Made by a program: the position numbers and the translations under genes
Assembly: GCF_036507355.1 (NCBI RefSeq)
Contig: NZ_AP027877.1
Length of the DNA: 64,000 nt
Reading direction: 5' to 3' (one strand)
Origin: Escherichia coli
GTDB taxonomy: Bacteria; Pseudomonadota; Gammaproteobacteria; Enterobacterales; Enterobacteriaceae
In this document: positions 1-64,000 of the stretch, in pieces
Layout: the number at the start of each line of letters is the position of its first letter
Position numbering within the stretch: position 1 is the first letter of the stretch
The notes under the pieces: generated by a model
Told to the model about the DNA's origin: nothing
The model's database searches: none
What the model saw: the letters and a program-made list of their open reading frames with translations, nothing else

Positions 1-24
1 CGCTTACCTTCAGGTAAGCGTTTT
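1..24 (+). terminator. Putative rho-independent terminator (end of upstream ilvBN-side transcript)
   Basis: Inverted repeat cgcttacc-ttca-ggtaagcg followed by TTTT at the window start. Confidence 0.4.
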
Positions 25-131
25 GACGATAAGCGCAACATCATTAAGCCAATACATACCCCATATCCAACTTGAACAACATCGCGCTTATCGTTAAGGT
101 ATGCGCGTTTTTTATCCGCCAGGACCCAATC

Positions 132-722
132 ATGATCACCGTTGCCCTTATAGACGATCACCTTATCGTCCGCTCCGGCTTTGCGCAGTTGCTGGGGCTG
201 GAACCTGATTTGCAGGTAGTTGCCGAGTTTGGTTCGGGGCGCGAGGCGCTGGCGGGGCTGCCGGGGCGCGGTGTGCAGGTGTGTATTTGCGATATCTCCA
301 TGCCTGATATTTCCGGTCTGGAACTGCTAAGCCAACTGCCGAAAGGTATGGCGACAATTATGCTCTCCGTTCACGACAGTCCTGCGCTGGTTGAGCAGGC
401 GCTTAACGCGGGGGCGCGCGGCTTTCTCTCCAAACGTTGTAGCCCTGACGAACTGATTGCTGCGGTGCATACGGTTGCCACGGGCGGCTGTTATCTGACG
501 CCGGATATTGCCATTAAACTGGCATCCGGTCGCCAGGACCCGCTAACCAAACGTGAACGCCAGGTGGCGGAAAAACTGGCGCAAGGAATGGCGGTGAAAG
601 AGATTGCCGCCGAACTGGGCTTGTCACCGAAAACGGTACACGTCCATCGCGCCAACCTGATGGAAAAACTGGGTGTCAGTAACGACGTTGAACTGGCGCG
701 CCGTATGTTTGATGGCTGGTGA
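132..722 (+). CDS. uhpA: UhpA response regulator (NarL/LuxR family), activator of uhpT
   Basis: ORF 72..722 translation from [17 protein letters not shown] matches UhpA; receiver domain plus C-terminal LuxR HTH; start set at internal ATG 132. Confidence 0.9.
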
Positions 723-2224
723 TGAAGACGTTGTTCTCCCGCTTAATTACCGTTATTGCCTGCTTTTTTATCTTCTCTGCCGCATGGTTTTGCCTGTGGA
801 GTATCAGCCTGCACCTGGTTGAGCGCCCTGATATGGCGGTGCTGTTATTTCCGTTTGGTCTGCGTCTGGGGCTAATGCTGCAATGCCCGCGCGGATACTG
901 GCCGGTGCTGCTGGGCGCGGAGTGGCTGCTGATTTACTGGCTAACGCAGGCGGTCGGTTTAACCCATTTTCCGTTATTGATGATCGGTAGTTTACTGACG
1001 TTACTGCCCGTAGCGCTGATCTCGCGCTATCGCCATCAGCGTGACTGGCGCACCTTGCTGCTACAAGGGGCGGCATTAACGGCGGCGGCGTTGTTGCAGT
1101 CGCTGCCCTGGCTTTGGCACGGCAAAGAGTCGTGGAATGCGCTGTTGCTGACTTTAACTGGCGGCCTGACGCTGGCCCCGATATGTCTGGTGTTCTGGCA
1201 CTATCTCGCCAATAACACCTGGCTGCCGCTCGGGCCGTCGTTAGTTTCTCAACCGATCAACTGGCGCGGGCGTCATCTGGTCTGGTACTTGCTGCTGTTT
1301 GTTATTAGTCTCTGGCTCCAGTTGGGATTGCCGGACGAACTGTCGCGCTTTACGCCATTCTGCCTGGCGCTGCCGATTATCGCGCTGGCCTGGCACTACG
1401 GCTGGCAAGGGGCGCTGATTGCGACGTTGATGAACGCCATCGCGCTGATCGCCAGTCAAACCTGGCGCGATCATCCGGTGGATTTATTGCTCTCGCTGCT
1501 GGTGCAAAGTCTGACAGGGTTGTTGCTTGGCGCTGGCATCCAGCGGTTGCGTGAACTTAACCAGTCGCTGCAAAAAGAACTGGCGCGCAATCAGCATCTG
1601 GCTGAACGTTTGTTAGAAACCGAAGAGAGCGTGCGCCGTGATGTGGCGCGTGAGCTGCACGACGATATCGGTCAGACCATCACTGCCATTCGTACTCAGG
1701 CGGGCATTGTCCAGCGACTGGCGGCAGATAACGCCAGCGTGAAGCAGAGCGGGCAGCTCATCGAACAACTGTCGCTGGGTGTTTACGATGCGGTGCGCCG
1801 TTTGTTAGGGCGGTTACGTCCGCGCCAGCTGGATGATCTCACCCTGGAGCAGGCCATCCGCTCACTGATGCGGGAAATGGAGCTGGAAGGGCGCGGCATT
1901 GTCAGCCATCTCGAATGGCGTATCGATGAGTCAGCGTTAAGTGAAAACCAGCGCGTGACGCTGTTTCGCGTCTGCCAGGAAGGGCTGAACAACATTGTGA
2001 AACATGCCGATGCCAGCGCGGTTACGCTGCAAGGCTGGCAGCAGGATGAACGGTTGATGCTGGTGATTGAAGACGATGGCAGCGGTTTGCCGCCGGGTTC
2101 CGGGCAACAAGGTTTTGGCCTCACCGGAATGCGCGAGCGCGTAACGGCGCTGGGCGGCACATTACACATTTCCTGTCTGCACGGCACGCGTGTCAGCGTT
2201 TCTCTACCTCAACGCTATGTCTAA
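722..2224 (+). CDS. uhpB: UhpB sensor histidine kinase
   Basis: 500-aa membrane protein with H-box (ELHDDIGQ) and ATPase motifs; start overlaps uhpA stop (GTGATGA). Confidence 0.9.
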
Positions 2225-2233
2225 GGTTCGATG

Positions 2234-3553
2234 ATGTTGCCGTTTCTGAAAGCGCCTGCCGATGCGCCATTAATGACTGACAAACATGAAATTGATGCAC
2301 GCTATCGCTACTGGCGTCGGCATATTCTGCTGACCATCTGGCTGGGTTACGCGCTGTTTTACTTCACGCGTAAAAGTTTTAACGCCGCGGTACCAGAAAT
2401 CCTTGCTAACGGCGTGCTCAGCCGTAGCGATATCGGCCTGTTAGCGACCCTGTTTTACATTACCTACGGCGTGTCGAAGTTTGTCTCCGGCATTGTCAGC
2501 GATCGCTCAAATGCCCGTTATTTTATGGGGATAGGGCTTATCGCCACGGGCATTATCAACATTCTGTTTGGCTTCTCGACGTCGCTATGGGCGTTTGCCG
2601 TACTCTGGGTGCTGAACGCCTTTTTCCAGGGCTGGGGTTCACCGGTGTGTGCGCGTCTGTTAACCGCCTGGTATTCTCGTACCGAGCGCGGCGGTTGGTG
2701 GGCATTATGGAACACGGCGCATAACGTCGGCGGCGCACTCATTCCCATTGTGATGGCAGCGGCTGCACTACATTACGGCTGGCGTGCCGGGATGATGATT
2801 GCTGGTTGTATGGCGATCGTCGTGGGGATTTTTCTCTGCTGGCGGCTGCGCGATCGCCCGCAGGCGTTAGGTTTACCGGCGGTCGGTGAATGGCGGCACG
2901 ACGCGCTGGAGATTGCTCAACAACAAGAAGGGGCAGGGCTGACGCGTAAAGAGATCCTCACCAAGTATGTGTTACTGAATCCGTATATCTGGCTGCTTTC
3001 GTTTTGCTATGTGCTGGTCTATGTGGTCCGGGCGGCAATCAACGACTGGGGCAATTTGTATATGTCCGAGACGCTGGGCGTCGATCTGGTCACGGCGAAT
3101 ACGGCAGTGACGATGTTTGAACTGGGCGGATTTATCGGTGCGCTGGTAGCCGGTTGGGGCTCGGACAAATTGTTTAACGGCAACCGTGGGCCGATGAATT
3201 TGATTTTCGCCGCCGGAATTTTGCTTTCAGTCGGCTCGCTGTGGCTGATGCCATTTGCCAGCTACGTGATGCAGGCAACCTGCTTCTTCACTATTGGTTT
3301 TTTTGTCTTTGGCCCGCAGATGTTAATCGGCATGGCGGCGGCAGAGTGTTCCCACAAAGAGGCGGCAGGGGCGGCGACGGGGTTTGTCGGCTTGTTTGCT
3401 TATCTGGGGGCGTCGCTTGCTGGTTGGCCACTGGCGAAAGTACTCGATACCTGGCACTGGAGCGGATTTTTTGTGGTTATCTCTATCGCCGCCGGGGTTT
3501 CCGCACTGCTGTTACTGCCCTTTTTGAACGCTCAGGCACCGCGCGAAGCGTGA
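2234..3553 (+). CDS. uhpC: UhpC membrane sensor of glucose-6-phosphate (MFS, UhpT-like)
   Basis: MLPFLKAPADAPLM N-terminus, MFS fold, position downstream of uhpB. Confidence 0.9.
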   Translation: MLPFLKAPADAPLMTDKHEIDARYRYWRRHILLTIWLGYALFYFTRKSFNAAVPEILANGVLSRSDIGLLATLFYITYGVSKFVSGIVSDRSNARYFMGIGLIATGIINILFGFSTSLWAFAVLWVLNAFFQGWGSPVCARLLTAWYSRTERGGWWALWNTAHNVGGALIPIVMAAAALHYGWRAGMMIAGCMAIVVGIFLCWRLRDRPQALGLPAVGEWRHDALEIAQQQEGAGLTRKEILTKYVLLNPYIWLLSFCYVLVYVVRAAINDWGNLYMSETLGVDLVTANTAVTMFELGGFIGALVAGWGSDKLFNGNRGPMNLIFAAGILLSVGSLWLMPFASYVMQATCFFTIGFFVFGPQMLIGMAAAECSHKEAAGAATGFVGLFAYLGASLAGWPLAKVLDTWHWSGFFVVISIAAGVSALLLLPFLNAQAPREA

Positions 3554-3589
3554 TGCATCTCACCTTTTCACTTCATATCCGGCAAAACT

Positions 3590-3700
3590 AAGAAATTTTC
3601 CAGGTTTTGCCTGGACGCTATCTCAGGCCTGATTTGCTGCTGATTTTTACAATGCCATCATTCATTAATTCTTTCCCAAAATAATTCAAGTTGCAGGAAC
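3590..3700 (+). promoter_or_regulatory. uhpT promoter region with candidate UhpA-binding repeats
   Basis: Intergenic region upstream of uhpT containing ccagg-ttttg-cctgg and caggcctga repeat motifs; assignment by position and recollection of uhpT regulation, exact sites not verified. Confidence 0.3.
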
Positions 3701-3808
3701 GCAGCAAACGCGTGAGTCCCGGGAGCATAGTGAACGATGTGACCGGGAGGAATGCGTGCAGCTAAGGCACCTGCGGCTTGAAGTATGAAGGGAAATCAGG
3801 AGTAACCC

Positions 3809-5200
3809 ATGCTGGCTTTCTTAAACCAGGTTCGCAAGCCGACCCTGGACCTTCCGCTCGAAGTGCGGCGCAAAATGTGGTTCAAACCGTTCATGCAATC
3901 CTACCTGGTGGTCTTTATCGGCTACCTGACGATGTACCTGATTCGCAAGAACTTTAACATCGCGCAGAACGATATGATTTCGACCTACGGGTTGAGCATG
4001 ACGCAGCTGGGGATGATCGGCCTGGGTTTCTCCATCACTTATGGCGTGGGTAAAACGCTGGTTTCCTACTACGCCGACGGCAAAAACACCAAACAATTCC
4101 TGCCGTTCATGCTTATCCTGTCTGCCATTTGTATGCTGGGCTTCAGTGCCAGTATGGGCAGCGGCTCGGTTAGCCTGTTCCTGATGATTGCCTTCTACGC
4201 CTTAAGCGGCTTTTTCCAGAGCACCGGCGGTTCGTGCAGTTACTCCACCATCACCAAATGGACGCCGCGTCGTAAACGTGGGACGTTCCTCGGTTTCTGG
4301 AACATTTCTCACAACCTTGGCGGTGCAGGCGCGGCAGGTGTGGCGCTGTTTGGGGCAAATTACCTGTTCGATGGTCATGTCATCGGCATGTTTATTTTCC
4401 CGTCGATTATCGCGCTGATTGTCGGTTTTATTGGCCTGCGTTACGGCAGCGACTCCCCGGAATCTTATGGCCTCGGCAAAGCTGAAGAACTGTTCGGCGA
4501 GGAGATCAGCGAAGAGGACAAAGAGACTGAATCTACCGATATGACCAAGTGGCAGATCTTTGTTGAGTATGTGCTGAAAAACAAAGTGATCTGGCTGCTG
4601 TGCTTCGCCAACATTTTCCTCTATGTGGTGCGTATTGGTATCGACCAGTGGTCAACCGTGTACGCGTTCCAGGAACTGAAACTCTCTAAAGCGGTGGCGA
4701 TTCAGGGCTTTACGCTGTTTGAAGCTGGTGCGCTGGTCGGTACGCTGCTGTGGGGCTGGCTCTCTGACCTGGCGAACGGTCGCCGTGGCCTGGTGGCCTG
4801 CATCGCGCTGGCGCTGATTATCGCCACGCTCGGTGTGTATCAACATGCCAGCAACGAATATATCTATCTGGCTTCTCTCTTTGCGTTGGGCTTCCTGGTC
4901 TTTGGCCCGCAATTGTTGATTGGTGTGGCTGCTGTTGGTTTTGTACCTAAAAAAGCGATTGGTGCTGCCGATGGTATTAAAGGCACCTTTGCTTACCTGA
5001 TTGGTGACAGCTTTGCCAAGTTAGGTCTGGGAATGATTGCCGATGGGACGCCGGTATTCGGCCTTACCGGCTGGGCAGGCACCTTCGCCGCGCTGGATAT
5101 CGCCGCGATTGGTTGTATCTGCCTGATGGCGATAGTGGCGGTGATGGAAGAACGCAAAATCCGCCGCGAGAAAAAAATTCAGCAGTTGACAGTGGCATAA
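3809..5200 (+). CDS. uhpT: Hexose-6-phosphate:phosphate antiporter UhpT (MFS)
   Basis: 463-aa [32 protein letters not shown]-terminus. Confidence 0.92.
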
Positions 5201-5218
5201 ACGTAACTGGTGACTTTT

Positions 5219-5246
5219 GCCCGGCATGACGCCGGGCTTTTTTTTT
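5219..5246. terminator. Bidirectional rho-independent terminator between uhpT and ade
   Basis: GC stem gcccggcatgacgccgggc followed by T9, between convergent genes. Confidence 0.7.
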
Positions 5247-5247
5247 A

Positions 5248-7014
5248 TTATTCCGTGACTTCCAGCGTGGTGAAGGCAAACTTCTCGCCATCAAATAGCC
5301 CCTGACTGGTTAGTTTTAGCGCGGGGATCACTGGCAGAGAAAGAAACGCCATCTGAATAAACGGCTCATCGGGTAACGGACCGCATTCACGGGCGGCGGC
5401 TTTCAAGGCGTCAATTTGTTCCGCCAGCGACTGCGCCGTGTCGGTGCTCATCAGCCCGGCAATGGGCAACGGTAGATGACTTTGTACCTGGCCGTCACGT
5501 ACCACGCACAACCCGCCGCCATCCTGAATCACCTGATTGACCGCCAGCGCCATCTCTTCGGCACTGCGACCGATCACCACAATATTATGGCTGTCATGGC
5601 TGACCGTCGCAGCCAGCGCACCTTCATTCAGGCCAAAGCCGCCGAGCAAACCACAGGCCGGAGCCAGCCGTTGCCCGTAACGCTCAAGTACGGCAATAAA
5701 GCACACATCATCGCGATCAAAACCATTTTCGCTATAGACGCTGGAGCGGGAGTGCGTAATCAATTCGTTATGGATGACGTCAATGACCCGATAGCGTTTT
5801 CCGGGCATGAATTGCAGGGCAAAGTCGCTGGCGGAAACTGGCTGGCGGGCAATGGTATTGCCAAATGGCGGGGCAGACTGCGCCAGTCTCGCCGACTCTT
5901 CCGCCTGTAAGGTTTGCGCGTCAATCGGTTCGCCTTTCACCAGTACCTGCTGCACCGTGACCTTACGCGCATCGCTCAACAGGACGATATCAGCCTGCTT
6001 TCCGGGTGCCAGTAAGCCGAGGTGATTCAGACCAAAGTGGCGCGCCGTCGACCAGCTGGCGACGCGATATGCCACATGCAGCGGCACATTGTGTTGTTCG
6101 ATCAGGCGGCGAATTAGGGCATCGATATGCCCTTCATGGGCGATCTCCCACGGGTTACGGTCATCAGTACAGAGCATGCATTGCGGGCTGTTAAATTCGT
6201 TGATCAACGGTGCCAGTGCGTTGAGATTGCGGGCAGCGGACCCCTCGCGGATCATCAACGACATGCCGAGTTGTAATTTCCGGCGTCCTTCTTCCAGCTG
6301 ATAACTTTCGTGGCAGTTTTCAATACCCGCGGCAATATAGGCGTTAAGTTCTTTACCACCCAAACCCGGGCAGTGACCGTCCAGCGTCAGGTGGCGAAAT
6401 GCATCCAGTTTATCGAGCAGCGCATTCTGCCCGCTAATTACGCCAGGGTAGTCCATCATTTCTGCAAGGCCGGTAACCTGCGGATGGTCCCGCCAGGCGA
6501 GCATCTGTTCAAGGGTAAAACTGGCACCGTTAACATCGCAGCCTTCCAGAGCGGGCACGCAAGAGCTGACCTGTAAGTACTGGTTTTGCCTTGCCTGTTT
6601 GGCACAGCGGGCAAACCAGGCGAATCCGGCTTCGCCCATCACGTTGACGATTTCATGAGGGTCGCAAATAACGGTCGTCAGGCCGCGCGGCAGGGTAGCG
6701 GTTTCAAAAGTGACCGGCGTCATCATGCTGGATTCAATATGCAGGTGAGCATCAATAAACCCTGGCACCGCCGTTGCGCCGCGGGCATCAATCCGCTGCA
6801 AAGCCGGAGCATCAGTGTATTCTGCGCCAACACCGGCAATGTAACGTCCTTTAATCACAATTGGGCCGGAAATTTCTCCGCCATTGATCAGGTCGAGAAT
6901 AGAGACATTATCAATAATATAATCGGCAACAGCGTCGCCACGGGAAACGGCTAACAATTCCTGGTATTCAGCCCGGCTAATGTGATGAAATTTATGGTTA
7001 ATAGAATTATTCAT
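5248..7014 (-). CDS. ade: Adenine deaminase
   Basis: 588-aa ORF with amidohydrolase metal-binding motifs ([12 protein letters not shown]), matches Ade/YicP. Confidence 0.9.
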
Positions 7015-7188
7015 ATTTTTCTCATTTTGATTTTATCAATTTGATTATTATTTATCATAAAGAAACGTCGCGAGATTATTAAAGAATATCCATTAATGTG
7101 CAATTGAAATGTGATAATTATCACTGAACCGTTGTTGTCATTTGTTTTACAAAAGCAAGGGATTAAATCTCCTCCAATGGACAACAAA

Positions 7189-8523
7189 ATGAATAATGAC
7201 AATACCGATTACGTGAGTAATGAATCAGGGACGCTTTCGCGATTATTTAAACTACCTCAGCATGGGACCACCGTCCGCACAGAATTGATTGCGGGGATGA
7301 CCACTTTTTTAACCATGGTGTACATCGTTTTTGTGAATCCACAAATTCTCGGCGCGGCACAAATGGACCCGAAAGTGGTGTTTGTTACCACCTGTTTGAT
7401 TGCCGGTATCGGCAGCATTGCGATGGGGATATTTGCTAACTTACCTGTGGCGCTGGCTCCGGCAATGGGGCTGAACGCCTTCTTTGCCTTCGTGGTCGTG
7501 GGGGCGATGGGTATCTCCTGGCAGACCGGGATGGGCGCGATATTCTGGGGCGCAATTGGGCTATTTTTGCTCACGCTGTTTCGTATCCGGTACTGGATGA
7601 TCTCCAACATTCCATTAAGTTTACGTATTGGTATCACCAGTGGAATCGGATTATTTATTGCCTTAATGGGATTAAAAAACACTGGCGTTATTGTCGCCAA
7701 TAAAGACACCCTGGTGATGATTGGCGATTTAAGCTCTCACGGCGTGTTGTTAGGTATATTAGGTTTTTTTATTATAACCGTATTGTCATCACGTCATTTT
7801 CATGCCGCGGTGCTGGTTTCCATCGTCGTCACTTCCTGCTGCGGATTATTTTTCGGTGATGTTCATTTTAGCGGCGTCTATTCCATTCCGCCTGATATTA
7901 GCGGCGTCATTGGTGAAGTAGATTTGAGCGGCGCGTTAACACTTGAACTCGCCGGTATCATTTTCTCCTTTATGCTGATCAACCTATTTGATTCATCAGG
8001 AACATTAATTGGTGTAACTGATAAAGCTGGCTTAATAGATAGTAACGGTAAATTCCCCAATATGAATAAGGCGCTGTATGTTGATAGCGTCAGTTCGGTG
8101 GCGGGTGCGTTTATCGGCACCTCGTCTGTTACTGCCTATATTGAAAGTACTTCTGGTGTGGCAGTCGGTGGCCGCACGGGGCTGACTGCGGTTGTGGTTG
8201 GCGTTATGTTCCTGTTGGTTATGTTCTTCTCACCGCTGGTGGCGATGGTTCCTCCTTACGCAACCGCTGGAGCGTTAATCTTTGTTGGCGTGCTGATGAC
8301 TTCGAGCCTGGCGCGCGTTAACTGGGATGATTTTACCGAATCGGTGCCTGCGTTTATTACCACGGTGATGATGCCCTTTACTTTCTCGATCACCGAAGGG
8401 ATTGCACTCGGCTTTATGTCGTACTGCATCATGAAAGTGTGCACCGGGCGCTGGCGCGATCTGAACCTGTGTGTGGTGATGGTCGCAGCTCTGTTTGCAC
8501 TCAAGATTATTCTGGTGGATTAG
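7189..8523 (+). CDS. adeQ: Adenine permease AdeQ (NCS2 family)
   Basis: ORF 7111..8523; internal start MNNDNTDYVSNESG gives 444 aa; polytopic NCS2 transporter; divergent from ade. Confidence 0.85.
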   Translation: MNNDNTDYVSNESGTLSRLFKLPQHGTTVRTELIAGMTTFLTMVYIVFVNPQILGAAQMDPKVVFVTTCLIAGIGSIAMGIFANLPVALAPAMGLNAFFAFVVVGAMGISWQTGMGAIFWGAIGLFLLTLFRIRYWMISNIPLSLRIGITSGIGLFIALMGLKNTGVIVANKDTLVMIGDLSSHGVLLGILGFFIITVLSSRHFHAAVLVSIVVTSCCGLFFGDVHFSGVYSIPPDISGVIGEVDLSGALTLELAGIIFSFMLINLFDSSGTLIGVTDKAGLIDSNGKFPNMNKALYVDSVSSVAGAFIGTSSVTAYIESTSGVAVGGRTGLTAVVVGVMFLLVMFFSPLVAMVPPYATAGALIFVGVLMTSSLARVNWDDFTESVPAFITTVMMPFTFSITEGIALGFMSYCIMKVCTGRWRDLNLCVVMVAALFALKIILVD

Positions 8524-8575
8524 TAACTGGCGAGGGTTTCCAGATATCATGAGTTCTGATTACGCAGGAGAACTC

Positions 8576-9028
8576 ATGATCTGGATAATGCTCGCCACGC
8601 TGGCGGTAGTGTTTGTGGTTGGTTTTCGGGTGCTGACATCCGGGGCCAGAAAAGCGATTCGCCGTCTCAGCGATCGGCTGAATATCGATGTTGTACCCGT
8701 GGAGTCGATGGTCGATCAAATGGGAAAGTCAGCTGGTGACGAATTTTTACGTTATTTGCATCGTCCGGATGAGTCGCACCTGCAAAACGCCGCGCAGGTG
8801 TTGCTCATCTGGCAAATTGTCATTGTCGATGGTAGCGAACAGAACCTGCTGCAATGGCATCGGATTTTACAAAAAGCCCGCCTTGCCGCGCCGATTACCG
8901 ATGCTCAGGTCAGGCTGGCGCTGGGTTTTCTGCGCGAAACTGAACCTGAAATGCAGGATATTAATGCTTTTCAGATGCGCTATAACGCATTCTTTCAGCC
9001 TGCCGAGGGCGTTCACTGGCTGCATTAA
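8576..9028 (+). CDS. yicN: YicN, DUF1198 small membrane-anchored protein
   Basis: ORF 8495..9028; start at MIWIMLATLAVVFVVGF gives 150 aa; conserved position after adeQ. Confidence 0.7.
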   Translation: MIWIMLATLAVVFVVGFRVLTSGARKAIRRLSDRLNIDVVPVESMVDQMGKSAGDEFLRYLHRPDESHLQNAAQVLLIWQIVIVDGSEQNLLQWHRILQKARLAAPITDAQVRLALGFLRETEPEMQDINAFQMRYNAFFQPAEGVHWLH

Positions 9029-9039
9029 AACCGCTTCGT

Positions 9040-9110
9040 CTTATCAGCCTACAGACCGTGCCTGACCTGTCGGGTGGATAAGGCGTTCACGCCGCATCCG
9101 GCATCGGAAC
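9040..9110. repeat. REP-like extragenic palindromic element
   Basis: Imperfect palindromes (cttatcagcctacag ... ggataaggcgttcacgccgcatccggca) typical of enterobacterial REP units, downstream of yicN. Confidence 0.5.
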
Positions 9111-9143
9111 TGACAGTAGGTGAACGCATTATCTACGTTCTAT

Positions 9144-9467
9144 TTACAGCAGCACCTCCAGCCCGTGTTTTTGCACAATGCTGAGCAGTTTTAATGAAAT
9201 GCCATTGGGGCGTTTAGCGCCACTTTCCCATTTTTGTACAGTTGAAACGCTGGTATTGAGATAGTGAGCGAAGACGGGCTGACTCACTTTTAATTTTTCC
9301 CGCAGTGCTTTTATCTCAACAGGTTGTAAGTCTTGCACGCTGGTCAGGCAGGCTTTGTCAAAAGTACGCATTGTTTCGGCAGAAATAGCATCGACGCTGG
9401 ACAATCCAGCCGCTGCGCTGTGAATAGCCTCAAATGCAGGACTTTTAAATTTAGTTTTTGCAGTCAT
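9144..9467 (-). CDS. HTH XRE-family antitoxin (HigA-like)
   Basis: 107-aa ORF with C-terminal HTH (SQPVFAHYLNTSVSTVQKWESGAKRP), overlaps the upstream toxin ORF by 17 bp. Confidence 0.65.
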   Translation of the reverse strand: MTAKTKFKSPAFEAIHSAAAGLSSVDAISAETMRTFDKACLTSVQDLQPVEIKALREKLKVSQPVFAHYLNTSVSTVQKWESGAKRPNGISLKLLSIVQKHGLEVLL

Positions 9468-9810
9468 AGCAGATCTCTGTCAGTTCTTTAGTGTTAATCA
9501 TTGCTGTTAGTTGGGCTTTCGTCAGGAAGGCATAATGCTTTGCAAGTTCACGAAACCCAGCCAGTTCCTGACTATTGATGTTCGACATATCCTGTTTTGC
9601 ATATAAAAACGTGTAAAACCAATTGCTTCCCCCTTTTGCCAGAATAATTGCACGCTCACGATTTTGGTGAAGGCGCTTTTTAAAAACGCCACCACCAAGT
9701 GCATCAGCTTTACCTTGCTCCGTTTCTAAAATGGCCCGGCACAACTCTTCATCTGTTATTGCATGAGACCTGGCTTCCCTTGCAAACCATTTGGTTTTAA
9801 ACACGCGCAT
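9451..9810 (-). CDS. RelE/ParE-superfamily toxin (HigB-like)
   Basis: 119-aa basic protein MRVFKTKWFAREA..., encoded immediately upstream of and overlapping an HTH antitoxin; toxin-first order typical of HigBA modules. Confidence 0.6.
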   Translation of the reverse strand: MRVFKTKWFAREARSHAITDEELCRAILETEQGKADALGGGVFKKRLHQNRERAIILAKGGSNWFYTFLYAKQDMSNINSQELAGFRELAKHYAFLTKAQLTAMINTKELTEICYDCKN

Positions 9811-10037
9811 ATCGTTGAGGTCCTGTTATTAAAGTATATCACCAAGTGCAATACTTTATCCCTTATTCCCAACCCAATCGCGAAAATGCATATCAGCTTG
9901 CCCTATGATTTTTGTTTCTTCGAGCAGCCTCGAACTTTTCCCACAACACCGTAAAAGTTGCAAAAACGTTAAATGCGTCACACATTTCAATGTTAAAGTG
10001 GTCGGCTTTTCCCCTGAAACATGCCACGGGTAACACC

Positions 10038-11222
10038 ATGAGTGAATTTATTGCCGAAAACCGCGGCGCGGATGCCATCACCCGACCGAACTGGTCAGCC
10101 GTTTTCTCGGTGGCGTTTTGTGTCGCCTGTCTGATTATCGTTGAGTTTTTGCCCGTCAGTTTGTTGACGCCAATGGCCCAGGATTTAGGCATTTCGGAAG
10201 GGGTTGCTGGGCAATCGGTGACCGTGACCGCCTTTGTGGCAATGTTTGCCAGTTTGTTTATTACCCAGACAATTCAGGCCACTGACCGCCGCTACGTTGT
10301 TATTTTATTTGCCGTTTTGCTGACGCTCTCCTGTTTGCTGGTTTCCTTTGCTAACTCATTCAGTTTGCTTTTAATCGGTCGTGCCTGTCTGGGGCTGGCG
10401 CTGGGCGGGTTCTGGGCGATGTCGGCGTCGCTGACCATGCGTCTGGTACCGCCGCGTACGGTGCCGAAGGCGCTGTCGGTGATCTTCGGCGCGGTTTCTA
10501 TTGCGCTGGTGATTGCCGCGCCGTTGGGCAGTTTTTTAGGCGAGCTTATCGGTTGGCGCAATGTCTTTAATGCGGCGGCGGTGATGGGCGTGCTGTGTAT
10601 TTTCTGGATTATCAAATCATTGCCTTCACTGCCAGGCGAACCCTCGCATCAGAAACAAAATACTTTCCGCTTATTACAACGTCCGGGTGTGATGGCAGGG
10701 ATGATCGCCATCTTCATGTCTTTCGCCGGGCAGTTTGCTTTCTTCACGTATATTCGCCCGGTGTATATGAACCTGGCGGGATTCAGCGTGGATGGCTTAA
10801 CGCTGGTGCTGTTGAGTTTTGGTATCGCCAGCTTTATCGGTACGTCGCTTTCGTCGTTCATTCTTAAACGTTCGGTAAAACTGGCCTTAGCAGGCGCGCC
10901 GTTAATACTGGCTGTGAGTGCGTTGGTGCTGACGTTGTGGGGAAGCGATAAAATCGTTGCTACCGGCGTGGCGATTATCTGGGGGCTAACTTTTGCATTG
11001 GTTCCCGTCGGCTGGTCAACGTGGATCACCCGCTCACTGGCCGATCAGGCAGAAAAAGCCGGGTCTATTCAGGTGGCGGTTATTCAGCTTGCTAATACCT
11101 GTGGCGCGGCAATCGGCGGTTATGCGCTGGATAATATTGGTCTGACTTCGCCGTTGATGTTGTCCGGCACATTGATGTTGCTGACGGCGTTATTGGTCAC
11201 CGCAAAGGTGAAAATGAAGTAA
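10038..11222 (+). CDS. nepI: Purine ribonucleoside efflux pump NepI (MFS)
   Basis: ORF 9912..11222; start at [23 protein letters not shown]; 12-TM MFS. Confidence 0.88.
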
Positions 11223-11423
11223 CGTATTTACAGGAGGGTTATTGCTCTGGCGGGAAAGCTCTCCTGTTCTTCCCCCTGATAACGCTTGATCAGGTATTGT
11301 TCTTATCTTGTTGTTATTTCCATTATTCCGCCTGTATTCATCATTTGCTAATCATGAATCATCATTTTCCCTCATGTTAAAGAAAGGTCATTTAATCTGA
11401 ACGCATAGCGACAGGGATGACAA

Positions 11424-32087: not shown

Positions 32088-33470
32088 ATGAAGAGTGAAG
32101 TGTTGTCCGTTAAAGAGAAAATTGGTTATGGCATGGGAGACGCCGCCAGCCACATTATTTTCGATAACGTAATGTTATATATGATGTTCTTTTATACCGA
32201 TATTTTTGGCATTCCTGCCGGATTTGTCGGAACTATGTTTTTGGTCGCTCGTGCACTGGATGCGATTTCCGATCCTTGCATGGGGTTGTTGGCCGATCGA
32301 ACGCGCTCTCGCTGGGGTAAATTTCGTCCGTGGGTACTGTTTGGCGCACTGCCATTCGGGATCGTCTGTGTACTGGCCTATAGCACGCCAGATCTCAGTA
32401 TGAACGGTAAAATGATCTATGCAGCAATTACTTACACCCTACTTACCTTACTTTATACCGTCGTCAATATCCCTTACTGCGCATTGGGTGGTGTAATCAC
32501 CAATGACCCGACTCAGCGTATCTCGCTGCAATCCTGGCGTTTTGTGCTGGCGACCGCGGGAGGCATGCTTTCTACGGTTCTGATGATGCCACTGGTTAAT
32601 TTAATTGGTGGTGATAATAAACCACTCGGTTTCCAGGGCGGTATCGCGGTCCTTTCCGTGGTGGCATTCATGATGCTGGCATTCTGTTTCTTCACCACTA
32701 AAGAACGCGTTGAAGCACCACCTACAACGACGTCTATGCGGGAAGATTTACGTGATATCTGGCAAAACGACCAGTGGCGGATTGTCGGTTTACTAACCAT
32801 TTTCAATATCCTGGCGGTGTGCGTACGCGGTGGAGCGATGATGTATTACGTCACATGGATTTTGGGTACGCCGGAAGTGTTTGTCGCTTTTCTCACCACT
32901 TATTGCGTGGGTAACCTGATTGGTTCCGCACTGGCAAAACCGCTGACCGACTGGAAATGTAAAGTCACTATCTTCTGGTGGACGAACGCCCTGCTCGCAG
33001 TGATTAGCATCGCGATGTTCTTTGTTCCCATGCAGGCCAGCATCACTATGTTTGTCTTCATCTTCGTGATTGGTGTGTTGCATCAACTGGTGACACCTAT
33101 CCAGTGGGTAATGATGTCCGATACCGTCGACTACGGCGAGTGGTGCAATGGTAAACGCCTGACCGGAATCAGTTTTGCTGGCACGCTGTTTGTTCTCAAA
33201 CTGGGGTTGGCCTTCGGCGGCGCTCTTATCGGCTGGATGCTGGCTTATGGCGGATATGATGCGGCAGAAAAAGCGCAGAACAGCGCCACGATTAGCATCA
33301 TTATCGCGCTATTCACGATTGTTCCGGCGATCTGTTATTTGCTGAGCGCGATTATCGCTAAACGCTACTACTCACTCACGACGCACAATCTGAAAACCGT
33401 TATGGAACAGCTGGCTCAGGGCAAACGCCGTTGCCAGCAACAATTCACCTCTCAAGAAGTGCAGAACTAA
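32088..33470 (+). CDS. yicJ: MFS glycoside-pentoside-hexuronide family transporter YicJ
   Basis: ORF 32031..33470; start at MKSEVLSVKEKIGYGMGD. Confidence 0.85.
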   Translation: MKSEVLSVKEKIGYGMGDAASHIIFDNVMLYMMFFYTDIFGIPAGFVGTMFLVARALDAISDPCMGLLADRTRSRWGKFRPWVLFGALPFGIVCVLAYSTPDLSMNGKMIYAAITYTLLTLLYTVVNIPYCALGGVITNDPTQRISLQSWRFVLATAGGMLSTVLMMPLVNLIGGDNKPLGFQGGIAVLSVVAFMMLAFCFFTTKERVEAPPTTTSMREDLRDIWQNDQWRIVGLLTIFNILAVCVRGGAMMYYVTWILGTPEVFVAFLTTYCVGNLIGSALAKPLTDWKCKVTIFWWTNALLAVISIAMFFVPMQASITMFVFIFVIGVLHQLVTPIQWVMMSDTVDYGEWCNGKRLTGISFAGTLFVLKLGLAFGGALIGWMLAYGGYDAAEKAQNSATISIIIALFTIVPAICYLLSAIIAKRYYSLTTHNLKTVMEQLAQGKRRCQQQFTSQEVQN

Positions 33471-33479
33471 GGAACGGCA

Positions 33480-35798
33480 ATGAAAATTAGCGATGGAAAC
33501 TGGTTGATTCAACCTGGCCTCAATTTGATTCACCCGCTTCAGGTGTTCGAGGTTGAACAGCAGGGTAATGAAATGGTGGTCTATGCTGCCCCCCGTGATG
33601 TACGTGAACGTACCTGGCAGCTTGACACGCCTTTATTTACGCTGCGCTTTTTCTCCCCACAGGAAGGTATTGTCGGGGTGCGGATTGAGCATTTTCAGGG
33701 GGCGCTGAATAACGGCCCTCATTATCCGCTCAATATTTTGCAGGACGTGAAGGTCACAATCGAAAACACAGAACGTTATGCTGAGTTTAAAAGTGGCAAC
33801 TTAAGCGCGCGTGTCAGCAAAGGTGAGTTCTGGTCACTCGATTTTCTGCGCAACGGTGAACGTATTACCGGTAGTCAGGTGAAAAATAATGGCTACGTGC
33901 AGGATACGAATAATCAACGAAATTATATGTTTGAGCGGCTTGATCTTGGCGTTGGCGAAACAGTTTATGGTCTGGGAGAGCGCTTTACTGCCCTGGTGCG
34001 CAATGGTCAGACGGTAGAAACCTGGAACCGGGACGGCGGCACAAGTACTGAACAGGCGTATAAAAATATCCCGTTCTACATGACTAACCGTGGTTATGGG
34101 GTACTGGTCAATCACCCCCAGTGTGTCTCTTTTGAAGTGGGATCGGAGAAAGTCTCCAAAGTGCAGTTCAGCGTTGAGAGCGAATATCTCGAATACTTTG
34201 TTATCGACGGTCCGACGCCGAAAGCGGTACTTGATCGTTATACCCGTTTTACTGGTCGTCCGGCGCTGCCGCCCGCATGGTCCTTCGGCCTGTGGCTAAC
34301 CACTTCATTTACCACCAACTACGACGAAGCGACGGTAAACAGCTTTATCGATGGTATGGCGGAACGCAATCTGCCGCTGCATGTTTTCCACTTTGACTGT
34401 TTCTGGATGAAAGCCTTCCAGTGGTGCGATTTTGAGTGGGACCCGCTGACTTTCCCGGACCCGGAAGGGATGATCCGCCGCCTGAAAGCGAAAGGGCTGA
34501 AAATCTGCGTCTGGATTAACCCCTATATTGGGCAAAAATCCCCCGTCTTTAAAGAGTTACAAGAGAAAGGTTATTTACTCAAACGCCCGGACGGTTCGCT
34601 GTGGCAGTGGGATAAATGGCAGCCAGGTCTGGCGATTTATGACTTTACCAATCCGGATGCCTGCACATGGTACGCCGACAAACTGAAAGTTCTGGTCGCG
34701 ATGGGCGTTGATTGCTTTAAGACCGACTTTGGCGAACGTATCCCAACCGATGTTCAGTGGTTTGACGGTTCCGATCCGCAGAAAATGCATAACCATTATG
34801 CGTACATCTACAACGAACTGGTGTGGAACGTGCTCAAGGACACCGTTGGTGAGGAAGAAGCCGTCTTGTTTGCCCGCTCGGCCTCCGTTGGTGCGCAGAA
34901 ATTCCCGGTACACTGGGGTGGCGACTGTTACGCCAACTACGAATCAATGGCGGAAAGCCTGCGCGGTGGTTTGTCTATTGGCCTTTCAGGTTTTGGCTTC
35001 TGGAGCCACGATATCGGCGGCTTTGAAAATACCGCTCCGGCGCACGTTTACAAACGCTGGTGCGCGTTTGGTTTGCTCTCCAGCCATAGTCGTTTACATG
35101 GCAGCAAATCTTATCGTGTGCCGTGGGCCTACGATGATGAGTCCTGTGATGTGGTGCGCTTCTTCACGCAACTGAAATGCCGCATGATGCCGTATCTGTA
35201 TCGTGAAGCTGCGCGTGCGAATGCGCGGGGTACGCCGATGATGCGGGCCATGATGATGGAGTTCCCGGACGAGCCGGCTTGTGATTATCTTGACCGTCAA
35301 TACATGTTAGGCGACAACGTGATGGTTGCTCCGGTGTTCACTGAAGCGGGCGATGTGCAGTTCTACTTGCCGGAAGGTCGCTGGACACACCTGTGGCACA
35401 ACGATGAACTCGACGGTAGTCGCTGGCATAAACAGCAGCACGGCTTCCTGAGTCTGCCCGTTTATGTGCGTGATAACACCCTACTGGCGCTGGGCAACAA
35501 CGATCAACGTCCCGATTACGCGTGGCACGAAGGCACGGCATTCCACCTCTTTAATCTGCAAGACGGGCATGAAACCGTCTGTGAAGTGCCCGCTGCTGAC
35601 GGTTCGGTGATCTTTACTTTAAAAGCAGCACGTACTGGCAACACGATTACTGTGACTGGTGCAGGCGAGGCGAAGAACTGGACACTGTGCTTGCGCAATG
35701 TTGTGAAAGTAAATGGTCTGCAAGGCGGTTCGCAGGTTGAAAGTGAGCAGGGGGTGGTGGTGACGCCTCAAGGGAATGCGCTGACAATTACGTTGTAA
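33480..35798 (+). CDS. yicI: Alpha-xylosidase YicI (glycoside hydrolase family 31)
   Basis: 772-aa ORF with GH31 catalytic region (WIDMNE-like / KTDFGE). Confidence 0.88.
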
Positions 35799-35811
35799 TC
35801 TATTGAAGAAT

Positions 35812-35838
35812 GCCGGGTACGTCTGAGCCGTACCCGGC
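35812..35838. terminator. Hairpin between convergent yicI and yicH (putative bidirectional terminator)
   Basis: 10-bp stem gccgggtacg / cgtacccggc with 7-nt loop; no clear U-tract. Confidence 0.4.
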
Positions 35839-35849
35839 GAGATTGATGT

Positions 35850-37559
35850 TTATTGCACTGGCTCCGTCGATGTAACTTCACCGCTGGAAACGATGCCAGC
35901 ATTCATGGTTTGAGTCACTTGCTGCTTTGCGGCGTTCACGGCATGCAATTGCCCGCTAACCGTAGGTTTCAACGGGACATTGGCCTGAATATCGCCACTG
36001 GCGGTAAGCTGAATATTGCCGTCGCCAGTCAACGGTAATTCAGGCCATCCCCACTGTTGCAAAATATTCACCGGCACACCGCGTCCATTCAGGCTGATAT
36101 GGGTCTGACGTTGTGGCGTTTGTGAAACACTGGCGGTGGCTTCCAGAATGCCTTTTTCAGTAAATGCACTCAGTTCGCTGATATTCACCGTGCTGCTGTT
36201 GGCGGTTAGCGCCAGCGATGGACGGCGGACATCAACACGATTAAACGTCGCGGCGGCGGCATTCAGATTCGCCGAGCCACTCCAGACGCCCCATTTATGA
36301 TCGGTAACCAGCGTCAGGTTGGCACCGTAACCATCGAGCGCGGTGAGCTGCCACGGGAAGTCAGGGTCGATATCAATGATCAGATTGCGGCTGGCGCTAA
36401 ATCTCTTCAGTTGCAGGCTGTTTAACCAACCGGGTGTCGTTTCCATCCACAACTGTTGCCAGTTTTTCGGCAAGGTATATTCCAGCCCGGCAATTGCCGC
36501 ATCATCAAGGATCAACGTTTTCCCGTCACGCAGCCAGTTCCCTGACGTTCTGACCATACCCCCTTCCCAGCGGCTGGTGAACTGGCGCAGCGCTACGCCC
36601 TGCGGGGAAAATTCCGCGTTTATAATCGGGTCAAATAAATGCAGCGAACCATAAATGAACTCGCTGGCGTTCATCGACAGTTTGCCTTCTTGTGTCTGCC
36701 AGTCATCTTTACTGAAGGTCATGTTGCGCAAGCTGAGATCGAGGTCGGTCACCGCCCAGTCCGGACCTTGCAGACGAGCATCGATCACTTCCAGGCGACC
36801 AATCTGCAACGACGGGACAGAGCGTAATGGCGCAAAGAAGTCGGTTAGCGATTTTTCGCTTTGTAGACGGATATCCGCCATGCGCAGATTTTCCACTTGC
36901 CAGCTGCCGTCGGCGTTACGCTGCGCGTTTCCGGTTAATGTCCCGCGCGCGATGTCGGCACCCAGGTTAGTCAGCGTAACGCGATCGTTATCAATACTGC
37001 CTTCAATCAGTACATTGGTGGCAGGAATATCATTGAGCGAAAGCGATCCGGCACTAAACTGAATCTGCGCCTTCGTACCCAGCACTTTACCGGCTTCTGG
37101 TGACCACGGAACCACGCCGCCATTTACCCGCTGCGCGCTCAGTTTCCATTCGCTATTCGGGCTATTAAACGCCATATCACGCAGTTGCAGACGATCGGCT
37201 TTGAACGGTAGCGGCGCGGTCTGGTCGGTGAGATTCAGCGTTCCGTTTTCCAGCAGGATGGTATCGACATGGCGTGGTTCGGTCAGTTGCCGACTGCTTA
37301 GCGCAATGTCGACACTTTTTGCCACCAGGGTCGCGGGCTGGCCATCACGGCCAAACGTGACGTTCTCCAGCACGATATGAGATGGCGCGGAAAAACGGTG
37401 ATCCATCGCCCCGAAGGCCAGATGATAGTCGCTATTCTCGGAAACCCATGCGCTGATATGTTCTGCTCCCCAGCGGGTTTGCAGAAGAAAATAGAGGCCA
37501 GCGATCACCACTAACAGAGCGATGAGAATGTAGAGAAGCAGCTTCCCAATAAATTTCAT
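35850..37559 (-). CDS. yicH: AsmA-family protein YicH
   Basis: ORF 35850..37583; start at MKFIGKLLLYILIALLVV; N-terminal TM anchor. Confidence 0.8.
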   Translation of the reverse strand: MKFIGKLLLYILIALLVVIAGLYFLLQTRWGAEHISAWVSENSDYHLAFGAMDHRFSAPSHIVLENVTFGRDGQPATLVAKSVDIALSSRQLTEPRHVDTILLENGTLNLTDQTAPLPFKADRLQLRDMAFNSPNSEWKLSAQRVNGGVVPWSPEAGKVLGTKAQIQFSAGSLSLNDIPATNVLIEGSIDNDRVTLTNLGADIARGTLTGNAQRNADGSWQVENLRMADIRLQSEKSLTDFFAPLRSVPSLQIGRLEVIDARLQGPDWAVTDLDLSLRNMTFSKDDWQTQEGKLSMNASEFIYGSLHLFDPIINAEFSPQGVALRQFTSRWEGGMVRTSGNWLRDGKTLILDDAAIAGLEYTLPKNWQQLWMETTPGWLNSLQLKRFSASRNLIIDIDPDFPWQLTALDGYGANLTLVTDHKWGVWSGSANLNAAAATFNRVDVRRPSLALTANSSTVNISELSAFTEKGILEATASVSQTPQRQTHISLNGRGVPVNILQQWGWPELPLTGDGNIQLTASGDIQANVPLKPTVSGQLHAVNAAKQQVTQTMNAGIVSSGEVTSTEPVQ

Positions 37560-37679
37560 GGTCTTCCATCCCGTGAAATGCACATAAGGGAGTTATGCAC
37601 GATTTACGCGCAATCCTCAAGGCGGGAATGGTGAAAGAGGTGAGACTGCGGCGGTAATTATCTTACCGCCGCCAGTGAA

Positions 37680-39071
37680 TTACTGTTTTTCTGGTGGGAA
37701 AATCAGATTCAGCACGATGGCAGTAATACCGCCCGCGGCGATCCCGGAGGAGAGCAGGTTTTTCAGCCATTCAGGGGCAAACTGCAAAATCAGCGGCTGC
37801 TGAGACACGCCCAGACCAACCGCCAGCGACAGGGCGATAATCAGAATCGCCCGACGGTTCAGCGGCTCACGAGAAACGATACGCACACCGGAGGCGGCGA
37901 TGGTGCCAAACATTACAAGCGTTGCGCCGCCCAGAACCGGTTCTGGAATGTGTTGTACAAAACCGCTCACTGCCGGGAACAGACCCAGCACGATCAACAT
38001 CAGCGCGACGACAAAACCGACATAGCGGCTGGCAACACCGGTCAACTGGATCACTCCGTTGTTCTGCCCGAAGCAGGAGTTCGGGAAGGTGTTAAACACC
38101 GCCGAAACAAACGAGTTCAGGCCGTTTGCCAGCACGCCGCCTTTCAGGCGTTTCATGTACAGCGGACCGGACACTGGCTGTTCGGAAACGTCAGAGGTCG
38201 CCGTGATATCGCCAATGGTTTCCAGCGAAGTGATCATAAAGACCAGCATCAGCGGCAGCAGCAGACTCCATTCAATGCCAAGACCGTAATAGAGCGGCGT
38301 TGGCACCATAATCAGTTCTTGCGTCATCGGTTCGTTGCTTTCTGGCAACATGCCCATAAACCACGCCAGCGCATATCCGGCCGCCATCGCAATCACCAGT
38401 GAGGCCACGCGTAAGTAAGGGTTACGTTGACGGTTAAGCAGGATAATTAAGGCTAAGACCACGCCTGCCAGCAGCAGATTTTTCGGTGCGCCGAAGGTGT
38501 TATCGCTCATGGCTGCGTAACCGCCGCCAATTGAGGTCAGCCCCACCTGAATTAGCGACAGGCCGATAATCATCACCACAACGCCAGAAACCAGCGGCGT
38601 AATAATGCGGCGCGCCAGATGCAGAACGCGGGAGATCACCATCTCGGTGCAACTTGCCAGCATCAACGTGCCGAACAAAGCCGCCATCATGGTAGGAACA
38701 TCAGCACCACCGGTTTTCAGCGCGGTACCGCCCATAATCAGCGGGGCAACAAAGTTGAAGCTGGTGCCCTGAATAGACAACAGCCCGGAGCCAACCGGAC
38801 CCCAGGCCTTAATTTGAATAATCGATGCCACACCGGAGGCAAACAGCGACATACTAATAATGTGTTGCGTGTCTTGTGCCGGTAAACCCAGCGCCTGGCA
38901 GATTAATAGCGCTGGCGTGATCACCGCAACGAACATCGCCAGCAAATGCTGACAGGCGGCAAACAGGGTTTGAGGAAGCGGCGGACGATCTTCAAGACGG
39001 TAAATCAGTTCGCTGTTTTGAGTCTGCGCAACCGGTTGCGCATTTTCTGACTCGAGGGTGGAAACAGACAT
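37680..39071 (-). CDS. xanP: Xanthine permease XanP (NCS2 family)
   Basis: Start at [19 protein letters not shown]2 signature region. Confidence 0.85.
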
Positions 39072-39349
39072 CGAAAACAATCCCGTGGTAGCAAAGCGGG
39101 CATTTTAGCTGACCGAAAGAGAAAAGCAAACGTTTGCCACATCCTCATCTAAATATTTAAATGAGATAAATGCACTTTTTTATATAACTTTTGGTATTTT
39201 TCTGCTTAAAATCCATGCCATTTGTTCATTAACAGCTGAGAATTTGACCCAGGAAAGCATAACTCGATACCCGTCATAGTTCATAAGTTGCCACTGCGCG
39301 ATGAAGTATGACGAGTATGAAAGAGTGATGCGGATACAAAGGAGTAACT

Positions 39350-40555
39350 ATGTTTCATCTCGATACTTTAGCAACGCTTGTTGCCGCAACGCTGACGTTG
39401 CTGCTCGGGCGTAAGTTGGTCCATTCCGTCTCCTTTTTGAAGAAATACACCATACCGGAACCTGTTGCGGGTGGTTTGTTGGTGGCGCTGGCGCTACTGG
39501 TACTTAAAAAAAGCATGGGCTGGGAAGTCAACTTTGATATGTCCCTGCGCGATCCGTTAATGCTGGCATTCTTCGCCACCATTGGCCTGAACGCCAACAT
39601 TGCCAGTTTGCGTGCCGGTGGGCGTGTGGTTGGCATCTTCCTGATTGTGGTTGTTGGTCTGTTGGTGATGCAAAATGCCATTGGCATTGGTATGGCTAGC
39701 CTGTTAGGGCTTGATCCGCTGATGGGGCTGTTGGCCGGTTCTATTACGCTTTCCGGCGGTCACGGTACGGGAGCTGCATGGAGTAAATTGTTCATTGAAC
39801 GTTATGGCTTCACCAATGCGACAGAAGTGGCGATGGCCTGTGCAACGTTCGGTCTGGTGCTGGGCGGCTTGATTGGCGGTCCGGTGGCGCGCTATCTGGT
39901 GAAACACTCCACCACGCCGAACGGTATTCCGGATGACCAGGAAGTCCCGACGGCGTTTGAAAAGCCGGATGTGGGCCGCATGATCACCTCGCTGGTGCTG
40001 ATTGAAACTATCGCGCTGATTGCTATCTGCCTGACGGTGGGGAAAATTGTTGCGCAACTTTTGGCTGGCACTGCTTTTGAACTGCCGACCTTCGTCTGTG
40101 TACTGTTTGTTGGCGTGATTCTGAGCAACGGTCTGTCAATGATGGGCTTTTACCGCGTCTTTGAGCGTGCGGTATCCGTGCTGGGTAACGTAAGCCTGTC
40201 GTTGTTCCTGGCGATGGCGCTGATGGGGCTGAAACTGTGGGAGCTGGCTTCGCTGGCGCTGCCGATGCTGGCGATTCTGGTGGTACAGACCATCTTCATG
40301 GCGTTGTATGCCATCTTCGTTACCTGGCGCATGATGGGCAAAAACTACGATGCGGCAGTGCTGGCTGCGGGTCACTGTGGTTTTGGTCTCGGTGCAACGC
40401 CAACGGCAATCGCCAACATGCAGGCGATCACTGAACGCTTTGGCCCGTCGCACATGGCGTTTTTGGTGGTGCCGATGGTCGGTGCGTTCTTTATCGATAT
40501 CGTCAATGCGCTGGTGATTAAGCTGTATTTGATGTTGCCGATTTTTGCCGGTTAA
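39350..40555 (+). CDS. gltS: Sodium/glutamate symporter GltS
   Basis: 401-aa polytopic ORF MFHLDTLATLVAATLTLLLG. Confidence 0.88.
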   Translation: MFHLDTLATLVAATLTLLLGRKLVHSVSFLKKYTIPEPVAGGLLVALALLVLKKSMGWEVNFDMSLRDPLMLAFFATIGLNANIASLRAGGRVVGIFLIVVVGLLVMQNAIGIGMASLLGLDPLMGLLAGSITLSGGHGTGAAWSKLFIERYGFTNATEVAMACATFGLVLGGLIGGPVARYLVKHSTTPNGIPDDQEVPTAFEKPDVGRMITSLVLIETIALIAICLTVGKIVAQLLAGTAFELPTFVCVLFVGVILSNGLSMMGFYRVFERAVSVLGNVSLSLFLAMALMGLKLWELASLALPMLAILVVQTIFMALYAIFVTWRMMGKNYDAAVLAAGHCGFGLGATPTAIANMQAITERFGPSHMAFLVVPMVGAFFIDIVNALVIKLYLMLPIFAG

Positions 40556-40730
40556 CCGATGAAGCGGCGGTAGAAGTGCCGCCGCAACAAAGACAAATGC
40601 CTGATACGCTTCGCTTATCAAGGCTGCGCATTGATTCACAATTTATTGAATTTATAAGTTTTTGTAGGACGAAGCACATCCGGCAGGAAGGTAGGGTAAC
40701 CTGAAATGGCGGTCTTCTCACCGCCGCCTT

Positions 40731-42812
40731 TTACGCATTCGAGTAACGTTCCGTCTCCGGCATCCAGCGTTCTATCAGGGCTTTTGCCTGTTGTGGGTAA
40801 CGTTCGTGAATATGGCGTGCCAGGCGCTGAACTTCCGGGATCATCGCCTGATCGCGCAGTAAATCCGCCACTTTAAATTCAGCATTACCCGTCTGACGAG
40901 TGCCTAACAATTCGCCAGGGCCGCGAATCTCCAGATCTTTTTGTGCAATCACAAACCCGTCGTTGCTGTCGCGCAGCACTTGCAGGCGAATTTGCGCCGT
41001 TTTAGAAAGCGGCGTTTTATAGAGCAGCACGCAGTGAGAAGCCACCGCGCCACGACCTACACGCCCACGTAGCTGGTGCAACTGCGCCAGACCCAGACGC
41101 TCCGGGTTTTCGATAATCATCAGACTGGCGTTAGGCACATCAACGCCGACTTCAATAACGGTTGTGGCAACCAGCAGGTGTAGCTCACCTTGTTTAAACG
41201 ACGCCATCACCGCCTGTTTCTCGGCAGGTTTCATCCGCCCGTGTACCAGGCCAACATTCAACTCTGGTAGCGCCAGTTTCAACTCTTCCCAGATAGCTTC
41301 CGCCGCCTGCGCTTCCAGTAACTCTGACTCTTCAATCAACGTACAAACCCAGTACGCCTGACGACCTTCAGTCATGCAGGCGTGGCGCACGCGGTCAATG
41401 ATGTCGGTACGGCGAGTATCAGGAATAGCGACCGTAGTCACTGGCGTGCGGCCTGGCGGCAGTTCATCAATGACCGAGGTGTCGAGATCAGCATACGCAG
41501 TCATCGCCAGCGTGCGGGGGATCGGCGTGGCGGTCATGATCAACTGATGCGGATGGAAGCCTTGCTGCTGGCCTTTCTCCCACAATGCCAGACGCTGATG
41601 CACGCCAAAGCGATGCTGTTCGTCGATAATCACCAGCGCCAGGCCGTTAAACTGCACCTGTTCCTGGAAGATGGCGTGTGTTCCGACAATCATCTGCACC
41701 TGACCGCTGGCGATGGCTTCCTGCTGAGACAGTCGCGCTTTACCTTTCTGCTTACCGGCGAGCCAGCCCACTTCGATACCGAGCGGTGCAAACCAGTTGC
41801 GGAAGTTATTAGCGTGCTGTTCGGCGAGTAATTCGGTTGGTGCCATCAATGCCACCTGTTTGCCGTGGGCAATCGCACGCAGCGCGGCGAGGGCAGCGAC
41901 CAGCGTTTTACCGGAACCTACATCGCCCTGTACCAGGCGCATCATCGGCACATTCAGCGCCATATCGCGCTCGATCTCCGCCACCACGCGAGCCTGAGCG
42001 CCCGTTGGCTTGAACGGTAAGGCGGCAAGAAGTTTATTTTTCAGCGTGTCATTGGCGCTCAGCGGCTGGGCATGGAAACGTTGCGCTCCGGCGCGTAAGG
42101 CTAACATGCTGAGGTTATGCGCCAGCAGTTCTTCCAGAATCAGACGACGTTGCGCCGGATGCTGCCCGGTTTCCAGATCGCTAAGTTGCAGCGTCGGCGG
42201 CGGGCGGTGCAAAGTGCGCAACGCTTCCGGTAGCGTCATCATTCCTTGTGACAGTTCCGGCGGCAGGAGTTCTTCAATGGCGCAGGTGTCGAGCAGATCC
42301 AGCGCCTGGTCGGTTAATTTACGCAGCGTGGCCTGCTTTACGCCTTCGGTTGTTGGATAAACCGGCGTGAGCGTTTCCTGCAACTCTGGCGTACTGAGAT
42401 CGCCCTGCACGCGGTATTCCGGGTGGATCATCTCCGCACCATATTTACCGCGCTTTGCTTCTCCATAGGCCAGCACGCGGCGGCCCGTCGCCAGGCTATT
42501 TTTCATTGCCGCGTTGAAGTTGAAAAAGCGCATGGTGAGAATGCCGGAACCGTCGCTGATCTGGCAGGTCATCATCCGCCGACCGCCGAAGGAGATATTG
42601 CAGTTCAGCACTTCGCCTTCCACCGTGGCATAAACGCCCGGTAGTAGTTCTCCGATGGGGTAGAGATGGGTGCGATCTTCGTAGCGCAGGGGAAGGTGTA
42701 AGAGTAGATCCTGCACAGTCTGCAGGTTGATTTTCGCCAGCTTGTTACTAAGCGCTGCGCCAACGCCCGTTAGGGAACTGAGCGGGACAGCATCTAACAG
42801 GCGACCTTTCAT
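40731..42812 (-). CDS. recG: ATP-dependent DNA helicase RecG
   Basis: Start at MKGRLLDAVPLSSLTGVG; Walker A GDVGSGKT and DEQH box. Confidence 0.92.
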   Translation of the reverse strand: MKGRLLDAVPLSSLTGVGAALSNKLAKINLQTVQDLLLHLPLRYEDRTHLYPIGELLPGVYATVEGEVLNCNISFGGRRMMTCQISDGSGILTMRFFNFNAAMKNSLATGRRVLAYGEAKRGKYGAEMIHPEYRVQGDLSTPELQETLTPVYPTTEGVKQATLRKLTDQALDLLDTCAIEELLPPELSQGMMTLPEALRTLHRPPPTLQLSDLETGQHPAQRRLILEELLAHNLSMLALRAGAQRFHAQPLSANDTLKNKLLAALPFKPTGAQARVVAEIERDMALNVPMMRLVQGDVGSGKTLVAALAALRAIAHGKQVALMAPTELLAEQHANNFRNWFAPLGIEVGWLAGKQKGKARLSQQEAIASGQVQMIVGTHAIFQEQVQFNGLALVIIDEQHRFGVHQRLALWEKGQQQGFHPHQLIMTATPIPRTLAMTAYADLDTSVIDELPPGRTPVTTVAIPDTRRTDIIDRVRHACMTEGRQAYWVCTLIEESELLEAQAAEAIWEELKLALPELNVGLVHGRMKPAEKQAVMASFKQGELHLLVATTVIEVGVDVPNASLMIIENPERLGLAQLHQLRGRVGRGAVASHCVLLYKTPLSKTAQIRLQVLRDSNDGFVIAQKDLEIRGPGELLGTRQTGNAEFKVADLLRDQAMIPEVQRLARHIHERYPQQAKALIERWMPETERYSNA

Positions 42813-42817
42813 GGCAC

Positions 42818-43507
42818 TTACCCTGCAGCCTGCATGGTAGCCCACCAGTCGGCATCAGCTTCGATCTCGCCTTGCTGATTGACGTGGGGATAAGGCAGGC
42901 CTTTGCGTTTTGCGACTTTCGCCAGCACCGGATAGCCGCCTTCAAACAACAGGCGTTGTTGCTCTGCTTCCGGCAACATGCTGTTTTCACGCAGGTACAT
43001 GCCTGCATTTTGCCGCTGACGCTGGGCTTCGTAAAGAATGAGGGCTGAGGCAACGGAAACATTCAGCGACTGCACCATGCCGATCATCGGAATGATGATG
43101 TCCTGATCCGCCAGGGCCAACGCTTCCTCAGTGATGCCCGTTTTCTCCTGACCCATCAAAATGCAGGTCGGGCGAGTGTAATCAATTTCGCGAAAATCGA
43201 CAGCGTTATCAGAAAGATGGGTTGCCAGAATTTGCATGCCCTGGCCTTTCAGATGGGTGACGGCATCGCCAATGGTGCGGTGCGTTTTCACCTGCACCCA
43301 ACTGTTGCTACCCGCCGCCGCAGAGGCCATGGTACGCATGCGGCTACCAGGCCAGACGGCGTGAACTTCATGTACGCCAACGGCATCTGCGGTACGAATA
43401 ATCGCAGAAACGTTATGAGGTTTGTGGACCTGCTCCATGCAGACGGTCAGATCAGGCTGCCGCCTGGCGAGCATTTCGCAGATGCGTGCATAACGTGTTG
43501 GGTTCAT
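42818..43507 (-). CDS. trmH: tRNA (Gm18) 2'-O-methyltransferase TrmH (SpoU)
   Basis: 229-aa SPOUT methyltransferase, last gene of the spoT operon. Confidence 0.9.
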   Translation of the reverse strand: MNPTRYARICEMLARRQPDLTVCMEQVHKPHNVSAIIRTADAVGVHEVHAVWPGSRMRTMASAAAGSNSWVQVKTHRTIGDAVTHLKGQGMQILATHLSDNAVDFREIDYTRPTCILMGQEKTGITEEALALADQDIIIPMIGMVQSLNVSVASALILYEAQRQRQNAGMYLRENSMLPEAEQQRLLFEGGYPVLAKVAKRKGLPYPHVNQQGEIEADADWWATMQAAG

Positions 43508-43513
43508 AAAACA

Positions 43514-45622
43514 TTAATTTCGGTTTCGGGTGACTTTAATCACGTCTGGCATCACGCGGATTTTGCGCATGATATTCGCCAGATGCACACGGTCACGAGC
43601 GGTCAGACGAATAAAGGCGCTGTAGACGCGACCATCTTTCTCTTCCGTATTCAAACTTTGAATATTCGAGGTCGTGGTGTTAATTGCCGCCGTCAGGTTT
43701 GCCAGCGCACCCTGATGATTGAACATCTCCACCTTGATTTCGGTGATGAATTCCTGCGCCGTCTCTTTATCCCATTCCACAGCCATAAACTTCTCTGGCT
43801 CTTTCTGGTAGCCACGGATGTTACGGCAGGATTCATGGTGGATCACCAGACCTTTACCGGGGCTGACGTGGGCGATAATCGGGTCGCCAGGAATAGGGCG
43901 GCAGCATTTCGCAAAGGTGATCAGCACGCCATCGGCACCTTTAATTGGCAGATGTCCGTGACTTTGGGTTGCCGGTGGAATGGAGGCGTCCCCATGTTGT
44001 AGATTTTTCGCGACCACCACGCTCATTGCGTTACCAAGGCCGATTTCTGCCAGCAGATCGTCAAGCGTTGCCAGCTTCATGCGATCCAGCTCGCGCTGAA
44101 TATTTTCCTGCGGGATTTCATTCAGCTTACGGCTACCACCCAAAGCATGGTTGAGCAGACGACGGCCCAGGCTTACAGAATCATCACGCTTGAGGTTTTT
44201 CAGCAACTGACGAATTTTGGCGCGCGCTTTCGAGCTAACGACAAAGTTCAGCCAAGCGGCATTCGGGCGAGCGCCCGGAGCGGTAATGATTTCAACGGTC
44301 TGACCGCTAGTAAGCGGCTGCGACAGCGGGTAAGGCTGACGGTCGACGCGTGCGCCCACGCAGGCATGACCGATATCGGTATGCACTGCATAAGCGAAGT
44401 CGACAGGCGTTGCACCGGCAGGCAGTTCGACAATGCGCCCTTCCGGTGTGAAAACGTAAATCTCATCCGGGAAGAGATCGGATTTAACGCTCTCGATAAA
44501 TTCAAACGAGCTACCGGCGCTTTGTTGCAGCTCCAGCAGGCTTTGCATCCAGCGCTGGGCGCGGATTTGTGCAGTCGTGCTGGTTTCGCCGTGCTCTTTA
44601 TAAGCCCAGTGCGCGGCAACACCCATCTCCGCCATCTGATCCATATCTTCGGTACGGATTTGGACCTCAACCGGCACGCCGTGCGGGCCAATCATCGAGG
44701 TGTGCAACGACTGATAGCCGTTCGCTTTTGGAATGGCGATGTAGTCTTTCACGCGACCCGGACGCGGCTTATACAGGCTATGCATCTGGCCGAGCACGCG
44801 ATAACAGGTGTCGGAATCATTGACGATCACGCGGAAAGCGTAGATGTCCATGATCGAGTGAAAACGCTGCTCTTTGAGCACCATTTTGCAGTAAATCGAA
44901 TAAAGATGCTTTTCGCGACCACTGACGCGGCACGGTATTCCCGCTTCCTGCAAACGCCCTTCGATTTCCGAGAGGATTTTTTGGATCATCTCTTTACGGT
45001 TGCCGCGCGCGGCTTTCACCACTTCTTTGATTACGCGATAACGGTTGGGATACAGCGCCTCAAAACCCAGCTCTTCGAGTTCGGTTTTAATGTGGTGGAT
45101 ACCTAAACGGTGCGCCAGCGGGCTGTAAATTTCGAGAGTTTCACGGGCGATGCGGCGACGTTTGTCCGGGCGAAGTGAGCCCAGCGTGCGCATGTTGTGG
45201 GTACGGTCGGCAAGTTTGATGAGAATGACGCGGATATCCTGCACCATCGCCATAATCATCTTGCGAAAGTTTTCGGCCTGCGCCTCTTTCTTATCGCGGA
45301 ACTTGAGTTTATCAAGCTTTGACACCCCCTCTACCAGCTCGGCGACGCTTTTACCAAAAAGCTGTTCCATGTCCTGGTAGGTGGCGGGAGTATCTTCAAT
45401 CACGTCATGCAGCAGCGCTGCCATCAGGGTTTCATAGTCGAGTTTCATCTCGGCCAGAATGCAGGCAACAGCTACCGGGTGCGTGATATAGGGTTCACCG
45501 CTTGAACGTGTTTGCCCCTCGTGAGCATCACGTGCAACGAGATACGCCTGCCGCAGACGCTTGATTTGGTCTTCCGGCAGGTAGTTTTGAATCAGCTGAT
45601 TCAGGCTTTCAAACAGATACAA
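43514..45622 (-). CDS. spoT: Bifunctional (p)ppGpp synthetase/hydrolase SpoT
   Basis: 702-aa ORF with HD domain (HDVIEDT), RelA/SpoT synthetase, TGS and ACT regions. Confidence 0.93.
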   Translation of the reverse strand: MYLFESLNQLIQNYLPEDQIKRLRQAYLVARDAHEGQTRSSGEPYITHPVAVACILAEMKLDYETLMAALLHDVIEDTPATYQDMEQLFGKSVAELVEGVSKLDKLKFRDKKEAQAENFRKMIMAMVQDIRVILIKLADRTHNMRTLGSLRPDKRRRIARETLEIYSPLAHRLGIHHIKTELEELGFEALYPNRYRVIKEVVKAARGNRKEMIQKILSEIEGRLQEAGIPCRVSGREKHLYSIYCKMVLKEQRFHSIMDIYAFRVIVNDSDTCYRVLGQMHSLYKPRPGRVKDYIAIPKANGYQSLHTSMIGPHGVPVEVQIRTEDMDQMAEMGVAAHWAYKEHGETSTTAQIRAQRWMQSLLELQQSAGSSFEFIESVKSDLFPDEIYVFTPEGRIVELPAGATPVDFAYAVHTDIGHACVGARVDRQPYPLSQPLTSGQTVEIITAPGARPNAAWLNFVVSSKARAKIRQLLKNLKRDDSVSLGRRLLNHALGGSRKLNEIPQENIQRELDRMKLATLDDLLAEIGLGNAMSVVVAKNLQHGDASIPPATQSHGHLPIKGADGVLITFAKCCRPIPGDPIIAHVSPGKGLVIHHESCRNIRGYQKEPEKFMAVEWDKETAQEFITEIKVEMFNHQGALANLTAAINTTTSNIQSLNTEEKDGRVYSAFIRLTARDRVHLANIMRKIRVMPDVIKVTRNRN

Positions 45623-45640
45623 GGGCGACCCGCTTTGTGA

Positions 45641-45916
45641 TTAACGACGACCTTCAGCAATAGCGGTAACGGCTTGTAATTCAGCGGCTTCCTGCTCTTG
45701 CTGTTCCTGGCGTTCGCGAACGTCGAGGATCTGGTTGTTGATCAGACCTTCTTCGATTTCGCGCAGCGCGATTACAGTGGTTTTATCGTTTTCTTCCGGT
45801 ACCAGCGGATCCTTTCCGCCTACCTGCATCTGACGAGCGCGACGCGCGGCGACCAGTACCAGGTCAAAACGGTTACCAATTTTCTCTACAGCGTCCTGAA
45901 CAGTTACGCGTGCCAT
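45641..45916 (-). CDS. rpoZ: RNA polymerase omega subunit
   Basis: 91-aa [32 protein letters not shown]. Confidence 0.93.
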
Positions 45917-45970
45917 ACTTAAAAAGCTCCACAGGTGAAGAAATGACTGGGCATGATACTGAAATCAGGT

Positions 45971-46758
<788 letters not shown>

Positions 46759-46787
46759 CTCAGGAAGCGTCCTCGCAGACTCCGTTG

Positions 46788-49147
<2,360 letters not shown>

Positions 49148-49438
49148 GGTTCTCTCCCTAAAAATCTGTCTGGCAGGGTAGCGATTTGTGCGTATTGTCA
49201 CGATTGAGATTTTTTAAGGTGAGAGGAAATTGATAACTTGTAGTTATGTGAAATCGCTATTTTCTGTAGCGTAGATGCATTCATCTGACTTCTTGTCTGA
49301 GAAAATGCATAAGAAAAAATAGGTTAAAATTGAGGGGTGGAAAAGAAAGGTGCAATGTTTAGCCATTGTGTTCACCGTACCTGGACTTTGGCTTACGCAT
49401 CGGGTATCTCAATCAACAAAAAGAGTTTTTAGTTTCTG

Positions 49439-50261
49439 CTATTTCTTCTCTGTAATTTTTACACTGTTTTCCAACTGCTTGATGCTGACCTGCGGGGTCG
49501 GCAACTCCTCAGGCATGGTTCCGCCAAGTTCCTGAATGGTTTGCCTCACCTTGCTACCCACGTCAAAGTGTGTGGTATTAGCTTGCTGTTTTGAATTCAC
49601 GCCATCCCGCTTGAGTTTTTCTTCTGTTTGGGTAGCTCGAAAGAGATTAGCCGCCAGTTCTGTTGAACCCATATGATCCAGGATCTTCTGACTCTTTTTC
49701 AGCCCCTTCCGCTGATGGATGGCTTTCTGATCTAATCCACCATACAGCCCCGGTAACCATGATTCTGAAATATGGCGAAATCGATAGCTGTTGCTACCCC
49801 AGCTTGCTGCGCTGCCTCAACTAATTGTTTGTTATGTTCTTTCAATTCATTTCTCAGAAAAAGACGCTTTTCGTCTTCACGAAGTTGCCTGAAAGCTTCA
49901 TCGTCAGCCAGCTCCTGCCGTCGGGTCTGGATAGCAAAATAAGTTTGTCCTGCCGCAATAACCGGTTTCGCAGGGTCGCCGTTTTGTACTACCAGGTAAC
50001 AGGCATAGCGGGAGAGATGAACATCTTCAAGTTCTCGTTGAGCCCTGAACCTAATACAACCATTTTGGTGGTTTCAACGAAATGGTCAGATGCAGCTTGA
50101 TTGCTGGCTTCGCACGCTTGAGTCGCGCGGGTCAGTACCTTTTGAAAACTGCGCCAGTCCCGATAATCCAGTAACGGTGCCAATTCTCTCGCTGACCAAA
50201 ATTCTTGCCCTTCAGTGCCATAATGCCGTATCTCTTCAAAAGGTTGATGATGTTCGTTCAT
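49439..50261 (-). pseudogene. dinD: DNA-damage-inducible protein DinD, interrupted by an apparent -1 frameshift near 50040
   Basis: ORF 49989..50273 gives the DinD N-terminus (MNEHHQPFEEIRHYGTEGQEFW...) then terminates early; the remaining DinD sequence ([27 protein letters not shown] ... MGSTELAANLF...) reads through to 49439 in the adjacent frame. Confidence 0.65.
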
Positions 50262-50306
50262 TGCCCACTCCATGTAATCTCGATTGCAAAGAAAGTAAAT
50301 CTAAGA

Positions 50307-50322
50307 CTGTGTTTATATACAG
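50307..50322. promoter_or_regulatory. LexA (SOS) box upstream of dinD
   Basis: CTGTGTTTATATACAG matches the CTGT-N8-ACAG SOS box, about 45 bp upstream of the dinD start. Confidence 0.8.
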
Positions 50323-50485
50323 TTGTGAGTATCTCACGTTCTCAGTGTGCTGGGCAAAAAGACATCGCAAAATCTGGAGCAGGCACGCAAAACAGAATTG
50401 AAAGTTGCGGGGAAGAAAAATGCCGCTCTGTTTGAGTGGGCGGCATTTGTGAAGGCTGAAAAGTAAGAATTGGCGTTACGAGTTA

Positions 50486-50502
50486 TTCAATGTTCTGAAT
50501 CT
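50486..50502. repeat. attR-like direct repeat (tcaatgttctgaatctg) of the integrative element
   Basis: 16 of 17 bases identical to 58622..58638 at the other end of the integrase-containing block. Confidence 0.7.
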
Positions 50503-50647
50503 GAATATTGAATTGTGGGTTATATGTATTGATATTTAAATGATTTTTGTTTTTCTGGTTTTGCTTGTGTACACGTAGGGGTACATGGATTTACAGGGAT
50601 TACAATTTTTATTGTGTGATTTATGACCAATTGTAATTTTGTGTAAG

Positions 50648-50929
50648 TCACGCCGTGATCTTCATTAAAACATTATCAACAAAAACCCATTCGGGGTGAG
50701 AGGTGGGCGCTGGCATTTTTGTTTTACGTTCGCGCCGTGGATCTGCGATTTCAAAGGCTGGCGTCATAAATCTGAAAGTCATTGCTTCCGCATAAGCCTG
50801 GCTGAATCCATAACGACGCAGCTCATGAATTAACGCCTCATCATCCAGATCCAGCGCGTAAACCTCTTCAGCAATAGCGGCGGCAATCTGTAGGCGGGTG
50901 CTGTTGGGCAAGCGGTTCACATTCAGCAT
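50648..50929 (-). CDS. Hypothetical protein (cargo of integrative element)
   Basis: ORF 50648..50941; second ATG (MLNVNRLPNST) has a GGAG RBS; no recognisable domain. Confidence 0.45.
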   Translation of the reverse strand: MLNVNRLPNSTRLQIAAAIAEEVYALDLDDEALIHELRRYGFSQAYAEAMTFRFMTPAFEIADPRRERKTKMPAPTSHPEWVFVDNVLMKITA

Positions 50930-50944
50930 GACAGACTCCATCAG

Positions 50945-50975
50945 GTCAAAAGAAACCGCCTTTCGGCGGCGCTTG
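50945..50975 (-). terminator. Putative rho-independent terminator downstream of the 134-aa/62-aa gene pair
   Basis: On the minus strand: stem GCCGCCG-AAA-GGCGG followed by TTTCTTTTG. Confidence 0.45.
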
Positions 50976-51048
50976 GCAGTGAGGGAAGGTTACGGGCAGA
51001 TAAGCATCAGGTAGCAGTACAGCATCACACAGAGCGCATATGCCTCAG

Positions 51049-51237
51049 TCATGATTTCCCCGCATAGAAGTTCTGGTTAAATAGCTTCTGACTCATCCCC
51101 GTACTATCCGCTTTGCCACCAGAATAAAAAGCCTTGTTAAAGTCAGATTGACTGCTACCACTGAAGGAAGTGCCAGTTTTGCCCTCTCGCGCTTCACGCG
51201 CTTTTCTCAATGCCTCGATTACGGATGCTTTACTCAT
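51049..51237 (-). CDS. Hypothetical 62-aa Ser/Gly-rich protein, translationally coupled to the upstream gene
   Basis: Start ATG overlaps the stop of the 134-aa ORF (ATGA); internal FNKAFYSGG / FNQNFYAGK repeats. Confidence 0.5.
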   Translation of the reverse strand: MSKASVIEALRKAREAREGKTGTSFSGSSQSDFNKAFYSGGKADSTGMSQKLFNQNFYAGKS

Positions 51238-51638
51238 CGTGCAAACCCTCGTGTAATACTGGTGTAACCTCGACCGGCTGCTTTGCTCAGTTCATTCAGG
51301 CCATTGGTCACAACCTTCGATTCCCAACCGATAACCCCATTAATAGAGCGCGGCAAAGGGAAGTTCCCGTCCCTGCTCCATTCCTTCAATTTGGCAGTGG
51401 TGAGTGCTTTGCCATATTGGCGCTGATATCTCACACAAACATCATCAGGGCTTACCAGACCCACTTTGCTGAGGCCCAACGGCGAGTGAGAGTATTCGAT
51501 TTGCTTTACATACCAACCATCACCAACGGCGTACAGACCGGATGGATGGCGCTTACACTCATCAGCTTGGCGGCGTTGTTCTGCTGCTTGCTTTTGTTCA
51601 ATCAAAATTGTTTCTAACTCAGTCATTGGTGTCACCAT
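51234..51638 (-). CDS. Hypothetical 134-aa protein, first gene of a coupled two-gene module
   Basis: ORF with no recognisable domain; operator-like repeats directly upstream. Confidence 0.5.
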   Translation of the reverse strand: MVTPMTELETILIEQKQAAEQRRQADECKRHPSGLYAVGDGWYVKQIEYSHSPLGLSKVGLVSPDDVCVRYQRQYGKALTTAKLKEWSRDGNFPLPRSINGVIGWESKVVTNGLNELSKAAGRGYTSITRGFAR

Positions 51639-51643
51639 TAAAA

Positions 51644-51694
51644 TGTACTAGCGTGAGGGTACATTATACCAACCGTACTAGCTTGCTGGTACAA
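51644..51694. promoter_or_regulatory. Two 19-bp operator-like repeats (GTACTAGC-N6-GGTACA) upstream of the coupled gene pair
   Basis: tgtactagcgtgagggtaca and cgtactagcttgctggtaca, about 30 bp centre to centre; each contains inverted GTAC half-sites. Confidence 0.45.
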
Positions 51695-52041
51695 TATTCA
51701 CACCAAATAAGTGATTGTTTGGCACACCATCAAAGCGCAGCAGTAAGGAGCGCCTCGGCACTGGGAACAGTGTTCGGGGTTTTCTTTTAGGGCCAGCAGA
51801 GATGTAAGGTAAATCGTGGTGTAGGTGATATCAGATGAATCGGCGATAACCCGAAAACGGTTAGCAAATGTCAGTAGCTGATAAGGTATGAAATAGTAAG
51901 CAAGCGAACCATTCGTAGGGGTAATGTCAGGGTAACGTAATGGTGATATCAGGGTTATCTTAGGGAAGAGGTTAGGTTGGGGTCAGCAAAATGGTAGGGC
52001 ATTATGAGCCTACATTCTTCTTACCCCAAGATGCGGGGGAA

Positions 52042-52497
52042 TTATTTGTTGAGGAACTCACTGTTTTCTAAGCATTTGTATTTGATGTAATCGACCGCTG
52101 TCGGAGTGGTCACAGTAGCAAATTCCTCAAAGACTTTTTTCTTTTCAGTATCGACTATTGTTTTAAGCTCTTCTTTGAATTTCTTTTCTTGTCCCTCCTT
52201 CCACTCCGTGGCAATAAATAGGCATGATTTCCCCTTCTGACTAGCAATTGGATCTAATTGTGAAAGCGCCATTTCAGCTCTCTTGTAAGCCTCTTCAAAT
52301 GATACCTCTCCACCATTACGCGAAACAATTTCAACAAGCTGATTAGCTAATTTGCTCTTTTGTTGTTCTGCCAATCTCCCGGACATTTCAGCCAATGCTC
52401 CGGCATGTACAGTGGCAGTAGCCAAGAGTGTAAGTGTGATAATAGCTATACTTTTCAATTTCTTGTCCTTATTTGTTGTTATGTGAACATATCCCAT
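52042..52497 (-). CDS. Hypothetical secreted protein with Sec signal peptide
   Basis: 151-aa ORF; KKLKSIAIITLTLLATATVHA signal-like segment, Lys/Glu-rich mature part; ATG start. Confidence 0.55.
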   Translation of the reverse strand: MGYVHITTNKDKKLKSIAIITLTLLATATVHAGALAEMSGRLAEQQKSKLANQLVEIVSRNGGEVSFEEAYKRAEMALSQLDPIASQKGKSCLFIATEWKEGQEKKFKEELKTIVDTEKKKVFEEFATVTTPTAVDYIKYKCLENSEFLNK

Positions 52498-52556
52498 ATC
52501 TGATTATCTCAAAACCTACATCATTTGGTATGTTTTTCAGGTTTATATATTTTGCT

Positions 52557-52666
52557 TGTCCCATCTGTCCCGTTGTCCCATAGATTTTATATATATTGTA
52601 TTTCATATGGTTAGCTTGTTTTTTTATGGGACAAGAATGGGACAAAGCGGGACAGGTTTTTGTCCC
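52557..52666. repeat. Iteron module 1: three direct TGTCCC repeats, AT-rich spacer, three inverted GGGACA repeats (plus one more TGTCCC); candidate replication origin
   Basis: Hexamers at 52557, 52566, 52574 (TGTCCC) and 52628, 52639, 52649 (GGGACA), 52661 (TGTCCC); immediately downstream of the helicase gene. Confidence 0.6.
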
Positions 52667-52758
52667 ATTGAAGTTTTTTGTTTGAAACACATACAAATTT
52701 GGTTGGTGTAGGTGGGCTGGTCGCAAAAAAACACCCGCACAGTGGCGGGCATTGGTTC

Positions 52759-54465
52759 TCAATCTTCGAGGCTGTCACGATGGATTATGTAACATCTGAC
52801 GCGACCCAAACCGGGCAGATATCGACGATCTGGTTTGGTGATACCCTTCGCCTGTAAAACGCTGGCAGCTCGTCTGGCATCAAGTCCGGCAAAAATCACT
52901 TTCCAGCCTTCAACCGGGATAATGTACTCGTCATCTTTAATAAACCCAACTCGCGCCGTCGGTATCTCATCTGGTTTATTAGCGTCCTGAAAACGCGCCC
53001 CGTCACGCACTATGGTTTGTCTGATACGCTCGACGATCTCATTATCTTCATGGCTTTCCGTACCTCCTCTACGCTCAATCCATGCGGTAAAGCAGACTTT
53101 CGCCGCTTCTGTCGCAGTTCCCGGACTCCAACCCGTTATCTCAGAAGACAGTTCGCCAGCATAGGCCGCTATGGCGAACTTCTCAGCAACACGCCCGATC
53201 TGACCGGAAGGGTCTTCAGCTACAGAATTAAGAAAGGCCGATTTAAAATCGCGCCAGCCCTCCTTAATGGTGTCGTAATTGATAGTCAGGTGATCAAGCC
53301 ATGCGTTAAACGCTGTACCGTGATTTTCTCGTACTGCCTTGTCCAGACGGTCAGCAAACAAAGCGCCGTTTGCCTCTCCGTGAATCGTGTCGAAACAGGC
53401 AAATTCGCAGTTATCAGCAGGTATGTTAATCACTCGCATTTCCTGCCCGGCATATGTACTTTTCCGAACCGAATCAGCATGGGATTTGAGATCAATTTCA
53501 CCATTGGATAATAGCGCCAAACACCATTGCTGAATCTCTTTGGCTGTTCCGTTTTTGGTGCTTCGTTGCTTGCCTTTCCCATTCGGAAGCATGTACGCGA
53601 TTTCCCCGGCTTTGCTTGCGTCTACTTGTGCGATTTCATCAAGGCACAGAAGGCCGTCATTATGGCGTGCTGCGATACCTTCCAGCCCGTTATCTGTCGC
53701 ACGCCATGAGCGAATATATTCTTTGGGGTCGGAAATAACAGAAGCGGCAACCGTCATTGACCGGGATTTGCCTGAAGATGATGCCCCTACATAATGGAAG
53801 CAGAATCCATCAACTCCCAGCATGGTGAGCATAGGGGACAGGAACGCAGTAGATACCGCCAGAATCAGACGACTATTACCAACGCACAACGCCGCCACTT
53901 CATCGCGCCATGTCGCCAGGGTGCCGCAGGATGGCTCTGGCTTTACTCGGGCATTAACCTGATAGACAACCATATCTTTATCAATTGGGTTAAATGTCCG
54001 CACCGGGGTCACGTATACGGCAGGTTTAAACCAACCGCAGCGAGTAACGCAGGTTAACCGGCTTTGGTGGGATTGCCCTTTGAGATAACGGATGAACGCC
54101 TTCTCATCCCAGATACGCAGGCCGCCGTTAACCAGAATGCTAATGGCTTCAGCTCCTCCATTTGCGTAAAGTGAAGTCGCAGGCATCGCCCATTTCTTTG
54201 GCATCCCGTCACGGTCACACCATGACAGAAGTTTGCCCCACGACTCGTTATCCTTGTCTCTGGTTTCCGCAGTGACCTCAATAACATCAGATATACAGAC
54301 GGGTGCCGGATTGGGGTTTTTCTCCGTTGGTGCTCTGTAGAAGTAAACGCCAGCATCCCCGCGTTCCCTGTCGTACTCCCGATGTACCCAGTAAAACGGC
54401 GGCAGCTTTTCGGCTGGCGGGTTGTCTTTGTGGACTGATAAATCAATCACGTTGTTCGTGCTCAT
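52759..54465 (-). CDS. DUF927-type P-loop helicase (replicative helicase of P4 alpha / D5 type)
   Basis: Walker A-like GASSSGKS; start ATG (MSTNNVIDL) overlaps the primase stop (ATGA); original ORF 52759..54480. Confidence 0.7.
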   Translation of the reverse strand: MSTNNVIDLSVHKDNPPAEKLPPFYWVHREYDRERGDAGVYFYRAPTEKNPNPAPVCISDVIEVTAETRDKDNESWGKLLSWCDRDGMPKKWAMPATSLYANGGAEAISILVNGGLRIWDEKAFIRYLKGQSHQSRLTCVTRCGWFKPAVYVTPVRTFNPIDKDMVVYQVNARVKPEPSCGTLATWRDEVAALCVGNSRLILAVSTAFLSPMLTMLGVDGFCFHYVGASSSGKSRSMTVAASVISDPKEYIRSWRATDNGLEGIAARHNDGLLCLDEIAQVDASKAGEIAYMLPNGKGKQRSTKNGTAKEIQQWCLALLSNGEIDLKSHADSVRKSTYAGQEMRVINIPADNCEFACFDTIHGEANGALFADRLDKAVRENHGTAFNAWLDHLTINYDTIKEGWRDFKSAFLNSVAEDPSGQIGRVAEKFAIAAYAGELSSEITGWSPGTATEAAKVCFTAWIERRGGTESHEDNEIVERIRQTIVRDGARFQDANKPDEIPTARVGFIKDDEYIIPVEGWKVIFAGLDARRAASVLQAKGITKPDRRYLPGLGRVRCYIIHRDSLED

Positions 54466-55331
54466 GCCACTGCCTCCCATTTCTTGACCAGTTCATTTTT
54501 GTGATCGTTCCAGTCGCCATGTCTGGACGGGATTAGCAGCTCGCAACGGTAGCGACTTGCCGCATCAATGGCTTTAGTTACTCCCGGGTTGCCATCTGTA
54601 TTCGCATCATTATCGGCGGCAATGATGATGCGGGCGCGTGGAAATTCACTGCGCACACTCTCAGATACCTCTCGCAGGTTTCCGGCAGTAAAGGCGACAC
54701 AGACCGGGCAGCCCGTTACTTCTCGAACGGTGGCGGCGGTGGCATAGCCTTCAGCGATGAAAATGGTTTTGTCATTGACGACTAACCCGCCCAGCCAATA
54801 GCGTCCACCTTTCAATAGTGCGCCAGATTTAAAGCGCTTTGTGCCGTCCGGCATAATGTACTGAATGGACTGTACACTTCCGTACTGATCATGGATTGGA
54901 ATCAGTAACCAGTCACCAGATTGATAAATGCCATGCGCCCCAACACCTTTGCGCAATAGGTAAGGGTGATTATCACTGGCAGGAACTGCGCTACTAATCT
55001 TGGCTCTACATTCGGCAGCGGCGGCAACCTCAGCTTTACGCTGTATCGCTCCAATTGCCCGGCGTGCTTCCATCATCACGCGCTTACGTTCAATGCTGTT
55101 GACCTGTACACCATCGAGAAAGTGACACGCGGTTATGCCAGTTTTCCAGCTACCAAAAGCACAGCCCGCGCCATCAGGGAACGGGTAAGCCCAGCCATTA
55201 AGCGAGCCAGGTTTATCGCCCTCGATACGAAAGCGGGCAACGGTGCCGGGGATTAATTCCGGCAGTTCGCAAGGTATTACGCCAGCCTCGCGCATGGTGT
55301 CAGACAGGGATTGTCTTTGATGTGTAGTCAT
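54462..55331 (-). CDS. Toprim-domain DNA primase (P4 alpha N-terminal-like)
   Basis: ORF 54462..55388; ATG at 55331 (MTTHQRQSL) has an AGGAAA RBS; toprim-like acidic motif IIAADNDANTDGNPG. Confidence 0.65.
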   Translation of the reverse strand: MTTHQRQSLSDTMREAGVIPCELPELIPGTVARFRIEGDKPGSLNGWAYPFPDGAGCAFGSWKTGITACHFLDGVQVNSIERKRVMMEARRAIGAIQRKAEVAAAAECRAKISSAVPASDNHPYLLRKGVGAHGIYQSGDWLLIPIHDQYGSVQSIQYIMPDGTKRFKSGALLKGGRYWLGGLVVNDKTIFIAEGYATAATVREVTGCPVCVAFTAGNLREVSESVRSEFPRARIIIAADNDANTDGNPGVTKAIDAASRYRCELLIPSRHGDWNDHKNELVKKWEAVA

Positions 55332-55398
55332 ATATACTTTTCCTGTTACTGTGCTGGCGGGTCTGTCGCCAAACTTCACCGCCAGCAAGATTTAAAAG

Positions 55399-55860
55399 TT
55401 ACTCAGTATGATCAGCGGCATCCTTTGGGGTGCCGTTTTGCTTTATCCGGTCATTAATTTCCTCCAGCAAGTCTTCAGCCTTAACCAATTCTCTGATTGC
55501 CTTTGCTGTCCGCGCTGCCTCTGCTTCAGCTTTGTCGGCTGATTTTTTGGCTAACTGTTCGCGCCTTTCGGCTCTGGCTTGAGCATCCAACTCCCAATCG
55601 CATGAAAGGTGGCGGCCATCTAGATACCTGCTTACGATAACGCCTCTTTCATCCGTATCCTCATGAATGAACCACCAGCCATGCTTCTCGTTCATTAATT
55701 GCTGCAATGGTGAGCGATAGTGTTTACCTGCTATTTGAAGTAATTCGTCTTCACAAACAGGGCCATCAACCAGCGCGCGCCAGATTCGATATGCCTTTGT
55801 GCCTGGCTTAGGGATAGTGTGCAACGGCGCAGTAATCAGGATTTTCTCCCAGTTCTTCAT
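55399..55860 (-). CDS. Hypothetical protein translationally coupled to alpA
   Basis: Start ATG (MKNWEKILITAPL) overlaps the alpA stop (ATGA); charged C-terminal helix. Confidence 0.5.
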   Translation of the reverse strand: MKNWEKILITAPLHTIPKPGTKAYRIWRALVDGPVCEDELLQIAGKHYRSPLQQLMNEKHGWWFIHEDTDERGVIVSRYLDGRHLSCDWELDAQARAERREQLAKKSADKAEAEAARTAKAIRELVKAEDLLEEINDRIKQNGTPKDAADHTE

Positions 55861-56030
55861 TTTTTGGCCTCCAGCCATGAGTTGATTTCTGTTGAAGACC
55901 ATGCTGTAACGCGTTCAGAAAGTTTTATGGGTTTTGGTATCTTCCCGGTTCTTGCCCAGCGCCAAAGAGAAGAAACGCTAATTCCCAGTTGGTTAGCCAG
56001 GTCTTTAGGGCGTAAATATTGCGTTTTCAT
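55857..56030 (-). CDS. alpA: AlpA-family phage transcriptional regulator / excisionase-like HTH protein
   Basis: 57-aa product MKTQYLRPKDLANQLGISVSSLWRWARTGKIPKPIKL... typical of AlpA. Confidence 0.8.
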   Translation of the reverse strand: MKTQYLRPKDLANQLGISVSSLWRWARTGKIPKPIKLSERVTAWSSTEINSWLEAKK

Positions 56031-56143
56031 TTGGTATACCTCGCTCAACGCACTGCCACTCAGTGCTACGACAGCAAAGATAAAGGCATCCAGTGGCAGA
56101 TATAATGCGCAGCAAAGTAGGTCTTCACTTTCAAAGTAGGTCT

Positions 56144-64000: not shown

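Follow-up and report, generated by a model that had tools for sequence, protein, structure and literature searches.

The cryptic bgl operon of Escherichia coli is kept silent by H-NS, which acts through elements both upstream and downstream, and is activated by insertion of IS1 or IS5. A similar pattern of control has been reported for the adenine deaminase gene ade (also named adeD or yicP), which Petersen et al. 2002, as cited in PMC2753651 and PMC13274399, reported to be repressed by H-NS and activated by insertion elements, with derepression in an hns mutant of K-12. PMC2753651 attributes the activation of ade by IS insertion to relief of H-NS repression. According to PMC13274399, evolved cocultures in which adenine was available were enriched in IS insertions upstream of adeD, and activation of adeD by insertions in adeQ had been seen earlier. 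In PMC3809563, read-through activation of yicP was inferred for a kan cassette placed in yicO.

Other reports concern expression of the locus in wild-type strains. In PMC8085971 (2021), adeD and adeQ are listed among newly validated Crp-activated units on the basis of crp deletion RNA-seq and gel shift, and both genes are described as measurably expressed and Crp-dependent in wild-type K-12. Because both genes are reported to be Crp-activated in wild-type K-12, the term cryptic applies to ade only in a relative sense. Changes in adeD mRNA are described as detectable in BW25113 in a preprint (bioRxiv 10.1101/2025.05.28.655832), and PMC6958661 reports a PlaR genomic SELEX peak within the adeD-adeQ spacer. 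Here, the corresponding spacer was analyzed within a 64-kb stretch of E. coli DNA (64,000 nucleotides), which is referred to as the window.

Gene arrangement at the adeD-adeQ locus

The locus consists of two divergent genes and the spacer between them:

5248-7014, minus strand: adeD (ade, yicP), adenine deaminase, 588 aa, intact (NCBIfam match and RefSeq annotation in related genomes)
7015-7188, no strand: adeD-adeQ divergent spacer, 174 bp, GC 27.6% (composition and K-12 comparison)
7189-8523, plus strand: adeQ (yicO), adenine permease, 444 aa, ATG at 7189 (RefSeq annotation)
7175-7181, plus strand: AATGGA, likely adeQ ribosome-binding region (putative, conserved across genera)

A preliminary description of this DNA had placed a 174-bp spacer between divergent ade and adeQ genes, and the gene identities and open reading frame limits bear this out: exactly 174 bp separate the start codons of adeD, on the minus strand, and adeQ, on the plus strand. 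The adeD product matched the NCBIfam adenine deaminase equivalog NF007457 from end to end (1262 bits, residues 1-588), and RefSeq labels the pair adeD / adeQ in 19 of the 20 E. coli records among the matches listed. Beyond adeD lies uhpT (3809-5200), an arrangement found also in K-12, and both the flanking genes (uhpT and yicN) and the orientation of adeD-adeQ are the same as in K-12 MG1655. The MG1655 spacer is also 174 bp long and is identical to the present one at 173 of 174 positions. With the same length, the same flanking genes and this degree of identity, the claim that the K-12 architecture is kept here was correct. The sole difference in the spacer is at position 7185, four bases before the adeQ ATG, with a C here in place of the K-12 A. 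Position 7185 is also A in every other genus compared.

An in-frame ATG upstream of the annotated adeQ start, at 7177, was considered as an alternative start and rejected, as it is out of frame in the Citrobacter R56 alignment. The translation starts of adeD and adeQ mirror each other, both genes opening with ATGAATAAT (M-N-N), and the arms 7006-7030 and 7173-7197, which cover the two start regions, form a 25-nt inverted repeat with 76% complementarity.

Several features were observed elsewhere in the window. A RelE/ParE-family toxin and a helix-turn-helix antitoxin are encoded at 9144-9804, between yicN and nepI, and are unannotated at that position in K-12. An acquired island, absent from K-12, lies between nepI and yicS at approximately 11.4-27.5 kb and is the source of most other AT-rich stretches in the window. 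The island carries giant Ig-repeat inverse autotransporter genes with internal repeats (iatC/air-like), eilA, encoding a HilA-family regulator, and genes for a type III secretion translocon, tip and chaperone; these gene names were taken from a related record, L040, which is only partly collinear with the window. Finally, AAGCAAACGTTTGCCA at 39124-39139 matches 13 of 16 positions of the PurR operator consensus, in what collinearity with L040 suggests is presumably the xanP-gltS spacer.

Conservation of the spacer and natural insertions

At least 80% of an 801-bp query spanning the locus was present in 5385 E. coli complete genomes. Among the 5392 complete genomes with a matching spacer, identity was at least 99% in 4866 and at least 95% in 5391; the best identity was 99.4%, and none was identical. 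Outside E. coli, species-representative genomes were scanned with AdeD, with recovery limited by peptide patterns, and the locus was recovered from Escherichia spp., Citrobacter, Cedecea, Kluyvera, Morganella and a Serratia. In Escherichia, Citrobacter, Cedecea and Kluyvera, the two genes remain divergent and are separated by a spacer of 172-176 bp and 26-30% GC. By tblastn, 14 of 15 enterobacterial loci have adeQ in divergent orientation to adeD; in loci L012 and L016, adeQ is split into two segments. In at least 99% of complete E. coli genomes, and in three further genera, the silenced architecture is kept with hardly any change. That an intact adeD has been retained over the long term behind an unaltered control region speaks for conditional use of the gene rather than decay.

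IS interruptions of the spacer are rare in E. coli. In strain A30, from a horse (NZ_CP092500.1; L003, 4052-5107), an IS5-family element of approximately 1.06 kb lies 51 bp upstream of the adeD ATG and replaces the equivalent of window positions 7066-7465. The CRP site described below and the adeQ 5' end are gone in this strain, while the invariant adeD-proximal block and adeD itself are intact. The A30 insertion resembles the IS activations of ade obtained in the laboratory. In strain TBU0218_11-3CC (NZ_AP027721.1; L002, 4144-4920), IS1 replaces the equivalent of 6843-8024, with loss of the adeD 5' end, the entire spacer and most of the 5' half of adeQ, and both genes are pseudogenes.

AT content and H-NS-related sequence properties

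The spacer had been described as very AT-rich with A/T tracts, and its composition confirms this. The GC content of the spacer is 27.6%, compared with 49.9% for the 64-kb window, and only 0.47% of 174-bp segments across the whole 64 kb have a GC content as low. In the spacer, A/T runs of 5 or more bases occur twelve times, the longest spanning 12 bases (7044-7055), and the homopolymers comprise four T4-T5 runs and one A4 run. The lowest-GC 174-bp stretch in the 64 kb (23.6%, at 6978-7151) overlaps the spacer and is lower than any stretch of the acquired island elsewhere in the window. The low-GC tract extends past 7015-7188 into both genes: 174-bp segments at 30% GC or less cover 6937-7214, which includes approximately 80 bp of adeD and 25 bp of adeQ. 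Within adeD, GC3 is 0.38 in codons 1-40 versus 0.61 in the remaining gene, and the whole-gene GC content is 54.9% for adeD and 48.0% for adeQ.

A similar picture was obtained with the closely related, annotated record L040. There, the adeD-adeQ spacer has a GC content of 27.0%, the lowest of any annotated spacer that is 100 bp or longer (35-54% in the rest). Only two spacers in L040, both shorter than 60 bp and within the eip island, are comparably AT-rich, and its other core-genome divergent spacers have 36-42% GC.

The preliminary description had also classed the spacer as the kind of sequence bound by H-NS. The AT content is in keeping with this; the nucleation motif was near chance in frequency, and phased A-tracts were not above chance. 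A-tract phasing in the spacer was not significant (AA/TT periodicity at 10-11 bp, P = 0.44-0.83), and the TpA frequency of the spacer was unremarkable, falling only in the top 14% of segments. Predicted curvature was modest (top 2-10%) and confined to the adeD side, in an exploratory wedge model. The H-NS nucleation 10-mer, a TCGATAAATT-like motif, had one 8/10 match in the spacer (7030-7039) and a second in the adeD 5' coding region (6989-6998); window-wide, 86 matches were observed versus 67 ± 8.6 expected, which is near chance. Thus, the only H-NS-relevant sequence property demonstrated here is AT content.

That ade is cryptic and silenced by H-NS in K-12, as stated in the preliminary description, is supported by published genetics (Petersen 2002, through the papers that cite it). 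Since those genetics were done in K-12 and the two spacers are identical at 173 of 174 positions, the H-NS reading is supported for the present sequence as well, on the strength of the literature.

A conserved CRP site between candidate adeQ and adeD promoters

The only sequence-specific element that stands out in the spacer is a CRP site:

7107-7128, no strand: AAATGTGATAATTATCACTGAA, CRP (cAMP receptor protein) site (consensus match and conservation)

This conserved site in the middle of the spacer was omitted from the preliminary description, which is incomplete in this respect. The near-consensus core of the site, TGTGATAATTATCACT, lies at 7110-7125 and is centered at 7117.5. The distance from this center to the start codon is 71.5 bp for adeQ and 103.5 bp for adeD. 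The site agrees with TGTGA-N6-TCACA at 9 of 10 core positions; a match of this quality has a chance of P ~0.014 in the shuffled spacer, and approximately 2 are expected in 64 kb.

In an alignment of 8 species from 4 genera, the half-sites TGTGAT and ATCACTGAA were 98% conserved, while the central 4 bp were variable (57% conserved), reading AATT, TGCA, AACT or TGTA. The half-sites are invariant in 6 of the 7 other species compared, spanning Escherichia, Citrobacter, Cedecea and Kluyvera; the exception is the E. albertii type strain, which carries the half-site change TGTtA. Fixed half-sites around a free center are the signature of a site for a dimeric factor. We infer from these sequence features that 7107-7128 is probably the site behind the published Crp binding.

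A second CRP-like site (7136-7151, 8/10) is unconserved outside Escherichia and was treated as a chance match. In Citrobacter and Kluyvera (L009-L016), the sequence TTGCAA, which is similar to a CytR half-site, stands immediately next to the CRP site; in E. coli, TGCAATTG at 7099-7106 lies a few bases further out.

Candidate promoter elements were found on both sides of the CRP site:

7148-7153, plus strand: TACAAA, candidate adeQ -10 hexamer (putative, from the conserved TTTA[CA]AA core)
7030-7038, minus strand: TGaTAAAAT, candidate adeD extended -10 (promoter scan; "-35" ATGATA, 17-nt spacer, TAAAAT with TG)
7054-7082, minus strand: alternative adeD promoter candidate, -35 TTAATA (7082-7077) and -10 TATGAT (7059-7054) (promoter scan)

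On the adeQ side, the distance between the CRP site and the TTTA[CA]AA core is fixed in all genera, with no indels, and the counterpart of the -10 hexamer reads TAAAAA, TAAAAG or TAAATG in other genera. This hexamer would place the adeQ transcription start near 7159-7160 and CRP at -41.5/-42.5, a class II position. No sigma-70-like promoter passed the promoter scan on the plus strand for adeQ, which fits an activator-dependent adeQ promoter. In total, the scan returned 4 sites, not a significant excess over the expected 2.3 ± 1.5.

On the adeD side, the extended -10 is invariant in all 8 species and would place the adeD start near 7023, with CRP near -94.5. The TTAATA-17-TATGAT candidate, which is conserved across genera only in part, would place the start near 7047 and CRP near -70.5. 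Each of these two CRP positions is 1-2 bp off canonical spacings, and the class I and class II assignments at both genes are geometric, being counted from putative starts.

Proposed control by H-NS silencing and CRP activation

Collectively, these data suggest, with a probability of roughly 0.8, that the spacer is a shared control region of adeD and adeQ that operates at two levels, H-NS silencing and CRP activation. On the basis of the literature and of inference, the tract 6937-7214, which takes in the 5' end of adeD together with its core promoter and the entire spacer, would be the substrate of H-NS. Nucleation and spreading of H-NS on this tract would hold adeD transcription too low for a phenotype, hence the designation cryptic, and an IS in the spacer or in the adeQ 5' end would break the H-NS nucleoprotein structure and turn adeD on. 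At 6937-7214 the tract is short for an H-NS filament, a point against the silencing part of the model. Activation would be exerted through the single CRP site at 7117.5, between the two promoters. At adeQ, CRP bound there would be a class II activator. With respect to adeD, the site is on the upstream side of the promoter (about -70 or -94), where CRP would serve as a class I activator, a counter-silencer or both. High cAMP would be predicted to result in a rise of both adeD and adeQ.

An alternative reading is that the AT-richness is the ordinary composition of back-to-back promoters and that regulation is essentially by CRP-cAMP, with no meaningful role for H-NS in the present strain. Published genetics, as relayed by the citing papers, argue against this reading, in that they tie the crypticity of ade to H-NS on a sequence identical at 173 of 174 positions. 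Ordinary promoter composition is likewise hard to reconcile with a GC content of 27.6%, compared with 36-42% in the other core-genome divergent spacers of L040. What speaks for it is that the CRP site alone stands out, both statistically and by conservation, while the H-NS motif, A-tract phasing and curvature were not above chance. The expression and Crp dependence of adeD and adeQ in wild-type K-12 (PMC8085971) point the same way, as do the adeD mRNA changes detectable in BW25113 (bioRxiv 10.1101/2025.05.28.655832). However, the repeated selection of IS insertions upstream of adeD when adenine is available is more readily explained by relief of silencing than by the loss of an activator site. 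Regulation by CRP without H-NS is thus considered unlikely, and the combination of H-NS silencing and CRP activation is retained as the preferred reading.

Invariant blocks near and within adeD

Conservation at the locus is concentrated in the following elements, in addition to the CRP site:

7015-7058, minus strand: nearly invariant adeD-proximal block, 44 bp (8-species alignment)
7017-7044, no strand: tandem 14-nt direct repeat TTTTCTCATTTTGA / TTTTATCAATTTGA (repeat search: 86% identity, spacing 14)
6905-6924, minus strand: invariant AT-rich 20-mer inside adeD, sense GATTATATTATTGATAATGT (adeD nt +91 to +110, codons D-Y-I-I-D-N-V)

The 44-bp block has a mean identity of 93% across 8 species, compared with 81% and 76% for the adeD and adeQ coding flanks, and holds the adeD translation initiation region and the candidate core promoter. 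The repeat region contains the palindrome TTGAT-N3-ATCAA (7027-7039). Within adeD, the 20-mer is the longest run that is invariant in the 8 species, the next longest being 8 nt. Six consecutive synonymous positions in it are invariant, and its third-position identity is 0.98, versus an adeD mean of 0.55. The 20-mer was found in 13 of 13 other taxa with an AT-rich spacer; Morganella retains 17 of 20 positions, and the element is lost in Serratia. The 8-mer TTATCAAT is common to the 20-mer and the block (7033-7040) and occurs 9 times in the window versus 2.4 expected.

The adeD 5' RNA folded no better than shuffled sequences (z = -0.17), and an mRNA structure pairing the adeD start region with the 20-mer (7006-7015 with 6909-6918) was not supported by this result. 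A search of 6700-7500 on both strands against Rfam gave no match at E of 1 or less, including to the purine riboswitch. Scans of the locus for operator consensus sequences gave no match for Fur (12/19), PurR (10/16), PlaR (10/15) or FNR (8/10), and a scan for the IHF consensus gave no convincing site. An FNR site at the palindrome 7027-7039 (8/10) was rejected because its spacing is wrong.

The 44-bp block and the 20-mer may together form a silencer like that of bgl, one half each, or may be bound by an undescribed factor; their role in the control proposed above is putative. Stated in full, this would be a bipartite adeD silencer in which the block and the 20-mer, approximately 125 bp apart, serve either as H-NS nucleation sites bridging the promoter or as operators of an undescribed regulator, and we regard it as a tentative and rather doubtful proposal. 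If it is true, the six frozen synonymous sites would indicate that the cryptic state itself is maintained and regulated and does not reflect decay. The two invariant blocks, one of them within coding sequence, are precise targets for studying how ade silencing is built.

A related alternative takes the block and the 20-mer as operators of a specific regulator, for example an adenine-responsive one, that would be the main gate of adeD in place of generic H-NS binding. The identity of the block, at 93% over four genera, exceeds that of the coding flanks, but its conservation would be expected in any case from the adeD ribosome-binding region and the candidate extended -10 that it holds. The 20-mer also counts in favor: it does not vary at six synonymous sites in a row, which sets it well apart from the rest of adeD, and it co-occurs with the AT-rich spacer; the presence of TTATCAAT in both elements and the tandem 14-nt repeat also favor specific recognition. 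As for candidate regulators, the reported PlaR genomic SELEX peak in the spacer (PMC6958661) would fit, but non-specific SELEX peaks are frequent on AT-rich spacers, the consensus sequences of Fur, PlaR, PurR and FNR are unmatched, and no such regulator was found in the searchable literature. A dedicated regulator as the main gate of adeD is therefore judged improbable, and silencing by H-NS combined with activation by CRP remains the preferred reading.

The remaining possibility, that the AT-rich spacer marks horizontally acquired DNA and that its silencing is xenogeneic, draws on the low GC typical of foreign DNA, on the location of the window's other AT-rich stretches in the acquired island and on the recovery of adeD-adeQ from some enterobacterial genera only (in a search limited by peptide patterns), but it is highly improbable. 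The base composition of the genes on either side largely refutes it, the AT-richness being confined to the spacer and the gene 5' ends (adeD 54.9% and adeQ 48.0% GC). The uhpT/yicN synteny is as in K-12, 5391 of the 5392 E. coli genomes with a match show a spacer identity of 95% or more, and the spacer is common to Citrobacter, Cedecea and Kluyvera.

Comparison with known systems

The region is real, ordinary and already known: it is reported to be H-NS-silenced, IS-activatable and Crp-dependent, and nothing found here departs from published knowledge. Its significance beyond annotation is small, ade being a textbook-style example of an H-NS-silenced, IS-activatable gene. What is added is that the published Crp binding can be tied, by a putative assignment, to one specific site conserved across genera.

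Like bgl, ade encodes a catabolic function that is phenotypically cryptic; its regulatory region is AT-rich, its promoter region contains a CRP site, and IS insertion is reported to activate it (PMC2753651). The likeness would extend to a candidate downstream element within the adeD coding region, the 20-mer at +91 to +110. Unlike that of bgl, the control region of ade is compact, bidirectional and also serves a transporter gene, and no antiterminator layer is evident at ade, where Rfam finds nothing.

The locus also resembles divergent gene pairs that share one CRP site. As in such pairs, there is one near-consensus site, both genes are reported to be Crp-activated, and the distance to the candidate adeQ -10 fits a class II position, a geometry that depends on the putative start. 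In contrast to such pairs, the adeD-adeQ site lies in unusually AT-rich DNA, where CRP may also counter H-NS.

The closest described system is the K-12 ade promoter region itself (Petersen, Moller & Valentin-Hansen 2002), which is the same locus with the same spacer length, flanks and orientation and with 173 of 174 bases in common. The present region differs from it by the one base at 7185 and by the strain background, in which a toxin-antitoxin pair and the eip island lie nearby.

Follow-up and report, generated by a model that had tools for sequence, protein, structure and literature searches.

A chromosomal HigBA-2-type toxin-antitoxin operon beside nepI in Escherichia coli, probably an old resident of the locus and most likely deleted in the lineage that includes K-12

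Two small overlapping genes between yicN and nepI in the stretch of Escherichia coli DNA analysed here (64,000 nucleotides of contig NZ_AP027877.1, called the window in the following) are best read as a chromosomal toxin-antitoxin (TA) operon of the HigBA-2 type, which would act by a mechanism of five steps, would have resided at an ancestral nepI-yicN locus and would have been lost by one deletion in the K-12 lineage. We put the probability of this reading at about 0.75. The open reading frames, the membership in the protein family, the fold, the conserved active-site residues, a conserved palindrome, synteny and selection are seen directly in the analysis; by analogy with characterised relatives, the source strain would be expected to have a toxic, RNA-cleaving toxin and an antitoxin that neutralises it and binds the operator. 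The pair as such is already known: the exact proteins are annotated as RelE/ParE-family toxin and HTH regulator, each of them on 1000 or more public contigs, and it is an ordinary TA system of the HigB2/HigA2 type. The literature search returned no paper dealing with the locus in E. coli; the family has been characterised structurally and biochemically in Vibrio and Coxiella.

Both genes are read from the minus strand (Table 1). ORF calling yielded a toxin frame of 119 codons that starts with ATG (pI 9.2) and an antitoxin frame of 107 codons, the product of which is likewise basic (pI 9.6). These sizes and the overlap of 17 bp agree with a preliminary description of the locus, and the overlap suggests that translation of toxin and antitoxin is coupled. 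Two small, adjacent, co-oriented and overlapping genes with the toxin gene in first position represent the gene order of type II TA systems of the HigBA kind. Frames of identical size (360 nt and 324 nt) with the 17-bp overlap recur in E. ruysiae as well as in seven or more other genera, and the overlap (locus coordinates 4344-4360) is kept in Citrobacter, Salmonella, Klebsiella, Dickeya, Yersinia and Morganella. The copy in Pantoea has been called slightly longer (378 nt, overlap of 23 bp). Since lengths and overlap are shared across genera and dN/dS is low, the two frames are real genes and not chance ORFs. The RefSeq PGAP annotation places the toxin start at a GTG two codons further downstream, which results in a protein of 117 residues. 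The longer version is the better call because the ATG is conserved across genera, an AGGA motif is found 10 nt before it and the Pfam alignment begins with residue 1. The toxin gene and nepI diverge from a shared upstream region, as had been described, with 227 bp between the two starts. The NepI protein encoded here, which belongs to the flank and not to the TA module, is 100% identical in amino acid sequence to that of K-12. The neighbours of the pair are housekeeping transporters and do not form a defence island.

Table 1. Features of the nepI-yicN locus, with positions in the 64,000-nucleotide window
Feature	Position	Strand	Basis or remark
yicN (DUF1198)	8576..9028	+	convergent flank
REP element after yicN	9037..9103		REP end coincides with the left junction of the polymorphism
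Variable segment	9102..9943		replaced by ~43 unrelated nt in K-12-type genomes; alignment with K-12 TG1
Antitoxin gene, HigA2/YiaG-like	9144..9467	-	conserved N-terminal region ~1-45, C-terminal XRE-type HTH ~46-102
Toxin/antitoxin overlap	9451..9467	-	17 bp; 3' end of toxin gene and start of antitoxin gene
Toxin gene, HigB-2 / Pfam PF06296 'RelE' family	9451..9810	-	putative active site K44, R46, R53, Y70, K72
Toxin stretch, codons ~29-35 'ETEQGK'	9708..9726	-	16 of 19 positions match the K-12 filler
Toxin Shine-Dalgarno AGGA	9821..9824	-	10 nt upstream of ATG
Candidate extended -10 element TGATATACT	9833..9841	-	within the palindrome's right arm; read from the sequence
19-bp palindrome	9835..9853		TATTGCAC-TTG-GTGATATA on the minus strand; inverted-repeat search
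nepI	10038..11222	+	divergent flank, purine ribonucleoside efflux pump; RefSeq annotation of near-identical genomes

The toxin matches a single Pfam family, PF06296, and it does so over the complete model (E 9.8e-42, score 142; residues 1-113 on model positions 1-120 of 120). V. cholerae HigB-2, a member of this family (PMC11980606), scores with E 3e-8 against the same model. Coxiella ToxP is also contained in PF06296. The AlphaFold2 (AF2) model of the toxin (pLDDT 87.5, pTM 0.81) retrieved HigB2 chains as the top five Foldseek matches in the PDB (entries 5ja9, 8a0x and 5mje), followed by further members of the RelE superfamily, namely M. tuberculosis HigB1, YoeB, YafQ and RelE. With a probability of 1.0, TM values of 0.5-0.59, 20% identity and a Foldseek E of ~2e-3 the predicted structure has the RelE/BECR fold, its likeness to HigB2 being moderate and not close. 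The active site of HigB2 consists of K49, R51, R64, Y82 and K84 (PMC5416850, PMC10098735), and all five positions are kept in the E. coli toxin. In an alignment of 29 sequences including VcHigB2 and Coxiella ToxP the counterparts K44, R46, R53 and K72 are invariant and the tyrosine is replaced by phenylalanine in many family members. Model and alignment furthermore reveal a C-terminal extension of two helices and a strand (residues ~80-115). The toxin matched neither NCBIfam nor the PADLOC defence models, and hhalign detected HigB-2 weakly. As searches of the PDB with the sequence and with a profile of 31 sequences both returned nothing, the connection to HigB2 is made by Pfam, the predicted fold and an alignment bridged by ToxP. 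By analogy, the 119-residue protein would cleave mRNA in a ribosome-dependent manner and inhibit growth.

The antitoxin is linked to its Vibrio counterpart by sequence. Its residues 46-102 match HigA-2 in PDB entry 5jaa (phmmer, E 8e-10) and Pfam places an HTH_3 domain at residues 52-96 plus the C-terminal part of MqsA_antitoxin, so that the C-terminal XRE-type HTH noticed earlier is borne out and this domain is homologous to that of VcHigA2. The best Foldseek matches of the AF2 model are likewise HigA2 structures (5jaa, 5j9i and 8a0x; 39-44% identity, rmsd 1.5-2.8 A). NCBIfam matches to MqsA-family, NadS and YiaG (PRK10072) models all remained below the cut-off, PADLOC returned generic HTH matches only, and a strong match was obtained to the phage protein family phrog_2104 (E 1e-26). 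The first 45 residues, that is the N-terminal half, are conserved as strongly as the HTH domain. In the monomer model they comprise a strand (4-7), two helices (10-24 and 30-40) and a second strand (41-44); mean pLDDT per block of ten residues is 56-86 for residues 1-50, a picture compatible with a segment that folds upon toxin binding but neutral as to disorder. Again by analogy, this protein would neutralise the toxin in the source strain. Profile searches, which the preliminary description had proposed for both proteins, thus sustain the toxin-first HigBA-type pair suggested there and allow it to be defined more exactly as a HigBA-2/PF06296 toxin with a HigA2/YiaG-like antitoxin and not as an Rts1 HigB system.

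The region upstream of the toxin gene contains a 19-bp palindrome with no further copy in the 64-kb window. Nine loci from nine genera, whatever their flanks, share its core CAC-N3-GTG with TA(G)/(C)TA on either side at constant distance from the toxin ATG, and each of the two E. coli half-sites is one base off the cross-genus consensus. The operator of V. cholerae HigA2 has been footprinted (TGTACGC-N5-GCGTACA; PMC11006873), and the E. coli palindrome corresponds to it in its span of 19 bp and in overlapping a -10 element, which in E. coli is a candidate one. It is therefore a probable operator, to which a dimer of the antitoxin would bind. A second occurrence of the core, CACCAAGTGCA at 9693-9703 inside the toxin gene, was dismissed as a chance match because it is absent even in E. 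ruysiae. The TGnTATAnT of the extended -10 element is conserved in other genera; it is put forward as a candidate since a consensus scan of positions 8950-10100 detected no canonical sigma-70 -35/-10 pair. A consensus scan of the same interval for terminators was also negative. Most of the aligned genera have ACAGGA before the toxin start.

Taken as a mechanism, transcription of the operon would run leftwards and start at a promoter that has its -10 element within the palindrome. The toxin would function as a RelE-fold ribosome-dependent endonuclease that cuts mRNA at the codon in the A site by means of the five residues listed in Table 1, and this cutting would bring translation and growth to a halt. 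Translation of the antitoxin would be coupled to that of the toxin through the overlap, its conserved N-terminal region would fold onto the toxin and thereby neutralise it, and its C-terminal HTH domain would dimerise, bind the palindrome and repress the operon.

V. cholerae HigB-2/HigA-2 (VCA0468/0469; PDB 5JA8, 5JAA, 8A0X) provides the nearest solved structures for both E. coli proteins and shares with them the PF06296 toxin, the toxin-first order, the active-site residues and a single 19-bp inverted-repeat operator, putative in E. coli, over the -10 element. On the other hand, the toxins are only ~20-24% identical, the E. coli protein lacks the long basic beta2-beta3 loop of VcHigB2 and has ~25 additional C-terminal residues, the operator sequences are unrelated (the E. 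coli candidate reads TAGCAC-N3-GTGCTA), and the Vibrio pair is a superintegron cassette whereas the E. coli pair occupies a fixed chromosomal locus. The closest experimentally characterised pair that was found is ToxP/AntitoxP of Coxiella burnetii (CBUA0028/CBUA0027 on plasmid QpH1). Full-length alignments show 31% identity for the toxins, including the C-terminal extension (E 1e-18), and 55% for the antitoxins (E 7e-37). ToxP is toxic and blocks translation, also in a cell-free system, its toxicity is abolished by the K79E exchange, and AntitoxP binds both ToxP and the promoter (PMC10098735). ToxP K79 aligns with K72 of the E. coli toxin. [quoted passage not shown]

In Salmonella, the counterpart of the pair appears to be relBE3ST of serovar Typhimurium (SL3743/SL3744 = STM3777/STM3778), an apparent orthologue with the same span of 667 bp, RelE-like and Xre-like domains and similar neighbours including a PTS island. 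STM3777/3778 was tentatively equated with the Salmonella locus beside nepI, where toxin and antitoxin are 70% and 80% identical to the E. coli proteins, by size, domains, neighbours and antitoxin mass (11,754 Da reported, 11,766 Da computed for the nepI-side locus). Overexpression of relE3ST reduced cultivability, but RelE3ST was not neutralised by RelB3ST in the assay of that study (PMC4366850), an outcome at odds with a simple TA pair. A further relation exists to the 'relE-yiaG' modules of Gerdes, in which, as in E. coli, a PF_RelE toxin gene precedes one for a YiaG/HigA2-like HTH antitoxin (PMC11980606); toxins of that subfamily have extended disordered N-termini, whereas the E. coli toxin begins with the conserved MRVFKT strand. 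HigB-HigA of Rts1 / Proteus vulgaris, HigB-HigA of K-12 (YgjN/YgjM) and SehAB have in common with our pair that the toxin gene comes first, that the toxin belongs to the RelE superfamily and that the antitoxin is an HTH protein. However, the families of Rts1 HigB and K-12 HigB/YgjN are PF05015 and PF09907, their antitoxins and that of SehAB (SehB, 142 aa) are larger and bind the toxin in another mode, and SehA, in spite of a HigB-like fold, is devoid of RNase activity and inhibits RNase III (PMC12817084). Relative to these families, the designation 'HigB' therefore fits the E. coli toxin by name and gene order only. An identity of the pair with Salmonella SehAB was ruled out, as SehB resembles K-12 HigA and SehA resembles YgjN.

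The Salmonella results bear on the possibility that the module has been domesticated or attenuated and is retained because it serves the host, for instance as a transcription factor whose partner is weak or active only under certain conditions; the 107-residue protein would then be no classical neutralising antitoxin. Besides the missing neutralisation by RelB3ST (PMC4366850), such a role is favoured by the basic nature of the antitoxin, by the occurrence of a solitary paralogue-like regulator in K-12 (YiaG, to which the NCBIfam PRK10072 match points; PMC11980606) and by the vertical retention of the pair over a long time at a single locus, with dN/dS of 0.03-0.2, which is unusual for a selfish addiction module. 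Nonetheless, we consider it unlikely. The active site is strictly conserved, contrary to what one would expect of a toxin that can do without catalysis, the N-terminal region of the antitoxin is conserved like its HTH domain, the homologous Coxiella pair behaves as a classical TA system and the sole operator-like site in the window lies at the promoter of the module itself.

It is likewise improbable that, with the molecular mechanism unchanged, the selected function is phage defence by abortive infection, in which translation is shut down upon infection. TA modules of the RelE/ParE superfamily are being discussed as defence elements (PMC11980606), the antitoxin strongly matches phrog_2104 and the strain-variable distribution fits this role; yet PADLOC does not recognise the toxin, the surroundings are the housekeeping transporters mentioned above, and the locus is stable and syntenic and not a hot spot. 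In the phage collection the toxin matches a single record, one of 515 kb from Salmonella Infantis that by its size is a bacterial contig, so that it occurs in no true phage of that collection.

Comparison with other Enterobacteriaceae indicates how the pair came to lie beside nepI. At the same nepI-proximal site and with an alignable intergenic region it is present in E. ruysiae, Citrobacter koseri, Klebsiella oxytoca and Salmonella enterica, the PTS island taking the place of the yicN flank in the latter. Nucleotide identities of the TA genes follow those of the flanks nepI and yicN (93-94% versus 90-94%, 74-77% versus 76-79% and 71-73% versus 71-76% in three comparisons). Where it could be estimated, dN/dS of the pair across these genera is 0.06-0.2; both frames are intact and under purifying selection. 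Other sites are used by the family in Dickeya, Pantoea and Yersinia, in Morganella next to an integrase, and on plasmids of other taxa. At the nepI-yicN locus of Enterobacteriaceae the pair has thus probably been passed on vertically for a long time and is not a recent insertion.

Within E. coli the locus is polymorphic. In the K-12 derivative TG1, yicN and nepI follow each other without an intervening gene, in accordance with the preliminary description. The variable segment is carried by 1716 of 5426 complete E. coli genomes with 95-99.9% identity, always as a single chromosomal copy; plasmid-borne or second copies amount to zero in this set. According to a junction search, 3667 of the 5426 genomes contain one uniform empty-site allele. 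The alignment with K-12 breaks after GCCGCATCCGG at the end of a REP element that is present in many copies per genome (median 7 places). A sub-threshold Rfam match to the REP-derived naRNA4 covers 9072-9137, and an Rfam miRNA match in the region is spurious. In K-12, ~43 nt of filler take the place of the segment. A local alignment connects this filler with codons ~29-35 of the toxin gene (Table 1; shuffle p ~0.015), and the alternative global alignment with 9894-9943 (p 0.33) is no better than one with shuffled sequence. The filler may contain a relic of the deleted toxin gene, an assignment that is only suggestive and also ambiguous, since positions 9892-9904 contain a similar 13-mer as well. 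An 'allele' of 80% identity in E. coli strain HS-02, considered as a decaying intermediate, proved to be an artefact of assembly errors, as evident from homopolymer runs throughout. Because the nepI site is shared with other taxa, divergence tracks the flanks, carriers have a single chromosomal copy and the empty allele is uniform, the K-12 state most likely goes back to a single deletion of the ancestral locus in a lineage including K-12.

The opposite polarity, with K-12 as the ancestral arrangement and a cassette of 844 bp that recently entered the yicN-nepI spacer by horizontal transfer, corresponds to the accessory insertion of the preliminary description. The pair is variable in E. coli and missing from K-12 and two thirds of the complete genomes, but an insertion is quite improbable. 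Over long time scales the family is indeed mobile, as illustrated by its other sites, the integrase neighbour and the plasmids of other taxa, and the left junction coincides with a REP element, a known hot spot of rearrangement. Nevertheless, the order nepI-TA(-yicN) with an alignable intergenic region is common to four other taxa, the TA genes have diverged like nepI and yicN, additional or plasmid copies are missing among the 5426 genomes, and the one empty-site allele possibly even holds a remnant of the toxin gene. Neither flanking direct repeats or target-site duplications nor an integrase, a tRNA or other mobility genes were found at the locus.

That the toxin inhibits growth by binding to another factor, as SehA does with RNase III, and not by mRNA cleavage on the ribosome is very improbable: SehA sets a precedent (PMC12817084) and the E. 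coli toxin deviates from VcHigB2 by its C-terminal extension and shortened basic loop, but SehA lacks the canonical active-site residues that the E. coli toxin keeps at all five HigB2 positions, SehAB belongs to a different family with a K-12 HigA-like SehB of 142 residues, and ToxP with the same C-terminal extension inhibits translation in a cell-free system.

The reading preferred here, an ancestral HigBA-2-type operon, has consequences for nomenclature and for the use of reference strains. The proper label of the pair is HigBA-2/PF06296, neither Rts1-type HigBA nor SehAB. A single deletion of the ancestral locus would matter to those who use K-12 as a 'complete' reference for chromosomal TA systems. 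In view of the lasting retention at nepI, the intact frames and the purifying selection, one may speculate that a host-beneficial, 'domesticated' TA system has been kept there since the ancestor of Escherichia, Salmonella, Citrobacter and Klebsiella, as a stress or defence switch or through a link to nepI, and that the K-12-type lineage (approximately two thirds of the complete E. coli genomes) lost it in a single step, although we regard this as improbable. TA modules with synteny across genera are rare, and the pair could therefore serve to ask what holds chromosomal TA systems in place.

The pair located between yicN and nepI had been put forward in a preliminary description as a toxin-antitoxin module of the HigBA type, and this identity is upheld by the PF06296 membership of the toxin, its structural matches to HigB2 and the HigA-2-like character of the antitoxin. 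That description was also right throughout about the open reading frames, their 17 bp overlap and the flanking genes, and left only the strand, minus for both genes, unnamed. A profile search of both proteins assigns the toxin to Pfam PF06296 ('RelE') in an end-to-end match (E 9.8e-42) and the antitoxin, with residues 46-102, to HTH_3; the same residues also match the C-terminal part of the MqsA model and Vibrio cholerae HigA-2 (E 8e-10). The toxin's Pfam family also includes V. cholerae HigB-2 (E 3e-8), a placement likewise made in Gerdes' 2025 survey (PMC11980606), and it is large, with 2003 representatives at 50% identity. Sequence searches with the toxin gave no match in NCBIfam, PADLOC or the PDB, nor did a PDB search with a 31-sequence toxin profile, and the NCBIfam matches of the antitoxin (MqsA-family, NadS and YiaG models) all stayed below threshold. 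HigB2 chains take the first five places among the PDB matches of an AlphaFold2 model of the toxin (31 homologues, pLDDT 87.5), with other RelE-superfamily toxins ranking next; the likeness to HigB2 is moderate (TM 0.5-0.59, 20% identity). Likewise, the AlphaFold2 model of the antitoxin finds its best PDB matches in HigA2 chains (39-44% identity, rmsd 1.5-2.8 Å).

Features of the module and its surroundings
Feature	Position	Strand	Description
toxin gene	9451..9810	-	ORF, 119 aa, ATG start, pI 9.2
antitoxin gene	9144..9467	-	ORF, 107 aa, pI 9.6
yicN	8576-9028	+	flank, convergent with the pair
nepI	10038-11222	+	flank, divergent from the pair; start codons 227 bp apart
palindrome TATTGCAC-TTG-GTGATATA (minus-strand reading)	9835-9853		25-43 nt upstream of the toxin ATG
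candidate extended -10 element TGATATACT			within the right arm of the palindrome
REP element	9037-9137		between yicN and the antitoxin stop codon
conserved block upstream of nepI	9955-10000		
accessory island	11424-27000		between nepI and yicS/nlpA
iatC	11424-20213		2929-aa inverse-autotransporter adhesin with many Ig-like repeats; named IatC in the nearest genome

In an alignment of 29 sequences bridging the toxin, diverse family representatives, Coxiella burnetii ToxP and V. cholerae HigB2, only L23, K44, R46, R53 and K72 are invariant. In HigB2, K49, R51, R64 and K84 occupy the last four of these positions, and Y82 that of Y70; these five HigB2 residues form the active site according to mutagenesis (PMC5416850; PMC10098735). 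K72 is furthermore aligned with ToxP K79, whose exchange for glutamate abolishes toxicity (PMC10098735). The Coxiella plasmid pair is related over both components, ToxP being 31% identical to the toxin (E 1e-18) and AntitoxP 55% identical to the antitoxin over its whole length (E 7e-37). The toxin subfamily lacks the long basic beta2-beta3 loop of V. cholerae HigB2 but carries some 25 C-terminal residues beyond it, an extension shared with ToxP. The N-terminal 45 residues of the antitoxin are as conserved as its HTH domain, which fits the expectation if that region binds the toxin.

RefSeq PGAP starts the toxin at a GTG two codons downstream, yielding 117 residues (9804-9810; also in the E. 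coli O157:H7 ATCC 43888 locus, L002, and the Combat11I9 locus, L003), and both lengths are found in databases. The 119-residue form is preferred because its ATG is kept in other genera, a conserved AGGA is well placed 10 nt upstream and the Pfam alignment begins at residue 1.

The palindrome upstream of the toxin gene resembles an operator, and the 64-kb window contains no second site of this kind. Nine loci, each from a different genus, share its core (CAC-N3-GTG, flanked by TA(G)/(C)TA) with unchanged spacing to the ATG, regardless of which genes neighbour the pair. The V. cholerae HigA2 operator, established by footprinting and crystallography, is likewise a single 19-bp inverted repeat over the -10 element (PMC11006873), although its sequence differs; by this analogy, the antitoxin may bind the palindrome. 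A consensus promoter scan of the region called nothing. The operator centre CACCAAGTGCA (9840-9850) is repeated exactly over 11 nt within the toxin gene (9693-9703, codons A-L-G-G), probably by chance, since conservation of this copy does not extend to E. ruysiae or other genera. The block upstream of nepI, with an imperfect palindrome GCAAAAACGTTAAATGC and repeated AA(C/T)GTTAAA, is kept in K-12 and alignable in Citrobacter, Salmonella and Klebsiella; a regulator of nepI may act at this site. The REP element, of a type present in many copies per genome and with a sub-threshold Rfam naRNA4 match (9072-9137), probably acts as shared terminator or stabiliser of the convergent transcripts.

The pair had been regarded as an accessory insertion. 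Against this, it occupies the same nepI site in other genera, and its divergence tracks that of the flanks. Escherichia ruysiae, Citrobacter koseri and Klebsiella oxytoca share the arrangement with divergent nepI and convergent yicN, Salmonella enterica retains the nepI side with a PTS island in place of the yicN side, and the intergenic region is alignable across all four. Nucleotide identities of pair versus flanks are 93-94% and 90-94% for E. ruysiae, 74-77% and 76-79% for C. koseri, and 71-73% and 71-76% for K. oxytoca. Both genes are under purifying selection, with dN/dS values, where estimable, of 0.1-0.2 within Escherichia and 0.03-0.1 between genera, where dS is saturated and the antitoxin gives no value against Salmonella or Klebsiella. 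No flanking direct repeats, integrase or tRNA were found around the segment. The pair at nepI thus looks vertically inherited within Escherichia, Salmonella, Citrobacter and Klebsiella. Over long periods the module does move, as indicated by its other sites in Dickeya and Pantoea (beside pabA-argD), Yersinia and Morganella (adjoining an integrase) and by relatives on plasmids of Coxiella, rhizobia, Pseudomonas and Legionella.

Within E. coli, the 844-bp segment 9100-9943 is carried by 1716 of 5426 complete genomes, always single-copy and chromosomal and, barring one artefactual assembly, with 95-99.9% identity. A further 3667 genomes possess one uniform K-12-type junction (3370 of them at least 99% identical), so that essentially two alleles exist. 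Alignment with the K-12 derivative TG1 bears out the reported absence from K-12: the segment is swapped for about 43 unrelated nucleotides, the left break falling where the REP element behind yicN ends. This filler matches toxin codons 29-35 (..ETEQGK..) at 16 of 19 positions (shuffle p ~0.015); a relic of the toxin gene is only suggestive, since a similar 13-mer also occurs in the intergenic region. Most simply, the K-12 state is one deletion; the earlier identification of the pair therefore stands while its polarity is reversed, from gain here to loss in K-12. The E. coli HS-02 locus (L016, NZ_CP172818.1, 2371-3349), where the toxin appears 'frameshifted', was rejected as a decayed allele: at 80% identity and riddled with homopolymer runs, this part of the 'complete genome' seems to reflect faulty local assembly or polishing.

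In the window, nepI shares 99% nucleotide identity with K-12 nepI but only 94% with that of O157:H7, and the pair is 98-99% identical to the O157:H7 copies; a recombination breakpoint between the pair and nepI is suggested. The accessory island, whose position holds only yicS in K-12 and O157:H7, continues after iatC with minus-strand open reading frames to about 26474; the adhesin gene is followed by eilA, whose product is a regulator of the HilA family, and by genes for translocon, tip and chaperone proteins of type III secretion (IpaD/SipD, YopB/SseC and SycD type). The island appears to be the known eip/eilA/air (ETT2-related) locus. In Combat11I9, the closest complete genome (99.7% identical over 8530-10100), an additional island, roughly 7 kb long, separates uhpT from the adenine deaminase gene (L003 1700-8720) and holds a DUF1198 paralogue, a porin, a cellobiose-type PTS, a GH1 hydrolase, a LacI-type regulator and a yicS fragment; in the window the deaminase gene directly follows uhpT (5200-5248). 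The gene adeQ, which encodes the adenine permease and immediately precedes yicN, is frameshifted according to the annotation of O157:H7 ATCC 43888 (L002 1661-2994); the window has an intact copy.

The gene structure, family membership, fold, conservation of catalytic residues and palindrome, synteny and purifying selection are established directly. By homology, the toxin would cleave mRNA in the ribosomal A site in a ribosome-dependent manner and would be neutralised by the N-terminal region of the antitoxin, whose HTH dimer would bind the palindrome and repress the operon, the overlap allowing translational coupling. Salmonella Typhimurium relBE3ST (SL3743/SL3744 = STM3777/STM3778), a RelE-like and Xre-like pair of 667 bp (PMC4366850), is the apparent orthologue: its span is exactly that of the pair, and its antitoxin has a reported mass of 11,754 Da, against 11,766 Da for the Salmonella allele retrieved here. 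Its toxin lowered cultivability and its antitoxin gave no rescue in the assay used by Lobato-Marquez et al. (PMC4366850). This non-rescue, together with long vertical retention, keeps a domesticated or attenuated module under consideration, although the strict conservation of the active site argues against it. Another reading is that the toxin has a non-canonical target, like Salmonella SehA; SehA, however, is a member of a different family and does not have the active-site residues. A role in phage defence, still among the alternatives, found no direct support in the PADLOC search or the phage collection.

Our searches turned up no publication on this E. coli locus; V. cholerae HigBA2 and Coxiella ToxP/AntitoxP are well characterised (PMC5416850, PMC10098735, PMC11006873). 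The exact toxin and antitoxin sequences are present in at least 1000 public contigs each, named 'type II toxin-antitoxin system RelE/ParE family toxin' and 'helix-turn-helix domain-containing protein'. The pair is already known and annotated, and its family has been characterised.

What the first reader, a model, noticed from the sequence alone, without database searches (positions are those of the whole stretch)
50648..52497. Cargo end of the element: coupled 134-aa/62-aa gene pair, secreted 151-aa protein and 93-aa protein with no recognisable function
At the attR-proximal end, where satellites usually carry accessory or defence cargo, four co-oriented ORFs show no motif I can assign. The 134-aa and 62-aa genes overlap by ATGA (51234..51237), indicating a stoichiometric two-component unit such as a toxin-antitoxin or small abortive-infection module. 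The 62-aa product is Ser/Gly-rich with an internal repeat (FNKAFYSGG / FNQNFYAGK). The 151-aa protein has a Sec-type signal peptide. This is the strongest candidate in the window for an undescribed system.
Basis: inference. Interest (0 to 1): 0.65.

Follow-up and report, generated by a model that had tools for sequence, protein, structure and literature searches.

The report
Conserved satellite operon facing a small RNA

Summary
The four ORFs, the ATGA overlap, the twin FNxxFYxG motif and the signal peptide are all real. They lie at the int-distal end of an 8.1-kb PICI-type island inserted at the 3' end of yicC.

The "cargo" reading holds only for the 151-aa gene. It occupies a variable slot between the replication origin and the rest. 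That slot is empty in some islands and elsewhere holds a homologue plus a TM2 membrane-protein gene.

The 134/62/97-aa genes are backbone. They persist when integrase, insertion site and replicase are swapped, and the 134/68-aa pair also sits on a 13-kb ParA plasmid. All three are under purifying selection.

New anatomy found here:
- The 134-aa protein carries an AlpA/excisionase-class winged helix-turn-helix.
- A conserved 20-codon hydrophobic micro-ORF is ATGA-coupled after the 62-aa gene.
- An extended -10 promoter is bracketed by GTAC palindromes.
- A divergent ~88-nt candidate sRNA (5' hairpin, invariant single-stranded stretch, terminator) is partly complementary to the operon's first start region.

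No toxin, defence, terminase or Rpp homology was found. My best reading is an sRNA-gated DNA-binding switch for helper exploitation. Toxin-antitoxin and packaging readings remain open. Function is unproven.

The parts
50463..50503 (.). int-distal att repeat of the island; its partner is at 58598-58638, overlapping the 3' end of yicC
   Evidence: Direct repeat family D1, 41 nt, 73% identity with a shared core ..TCAATRTTCTGAATCTG. The island is flanked by dinD and yicC as in annotated genomes.
50568..50585 (.). GTAC-N8-GTAC doublet in the att arm (TGTACCCCTACGTGTACA)
   Evidence: Co-oriented copies lie near both ends of yicC-type islands (L002 2373 and 11073; L005; L009). The motif class is enriched in the window: 8 matches against 1.05 expected, reached by 0 of 100 shuffles.
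50648..50941 (-). 97-aa (93-aa) orphan gene, last gene before att; conserved helical N-terminal half, variable linker, conserved C-terminus PEWVFVDNVLMKITA
   Evidence: pN/pS is 0.20-0.28. No family or PDB hit. It starts directly after a terminator, so it needs read-through.
50955..50970 (-). Intrinsic terminator (GCCGCCGAAAGGCGGT + TTCTTTT) ending the 134-62-20 operon
   Evidence: The sequence is nearly invariant across lineages, more so than the flanking coding DNA.
50990..51052 (-). 20-codon hydrophobic micro-ORF MTEAYALCVMLYCYLMLICP, overlapping the 62-aa stop by ATGA
   Evidence: Seen directly in the sequence. It is exactly 20 codons with the ATGA junction in four diverged lineages: MSEANAFCVLLYCLLMLIRP, MIGTFALCALCFCWLMALRP and MIGTFAFCALCFCWLMALRP. 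In-frame pN/pS is 0.25-0.53, against about 0.8-1.7 in the other frames. It is broken in L014 and absent from L007/L011/L017.
51049..51237 (-). 62-aa protein: basic N-terminal helix, Ser/Gly-rich linker of variable length, two F-N-x-x-F-Y-[AS]-G motifs
   Evidence: pN/pS is 0.13-0.30. No Pfam, PHROG, PADLOC or NCBIfam hit.
51234..51638 (-). 134-aa (130-aa) protein with an AlpA/excisionase-class winged helix-turn-helix (about residues 58-105), an N-terminal helix plus beta-hairpin, a C-terminal helix and a conserved tail GRG[FY]TSI
   Evidence: hhalign of its family against the islands' own AlpA proteins gives probability 85.6%, E 5.6e-6, residues 78-112. The negative control gives 0.5%. The AF2 model shows strand-helix-helix-strand at 60-103 with pLDDT 72-82 there and 60 overall. 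The family is extremely narrow.
51644..51695 (.). Back-to-back promoters: - strand TGGTATAAT (51671..51663) for the operon and + strand TGGTACAAT (51687..51695) for the sRNA, bracketed by four GTAC half-sites (51644-51663 and 51675-51693)
   Evidence: Read; motif positions. The same layout occurs in Citrobacter (L002) and Enterobacter (L013) islands. Function is inferred.
51700..51788 (+). Candidate ~88-nt sRNA: 5' hairpin, single-stranded invariant CCAUCAAAGCGCAG (51727-51740), intrinsic terminator (about 51745-51779) with a U-run (51780-51788)
   Evidence: Present beside every 134-aa homologue found. The same three-part fold appears in five sequence types with different stem sequences; z = -2.7, -2.7, -1.3, -5.1, -4.3. 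No Rfam family matches. The ends are predicted, not mapped.
52042..52497 (-). 151-aa (138-aa) exported all-helical orphan protein; the only true cargo-slot gene
   Evidence: It lies in the variable slot. It is 50% identical to the 146-aa partner of a TM2-domain gene in other islands, E 3e-36, and no TM2 remnant is present here. AF2 gives pLDDT 86.8 and pTM 0.79, all helices. No structural relatives outside its own family. GC is 0.40.
52552..52668 (.). Replication origin: two sets of GGGACA iterons flanking an AT-rich stretch, just 3' of the DUF927 helicase gene
   Evidence: Sequence. The organisation matches the Gram-negative PICI ori description in PMC6092414. It marks the upstream border of the cargo slot.

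Best explanation
The segment holds two different things.

(1) The 151-aa gene is accessory cargo. It encodes a Sec-exported helical periplasmic protein of an orphan fold. In other islands it is one half of a swap-in cassette with a TM2 membrane protein, which is missing here.

(2) The 134/62/20/97-aa genes, with a divergent sRNA gene, form the conserved signature module of a rare family of PICI-type satellites and a related plasmid. I read this module as a tightly gated switch for helper exploitation.

Proposed sequence of events:
- In the resting island the sRNA is made from its own extended -10 promoter.
- The sRNA pairs across the first start codon and Shine-Dalgarno region of the 134-aa gene.
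- Because the 62-aa and 20-aa ORFs are ATGA-coupled to it, blocking the first start would silence all three.
- A protein bound to the GTAC palindromes that bracket both promoters sets the transcriptional balance between sRNA and operon.
- On induction the operon wins.
- The 134-aa AlpA/excisionase-class winged-helix protein, probably in complex with the 62-aa protein, then binds specific DNA on the helper or the island and redirects helper late functions.

What is shown: conservation and backbone status, the winged-helix relationship, the coupling, the promoters, terminators and RNA fold, and the partial complementarity. What is inferred: expression of the sRNA, its target, who binds the operators, and everything about the helper.
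For: Backbone status:
- The trio region occurs in 36 of 5426 complete E. coli genomes, always in single copy and on the chromosome. The 151-aa gene is in only 4.
- The trio is kept with an empty slot, with alternative cargo, with four replicase types and three integration sites, and as a pair on a plasmid.
- pN/pS is 0.13-0.42.

DNA binding:
- hhalign against AlpA gives 85.6%, E 5.6e-6, against a control of 0.5%.

sRNA:
- It is present at every locus, with a -10 box 6-8 nt before the 5' hairpin.
- The architecture is the same although both stems differ in sequence.
- The terminator points along the + strand, with its U-run after the stem.

Complementarity to the first start region:
- 9-11 contiguous pairs in L002, L006 and L013, matched by at most 1.5% of background windows.
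- 10 of 11 pairs in the window.
- It is the best of the 11 island start regions in the window (-16.8 kcal/mol).

Helper link:
- In about half of the lineages the module directly follows a DUF5681 gene. In phages that gene is the first gene, next to the large terminase, and is annotated as small terminase in Burkholderia phages.
Against: - No experiment exists, and no RNA data are available for the sRNA.
- Complementarity to the start region is only 7 bp in the commonest E. coli type and weak in the plasmid type.
- A whole-island duplex scan finds stronger sites elsewhere.
- The 3' half of the invariant sRNA stretch has no partner.
- The GTAC operators are replaced by an unrelated palindrome in L006/L023, although the protein there is about 85% identical to L002's. 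The 134-aa protein may therefore not be the operator binder.
- No helper is known, and no cos or pac similarity to any phage record was found.
- The AF2 model of the 134-aa protein is poor (pLDDT 60) and finds no fold match.
- No Pfam HTH model reaches significance.
Confidence: 0.4

Rival explanations
1. Toxin-antitoxin or addiction (or abortive-infection) module, in a type-I-like or hybrid form. The 20-aa hydrophobic peptide, or the 62-aa protein, is the toxin. The sRNA is the antitoxin. It blocks the first start site and, through the ATGA coupling chain, everything downstream, as Sok does to hok through mok (own knowledge). The 134-aa winged-helix protein autoregulates at the GTAC operators like a type II antitoxin.
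For: - A divergent sRNA with complementarity to the start region.
- A chain of ATGA-coupled ORFs ending in a conserved tiny hydrophobic peptide under purifying selection.
- Palindromic operators over the promoter.
- The first gene is DNA-binding.
- The pair lies next to parA on a small plasmid and at the end of mobile islands.
- The families are orphan and narrow, as is typical of such modules.
Against: - The module is backbone, not accessory.
- There is no similarity to any toxin, antitoxin or defence model.
- The hydrophobic ORF is missing from the plasmid/L007 form and broken in L014.
- The 134- and 62-aa proteins are too conserved to be mere leader ORFs.
- Their alleles reassort between lineages.
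- The 62-aa protein is half low-complexity with length variation.
Confidence: 0.2
2. Packaging-specificity module that works like Rpp. The 134-aa protein uses a Nu1/excisionase-type winged helix plus a C-terminal helix. It either binds the helper's small terminase or binds the island's own packaging site. The 62-aa protein serves as an adaptor, so that helper capsids take up island DNA.
For: - Its position downstream of the ori is where Gram-negative PICIs keep packaging and interference genes (PMC6092414, PMC6739421).
- It is adjacent to a small-terminase-like DUF5681 gene in several lineages.
- Its size (134 aa) is close to that of RppA/RppC (144/153 aa).
- A winged helix followed by a helix is predicted.
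- hhalign lays the RppA N-terminal HTH on the same segment, though not significantly.
Against: - No significant similarity to RppA (probability 1.0%) or to any PDB chain, RppC included.
- No lambda cosN within 2 mismatches in the module, and no P2-type cos.
- No DNA similarity to any phage record.
- Rpp-type genes are not known to be guarded by an sRNA.
- The DNA-binding domain is central, not N-terminal.
Confidence: 0.2
3. Recombination directionality factor. The 134-aa excisionase-class protein binds the GTAC doublets in the att arms to drive excision, and regulates its own promoter through the similar sites there.
For: - It is related to the excisionase/AlpA class.
- GTAC doublets lie about 65-100 bp from the att core at both ends of yicC islands, and similar sites sit at its promoter.
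- It lies next to the int-distal arm, where lambda Xis acts (own knowledge).
Against: - Every island already has a canonical AlpA next to int.
- The pair persists on a ParA plasmid with a different recombinase, and in L007 without int.
- The fis-site island L013 has the promoter GTAC quartet but no att-arm doublets.
- L006 has neither, yet keeps the protein.
Confidence: 0.07

Closest known systems
Gram-negative phage-inducible chromosomal islands (for example EcCICFT073; PMC6092414, PMC6739421)
   Same: - The gene order is int - regulator - alpA - primase/helicase - ori (two iteron sets around an AT-rich stretch) - small late genes - att.
- Everything is transcribed in one direction.
- The island is 8.1 kb, has no structural or lysis genes, and sits in a housekeeping gene (yicC) reported as a PICI site.
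   Different: - There are no capsid, decoration, PerC or Rpp genes.
- The end module shares no similarity with that of EcCICFT073 (RppA; 93-aa end gene).
- The helper is unknown and no cos site was recognised.
- The module carries its own promoter and a divergent sRNA, which is not described for PICIs in the papers read.
AlpA / Vis / Xis-type winged-helix regulators (Pfam HTH_17, Phage_AlpA)
   Same: The 134-aa protein has the recognition helix, the G-x-FP-x-P turn and the wing with a conserved W. These align to the islands' own AlpA proteins.
   Different: - It is twice as long, with an N-terminal helix and hairpin and a C-terminal helix and tail.
- It has an insertion before the recognition helix.
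- It does not reach any Pfam or NCBIfam threshold.
- It is a second such protein in an island that already has AlpA.
- The 'PrtN family' name on one Citrobacter homologue could not be reproduced.
Antisense-RNA immunity systems of phages and satellites (P4 CI RNA, P1/P7 c4, P22 sar; own knowledge)
   Same: A small structured RNA encoded beside the operon it would silence, in a mobile element whose expression must stay off until induction.
   Different: - No Rfam match, including the C4 family.
- The RNA is divergently transcribed rather than processed from the leader or overlapping the target.
- The proposed action is at a start site, not premature termination.
- The target is unverified.
Type I toxin-antitoxin loci with divergent sRNAs or coupled reading frames (tisB/istR-1, shoB/ohsC, hok/mok/sok; own knowledge)
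   Same: A divergent sRNA with a short stretch complementary to the target start region, translational coupling that passes repression downstream, and a tiny hydrophobic peptide.
   Different: - Two conserved, evidently functional proteins (134 and 62 aa) precede the peptide.
- The peptide is dispensable in one lineage.
- The module is core to the element.
- No toxicity data exist.
Rpp (redirecting phage packaging) proteins of E. coli PICIs (PMC6739421)
   Same: A small protein with a terminase/excisionase-type winged helix plus a helical C-terminus, encoded near the att-distal end of a satellite.
   Different: No detectable homology, a different domain order, and no adjacent cos site.

Membership tests
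Gram-negative PICI (island as a whole) | int, alpA and primase/replicase genes, co-oriented, with no phage structural or lysis genes, size about 8-20 kb | tested here: met
   PHROG integrase (E 1e-71), excisionase/AlpA (E 1.6e-9), primase (E 1e-52) and primase-helicase (E 4e-72). All ORFs are on the - strand. The att repeats are 8.1 kb apart.
Gram-negative PICI (island as a whole) | ori immediately 3' of the replicase gene, with two iteron sets flanking an AT-rich region | tested here: met
   GGGACA iterons at 52552-52668 on both sides of an AT-rich stretch; criterion taken from PMC6092414. Replication function was not tested.
Gram-negative PICI (island as a whole) | Helper-phage-dependent induction, packaging and high-frequency transfer | not testable with these tools
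   No helper was identified, and there is no cos or pac similarity to phage records.
AlpA/excisionase winged-helix family (HTH_17 / Phage_AlpA), for the 134-aa protein | Profile-level similarity over the recognition helix, GxFPxP turn and wing | tested here: met
   hhalign A1 against A2: probability 85.6%, E 5.6e-6, residues 78-112; unrelated control 0.5%.
AlpA/excisionase winged-helix family (HTH_17 / Phage_AlpA), for the 134-aa protein | Match to the Pfam/NCBIfam family models at their thresholds | tested here: not met
   No Pfam hit even at E<=10 for the protein or any of 16 homologues. No NCBIfam hit. I therefore describe it as related in class, not as a family member.
PrtN pyocin-activator family, for the 134-aa protein | Match to the PrtN model | tested here: not met
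   Only a source-given name on one homologue (P0015). It was not reproduced by Pfam or NCBIfam scans of that protein.
Rpp packaging-redirection proteins | Sequence or profile similarity to RppA/RppC | tested here: not met
   The PDB sequence search (the RppC structures reported in PMC6739421 should be in that copy) gives nothing at E<=10. hhalign against RppA of CFT073 gives probability 1.0%.
Rpp packaging-redirection proteins | Island cos site (helper cosN/cosQ with its own cosB) nearby; binding to helper TerS | tested here: inconclusive
   No lambda cosN within 2 mismatches in the module, and no P2-type cos. Other cos types could not be screened. Binding is not testable here.
Type II toxin-antitoxin | Adjacent co-transcribed small genes, one a DNA-binding antitoxin | tested here: met
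   ATGA overlap, a winged helix in gene 1, and palindromes over the promoter. Autoregulation is untested.
Type II toxin-antitoxin | Partner with a recognisable toxin fold or family; cognate co-evolving pair; accessory distribution | tested here: not met
   No toxin or defence family hit for the 62-aa protein. Alleles reassort between lineages. The module is backbone.
Type I toxin-antitoxin | Small hydrophobic peptide gene plus an sRNA complementary to its mRNA | tested here: inconclusive
   A 20-aa hydrophobic ORF is conserved in four lineages with in-frame pN/pS of 0.25-0.53, but it is absent or broken in others. The candidate sRNA is supported by structure and conservation. Its complementarity is to the first gene's start region and varies from 7 to 11 bp. 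Toxicity is not testable.
Known anti-phage defence systems (PADLOC-DB 2.0) | Any component model hit | tested here: not met
   No hits for the four proteins or for alternative slot genes, including the TM2 protein (one weak E1-E2 hit at E 0.007 on the 146-aa homologue, not credible).
Known RNA families (Rfam 15) | Covariance-model match for the candidate sRNA | tested here: not met
   No match in 50400-58700 at E<=1 apart from a spurious miRNA hit on the iterons.

The most novel reading that the evidence does not exclude
The sRNA, the 134-aa winged-helix protein, the 62-aa twin-motif protein and the 20-aa membrane micro-peptide together form a previously undescribed, family-defining control device of a new lineage of small satellites. 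These satellites exist both as chromosomal islands and as a ParA plasmid. In this reading an antisense RNA holds back a translationally chained operon, and release of that operon both commandeers the helper through DNA binding and perturbs the host membrane. The result would be a hybrid between a satellite hijack switch and a type I toxin system.
Probability: 0.2. Interest if true: 0.7.

Novelty: new variant of a known kind. Interest (0 to 1): 0.5.

Why it matters
Phage satellites are recognised by a few shared genes (int, alpA, primase). How most of them exploit their helpers is unknown, because the genes downstream of the origin are orphans. This analysis separates a real swap-in slot from a conserved module in one rare family. 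It shows that the module survives exchange of every other part of the element, and it gives the module a concrete anatomy that can be tested: a DNA-binding protein, a coupled partner, a micro-ORF, opposed promoters and a candidate sRNA. RNA-level control is known for P4, but I did not find it described for PICI-type islands in the papers read. If it holds up, it adds a regulatory layer to satellite biology and a handle for finding the unknown helper. It also warns against treating the att-proximal end of a satellite as cargo or defence without comparing relatives.

Tried and rejected
- Family and homology searches of all four proteins (PHROGs, PADLOC, NCBIfam, Pfam, PDB sequences) gave nothing credible.
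- Deep searches showed that the families are tiny rather than giving remote leads. The 134-aa profile found 5 representatives among 1.84 billion, of which only the top three look like family members. It found 2 loci in 100,044 species genomes and 2 in IMG/VR.
- tblastn against phages found nothing for the 134-, 97- and 151-aa proteins. Against plasmids it found one hit for the 134-aa protein and none for the 151-aa protein.
- The AF2 model of the 134-aa protein was too weak (pLDDT 60), and Foldseek against the PDB was uninformative.
- The 151-aa model was confident, but Foldseek against the PDB and AFDB50 found only its own family. A DUF1311/lysozyme-inhibitor-like hit at E 3.1 was discarded.
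- The Rpp hypothesis was tested against RppA taken from the CFT073 genome and was not supported. The end gene of EcCICFT073 is unrelated to the 97-aa gene.
- cos/pac mimicry found nothing: blastn of the 2.3-kb segment against 50,697 phage records, lambda and P2 cos patterns, and local blastn against the e14/HK97-like and lambda-like prophages fetched.
- A TM2 gene remnant in the 400-nt spacer was looked for and not found.
- RNAalifold on the MAFFT alignment of the sRNA failed to capture the 5' hairpin, because stem lengths differ between types. I relied instead on independent folds.
- A whole-island duplex scan did not single out the start region as the sRNA target.
- A metagenome scan with the 19-nt sRNA core returned one true relative and six chance matches.
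- A literature search by protein accession and by DUF5681 or yicC found no description of the module.
Full report
**Setting.** The window is an E. coli chromosome segment: tRNA-Sec at 31701, then spoT, rpoZ, gmk, ligB, yicG and dinD on one side, and yicC and rph on the other. An 8.1-kb island lies between dinD and yicC. It is bounded by imperfect direct repeats at 50463-50503 and 58598-58638; the latter overlaps the 3' end of yicC. All island genes are on the - strand. In order they are:
- int (57182..58441);
- a 283-aa protein with an N-terminal MerR/HTH_17-type HTH;
- an AlpA-type regulator, followed by a small orphan gene;
- a Toprim primase and a DUF927 helicase.

Next come a terminator and two sets of GGGACA iterons around an AT-rich stretch at 52552-52668. 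This is the origin layout described for Gram-negative PICIs (PMC6092414). The finding covers what follows, up to the int-distal att repeat. yicC is mentioned as a site of reference PICIs in a preprint (10.1101/2022.07.18.500453). By architecture the element is therefore a PICI-type satellite. Induction by a helper cannot be tested here.

**Observation.**
- PGAP starts the 151-aa ORF at a TTG, giving 138 aa, and the 134-aa ORF at the second ATG, giving 130 aa.
- The signal peptide is convincing. Relatives carry a different signal sequence fused to the same mature N-terminus, GALAEM.
- The twin F-N-x-x-F-Y-[AS]-G motif of the 62-aa protein is kept in all length variants.
- The genes are real: homologues exist, and pN/pS is 0.13-0.42 between lineages.

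**Cargo or core.** Comparison with relatives splits the segment in two. Only 4 of 5426 complete E. coli genomes carry the whole 2.4 kb, whereas 36 carry the 134/62/97-aa region. The slot between the origin and the 134-aa gene varies:
- it is empty in strain F95;
- it holds a TM2-domain gene plus a 146-aa gene in J6 and many others;
- it holds a 205-aa gene plus a DUF5681 gene and a tiny ORF in Citrobacter.

The window's 151-aa protein is a 50%-identical allele of the 146-aa TM2 partner (E 3e-36), and no remnant of a TM2 gene remains here. More distant homologues always sit next to a TM2 gene in the same slot.

The trio, by contrast, is kept under every other exchange:
- when the replicase is DUF5906/zinc-ribbon primase, YfjI or D5_N/DUF5906;
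- when the integrase and site change (ubiV-yhbW, fis-adjacent).

The 134/68-aa pair alone occurs on a circular 13.3-kb ParA plasmid of Shigella flexneri. The same block abuts the tail genes of an e14/HK97-like prophage in E. coli C10 and in one IMG/VR contig. So the 151-aa gene is cargo and the trio is backbone. The family is rare. The 134-aa profile finds five representatives among 1.84 billion proteins. It finds two loci among 100,044 species genomes, in Shimwellia and Kluyvera, and two in IMG/VR.

**The 134-aa protein.** No family library recognises it. A profile-profile comparison of its family with the AlpA proteins of the same islands aligns residues 78-112 to the recognition helix, the G-x-FP-x-P turn and the wing. 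The probability is 85.6% and E is 5.6e-6; an unrelated control gives 0.5%. The AlphaFold model is weak overall (pLDDT 60). It does place a strand-helix-helix-strand unit at residues 60-103 with pLDDT 72-82, preceded by a long helix and a hairpin and followed by a helix. Foldseek on this model was uninformative. I therefore call it an AlpA/excisionase-class winged-helix DNA-binding protein, but not a member of the Pfam families. One Citrobacter homologue is named 'PrtN family' by its source, and I could not reproduce that label. RppA, taken from the CFT073 genome as the 144-aa gene at the end of EcCICFT073, is not detectably related (probability 1.0%).

**New parts.** Reading the - strand showed that the 62-aa stop overlaps, again by ATGA, a 20-codon ORF, MTEAYALCVMLYCYLMLICP. 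An intrinsic terminator follows it.
- The micro-ORF keeps exactly 20 codons and the junction in four diverged lineages.
- Its in-frame pN/pS is 0.25-0.53, against about 0.8-1.7 in the other frames.
- It is broken in one metagenomic contig and absent from the plasmid form.
- The 97-aa gene begins right after the terminator, with no room for a promoter.

Upstream, the operon has an extended -10 promoter, TGGTATAAT (51671..51663). Eighteen bases away on the other strand lies a second one, TGGTACAAT (51687..51695). Four GTAC half-sites bracket the two.

The + strand promoter leads into a 5' hairpin, then a single-stranded stretch containing the invariant CCAUCAA(A)GCGCAG, then a strong hairpin with a U-run (about 51700-51788). 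This unit is found beside every 134-aa homologue. A -10 box lies 6-8 nt before the hairpin in each type. Five sequence types with different stems fold into the same three-part shape, with z-scores of -2.7, -2.7, -1.3, -5.1 and -4.3. No Rfam family matches. I regard it as a good sRNA candidate, with its ends unmapped.

**What the sRNA might do.** The 5' half of the invariant stretch is complementary to UUUU(G/A)AUGGUG. That sequence covers the first AUG of the 134-aa ORF and the Shine-Dalgarno of the second.
- The match is 9-11 contiguous pairs in the Citrobacter, ET915 and Enterobacter islands. At most 1.5% of background windows do as well.
- It is 10 of 11 pairs in the window.
- It is only 7 pairs in the commonest E. 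coli type, and poor in the plasmid type.
- Among the window's 11 island start regions it is the best site, at -16.8 kcal/mol, ahead of the 97-aa start at -15.3.
- A scan of all island positions finds stronger sites elsewhere.

Targeting of the operon's start is therefore plausible but unproven. Because the next two ORFs are ATGA-coupled, a block at the first start would pass down the chain.

**Operators.** The GTAC quartet also occurs in the fis-site island, which has a different integrase (L013). In L006/L023 it is replaced by ATATCAAT-N11-ATTGATAT, although the protein there is about 85% identical to the Citrobacter one. Similar GTAC doublets lie in both att arms of yicC islands. Who binds them remains open.

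**Link to packaging.** In several lineages a DUF5681 gene with one or two tiny ORFs lies directly upstream. In phage genomes its homologues are the first gene, next to the large terminase, and are annotated as small terminase in two Burkholderia phages. This puts the module in the region where satellites keep helper-exploitation genes. No cos or pac similarity to any phage was found.

**The 151-aa protein.** The AlphaFold model is confident (pLDDT 86.8, pTM 0.79) and is an all-helical bundle after the signal peptide. Two invariant cysteines are present. Foldseek finds only its own family in AFDB50 and nothing in the PDB. No defence model matches it or its TM2 partner. An envelope-level role, for example blocking phage entry, is a reasonable guess for an exported protein paired with a membrane protein, but nothing here tests it.

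**Interpretation.**
- Best reading (about 0.4): an sRNA-gated, translationally chained operon. Its winged-helix product, with its 62-aa partner, acts on DNA to exploit the helper.
- Toxin-antitoxin reading (about 0.2): this gains support from the sRNA and the micro-peptide. It loses support from the backbone status, the lack of any toxin similarity, and the reassortment of 134- and 62-aa alleles.
- Packaging-redirection reading (about 0.2): this fits the position and the terminase neighbour, but has no sequence or cos support.
- Excision-factor reading (below 0.1): this is unlikely, because AlpA is always present and the pair persists without the integrase.

Assembly quality needs a caveat. 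The window has single-base deletions in ligB and dinD relative to a near-identical strain. The four ORFs nevertheless agree in length with the annotated relatives.

Noticed in passing
window 48139; 49752; 50043: Single-base deletions in short homopolymers, relative to strain MARGA_3, split ligB and dinD into two ORFs each. They are either pseudogenes or assembly indel errors, so other frameshifts in this window should be treated with caution.
   Followed up: partly
window 57049-57159: A second, inverted set of GGGACA iterons lies between int and the 283-aa gene, 4.4 kb from the ori iterons at 52552-52668. It showed up as a spurious miRNA hit in Rfam. This resembles the ori/crr pair of P4 (own knowledge).
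   Followed up: no
window 56113-56150: A perfect 19-nt tandem duplication (CAAAGTAGGTCTTCACTTT, twice) lies just upstream of alpA. It is a likely operator of the alpA promoter.
   Followed up: no
window 56144-56995: The 283-aa protein next to int has an N-terminal MerR/HTH_17-type HTH (E 2.9e-4). With AlpA and the 134-aa protein, the island therefore encodes three winged-helix-class proteins. Its length differs between relatives (221-283 aa).
   Followed up: partly
window 50568-50585; L002 2373 and 11073; L005 8167 and 14356; L009 3342 and 11072: Co-oriented GTAC-N8-GTAC doublets lie in both att arms of yicC-type islands. They are analogous to the doubled arm motif reported for helper-embedded PICIs (PMC10111431). 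A triple GTAC cluster also lies inside the toprim gene (54858-54885).
   Followed up: partly
L017 (NZ_CP055032.1, whole record); L007 9850-14230; L011 6231-10608: A 13.3-kb circular Shigella 'plasmid' carries VapE, Toprim, a Xer-like recombinase, ParA, Arc, tape-measure-like and tail-fibre-like fragments, DUF5681, the sRNA and the 130/68-aa pair. The same block directly follows the tail-assembly gene of an e14/HK97-like prophage in E. coli C10 and in an IMG/VR contig. It may be a helper-embedded or plasmid-form satellite.
   Followed up: partly
phage record MT836812.1 (hit H62), 459-881: An 8.66-kb unannotated 'Bacteriophage sp.' record from human faeces encodes the best phage-database homologue of the DUF5681 small-terminase-like protein. 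Its size suggests a packaged satellite rather than a phage.
   Followed up: no
window 51790-52041: The 250-nt non-coding spacer between the 151-aa gene and the sRNA terminator contains two copies of CTGATATCACC and several TTACCC-type repeats. It has no counterpart in other lineages, and its origin and role are unknown.
   Followed up: no
window 50945-50995 and equivalents in L002, L006, L008, L009: The DNA spanning the terminator and the start of the 97-aa gene (CTGCCAAGCGCCGCCGAAAGGCGGTTTCTTTTGACCTGATGGAG) is more conserved than the neighbouring coding sequence. This hints at a regulatory RNA or DNA element controlling read-through into the 97-aa gene.
   Followed up: no

What the first reader, a model, noticed from the sequence alone, without database searches (positions are those of the whole stretch)
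51644..52041. Operator-like GTAC palindromes and a 350-bp non-coding stretch with G-rich short repeats upstream of the coupled gene pair
Two 19-bp sites (tgtactagcgtgagggtaca, cgtactagcttgctggtaca), each with inverted GTAC half-sites and about three helical turns apart, sit directly upstream of the 134-aa gene start, suggesting tight repression of the pair. Beyond them, 51695..52041 has no ORF of 60 aa or more on either strand and contains repeated GGTGATATCAG (51823, 51942) and several TAGGG/CAGGG motifs. This could encode a small structured RNA or hold further regulator sites.
Basis: seen in the sequence. Interest (0 to 1): 0.45.

Follow-up and report, generated by a model that had tools for sequence, protein, structure and literature searches.

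The report
Satellite promoter switch, small RNA, iterons
The flagged stretch is the control region of a late gene pair in a rare 8-kb phage-satellite-like island of E. coli: two palindromic operator sites over back-to-back promoters, a predicted 90-base regulatory RNA not in any catalogue, and a block of 11-base DNA repeats that probably binds a protein rather than encoding an RNA.

Summary
The window carries an 8.1-kb PICI-like island at the 3' end of yicC, with all genes on the minus strand. The finding lies between a secreted-protein gene and a coupled 130/62-aa gene pair, and has three parts.

1. 51642-51696: two 24-bp palindromes (AATGTAC-N10-GTACATT type) inside a 30-bp tandem duplication. 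They overlap two back-to-back extended -10 promoters. In relatives the arms are conserved and the spacers vary, so they are operator-like. The binding protein is not identified.

2. 51702-51790, plus strand: a predicted ~89-nt sRNA with a 5' hairpin, an almost invariant single-stranded stretch and an intrinsic terminator. Its structure covaries across three diverged versions. The single-stranded stretch is complementary to the SD region of the 130-aa gene; this pairing is significant in relatives and marginal in this window. There is no Rfam match. Expression is untested.

3. 51791-52041: truly non-coding. It holds five 11-bp phased TTACCCTGAnA-like iterons (51913-51967). Relatives have them in variable number and orientation. 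Relatives carrying a DUF5681 gene cassette at this place lack them. It is most likely a DNA-level binding array (packaging-type site is my best guess, low confidence), not a structured RNA.

Overall: an ordinary kind of feature with new family members. Interest is moderate.

The parts
51642..51665 (.). Operator O1: AATGTACTAGCGTGAGGGTACATT, with perfect 7-bp inverted arms and a 10-bp spacer. It covers the last bases of the -10 and about +1 to +15 of the 130-aa gene promoter.
   Evidence: Sequence. Unique in the window. Arms are conserved and the spacer varies in L011, L032 and L007.
51673..51696 (.). Operator O2: CCGTACTAGCTTGCTGGTACAAT, a weaker palindrome. It covers the -35/spacer region of the 130-aa gene promoter and the spacer and -10 of the sRNA promoter.
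   Evidence: L007 and L010 have a near-perfect palindrome at this position (AATGTACTA-N6-TAGTACATT).
51645..51704 (.). 30-bp tandem duplication (2 units, 77% identical). Each unit carries one operator and one -10 element.
   Evidence: repeat D3.
51663..51671 (-). Extended -10 promoter TGgTATAAT of the 130/62-aa operon. The predicted transcription start is near 51656.
   Evidence: Read. A TG(G/A)TATAAT or TAGTACAAT box lies at the same distance from the ATG in all 14 loci. Not listed by the simple scan because the -35 is poor.
51627..51656 (-). Predicted 5'UTR of the 130-aa gene, with the conserved box UUUAAUGGUGA (SD-like GGUGA at 51636-51632).
   Evidence: The box is out of frame with the gene in L004 and L007, so it is not the start codon.
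51687..51695 (+). Extended -10 promoter TGgTACAAT for the divergent small RNA.
   Evidence: The equivalent in L004 is TGaTATTAT and in L013 TGgTACATT; L002 and L007 have weaker boxes.
51702..51790 (+). Predicted ~89-nt sRNA: 5' hairpin 51703-51722, single-stranded conserved stretch about 51719-51745 (TTGGCACACCATCAAAGCGCAGCAGTA), terminator hairpin 51753-51779 and U-run 51780-51788.
   Evidence: Fold z -2.44 on the plus strand against -1.29 on the minus strand. Pair cells that form: 92/95 on the plus strand against 79/95 on the minus strand. Covariance-model hits at the same place and strand in all lineages, and a single hit in the 64-kb window. 12 of 19 pairs change on both sides.
51791..52041 (.). 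Non-coding region C. It is conserved as a block: 95% identity to L011, whose flanking genes are 64-69% identical.
51913..51967 (-). Five 11-bp phased iterons, read on the minus strand: TTCCCTAAGAT AACCCTGATAT CACCATTACGT TACCCTGACAT TACCCCTACGA.
   Evidence: (D2). It is the only such phased array in 64 kb, and 0 of 100 shuffles give one. Homologous arrays occur in L010, L007, L011, L032, L058 and L061; L002, L005, L006 and L033 have them inverted.
51824..51834 (+). GGTGATATCAG copy 1. It is followed by ATGAATCG, a CAGATnAATCG-type motif that relatives also carry.
51942..51952 (+). GGTGATATCAG copy 2. It spans the junction of iteron units 2 and 3.
51234..51626 (-). 130-aa orphan protein, the first gene of the controlled pair. 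I read an AlpA/Xis-like helix-turn-helix motif in its middle; no library confirms this.
51049..51237 (-). 62-aa hydrophilic protein, coupled to the 130-aa gene by an ATGA overlap. A terminator follows at 50970-50955.

Best explanation
The region is the control region of a conserved late or accessory module (130-aa, 62-aa and 93-aa genes) of a small PICI-like satellite island integrated at the 3' end of yicC.

Shown by sequence and comparison:
- Two back-to-back extended -10 promoters lie inside a 30-bp duplication.
- One promoter drives the 130/62-aa operon on the minus strand. The other points the opposite way and is followed after about 89 nt by a canonical intrinsic terminator.
- Two 24-bp palindromes (consensus half-site AATGTACT) overlap both promoters.
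- The short plus-strand unit has a covarying 5' hairpin, an almost invariant single-stranded core and a terminator. It is present at the same place and orientation in every relative.

Inferred:
- A dimeric DNA-binding protein occupies the palindromes. It is not the element's AlpA, the 283-aa protein, the 167-aa protein or the 130-aa protein itself, judging by co-variation. O2 would shut both promoters; O1 would block only the mRNA promoter.
- The plus-strand RNA is a base-pairing sRNA. Its core (CACCAUCAAAGCGCAG) pairs with the SD region (UUUGAUGGUG) of the 130-aa mRNA and lowers its translation.
- The sRNA is also fully complementary to any transcript reading through from upstream.

The separate upstream block (51791-52041) is not RNA. 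It is a DNA array of 11-bp helically phased iterons plus other short motifs, bound by an unidentified protein. Relatives carry a DUF5681 gene cassette at the same place instead, and the block is not required wherever the same replication genes occur. My best guess is therefore a packaging-recognition (pac/cosB-like) site.
For: **Island anatomy**
- int, alpA-like HTH, toprim primase, DUF927 helicase, and att repeats at 50463-50503 / 58598-58638.

**Operators**
- They are unique in the window: 2 found against 0.16 expected.
- The arms are conserved and the spacers vary in L011, L032 and L007.

**Promoters**
- TG(G/A)TATAAT lies at a fixed distance from the ATG in 14 loci.
- TGgTACAAT lies on the opposite strand.

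**sRNA**
- The fold is 5' hairpin, 22 unpaired nt, then terminator, with z -2.44.
- G-U pairs make the structure fit the plus strand only: 92/95 pair cells against 79/95.
- A model built from 5 family-1 sequences finds the diverged versions at the same place and strand in L002, L005, L006, L033 (23.4 bits), L013, L014, L031 (19.5 bits) and L007 (17 bits). It gives one hit in the 64-kb window.
- 93.9% of pair cells form pairs and 12 of 19 pairs change on both sides. 0 of 500 shuffles reach the covariation score, and slid controls give 31-49%.
- The single-stranded core is invariant except for one position, while the hairpins vary.

**Pairing with the 5'UTR/SD**
- L011 p=0.006, L004 p=0.002, L002 p=0.013, L007 p=0.003.

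**Region C**
- No ORF and no pseudogene signal.
- 95% identity to L011, against 64-69% for the flanking genes and about 89% for the backbone.
- The phased array is unique, with 0 of 100 shuffles giving one.
- Homologous arrays have 3-5 units, and are inverted in the L002 lineage.
- It is absent from L003, L004, L013, L014 and L031, which carry DUF5681 plus small ORFs there. L003 has the same primase and helicase (100% and 99.8%).
Against: - There is no expression data, so promoters, transcription starts and the RNA itself are predictions.
- In this window the sRNA:SD duplex is only marginal (-17.0 kcal/mol, p about 0.08). An A replaces the G that relatives have (UUUUAAUGGUG).
- L013 gave no signal when the terminator base was left out.
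- One metagenomic relative (L058) has a 13-nt deletion that removes the proposed pairing core. The core may therefore be dispensable, or that copy may be decaying.
- The alignment used for one search was fitted to the model and contains one spurious row.
- Only about three independent sequence families exist.
- The simple terminator scan did not list the plus-strand terminator because its stem is bulged.
- No operator-binding protein was identified.
- For region C, no similarity to any phage or plasmid was found, and the operator was not found in viral contigs. The packaging reading rests only on position and on the alternation with the DUF5681 cassette, and the terminase-like role of DUF5681 is itself unproven.
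Confidence: 0.55

Rival explanations
1. The plus-strand unit is only an insulator. The divergent promoter is a by-product of the duplication. The hairpin simply stops antisense or divergent transcription from running into the upstream genes or the origin. The RNA has no regulatory role.
For: - Pairing with the SD is weak in this window.
- L058 lacks the core.
- In lineages with an upstream operon, the hairpin sits right after that operon's stop codon.
Against: - The 22-nt unpaired core is the best-conserved part of the unit in family 1, and is recognisable in all three families while the hairpins diverge.
- The U-run is always on the antisense strand.
- Pairing with the 5'UTR is significant in four lineages, using lineage-specific boxes.
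Confidence: 0.2
2. Region C is part of the island's replication origin: a second set of iterons for the primase or helicase, like ori plus crr in P4.
For: - In L032, L007 and L010 it lies 100-190 bp from the GGGACA iterons and AT-rich stretch, directly after the helicase gene.
- It occurs only in DUF927-type elements.
- 11-bp phasing is typical of iterons.
Against: - L003 has the same primase and helicase (100% and 99.8%) and the GGGACA iterons, but no region C.
- In this window a 138-aa gene separates region C from the GGGACA/AT-rich block.
- The repeat is unrelated to GGGACA.
Confidence: 0.25
3. Region C encodes a structured or repeat RNA: the first reader's idea, or a ToxI-like or sponge RNA.
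For: - Strong strand asymmetry (GC skew +0.37).
- Tandem short repeats upstream of a gene.
Against: - Fold z-scores are +0.23 on the plus strand and -1.8 on the minus strand.
- There is no Rfam hit even at E up to 10.
- The repeats are inverted relative to their neighbours in L002, L005, L006 and L033.
- The unit number varies from 2 to 5.
- The plus-strand sRNA terminator and the operon's own promoter lie between the repeats and the gene.
Confidence: 0.05
4. The locus is a type I toxin-antitoxin-like pair of the divergent class (as in tisB/istR-1 or zorO/orzO). The sRNA would be the antitoxin, and the 130/62-aa products would be toxic or abortive-infection effectors.
For: - The geometry is the same: a divergent sRNA next to its target, complementary to the target 5'UTR through a DNA-level direct repeat.
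- The promoter is under operator control.
Against: - The products are a 130-aa protein with an HTH-like motif and a 62-aa hydrophilic protein, not a short hydrophobic peptide.
- There is no PADLOC hit.
- The module is conserved across three satellite backbones next to packaging-type genes.
Confidence: 0.1

Closest known systems
Divergently encoded base-pairing sRNAs next to their target (istR-1/tisB, orzO/zorO, ohsC/shoB in E. coli); cited from my own knowledge
   Same: - A short terminator-ended RNA is transcribed away from the neighbouring gene.
- It is complementary to that gene's 5'UTR/RBS through a short DNA-level direct repeat.
- The target promoter carries an operator.
   Different: - The target is not a small hydrophobic toxin.
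- The element is a phage-satellite-like island.
- The pairing core is only 6-14 bp depending on lineage.
- Nothing has been tested experimentally.
Immunity RNAs of P4 (CI RNA) and P1/P7 (C4 RNA); cited from my own knowledge
   Same: A small RNA in a satellite or phage controls expression of adjacent genes by pairing near ribosome-binding or leader sequences.
   Different: CI and C4 are cut out of the same-strand leader transcript and pair with upstream sites of that transcript. Here the RNA is on the opposite strand, with its own promoter and terminator. There is no sequence or Rfam similarity.
Gram-negative PICIs (EcCICFT073 type) with Rpp and a PICI-specific cosB (PMC6739421; PMC6092414)
   Same: - Small island with int, alpA, primase/replicase, an origin after the rep genes, and a late operon.
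- A cis site with repeated elements that differs from the helper's is used for packaging specificity.
   Different: - No rpp, terS or capsid genes were recognised.
- No cosN-like or phage-like sequence was found.
- The helper is unknown.
- The role of region C in packaging is only a guess.
Palindromic operators of dimeric HTH repressors overlapping divergent promoters (for example phage immunity regions)
   Same: - Inverted arms are conserved and the spacer is free.
- There are two sites about three helical turns apart.
- The sites overlap the -10, -35 and +1 positions of two back-to-back promoters.
   Different: - No cognate repressor gene lies next to the operators.
- The operator type follows the replication-module type of the element, not any HTH protein.

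Membership tests
Intrinsic-terminator-ended base-pairing sRNA | Rho-independent terminator (GC-rich hairpin plus U-run) on the RNA strand | tested here: met
   Hairpin at 51753-51779 plus UUUUCUUUU. The U-run is on the same strand in all lineages.
Intrinsic-terminator-ended base-pairing sRNA | Own promoter at a suitable distance | tested here: inconclusive
   TGgTACAAT lies 7 nt before the model start. The boxes are good in family 1 and L013, and weaker in L002 and L007. There is no transcript-start data.
Intrinsic-terminator-ended base-pairing sRNA | Structure conserved with compensatory changes | tested here: met
   - 93.9% of cells pair, 12 of 19 pairs change on both sides, and 0 of 500 shuffles reach the score.
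- Caveat: the alignment was fitted to the model and there are few independent lineages.
Intrinsic-terminator-ended base-pairing sRNA | Conserved unpaired seed complementary to a target RBS | tested here: inconclusive
   - The core is invariant except for one position in family 1.
- The duplex is significant in L011, L004, L002 and L007.
- It is marginal here (p about 0.08) and absent in the L013 test.
- L058 has the core deleted.
Intrinsic-terminator-ended base-pairing sRNA | Detected transcript | not testable with these tools
   No RNA data are available.
Any Rfam family | Score at or above the gathering threshold | tested here: not met
   Only tRNA-Sec matches in the window. Nothing relevant appears at E up to 10 in 51500-52200.
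Type I toxin-antitoxin, divergent class | Small (under about 60 aa) hydrophobic toxin as target | tested here: not met
   The targets are a 130-aa protein with an HTH-like motif and a 62-aa hydrophilic protein.
Palindromic repressor operator | Inverted repeat with conserved arms and variable spacer, overlapping the promoter | tested here: met
Palindromic repressor operator | Identified cognate DNA-binding protein that co-varies with the site | tested here: not met
   - The AlpA-like HTH of L007 is 62.5% identical to that of L004, but their operators differ.
- The HTH-like region of the 130-aa protein is nearly the same in L007 and L004.
- The 283-aa protein is absent from L030, L002, L007 and L058.
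- The 167-aa homologue is replaced in L010, which has the same operator.
- Only the toprim/DUF927 module tracks the GTAC type.
Gram-negative PICI / phage satellite | int, alpA-like regulator, primase/replicase, att repeats, small size, no structural genes | tested here: met
   The island is 8.1 kb.
Gram-negative PICI / phage satellite | Induction and packaging by a helper phage | not testable with these tools
   No helper was identified. There is no similarity to phage records.
cos/pac packaging site | Similarity to a helper phage site, or a cosN-like cleavage sequence | tested here: not met
   There is no blastn match in 50,697 phage records.
cos/pac packaging site | Phased repeated elements for a small-terminase-type protein, next to packaging genes | tested here: inconclusive
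   An 11-bp phased array is present. It alternates with a DUF5681 cassette, but the function of DUF5681 is unknown.
Iteron-type replication origin | Co-occurrence with the cognate replication protein | tested here: not met
   This applies to region C only. L003 has the same primase and helicase but lacks region C. The GGGACA/AT-rich block at 52540-52680 fits this family better.
Type III TA repeat RNA (ToxI-like) | Tandem repeats of about 34-36 nt on the toxin strand, with a terminator before the toxin gene | tested here: not met
   The units are 11 nt, are inverted in one lineage, and a promoter and an opposite-strand terminator intervene.

The most novel reading that the evidence does not exclude
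The three-gene late module is shared by three unrelated satellite backbones: a DUF927 island, a YfjI island and a 13-kb ParA/VapE plasmid-like element with tail genes. In this reading, a previously undescribed sRNA-plus-operator switch gates the module. The cis iteron block and the DUF5681 gene cassette are interchangeable packaging-specificity cartridges. That would be the first RNA-level control of helper exploitation described in PICI-type satellites, and it would show how minimal satellites swap helpers.
Probability: 0.15. Interest if true: 0.65.

Novelty: new member of a known kind. Interest (0 to 1): 0.4.

Why it matters
Small PICI-like satellites of enterobacteria are common, but their late genes and their control are largely unknown.

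- A conserved sRNA with operator-controlled divergent promoters in front of an orphan gene module gives a concrete, testable handle on how such an island stays silent and switches on.
- The iteron block that alternates with a DUF5681 cassette is a candidate for the cis site that decides which helper packages the island.
- The sRNA family is absent from Rfam and could be added to it if expression is confirmed.

None of this changes known principles.

Tried and rejected
- **Rfam:** the gathering and E up to 10 scans gave nothing relevant.
- **Protein libraries:** Pfam, PHROGs, NCBIfam, PADLOC and PDB profile searches of the 130-aa, 62-aa, 93-aa, 138-aa, 167-aa and 283-aa proteins gave no informative hit.
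- **Structure of the 130-aa protein:** the AlphaFold model had mean pLDDT 51.6, too poor for a fold search.
- **Size of the 130-aa family:** the representative-library search found only about 3 clusters at 50% identity. The genome-contig scan gave only 2 loci.
- **Region C as a pseudogene:** tblastn with all proteins from the alternative cassettes hit only the 3' end of the 138-aa gene.
- **Region C as a copy of a phage or plasmid site:** no blastn match.
- **Iteron pattern in IMG/VR:** 15 hits, of which 13 are chance matches inside unrelated coding regions. L025 and L029 have ACCCTGACAT repeats around a tRNA-derived att site, but their integrase is unrelated to this island's (25% in the catalytic domain). 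I dropped the arm-site idea.
- **Metagenome scan with the iteron pattern:** 79 hits, only 2 genuine (L058 and L061).
- **Operator pattern in IMG/VR:** no hit.
- **PIME integrative mobilizable elements:** rejected, because no trb or tra genes are present.
- **Whole-sRNA duplex energies:** these were noisy because the terminator took part in the pairing, so I redid them with the sRNA body only.
- **Other targets of the sRNA core in the window:** none found.
- **Short upstream peptide on the gene strand at the ATGGTG-like box:** not conserved between lineages (read).
- **Lambda-like GCGGCGGCAAyCT strings at 50876 and 55017:** judged to be alanine-codon runs inside genes.
Full report
**Context**

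The window is E. coli chromosome. Between dinD and yicC lies an 8.1-kb island bounded by imperfect direct repeats at 50463-50503 and 58598-58638; the right repeat overlaps the 3' end of yicC. All its genes are on the minus strand:

| Feature | Coordinates |
|---|---|
| Integrase | 57182-58441 |
| 283-aa protein | 56144-56995 |
| AlpA-like HTH | about 55857-56039 |
| 167-aa protein | 55399-55902 |
| Toprim primase | 54462-55388 |
| DUF927 helicase | 52759-54480 |
| Terminator | 52753-52730 |
| Iteron/AT-rich block | 52540-52680 |
| 138-aa signal-peptide protein | 52042-52458 |
| The non-coding stretch of the finding | 51627-52041 |
| 130-aa gene | 51234-51626 |
| 62-aa gene (coupled) | 51049-51237 |
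| Terminator | 50970-50955 |
| 93-aa gene | 50648-50929 |

This is the layout of a Gram-negative PICI-type satellite. No packaging or capsid genes are recognisable. The island is rare: 36 of 5,426 complete E. coli genomes match the 2-kb neighbourhood, and only 4 carry the whole non-coding stretch.

**Checking the observation**

The two GTAC sites, their 30-bp spacing, the GGTGATATCAG pair and the TAGGG/CAGGG motifs are all present, with one-base coordinate corrections.
- The 19-nt site pattern occurs twice in 64 kb, against 0.16 expected.
- The stretch 51808-52041 has no ORF of 30 aa or more on either strand.
- The gene start is more likely ATG 51626 than 51638. The conserved ATGGTGA box lies 5-8 nt upstream of the ATG and is out of frame with the gene in two relatives. 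It therefore behaves as an SD-like element (GGUGA) and not as a start codon.

**Relatives**

The 130-aa protein belongs to a very small orphan family: 16 clusters at 90% identity and about 3 representatives at 50% identity among 1.8 billion proteins, with no Pfam match.

I collected its loci from E. coli genomes, Shimwellia, Kluyvera, Citrobacter, metagenomes and one Shigella 'plasmid'. The module of 130-aa, roughly 62-71-aa and 93-aa genes sits in three different backbones:
- DUF927-type islands such as this one.
- A YfjI-type island (L004).
- A 13-kb circular ParA/VapE element with tail-like genes (L013, L014, L031).

**Part 1: promoters and operators (51642-51704)**

On the minus strand a perfect extended -10 (TGgTATAAT, 51671-51663) lies 37 nt before the ATG. 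A TG(G/A)TATAAT or TAGTACAAT box is at that distance in all 14 loci. On the plus strand, 20 bp away, is a second extended -10 (TGgTACAAT, 51687-51695) pointing the other way. The two lie in successive units of a 30-bp tandem duplication.

Each unit carries one palindrome:
- **O1** is AATGTAC-N10-GTACATT (51642-51665).
- **O2** is a weaker copy (51673-51696).
- In L011 and L032 the O1 arms are unchanged while the spacers differ.
- L007 and L010 carry a single, nearly perfect site, AATGTACTA-N6-TAGTACATT, at the O2 position.

Conserved arms with a free spacer are what a dimeric DNA-binding protein would select. O2 covers the -35/spacer of the mRNA promoter and the spacer/-10 of the opposite promoter. 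O1 covers +1 to about +15 of the mRNA promoter.

Other backbones have different palindromes at the same place: ATATCAAT-N11-ATTGATAT in L004 and CCGTAAATCATTAACGG in L013.

I looked for the binding protein by co-variation.
- The AlpA-like proteins of L007 and L004 are 62.5% identical, but their operators differ.
- The HTH-like region of the 130-aa protein is nearly the same in L007 and L004.
- The 283-aa protein is missing from L030, L002, L058 and L007, which have GTAC operators.
- The 167-aa protein is replaced by a 20%-identical protein in L010, which has the same operator as L007.

Only the toprim/DUF927 module tracks the GTAC type. The binder may therefore be a replication protein, a helper protein or a host protein. 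It remains unknown. The operator pattern is absent from IMG/VR.

**Part 2: a predicted small RNA (51702-51790, plus strand)**

Every lineage has a GC-rich hairpin 100-150 nt upstream of the ATG. It is preceded, in gene orientation, by an A-run, which makes it an intrinsic terminator for the opposite strand. In the window the hairpin is CCTCGGCACTG-GGAA-CAGTGTTCGGGG followed by TTTTCTTTT (51753-51788). The simple scan missed it because the stem is bulged.

From the plus-strand promoter this gives an RNA of about 89 nt. It folds into a 5' hairpin, a 22-nt unpaired stretch and the terminator. The fold z-score is -2.44, against -1.29 for the complementary strand.

Among five family-1 sequences the unpaired stretch TTGGCACRCCATCAAAGCGCAGCAGTA is invariant except for one position, while both hairpins change.
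- 92 of 95 pair cells are standard pairs on the plus strand, against 79 of 95 on the minus strand.
- The difference comes from G-U pairs, and one pair is fully compensatory.

A covariance model of these five finds the sequence-diverged versions of the other lineages at the same place and strand. Scores are 23.4, 19.5 and 17 bits, and these are the only such hits in those loci. The model gives one hit in the 64-kb window.

On the resulting alignment:
- 93.9% of cells pair.
- 12 of 19 pairs change on both sides.
- No shuffle of 500 reaches the covariation score.
- Sliding the partner columns drops pairing to 31-49%.

Two caveats apply: the alignment was fitted to the model, and there are few independent lineages.

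The core CCAUCAA(A)GCGCAG is recognisable in all families. At the DNA level it is one copy of a direct repeat whose other copy is the 5'UTR/SD box of the 130-aa gene. The opposite-strand RNA is therefore complementary to the SD region.

| Lineage | Duplex test, sRNA body against 5'UTR (p, shuffled-UTR control) |
|---|---|
| L011 | 0.006 |
| L004 | 0.002 |
| L002 | 0.013 |
| L007 | 0.003 |
| This window | about 0.08 (one A-C mismatch) |
| L013 | no signal as cut |

Some lineages add their own matching boxes, such as ACTACGCT in L007 and GTCAATC in L013. L058 has a 13-nt deletion of the core.

There is no Rfam match, and my literature searches found no description of such an RNA in PICIs.

I conclude that an sRNA gene is likely. 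Its action on the SD is plausible but unproven. A cis-antisense role against read-through transcripts is equally possible.

**Part 3: region C (51791-52041)**

Region C is not a decayed gene. It is not similar to any phage or plasmid record. It is not unusually structured as RNA.

It contains five 11-bp units on the minus strand (51967-51913): TTCCCTAAGAT, AACCCTGATAT, CACCATTACGT, TACCCTGACAT, TACCCCTACGA. This is the only such phased array in the window, and none appears in 100 shuffles.

Homologous arrays occur in relatives:
- 3-5 units in L010, L007, L011, L032, L058 and L061.
- Two units in inverted orientation in L002, L005, L006 and L033.
- Other shared short motifs (CATTTGCTRACC, CAGATnAATCG, GTTAGCAA) also change orientation between lineages.

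This points to DNA-level protein binding, not to an RNA.

Against L011, region C is 95% identical. The flanking genes are 64-69% identical and the backbone about 89%.

Region C is absent from L003, L004, L013, L014 and L031. These have a DUF5681 protein plus small ORFs at that place. L003 has the same primase and helicase as the window, so region C is not needed by that replication module.

A more typical origin lies at 52540-52680: three TGTCCC, an AT-rich spacer and three GGGACA. A second similar cluster lies at 57050-57160.

My best guess for region C is a packaging-recognition array, analogous to the PICI-specific cosB of EcCICFT073 (PMC6739421). No direct evidence supports this, and the role of DUF5681 is unknown.

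**Verdict**

- The palindromes behave as operators.
- There is probably a small RNA, but it lies at 51702-51790 on the plus strand.
- The G-rich repeats are a DNA iteron array.

These are known kinds of elements. The sRNA family, the operator and the iteron block are undescribed members in a rare satellite.

Noticed in passing
window 52540-52680: Likely origin of replication, directly after the helicase gene and its terminator. It has three TGTCCC repeats, an AT-rich spacer of about 50 bp, three GGGACA(A/G) repeats and one more TGTCCC. The same layout occurs in L032, L007 and L011.
   Followed up: partly
window 57050-57160: A second cluster of the same GGGACA/TGTCCC repeats (3 plus 4 copies around a spacer). 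It lies between the integrase stop and the 283-aa gene start, about 4.5 kb from the first cluster. This recalls the ori/crr pair of P4, or it could be an early-promoter operator.
   Followed up: partly
window 50463-50503 and 58598-58638: Imperfect 41-bp direct repeats (73% identical, sharing ...TTCTGAATCTG) that bound the island. The right copy overlaps the 3' end of yicC, so the island integrates into the end of yicC and restores it.
   Followed up: partly
window 56113-56150: A perfect 19-bp tandem duplication (CAAAGTAGGTCTTCACTTT, twice) at the junction of the 283-aa gene end and the alpA-like ORF.
   Followed up: no
window 31705-31795 (minus strand): tRNA-Sec (selC), 83.8 bits. selC is a classical island integration site, but it is about 19 kb from the island studied here.
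   Followed up: no
L031 (NZ_CP055032.1, whole record): A 13.3-kb circular 'plasmid' of Shigella flexneri. It carries ParA, an Arc-like protein, a tyrosine recombinase, toprim, VapE, DUF5681, the 130-aa and 68-aa pair with its sRNA-like unit, and baseplate/tail-like genes. It looks like a plasmid-borne satellite. L013 and L014 are near-identical 13.9-kb metagenome contigs.
   Followed up: partly
L058 1363-1438: A natural variant of the predicted sRNA with a 13-nt deletion that removes the proposed anti-SD core. The same locus has a CTAG to CCAG change in O1.
   Followed up: partly
L025 2150-2700 and L029 (IMG/VR contigs): Multiple ACCCTGACAT repeats flank a tRNA 3' fragment next to an integrase gene, so they look like arm-type sites. 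That integrase is unrelated to this island's, so the resemblance to the iterons may be coincidence.
   Followed up: partly
window 51679-51687, 51860-51867; L007 and L002 region C: The O2 spacer contains AGCAAGCTA, and region C and its relatives repeat GTTAGCAA. From memory these resemble the SlyA/RovA consensus TTAGCAAGCTAA. This was not tested.
   Followed up: no
window 50930-51048: The intergenic stretch with the terminator 50970-50955 between the 62-aa and 93-aa genes is 99% identical in L030, although the flanking genes are 71% and 85% identical. The 93-aa gene therefore seems to be a separate, conserved transcription unit.
   Followed up: no
window 52042-52458: The 138-aa protein has a signal-peptide-like N-terminus. 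Its middle is highly diverged in L011 (58% aa identity) while both ends are conserved. Homologues in L002 and L004 sit next to a TM2-domain protein. It may be a cargo or surface-exclusion gene.
   Followed up: no

What the first reader, a model, noticed from the sequence alone, without database searches (positions are those of the whole stretch)
55857..55860. Three ATGA stop-start overlaps in the integrative element
The alpA stop overlaps the start of the 153-aa gene (55857..55860), the primase stop overlaps the helicase start (54462..54465), and the 134-aa stop overlaps the 62-aa start (51234..51237). This indicates translational coupling of three gene pairs and supports all six ORFs being real genes in fixed stoichiometry.
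Basis: seen in the sequence. Interest (0 to 1): 0.3.

Follow-up and report, generated by a model that had tools for sequence, protein, structure and literature searches.

The report
Ordinary ATGA stop-start gene overlaps
Three neighbouring gene pairs in a small 8-kb mobile island of E. coli share the four bases ATGA as stop and start; the overlaps are real and conserved, but this is the commonest way bacterial genes abut and nothing about it is unusual.

Summary
Each ATG has a strong Shine-Dalgarno 7-8 nt upstream, unlike the alternative upstream ATGs. The junctions persist in diverged relatives: alpA/153-aa and 134/62-aa in Enterobacteriaceae, primase/helicase as far as Pseudomonas, Azotobacter and an alphaproteobacterium. 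All six ORFs are real genes (dN/dS 0.07-0.28 where measurable; Pfam/PHROG hits for AlpA, Toprim primase and DUF927 helicase).

The -4 ATGA overlap is the most frequent arrangement of same-strand gene pairs in E. coli and is pervasive in related phage satellites, so the feature is textbook. Translational coupling is plausible: 4 of 5 tested E. coli ATGA pairs were coupled. It is untested here. "Fixed stoichiometry" does not follow: about 30% of closely spaced E. coli pairs encode complex subunits.

The host element is an 8,135-bp island inserted in the last 20 nt of yicC. It carries int, alpA, a winged-helix partner, a Toprim primase, a DUF927 helicase and a PICI-type iteron origin. No packaging or capsid genes were found, so it is PICI-like, not a proven satellite.

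The parts
55857..55860 (-). ATGA junction 1: alpA stop TGA (55857-55859) overlapping the ATG (55858-55860) of the 153-aa gene.
   Evidence: One search gives the sequence. The SD GGAGG lies 7 nt upstream, with a -9.3 kcal/mol duplex. It is encoded by the conserved AlpA C-terminal W-L-E codons. The junction is conserved in L001-L005, L010, L011, L014, L016 and L018.
54462..54465 (-). ATGA junction 2: Toprim primase stop overlapping the DUF927 helicase start.
   Evidence: One search gives the sequence. The SD GGGAGG scores -10.2 kcal/mol. The junction is conserved in L001-L006, L010-L012 and L018-L022.
51234..51237 (-). ATGA junction 3: 134-aa gene stop overlapping the 62-aa gene start.
   Evidence: One search gives the sequence. 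The SD GAGGG scores -6.4 kcal/mol. The junction is ATGA in 8 loci including the window. It is replaced by TAAATG (0-nt spacer) in L003, L010 and L011.
55857..56030 (-). alpA, 57 aa from the ATG at 56030. The 96-aa GTG ORF reaching 56147 is probably spurious.
   Evidence: Pfam PF05930 at 1.2e-10. The ATG has an SD of -9.7 kcal/mol; the GTG has +0.4. PGAP calls it at 57-62 aa in relatives.
55399..55860 (-). 153-aa partner of AlpA: predicted winged-helix domain plus a long C-terminal helix.
   Evidence: The family has 87 clusters at 50% identity, and homologue N-termini coincide with the ATGA start. The AF2 model has pLDDT 95.9. Fold hits are weak and all MarR/ArsR-like winged-helix regulators. 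pN 0.29 against pS 0.84 versus L003.
54462..55331 (-). Toprim-domain DNA primase, 289 aa from the ATG at 55331.
   Evidence: PF13362 at 1.7e-13 and phrog_2249 'DNA primase' at 8e-53. dN/dS is 0.08-0.14. All of the top 120 homologues listed show Toprim domains only, and 118 of them are about 264-370 aa.
52759..54465 (-). DUF927 P-loop replicative helicase, 568 aa. Walker A is GASSSGKS and Walker B is LLCLDE.
   Evidence: PF06048 at 1.2e-75 and phrog_1139/8841. NCBIfam SCCmec Cch1 helicase hits at 4e-19, below its cut-off. dN/dS is 0.07-0.17.
51234..51638 (-). 134-aa conserved hypothetical gene. The true start may be Met5 at 51626.
   Evidence: 19 homologue clusters, with an alignment invariant from M5 onward. 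dN/dS is 0.21-0.28. The AF2 model is poor, pLDDT 57.
51049..51237 (-). 62-aa conserved small gene.
   Evidence: Homologues of 55-100% identity in L001-L007. dN/dS is 0.16-0.27. It is called as a 62-aa gene with a -4 overlap in L018.
57182..58441 (-). Tyrosine integrase with an Arm-DNA-binding domain.
   Evidence: PF13356, PF22022, PF00589 and phrog_1.
58619..58638 (.). att copy at the yicC end: the last 20 nt of yicC including its stop.
   Evidence: The K-12 empty-site alignment overlaps by 20 nt. Repeat D1 matches it.
50484..50503 (.). att copy at the dinD end. The island between the two copies is 8,135 bp.
   Evidence: Both copies encode QIQNIE-stop (read).
52550..52670 (.). Iteron cluster A, the probable origin: three direct (T/C)TGTCCC, an AT-rich spacer, then three inverted copies. 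It lies immediately 3' of the helicase.
   Evidence: (I1, I4). It matches the PICI ori description in PMC6092414. In L007, which has another replicase, different iterons occupy this position.
52730..52753 (-). Intrinsic-terminator-like hairpin directly after the helicase stop.

Best explanation
The three ATGA tetramers are genuine stop/start junctions of three co-transcribed gene pairs on the - strand of an 8.1-kb PICI-like integrative island. The pairs are alpA with a winged-helix partner, the Toprim primase with the DUF927 helicase, and the 134-aa with the 62-aa gene.

Shown: each downstream gene most likely begins at the overlapping ATG, which sits 7-8 nt after a strong Shine-Dalgarno motif embedded in the last codons of the upstream gene.

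Inferred: a ribosome terminating at TGA is positioned one base from the next AUG and can reinitiate (termination-reinitiation). The SD helps retain or recruit the 30S subunit, so the downstream protein is made mainly when and where the upstream one is. This is the standard compact-operon arrangement of bacteria and their mobile elements, not a special device of this island. It ties expression of the partners together but does not by itself set a fixed ratio.
For: Sequence and ORFs.

SD duplex energies are -9.3, -10.2 and -6.4 kcal/mol for the ATGA starts. The alternative upstream ATGs at 55878, 55902 and 54480 score +0.2, +0.4 and -2.2. Only 2.2% of island 20-mers reach -9.

In L003 the 153-aa frame is open only from -22, so the ATGA ATG is the only possible start. 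Homologue N-termini coincide with the 153-aa start. Codons 2-4 of the helicase differ from L002 only synonymously.

PGAP calls the -4 overlap for all three pairs in L002, for two pairs in L001 and for two in L003.

Junction conservation is shown. It holds where alpA is only 45-67% identical, and in L022 where the helicase family is swapped for DUF3631.

Real genes: dN/dS 0.07-0.28 where dS could be estimated, and pN well below pS in the saturated L003 comparisons.

Literature: -4 ATGA is the commonest unidirectional junction in E. coli. Four of 5 native E. coli ATGA pairs are strictly coupled and most depend on the SD. Reinitiation collapses once the spacing grows to a few tens of nt, with an 80-100% loss at +38 nt.
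Against: There are no expression, ribosome-profiling or proteomic data for this island.

The internal SDs are strong enough for independent initiation, and bioBF shows that an ATGA pair can be uncoupled.

PGAP chose the -19 ATG (159 aa, 22-nt overlap) in the 99%-identical L001. That 159-aa form is also deposited, on 28 contigs against 343 for the 153-aa form.

The -16 ATG before the helicase is conserved in all relatives, because it is the A+TGG of a conserved Trp codon. It is annotated as the start in one Citrobacter protein.

Predicted SD occlusion in naked mRNA (P unpaired 0.20, 0.15 and 0.51) is no different from first-in-operon controls, so it says nothing either way.
Confidence: 0.75

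Rival explanations
1. The overlaps are real junctions, but translation is not coupled. Each downstream gene is initiated de novo by free 30S subunits at its strong internal SD. The ATGA is then only a by-product of selection for compactness, or of neutral stop/start turnover.
For: The SDs of -6.4 to -10.2 kcal/mol are as strong as, or stronger than, those of first-in-operon genes of the island. The bioBF precedent shows an uncoupled ATGA pair. The 134/62 junction drifted to TAAATG in one lineage and the alpA/partner junction to +2 and +8 in others, without loss of the genes.
Against: Four of 5 tested E. coli ATGA pairs were coupled. The drifted variants still lie within the -8..+10 range that the authors took as predictive of reinitiation. 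The primase/helicase overlap is kept across gamma-, beta- and alphaproteobacterial hosts at 33-48% protein identity.
Confidence: 0.3
2. One or two of the downstream genes actually start at an upstream in-frame ATG: 55878 or 55902 for the 153-aa gene, 54480 for the helicase. The true overlaps would then be 22, 46 or 19 nt rather than ATGA.
For: PGAP calls the 159-aa form in L001. The 159-aa and 573-aa forms both exist in databases. The -16 ATG is conserved.
Against: No SD precedes these ATGs (+0.2, +0.4 and -2.2 kcal/mol). The -43 ATG is absent in L002-L005, and both the -43 and -19 ATGs are excluded by an in-frame stop in L003. Homologues of the 153-aa protein have no N-terminal extension. PGAP and the other gene callers use the -4 start in L002, L003, L006, L010, L011 and L018-L022.
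Confidence: 0.08
3. The ATGA coincidences are chance and some of the small ORFs (153, 134 or 62 aa) are not genes.
For: None of the three has a Pfam, PHROG, NCBIfam, PADLOC or PDB sequence match. The exact 62-aa sequence is not in the protein collection.
Against: dN/dS is 0.16-0.28 for the 134- and 62-aa genes, and pN is 0.29 against pS 0.84 for the 153-aa gene versus L003. The 153-aa family has 87 clusters and a confident fold, pLDDT 95.9. The 134-aa protein has 19 homologue clusters. The 62-aa gene is conserved in every related locus examined that carries this module.
Confidence: 0.02

Closest known systems
Native E. coli -4 (ATGA) overlapping pairs tested for termination-reinitiation (hyfH-hyfI, astD-astB, ydbH-ynbE, menD-menH; Huber et al. 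2019, PMC6728339, and 2023, PMC10666635)
   Same: Same strand, ATGA stop/start, and an SD motif inside the 3' end of the upstream gene.
   Different: Those pairs were tested with reporters; these were not. The SDs here are at the strong end of the range, which makes independent initiation more conceivable.
Gram-negative phage-inducible chromosomal islands such as EcCICFT073 and EcCIMP1 (PMC6092414, PMC11773190)
   Same: int, then a cargo gene, alpA, a primase and replicase, and an origin made of two iteron sets flanking an AT-rich region. All genes are transcribed one way. There are no structural or lysis genes, and the att site is specific.
   Different: Only 8.1 kb against about 12-15 kb. 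The primase and helicase are separate Toprim and DUF927 genes. No cos site, terS, rpp or capsid-morphogenesis gene was found. Helper phage, induction and transfer are unknown. It would score as a SatelliteFinder 'Type C' element.
Pseudomonas satellite-like elements vB_Pae_U10 (PP003922) and phiAH14b (KU708005; PMC4936722)
   Same: A Toprim primase followed by a DUF927 helicase about 33% identical to this one. The junction overlaps by -4 in U10. AlpA- or excisionase-type regulators lie upstream, and there are many ATGA junctions with G-rich SDs.
   Different: They carry capsid or tail-related genes (GpN major capsid in U10, a tail assembly protein in phiAH14b). The phiAH14b primase/helicase overlap is annotated as 14 nt.
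Satellite phage P4 alpha primase-helicase with its ori and crr sites (from my own knowledge; not tested here)
   Same: A primase plus helicase replication function in an int-alpA(vis) satellite. The island has two iteron clusters about 4.5 kb apart, which resembles P4 ori and crr.
   Different: P4 alpha is one fused polypeptide of a different helicase family. P4 has sid, psu, delta and epsilon, none of which was detected here. In L007 the int-proximal cluster persists with a different replicase, which argues against a strict crr-like role.

Membership tests
-4 nt (ATGA) overlapping unidirectional gene pair, candidate for termination-reinitiation coupling | Upstream stop and downstream start on the same strand share ATGA. 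| tested here: met
   for all three sites.
-4 nt (ATGA) overlapping unidirectional gene pair, candidate for termination-reinitiation coupling | A Shine-Dalgarno motif lies in the 3' end of the upstream gene at the proper spacing. | tested here: met
   GGAGG, GGGAGG and GAGGG lie 7-8 nt upstream, with duplex energies of -9.3, -10.2 and -6.4 kcal/mol.
-4 nt (ATGA) overlapping unidirectional gene pair, candidate for termination-reinitiation coupling | Translation of the downstream gene depends on translation of the upstream gene. | not testable with these tools
   This needs reporter constructs with premature stops, or ribosome profiling. The mRNA-folding proxy was uninformative.
-4 nt (ATGA) overlapping unidirectional gene pair, candidate for termination-reinitiation coupling | The partners are subunits of one complex, which is the 'fixed stoichiometry' reading. 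| not testable with these tools
   Only 30.4% of such E. coli pairs encode complex subunits. One distant PHROG profile (phrog_1139) spans both the primase and helicase halves, but the top 120 primase homologues all show Toprim domains only.
Gram-negative PICI (Fillol-Salom et al. 2018) | An integrase, an AlpA regulator just downstream in the same orientation, and a primase/replicase module. | tested here: met
Gram-negative PICI (Fillol-Salom et al. 2018) | [quoted passage not shown] | tested here: met
   Cluster A at 52550-52670. The definition is quoted. This is tested at sequence level only; function is not tested.
Gram-negative PICI (Fillol-Salom et al. 2018) | No phage structural or lysis genes. 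| tested here: met
   The only PHROG hits among the 10 island proteins are to the integrase, alpA, primase and helicase.
Gram-negative PICI (Fillol-Salom et al. 2018) | Size typically 12-15 kb. | tested here: not met
   8,135 bp between the att copies.
Gram-negative PICI (Fillol-Salom et al. 2018) | A packaging or hijacking module: cos or pac site, terS, rpp or capsid morphogenesis. | tested here: not met
   No family hits for the 151-, 134-, 62- and 97-aa proteins. No lambda cosN or P2/P4 cos motif was found; both motifs were recalled from memory. This is absence of detection, not proof of absence.
Gram-negative PICI (Fillol-Salom et al. 2018) | Induction by a helper phage and high-frequency transfer in phage particles. 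| not testable with these tools
   These are experimental criteria.
P4-like satellite (SatelliteFinder core: psu, delta, sid, alpA, epsilon, alpha, int) | Presence of the sid/psu/delta/epsilon hijacking genes. | tested here: not met
   No PHROG or Pfam hits of that kind among the island proteins. Only int, alpA and a primase are shared.
AlpA family (PF05930) | A match above the Pfam gathering score. | tested here: met
   41.5 bits against a cut-off of 21.

The most novel reading that the evidence does not exclude
The island may represent an uncharacterised family of minimal (about 8 kb) helper-dependent satellites at the yicC 3' end. In this reading the tightly abutted AlpA and winged-helix/coiled-coil pair acts as a two-protein regulatory switch. 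That dyad is conserved next to three different replicase types. The two identical iteron clusters 4.5 kb apart would act together in replication or regulation, as P4 ori and crr do. The ATGA junctions would then be the means by which each module is expressed as a unit.
Probability: 0.15. Interest if true: 0.4.

Novelty: already known. Interest (0 to 1): 0.1.

Why it matters
It matters little. The overlaps help fix the start codons of three poorly annotated genes; PGAP is inconsistent on the 153-aa gene, calling 153 or 159 aa. They also define three expression units of the island: a regulatory pair, a replication pair and an unknown pair. The surrounding element is a tidy example of the many int-alpA-primase 'Type C' islands whose satellite status is unresolved. 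That is a separate question from the finding.

Tried and rejected
(1) Gene fusions as evidence of partnership. The cluster look-up grouped AlpA with the 153-aa protein and the primase with the helicase, which hinted at fusions. Reading the 201-219-aa members showed they are the unrelated cargo gene of other islands. The grouping is a clustering artefact, so this was rejected.

(2) A split primase-helicase. The top 120 primase homologues listed all show Toprim domains only, nearly all at about 264-370 aa. Only one distant PHROG profile spans both halves. There is no evidence of a recent split.

(3) SD occlusion by mRNA structure as a sign of obligatory coupling. This was uninformative, because control start sites look the same.

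(4) Function of the 134-aa protein. One homologue is named 'PrtN family', but its Pfam match is E = 0.28. The AF2 model has pLDDT 57, so no fold search was run.

(5) No PDB sequence relatives for the 153-, 134- and 97-aa proteins. No Rfam hits between 49 and 60 kb. No PADLOC hits for the cargo genes. No lambda or P2/P4 cos motif.

(6) The genome-contig scan with the helicase gave only two close relatives. Wider diversity had to come from protein searches plus contig look-ups.

(7) The exact number of -4 pairs in E. coli could not be read from the supplement of PMC10666635. A 50-kb annotated neighbour region was counted instead.

Full report
OBSERVATION. The + strand reads TCAT at 55857-55860, 54462-54465 and 51234-51237, which is ATGA on the - strand where all island genes lie. 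In each case TGA ends the upstream ORF and the ATG opens the next one. The pairs are alpA into a 153-aa gene, a Toprim primase into a DUF927 helicase, and a 134-aa into a 62-aa gene.

GENE IDENTITY AND REALITY. AlpA matches PF05930 (41.5 bits against a cut-off of 21). The primase matches Toprim_3 and phrog_2249 'DNA primase' (8e-53). The helicase matches DUF927 (1.2e-75) and primase/helicase PHROGs. It also has a sub-threshold match to the SCCmec Cch1 replicative helicase (4e-19) and clear Walker A and B motifs. The 153-, 134- and 62-aa proteins match no curated family and no solved structure by sequence.

They are nonetheless genes. Against diverged copies, dN/dS is 0.07-0.17 for alpA, the primase and the helicase, and 0.16-0.28 for the 134- and 62-aa genes. 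The 153-aa gene gives pN 0.29 against pS 0.84 versus L003. The 153-aa protein belongs to a family of 87 clusters at 50% identity. It folds with pLDDT 95.9 into a winged-helix domain plus a roughly 55-residue helix. Its only fold neighbours are weak (E about 0.07-0.3), and all are MarR/ArsR-type regulators. So the six ORFs are real, but this rests on conservation and not on the overlaps.

A control makes the point. A fourth apparent overlap, GTGA at 56144-56147 between the 283-aa gene and a GTG-extended alpA ORF, has no SD (+0.4 kcal/mol). Every annotation ignores it and calls alpA at 57-62 aa.

START CODONS. Two downstream genes have in-frame ATGs further upstream: 55878 and 55902 for the 153-aa gene, and 54480 for the helicase. 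Duplex energies with the 16S 3' end are -9.3, -10.2 and -6.4 kcal/mol for the three ATGA starts. The alternatives score +0.2, +0.4 and -2.2. Only 2.2% of all 20-mers on this strand of the island reach -9.

In L003 (alpA 45% and partner 58% identical) the partner's frame is closed by a stop 22 nt before the junction. The ATGA ATG is therefore the only possible start there, and the GGAGG is retained. Homologues of the 153-aa protein begin within a few residues of its Met1. Helicase codons 2-4 differ from L002 by three synonymous changes and no replacement.

The -16 ATG before the helicase cannot be excluded by conservation, because it is the A+TGG of a conserved Trp codon. It lacks an SD, however. 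PGAP is inconsistent on the 153-aa gene: it aa with a 22-nt overlap in the 99%-identical L001, but the -4 start in L002 and L003. The database holds the 153-aa form on 343 contigs and the 159-aa form on 28.

CONSERVATION OF THE JUNCTIONS. Counts below include the window.
- alpA/partner: ATGA in 11 of 13 loci that carry both genes, including islands whose replicase is a different protein (L014 AAA_25, L016 YagK/Rep-like). The other two loci have spacers of +2 and +8.
- Primase/helicase: ATGA in the window and in 13 of 15 other loci. These include Pseudomonas vB_Pae_U10, where the helicase is about 33% identical, and Azotobacter. They also include an alphaproteobacterial island in which the helicase is replaced by a DUF3631 protein. 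Two further loci are annotated with 11- and 14-nt overlaps.
- 134/62: ATGA in 8 loci and TAAATG (0 spacer) in 3.

All variants stay within the -8..+10 range that Huber et al. took as predictive of reinitiation.

IS IT MORE THAN CHANCE? Against random sequence, yes. Of 83 mechanical ORFs of at least 100 aa in the window, only two end in A-TGA leading into at least 50 open codons, and both are in the island. Shuffles gave 0-2.

Against biology, no. The -4 ATGA overlap is the commonest configuration of unidirectional pairs in E. coli, and 24% of such pairs lie between -8 and +6. Three of nine same-strand junctions in the island is a mild excess over the neighbouring chromosome of a related strain, where my count is 1 of 27. 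My own hand calculation gives a Fisher p of about 0.04. It is typical of related satellites: 4 of 7 in vB_Pae_U10 and 7 of 17 in the phiAH14b segment.

WHAT THE ELEMENT IS. Alignment with the K-12 yicC-dinD interval gives a 20-nt duplication at 50484-50503 and 58619-58638. This is the last 20 nt of yicC, and both copies encode QIQNIE-stop. The island between them is 8,135 bp.

The gene order is int, a 283-aa MerR-like cargo gene, alpA, the 153-aa winged-helix partner, the primase, the helicase, a terminator, iterons, a 151-aa cargo gene, then the 134-, 62- and 97-aa genes. All are on one strand.

The iteron cluster immediately 3' of the helicase has three (T/C)TGTCCC, an AT-rich spacer and three inverted copies. 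[quoted passage not shown] No structural, lysis, terS or capsid-morphogenesis gene and no cos motif was found, and the island is smaller than the usual 12-15 kb. By SatelliteFinder's scheme it is a 'Type C' PICI-like element, a class the authors decline to call satellites with confidence. Full-length copies are rare: 8 of 5,426 complete E. coli genomes cover at least 80% of the query. Relatives sit at the same site in Citrobacter and Atlantibacter; further relatives in Kluyvera and Shimwellia were found, but their insertion site was not checked.

MECHANISM AND INTERPRETATION. The best-supported reading is ordinary translational coupling by termination-reinitiation, assisted by an SD. Four of five native E. 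coli ATGA pairs behaved this way, and SD removal cut reinitiation by 60-100% in four. Increasing the spacing to +38 nt reduced reinitiation by 80-100%. That step is inferred here, not shown.

'Fixed stoichiometry' is an over-reading. Only 30.4% of closely spaced E. coli pairs encode complex subunits. One ATGA pair was uncoupled. The strong SDs here could add independent initiation. For the primase/helicase pair a physical partnership is plausible on functional grounds, but near relatives show Toprim domains only. For the other two pairs the partner functions are unknown.

VERDICT. The phenomenon is textbook and already known. Interest is low.

Noticed in passing
window 52550-52670 and 57049-57165: There are two iteron clusters of identical design: 3-4 direct (T/C)TGTCCC about 10 bp apart, a roughly 45-bp AT-rich spacer, then 3 inverted copies. 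They lie 4.5 kb apart and include a perfect 25-nt inverted repeat (52550-74 / 57141-65). Eleven of the 13 TTGTCCC in the whole window are in these clusters. One cluster sits just 3' of the helicase and is the probable origin. The other lies between int and the 283-aa gene. Each lies about 55-170 nt upstream of the next gene start. The role of the second cluster is unexplained; it could be P4 crr-like or an operator.
   Followed up: partly
L007 3340-3560 and 6585-6692 (E. coli PD4, same yicC site): This is a mosaic island with a D5-like primase in place of Toprim plus DUF927. At the position 3' of its replicase it carries different iterons, TGA(C/T)GGACTT. It still keeps the TGTCCC cluster next to int. 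The origin iterons therefore travel with the replicase, while the int-proximal cluster does not.
   Followed up: partly
window 55399-56030; L014, L016, L017, L018: alpA followed directly by a roughly 130-160-aa winged-helix/coiled-coil protein is a conserved dyad. It occurs in islands with three unrelated replicase types: Toprim+DUF927, AAA_25 and YagK/Rep-like. The partner family has no Pfam, PHROG or NCBIfam model.
   Followed up: partly
window 49439-50261: dinD is a pseudogene in this strain. The K-12 protein aligns in three different frames; there is a 1-nt deletion near 49751 and a second frame shift near 50000-50055. The first roughly 240 nt are a highly divergent allele, about 45% identical at the amino-acid level.
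   Followed up: partly
window 56113-56150: A perfect 19-nt tandem direct repeat, CAAAGTAGGTCTTCACTTT twice, spans the stop of the 283-aa gene and lies 83-120 nt upstream of the alpA start. It may be an operator or promoter element for alpA.
   Followed up: no
window 51640-52041: A 403-nt non-coding gap lies between the 151-aa and 134-aa genes. It holds a 30-nt tandem repeat (51645-51704) abutting the 134-aa start, 11-nt-period repeats (51914-51955) and a duplicated GGTGATATCAG (51824 and 51942). It could be a promoter/operator or a packaging site. No known cos motif was found.
   Followed up: partly
window 56144-56995 and 52042-52497, compared with L001, L002, L003, L006 and L018: There are two variable cargo slots. 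Between int and alpA the gene is a 283-aa MerR-HTH protein here, versus unrelated 191-204-aa proteins elsewhere. Between the helicase and the 134-aa gene it is a 151-aa signal-peptide protein here, versus TM2-domain, DUF5681 or other genes elsewhere. None matches PADLOC defence models.
   Followed up: partly
window 58558-58580 (- strand): A terminator-like hairpin lies 38 nt downstream of the yicC stop. It is inside the island, between the att core and int. The island therefore appears to supply both the replacement 3' end and a terminator for yicC.
   Followed up: no
window 51049-51237: The 62-aa protein is low-complexity and carries an internal repeat, FNKAFYSGGK and FNQNFYAGK. It is probably disordered.
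   Followed up: no
window 32206-32403 (+), 7011-7202 (-), 6456-6614 (-): Three other short mechanical ORFs (52-65 aa) end in A-TGA leading into long open frames of 356, 588 and 403 codons. These are probably spurious upstream ORFs, but they could be further real -4 junctions.
   Followed up: no
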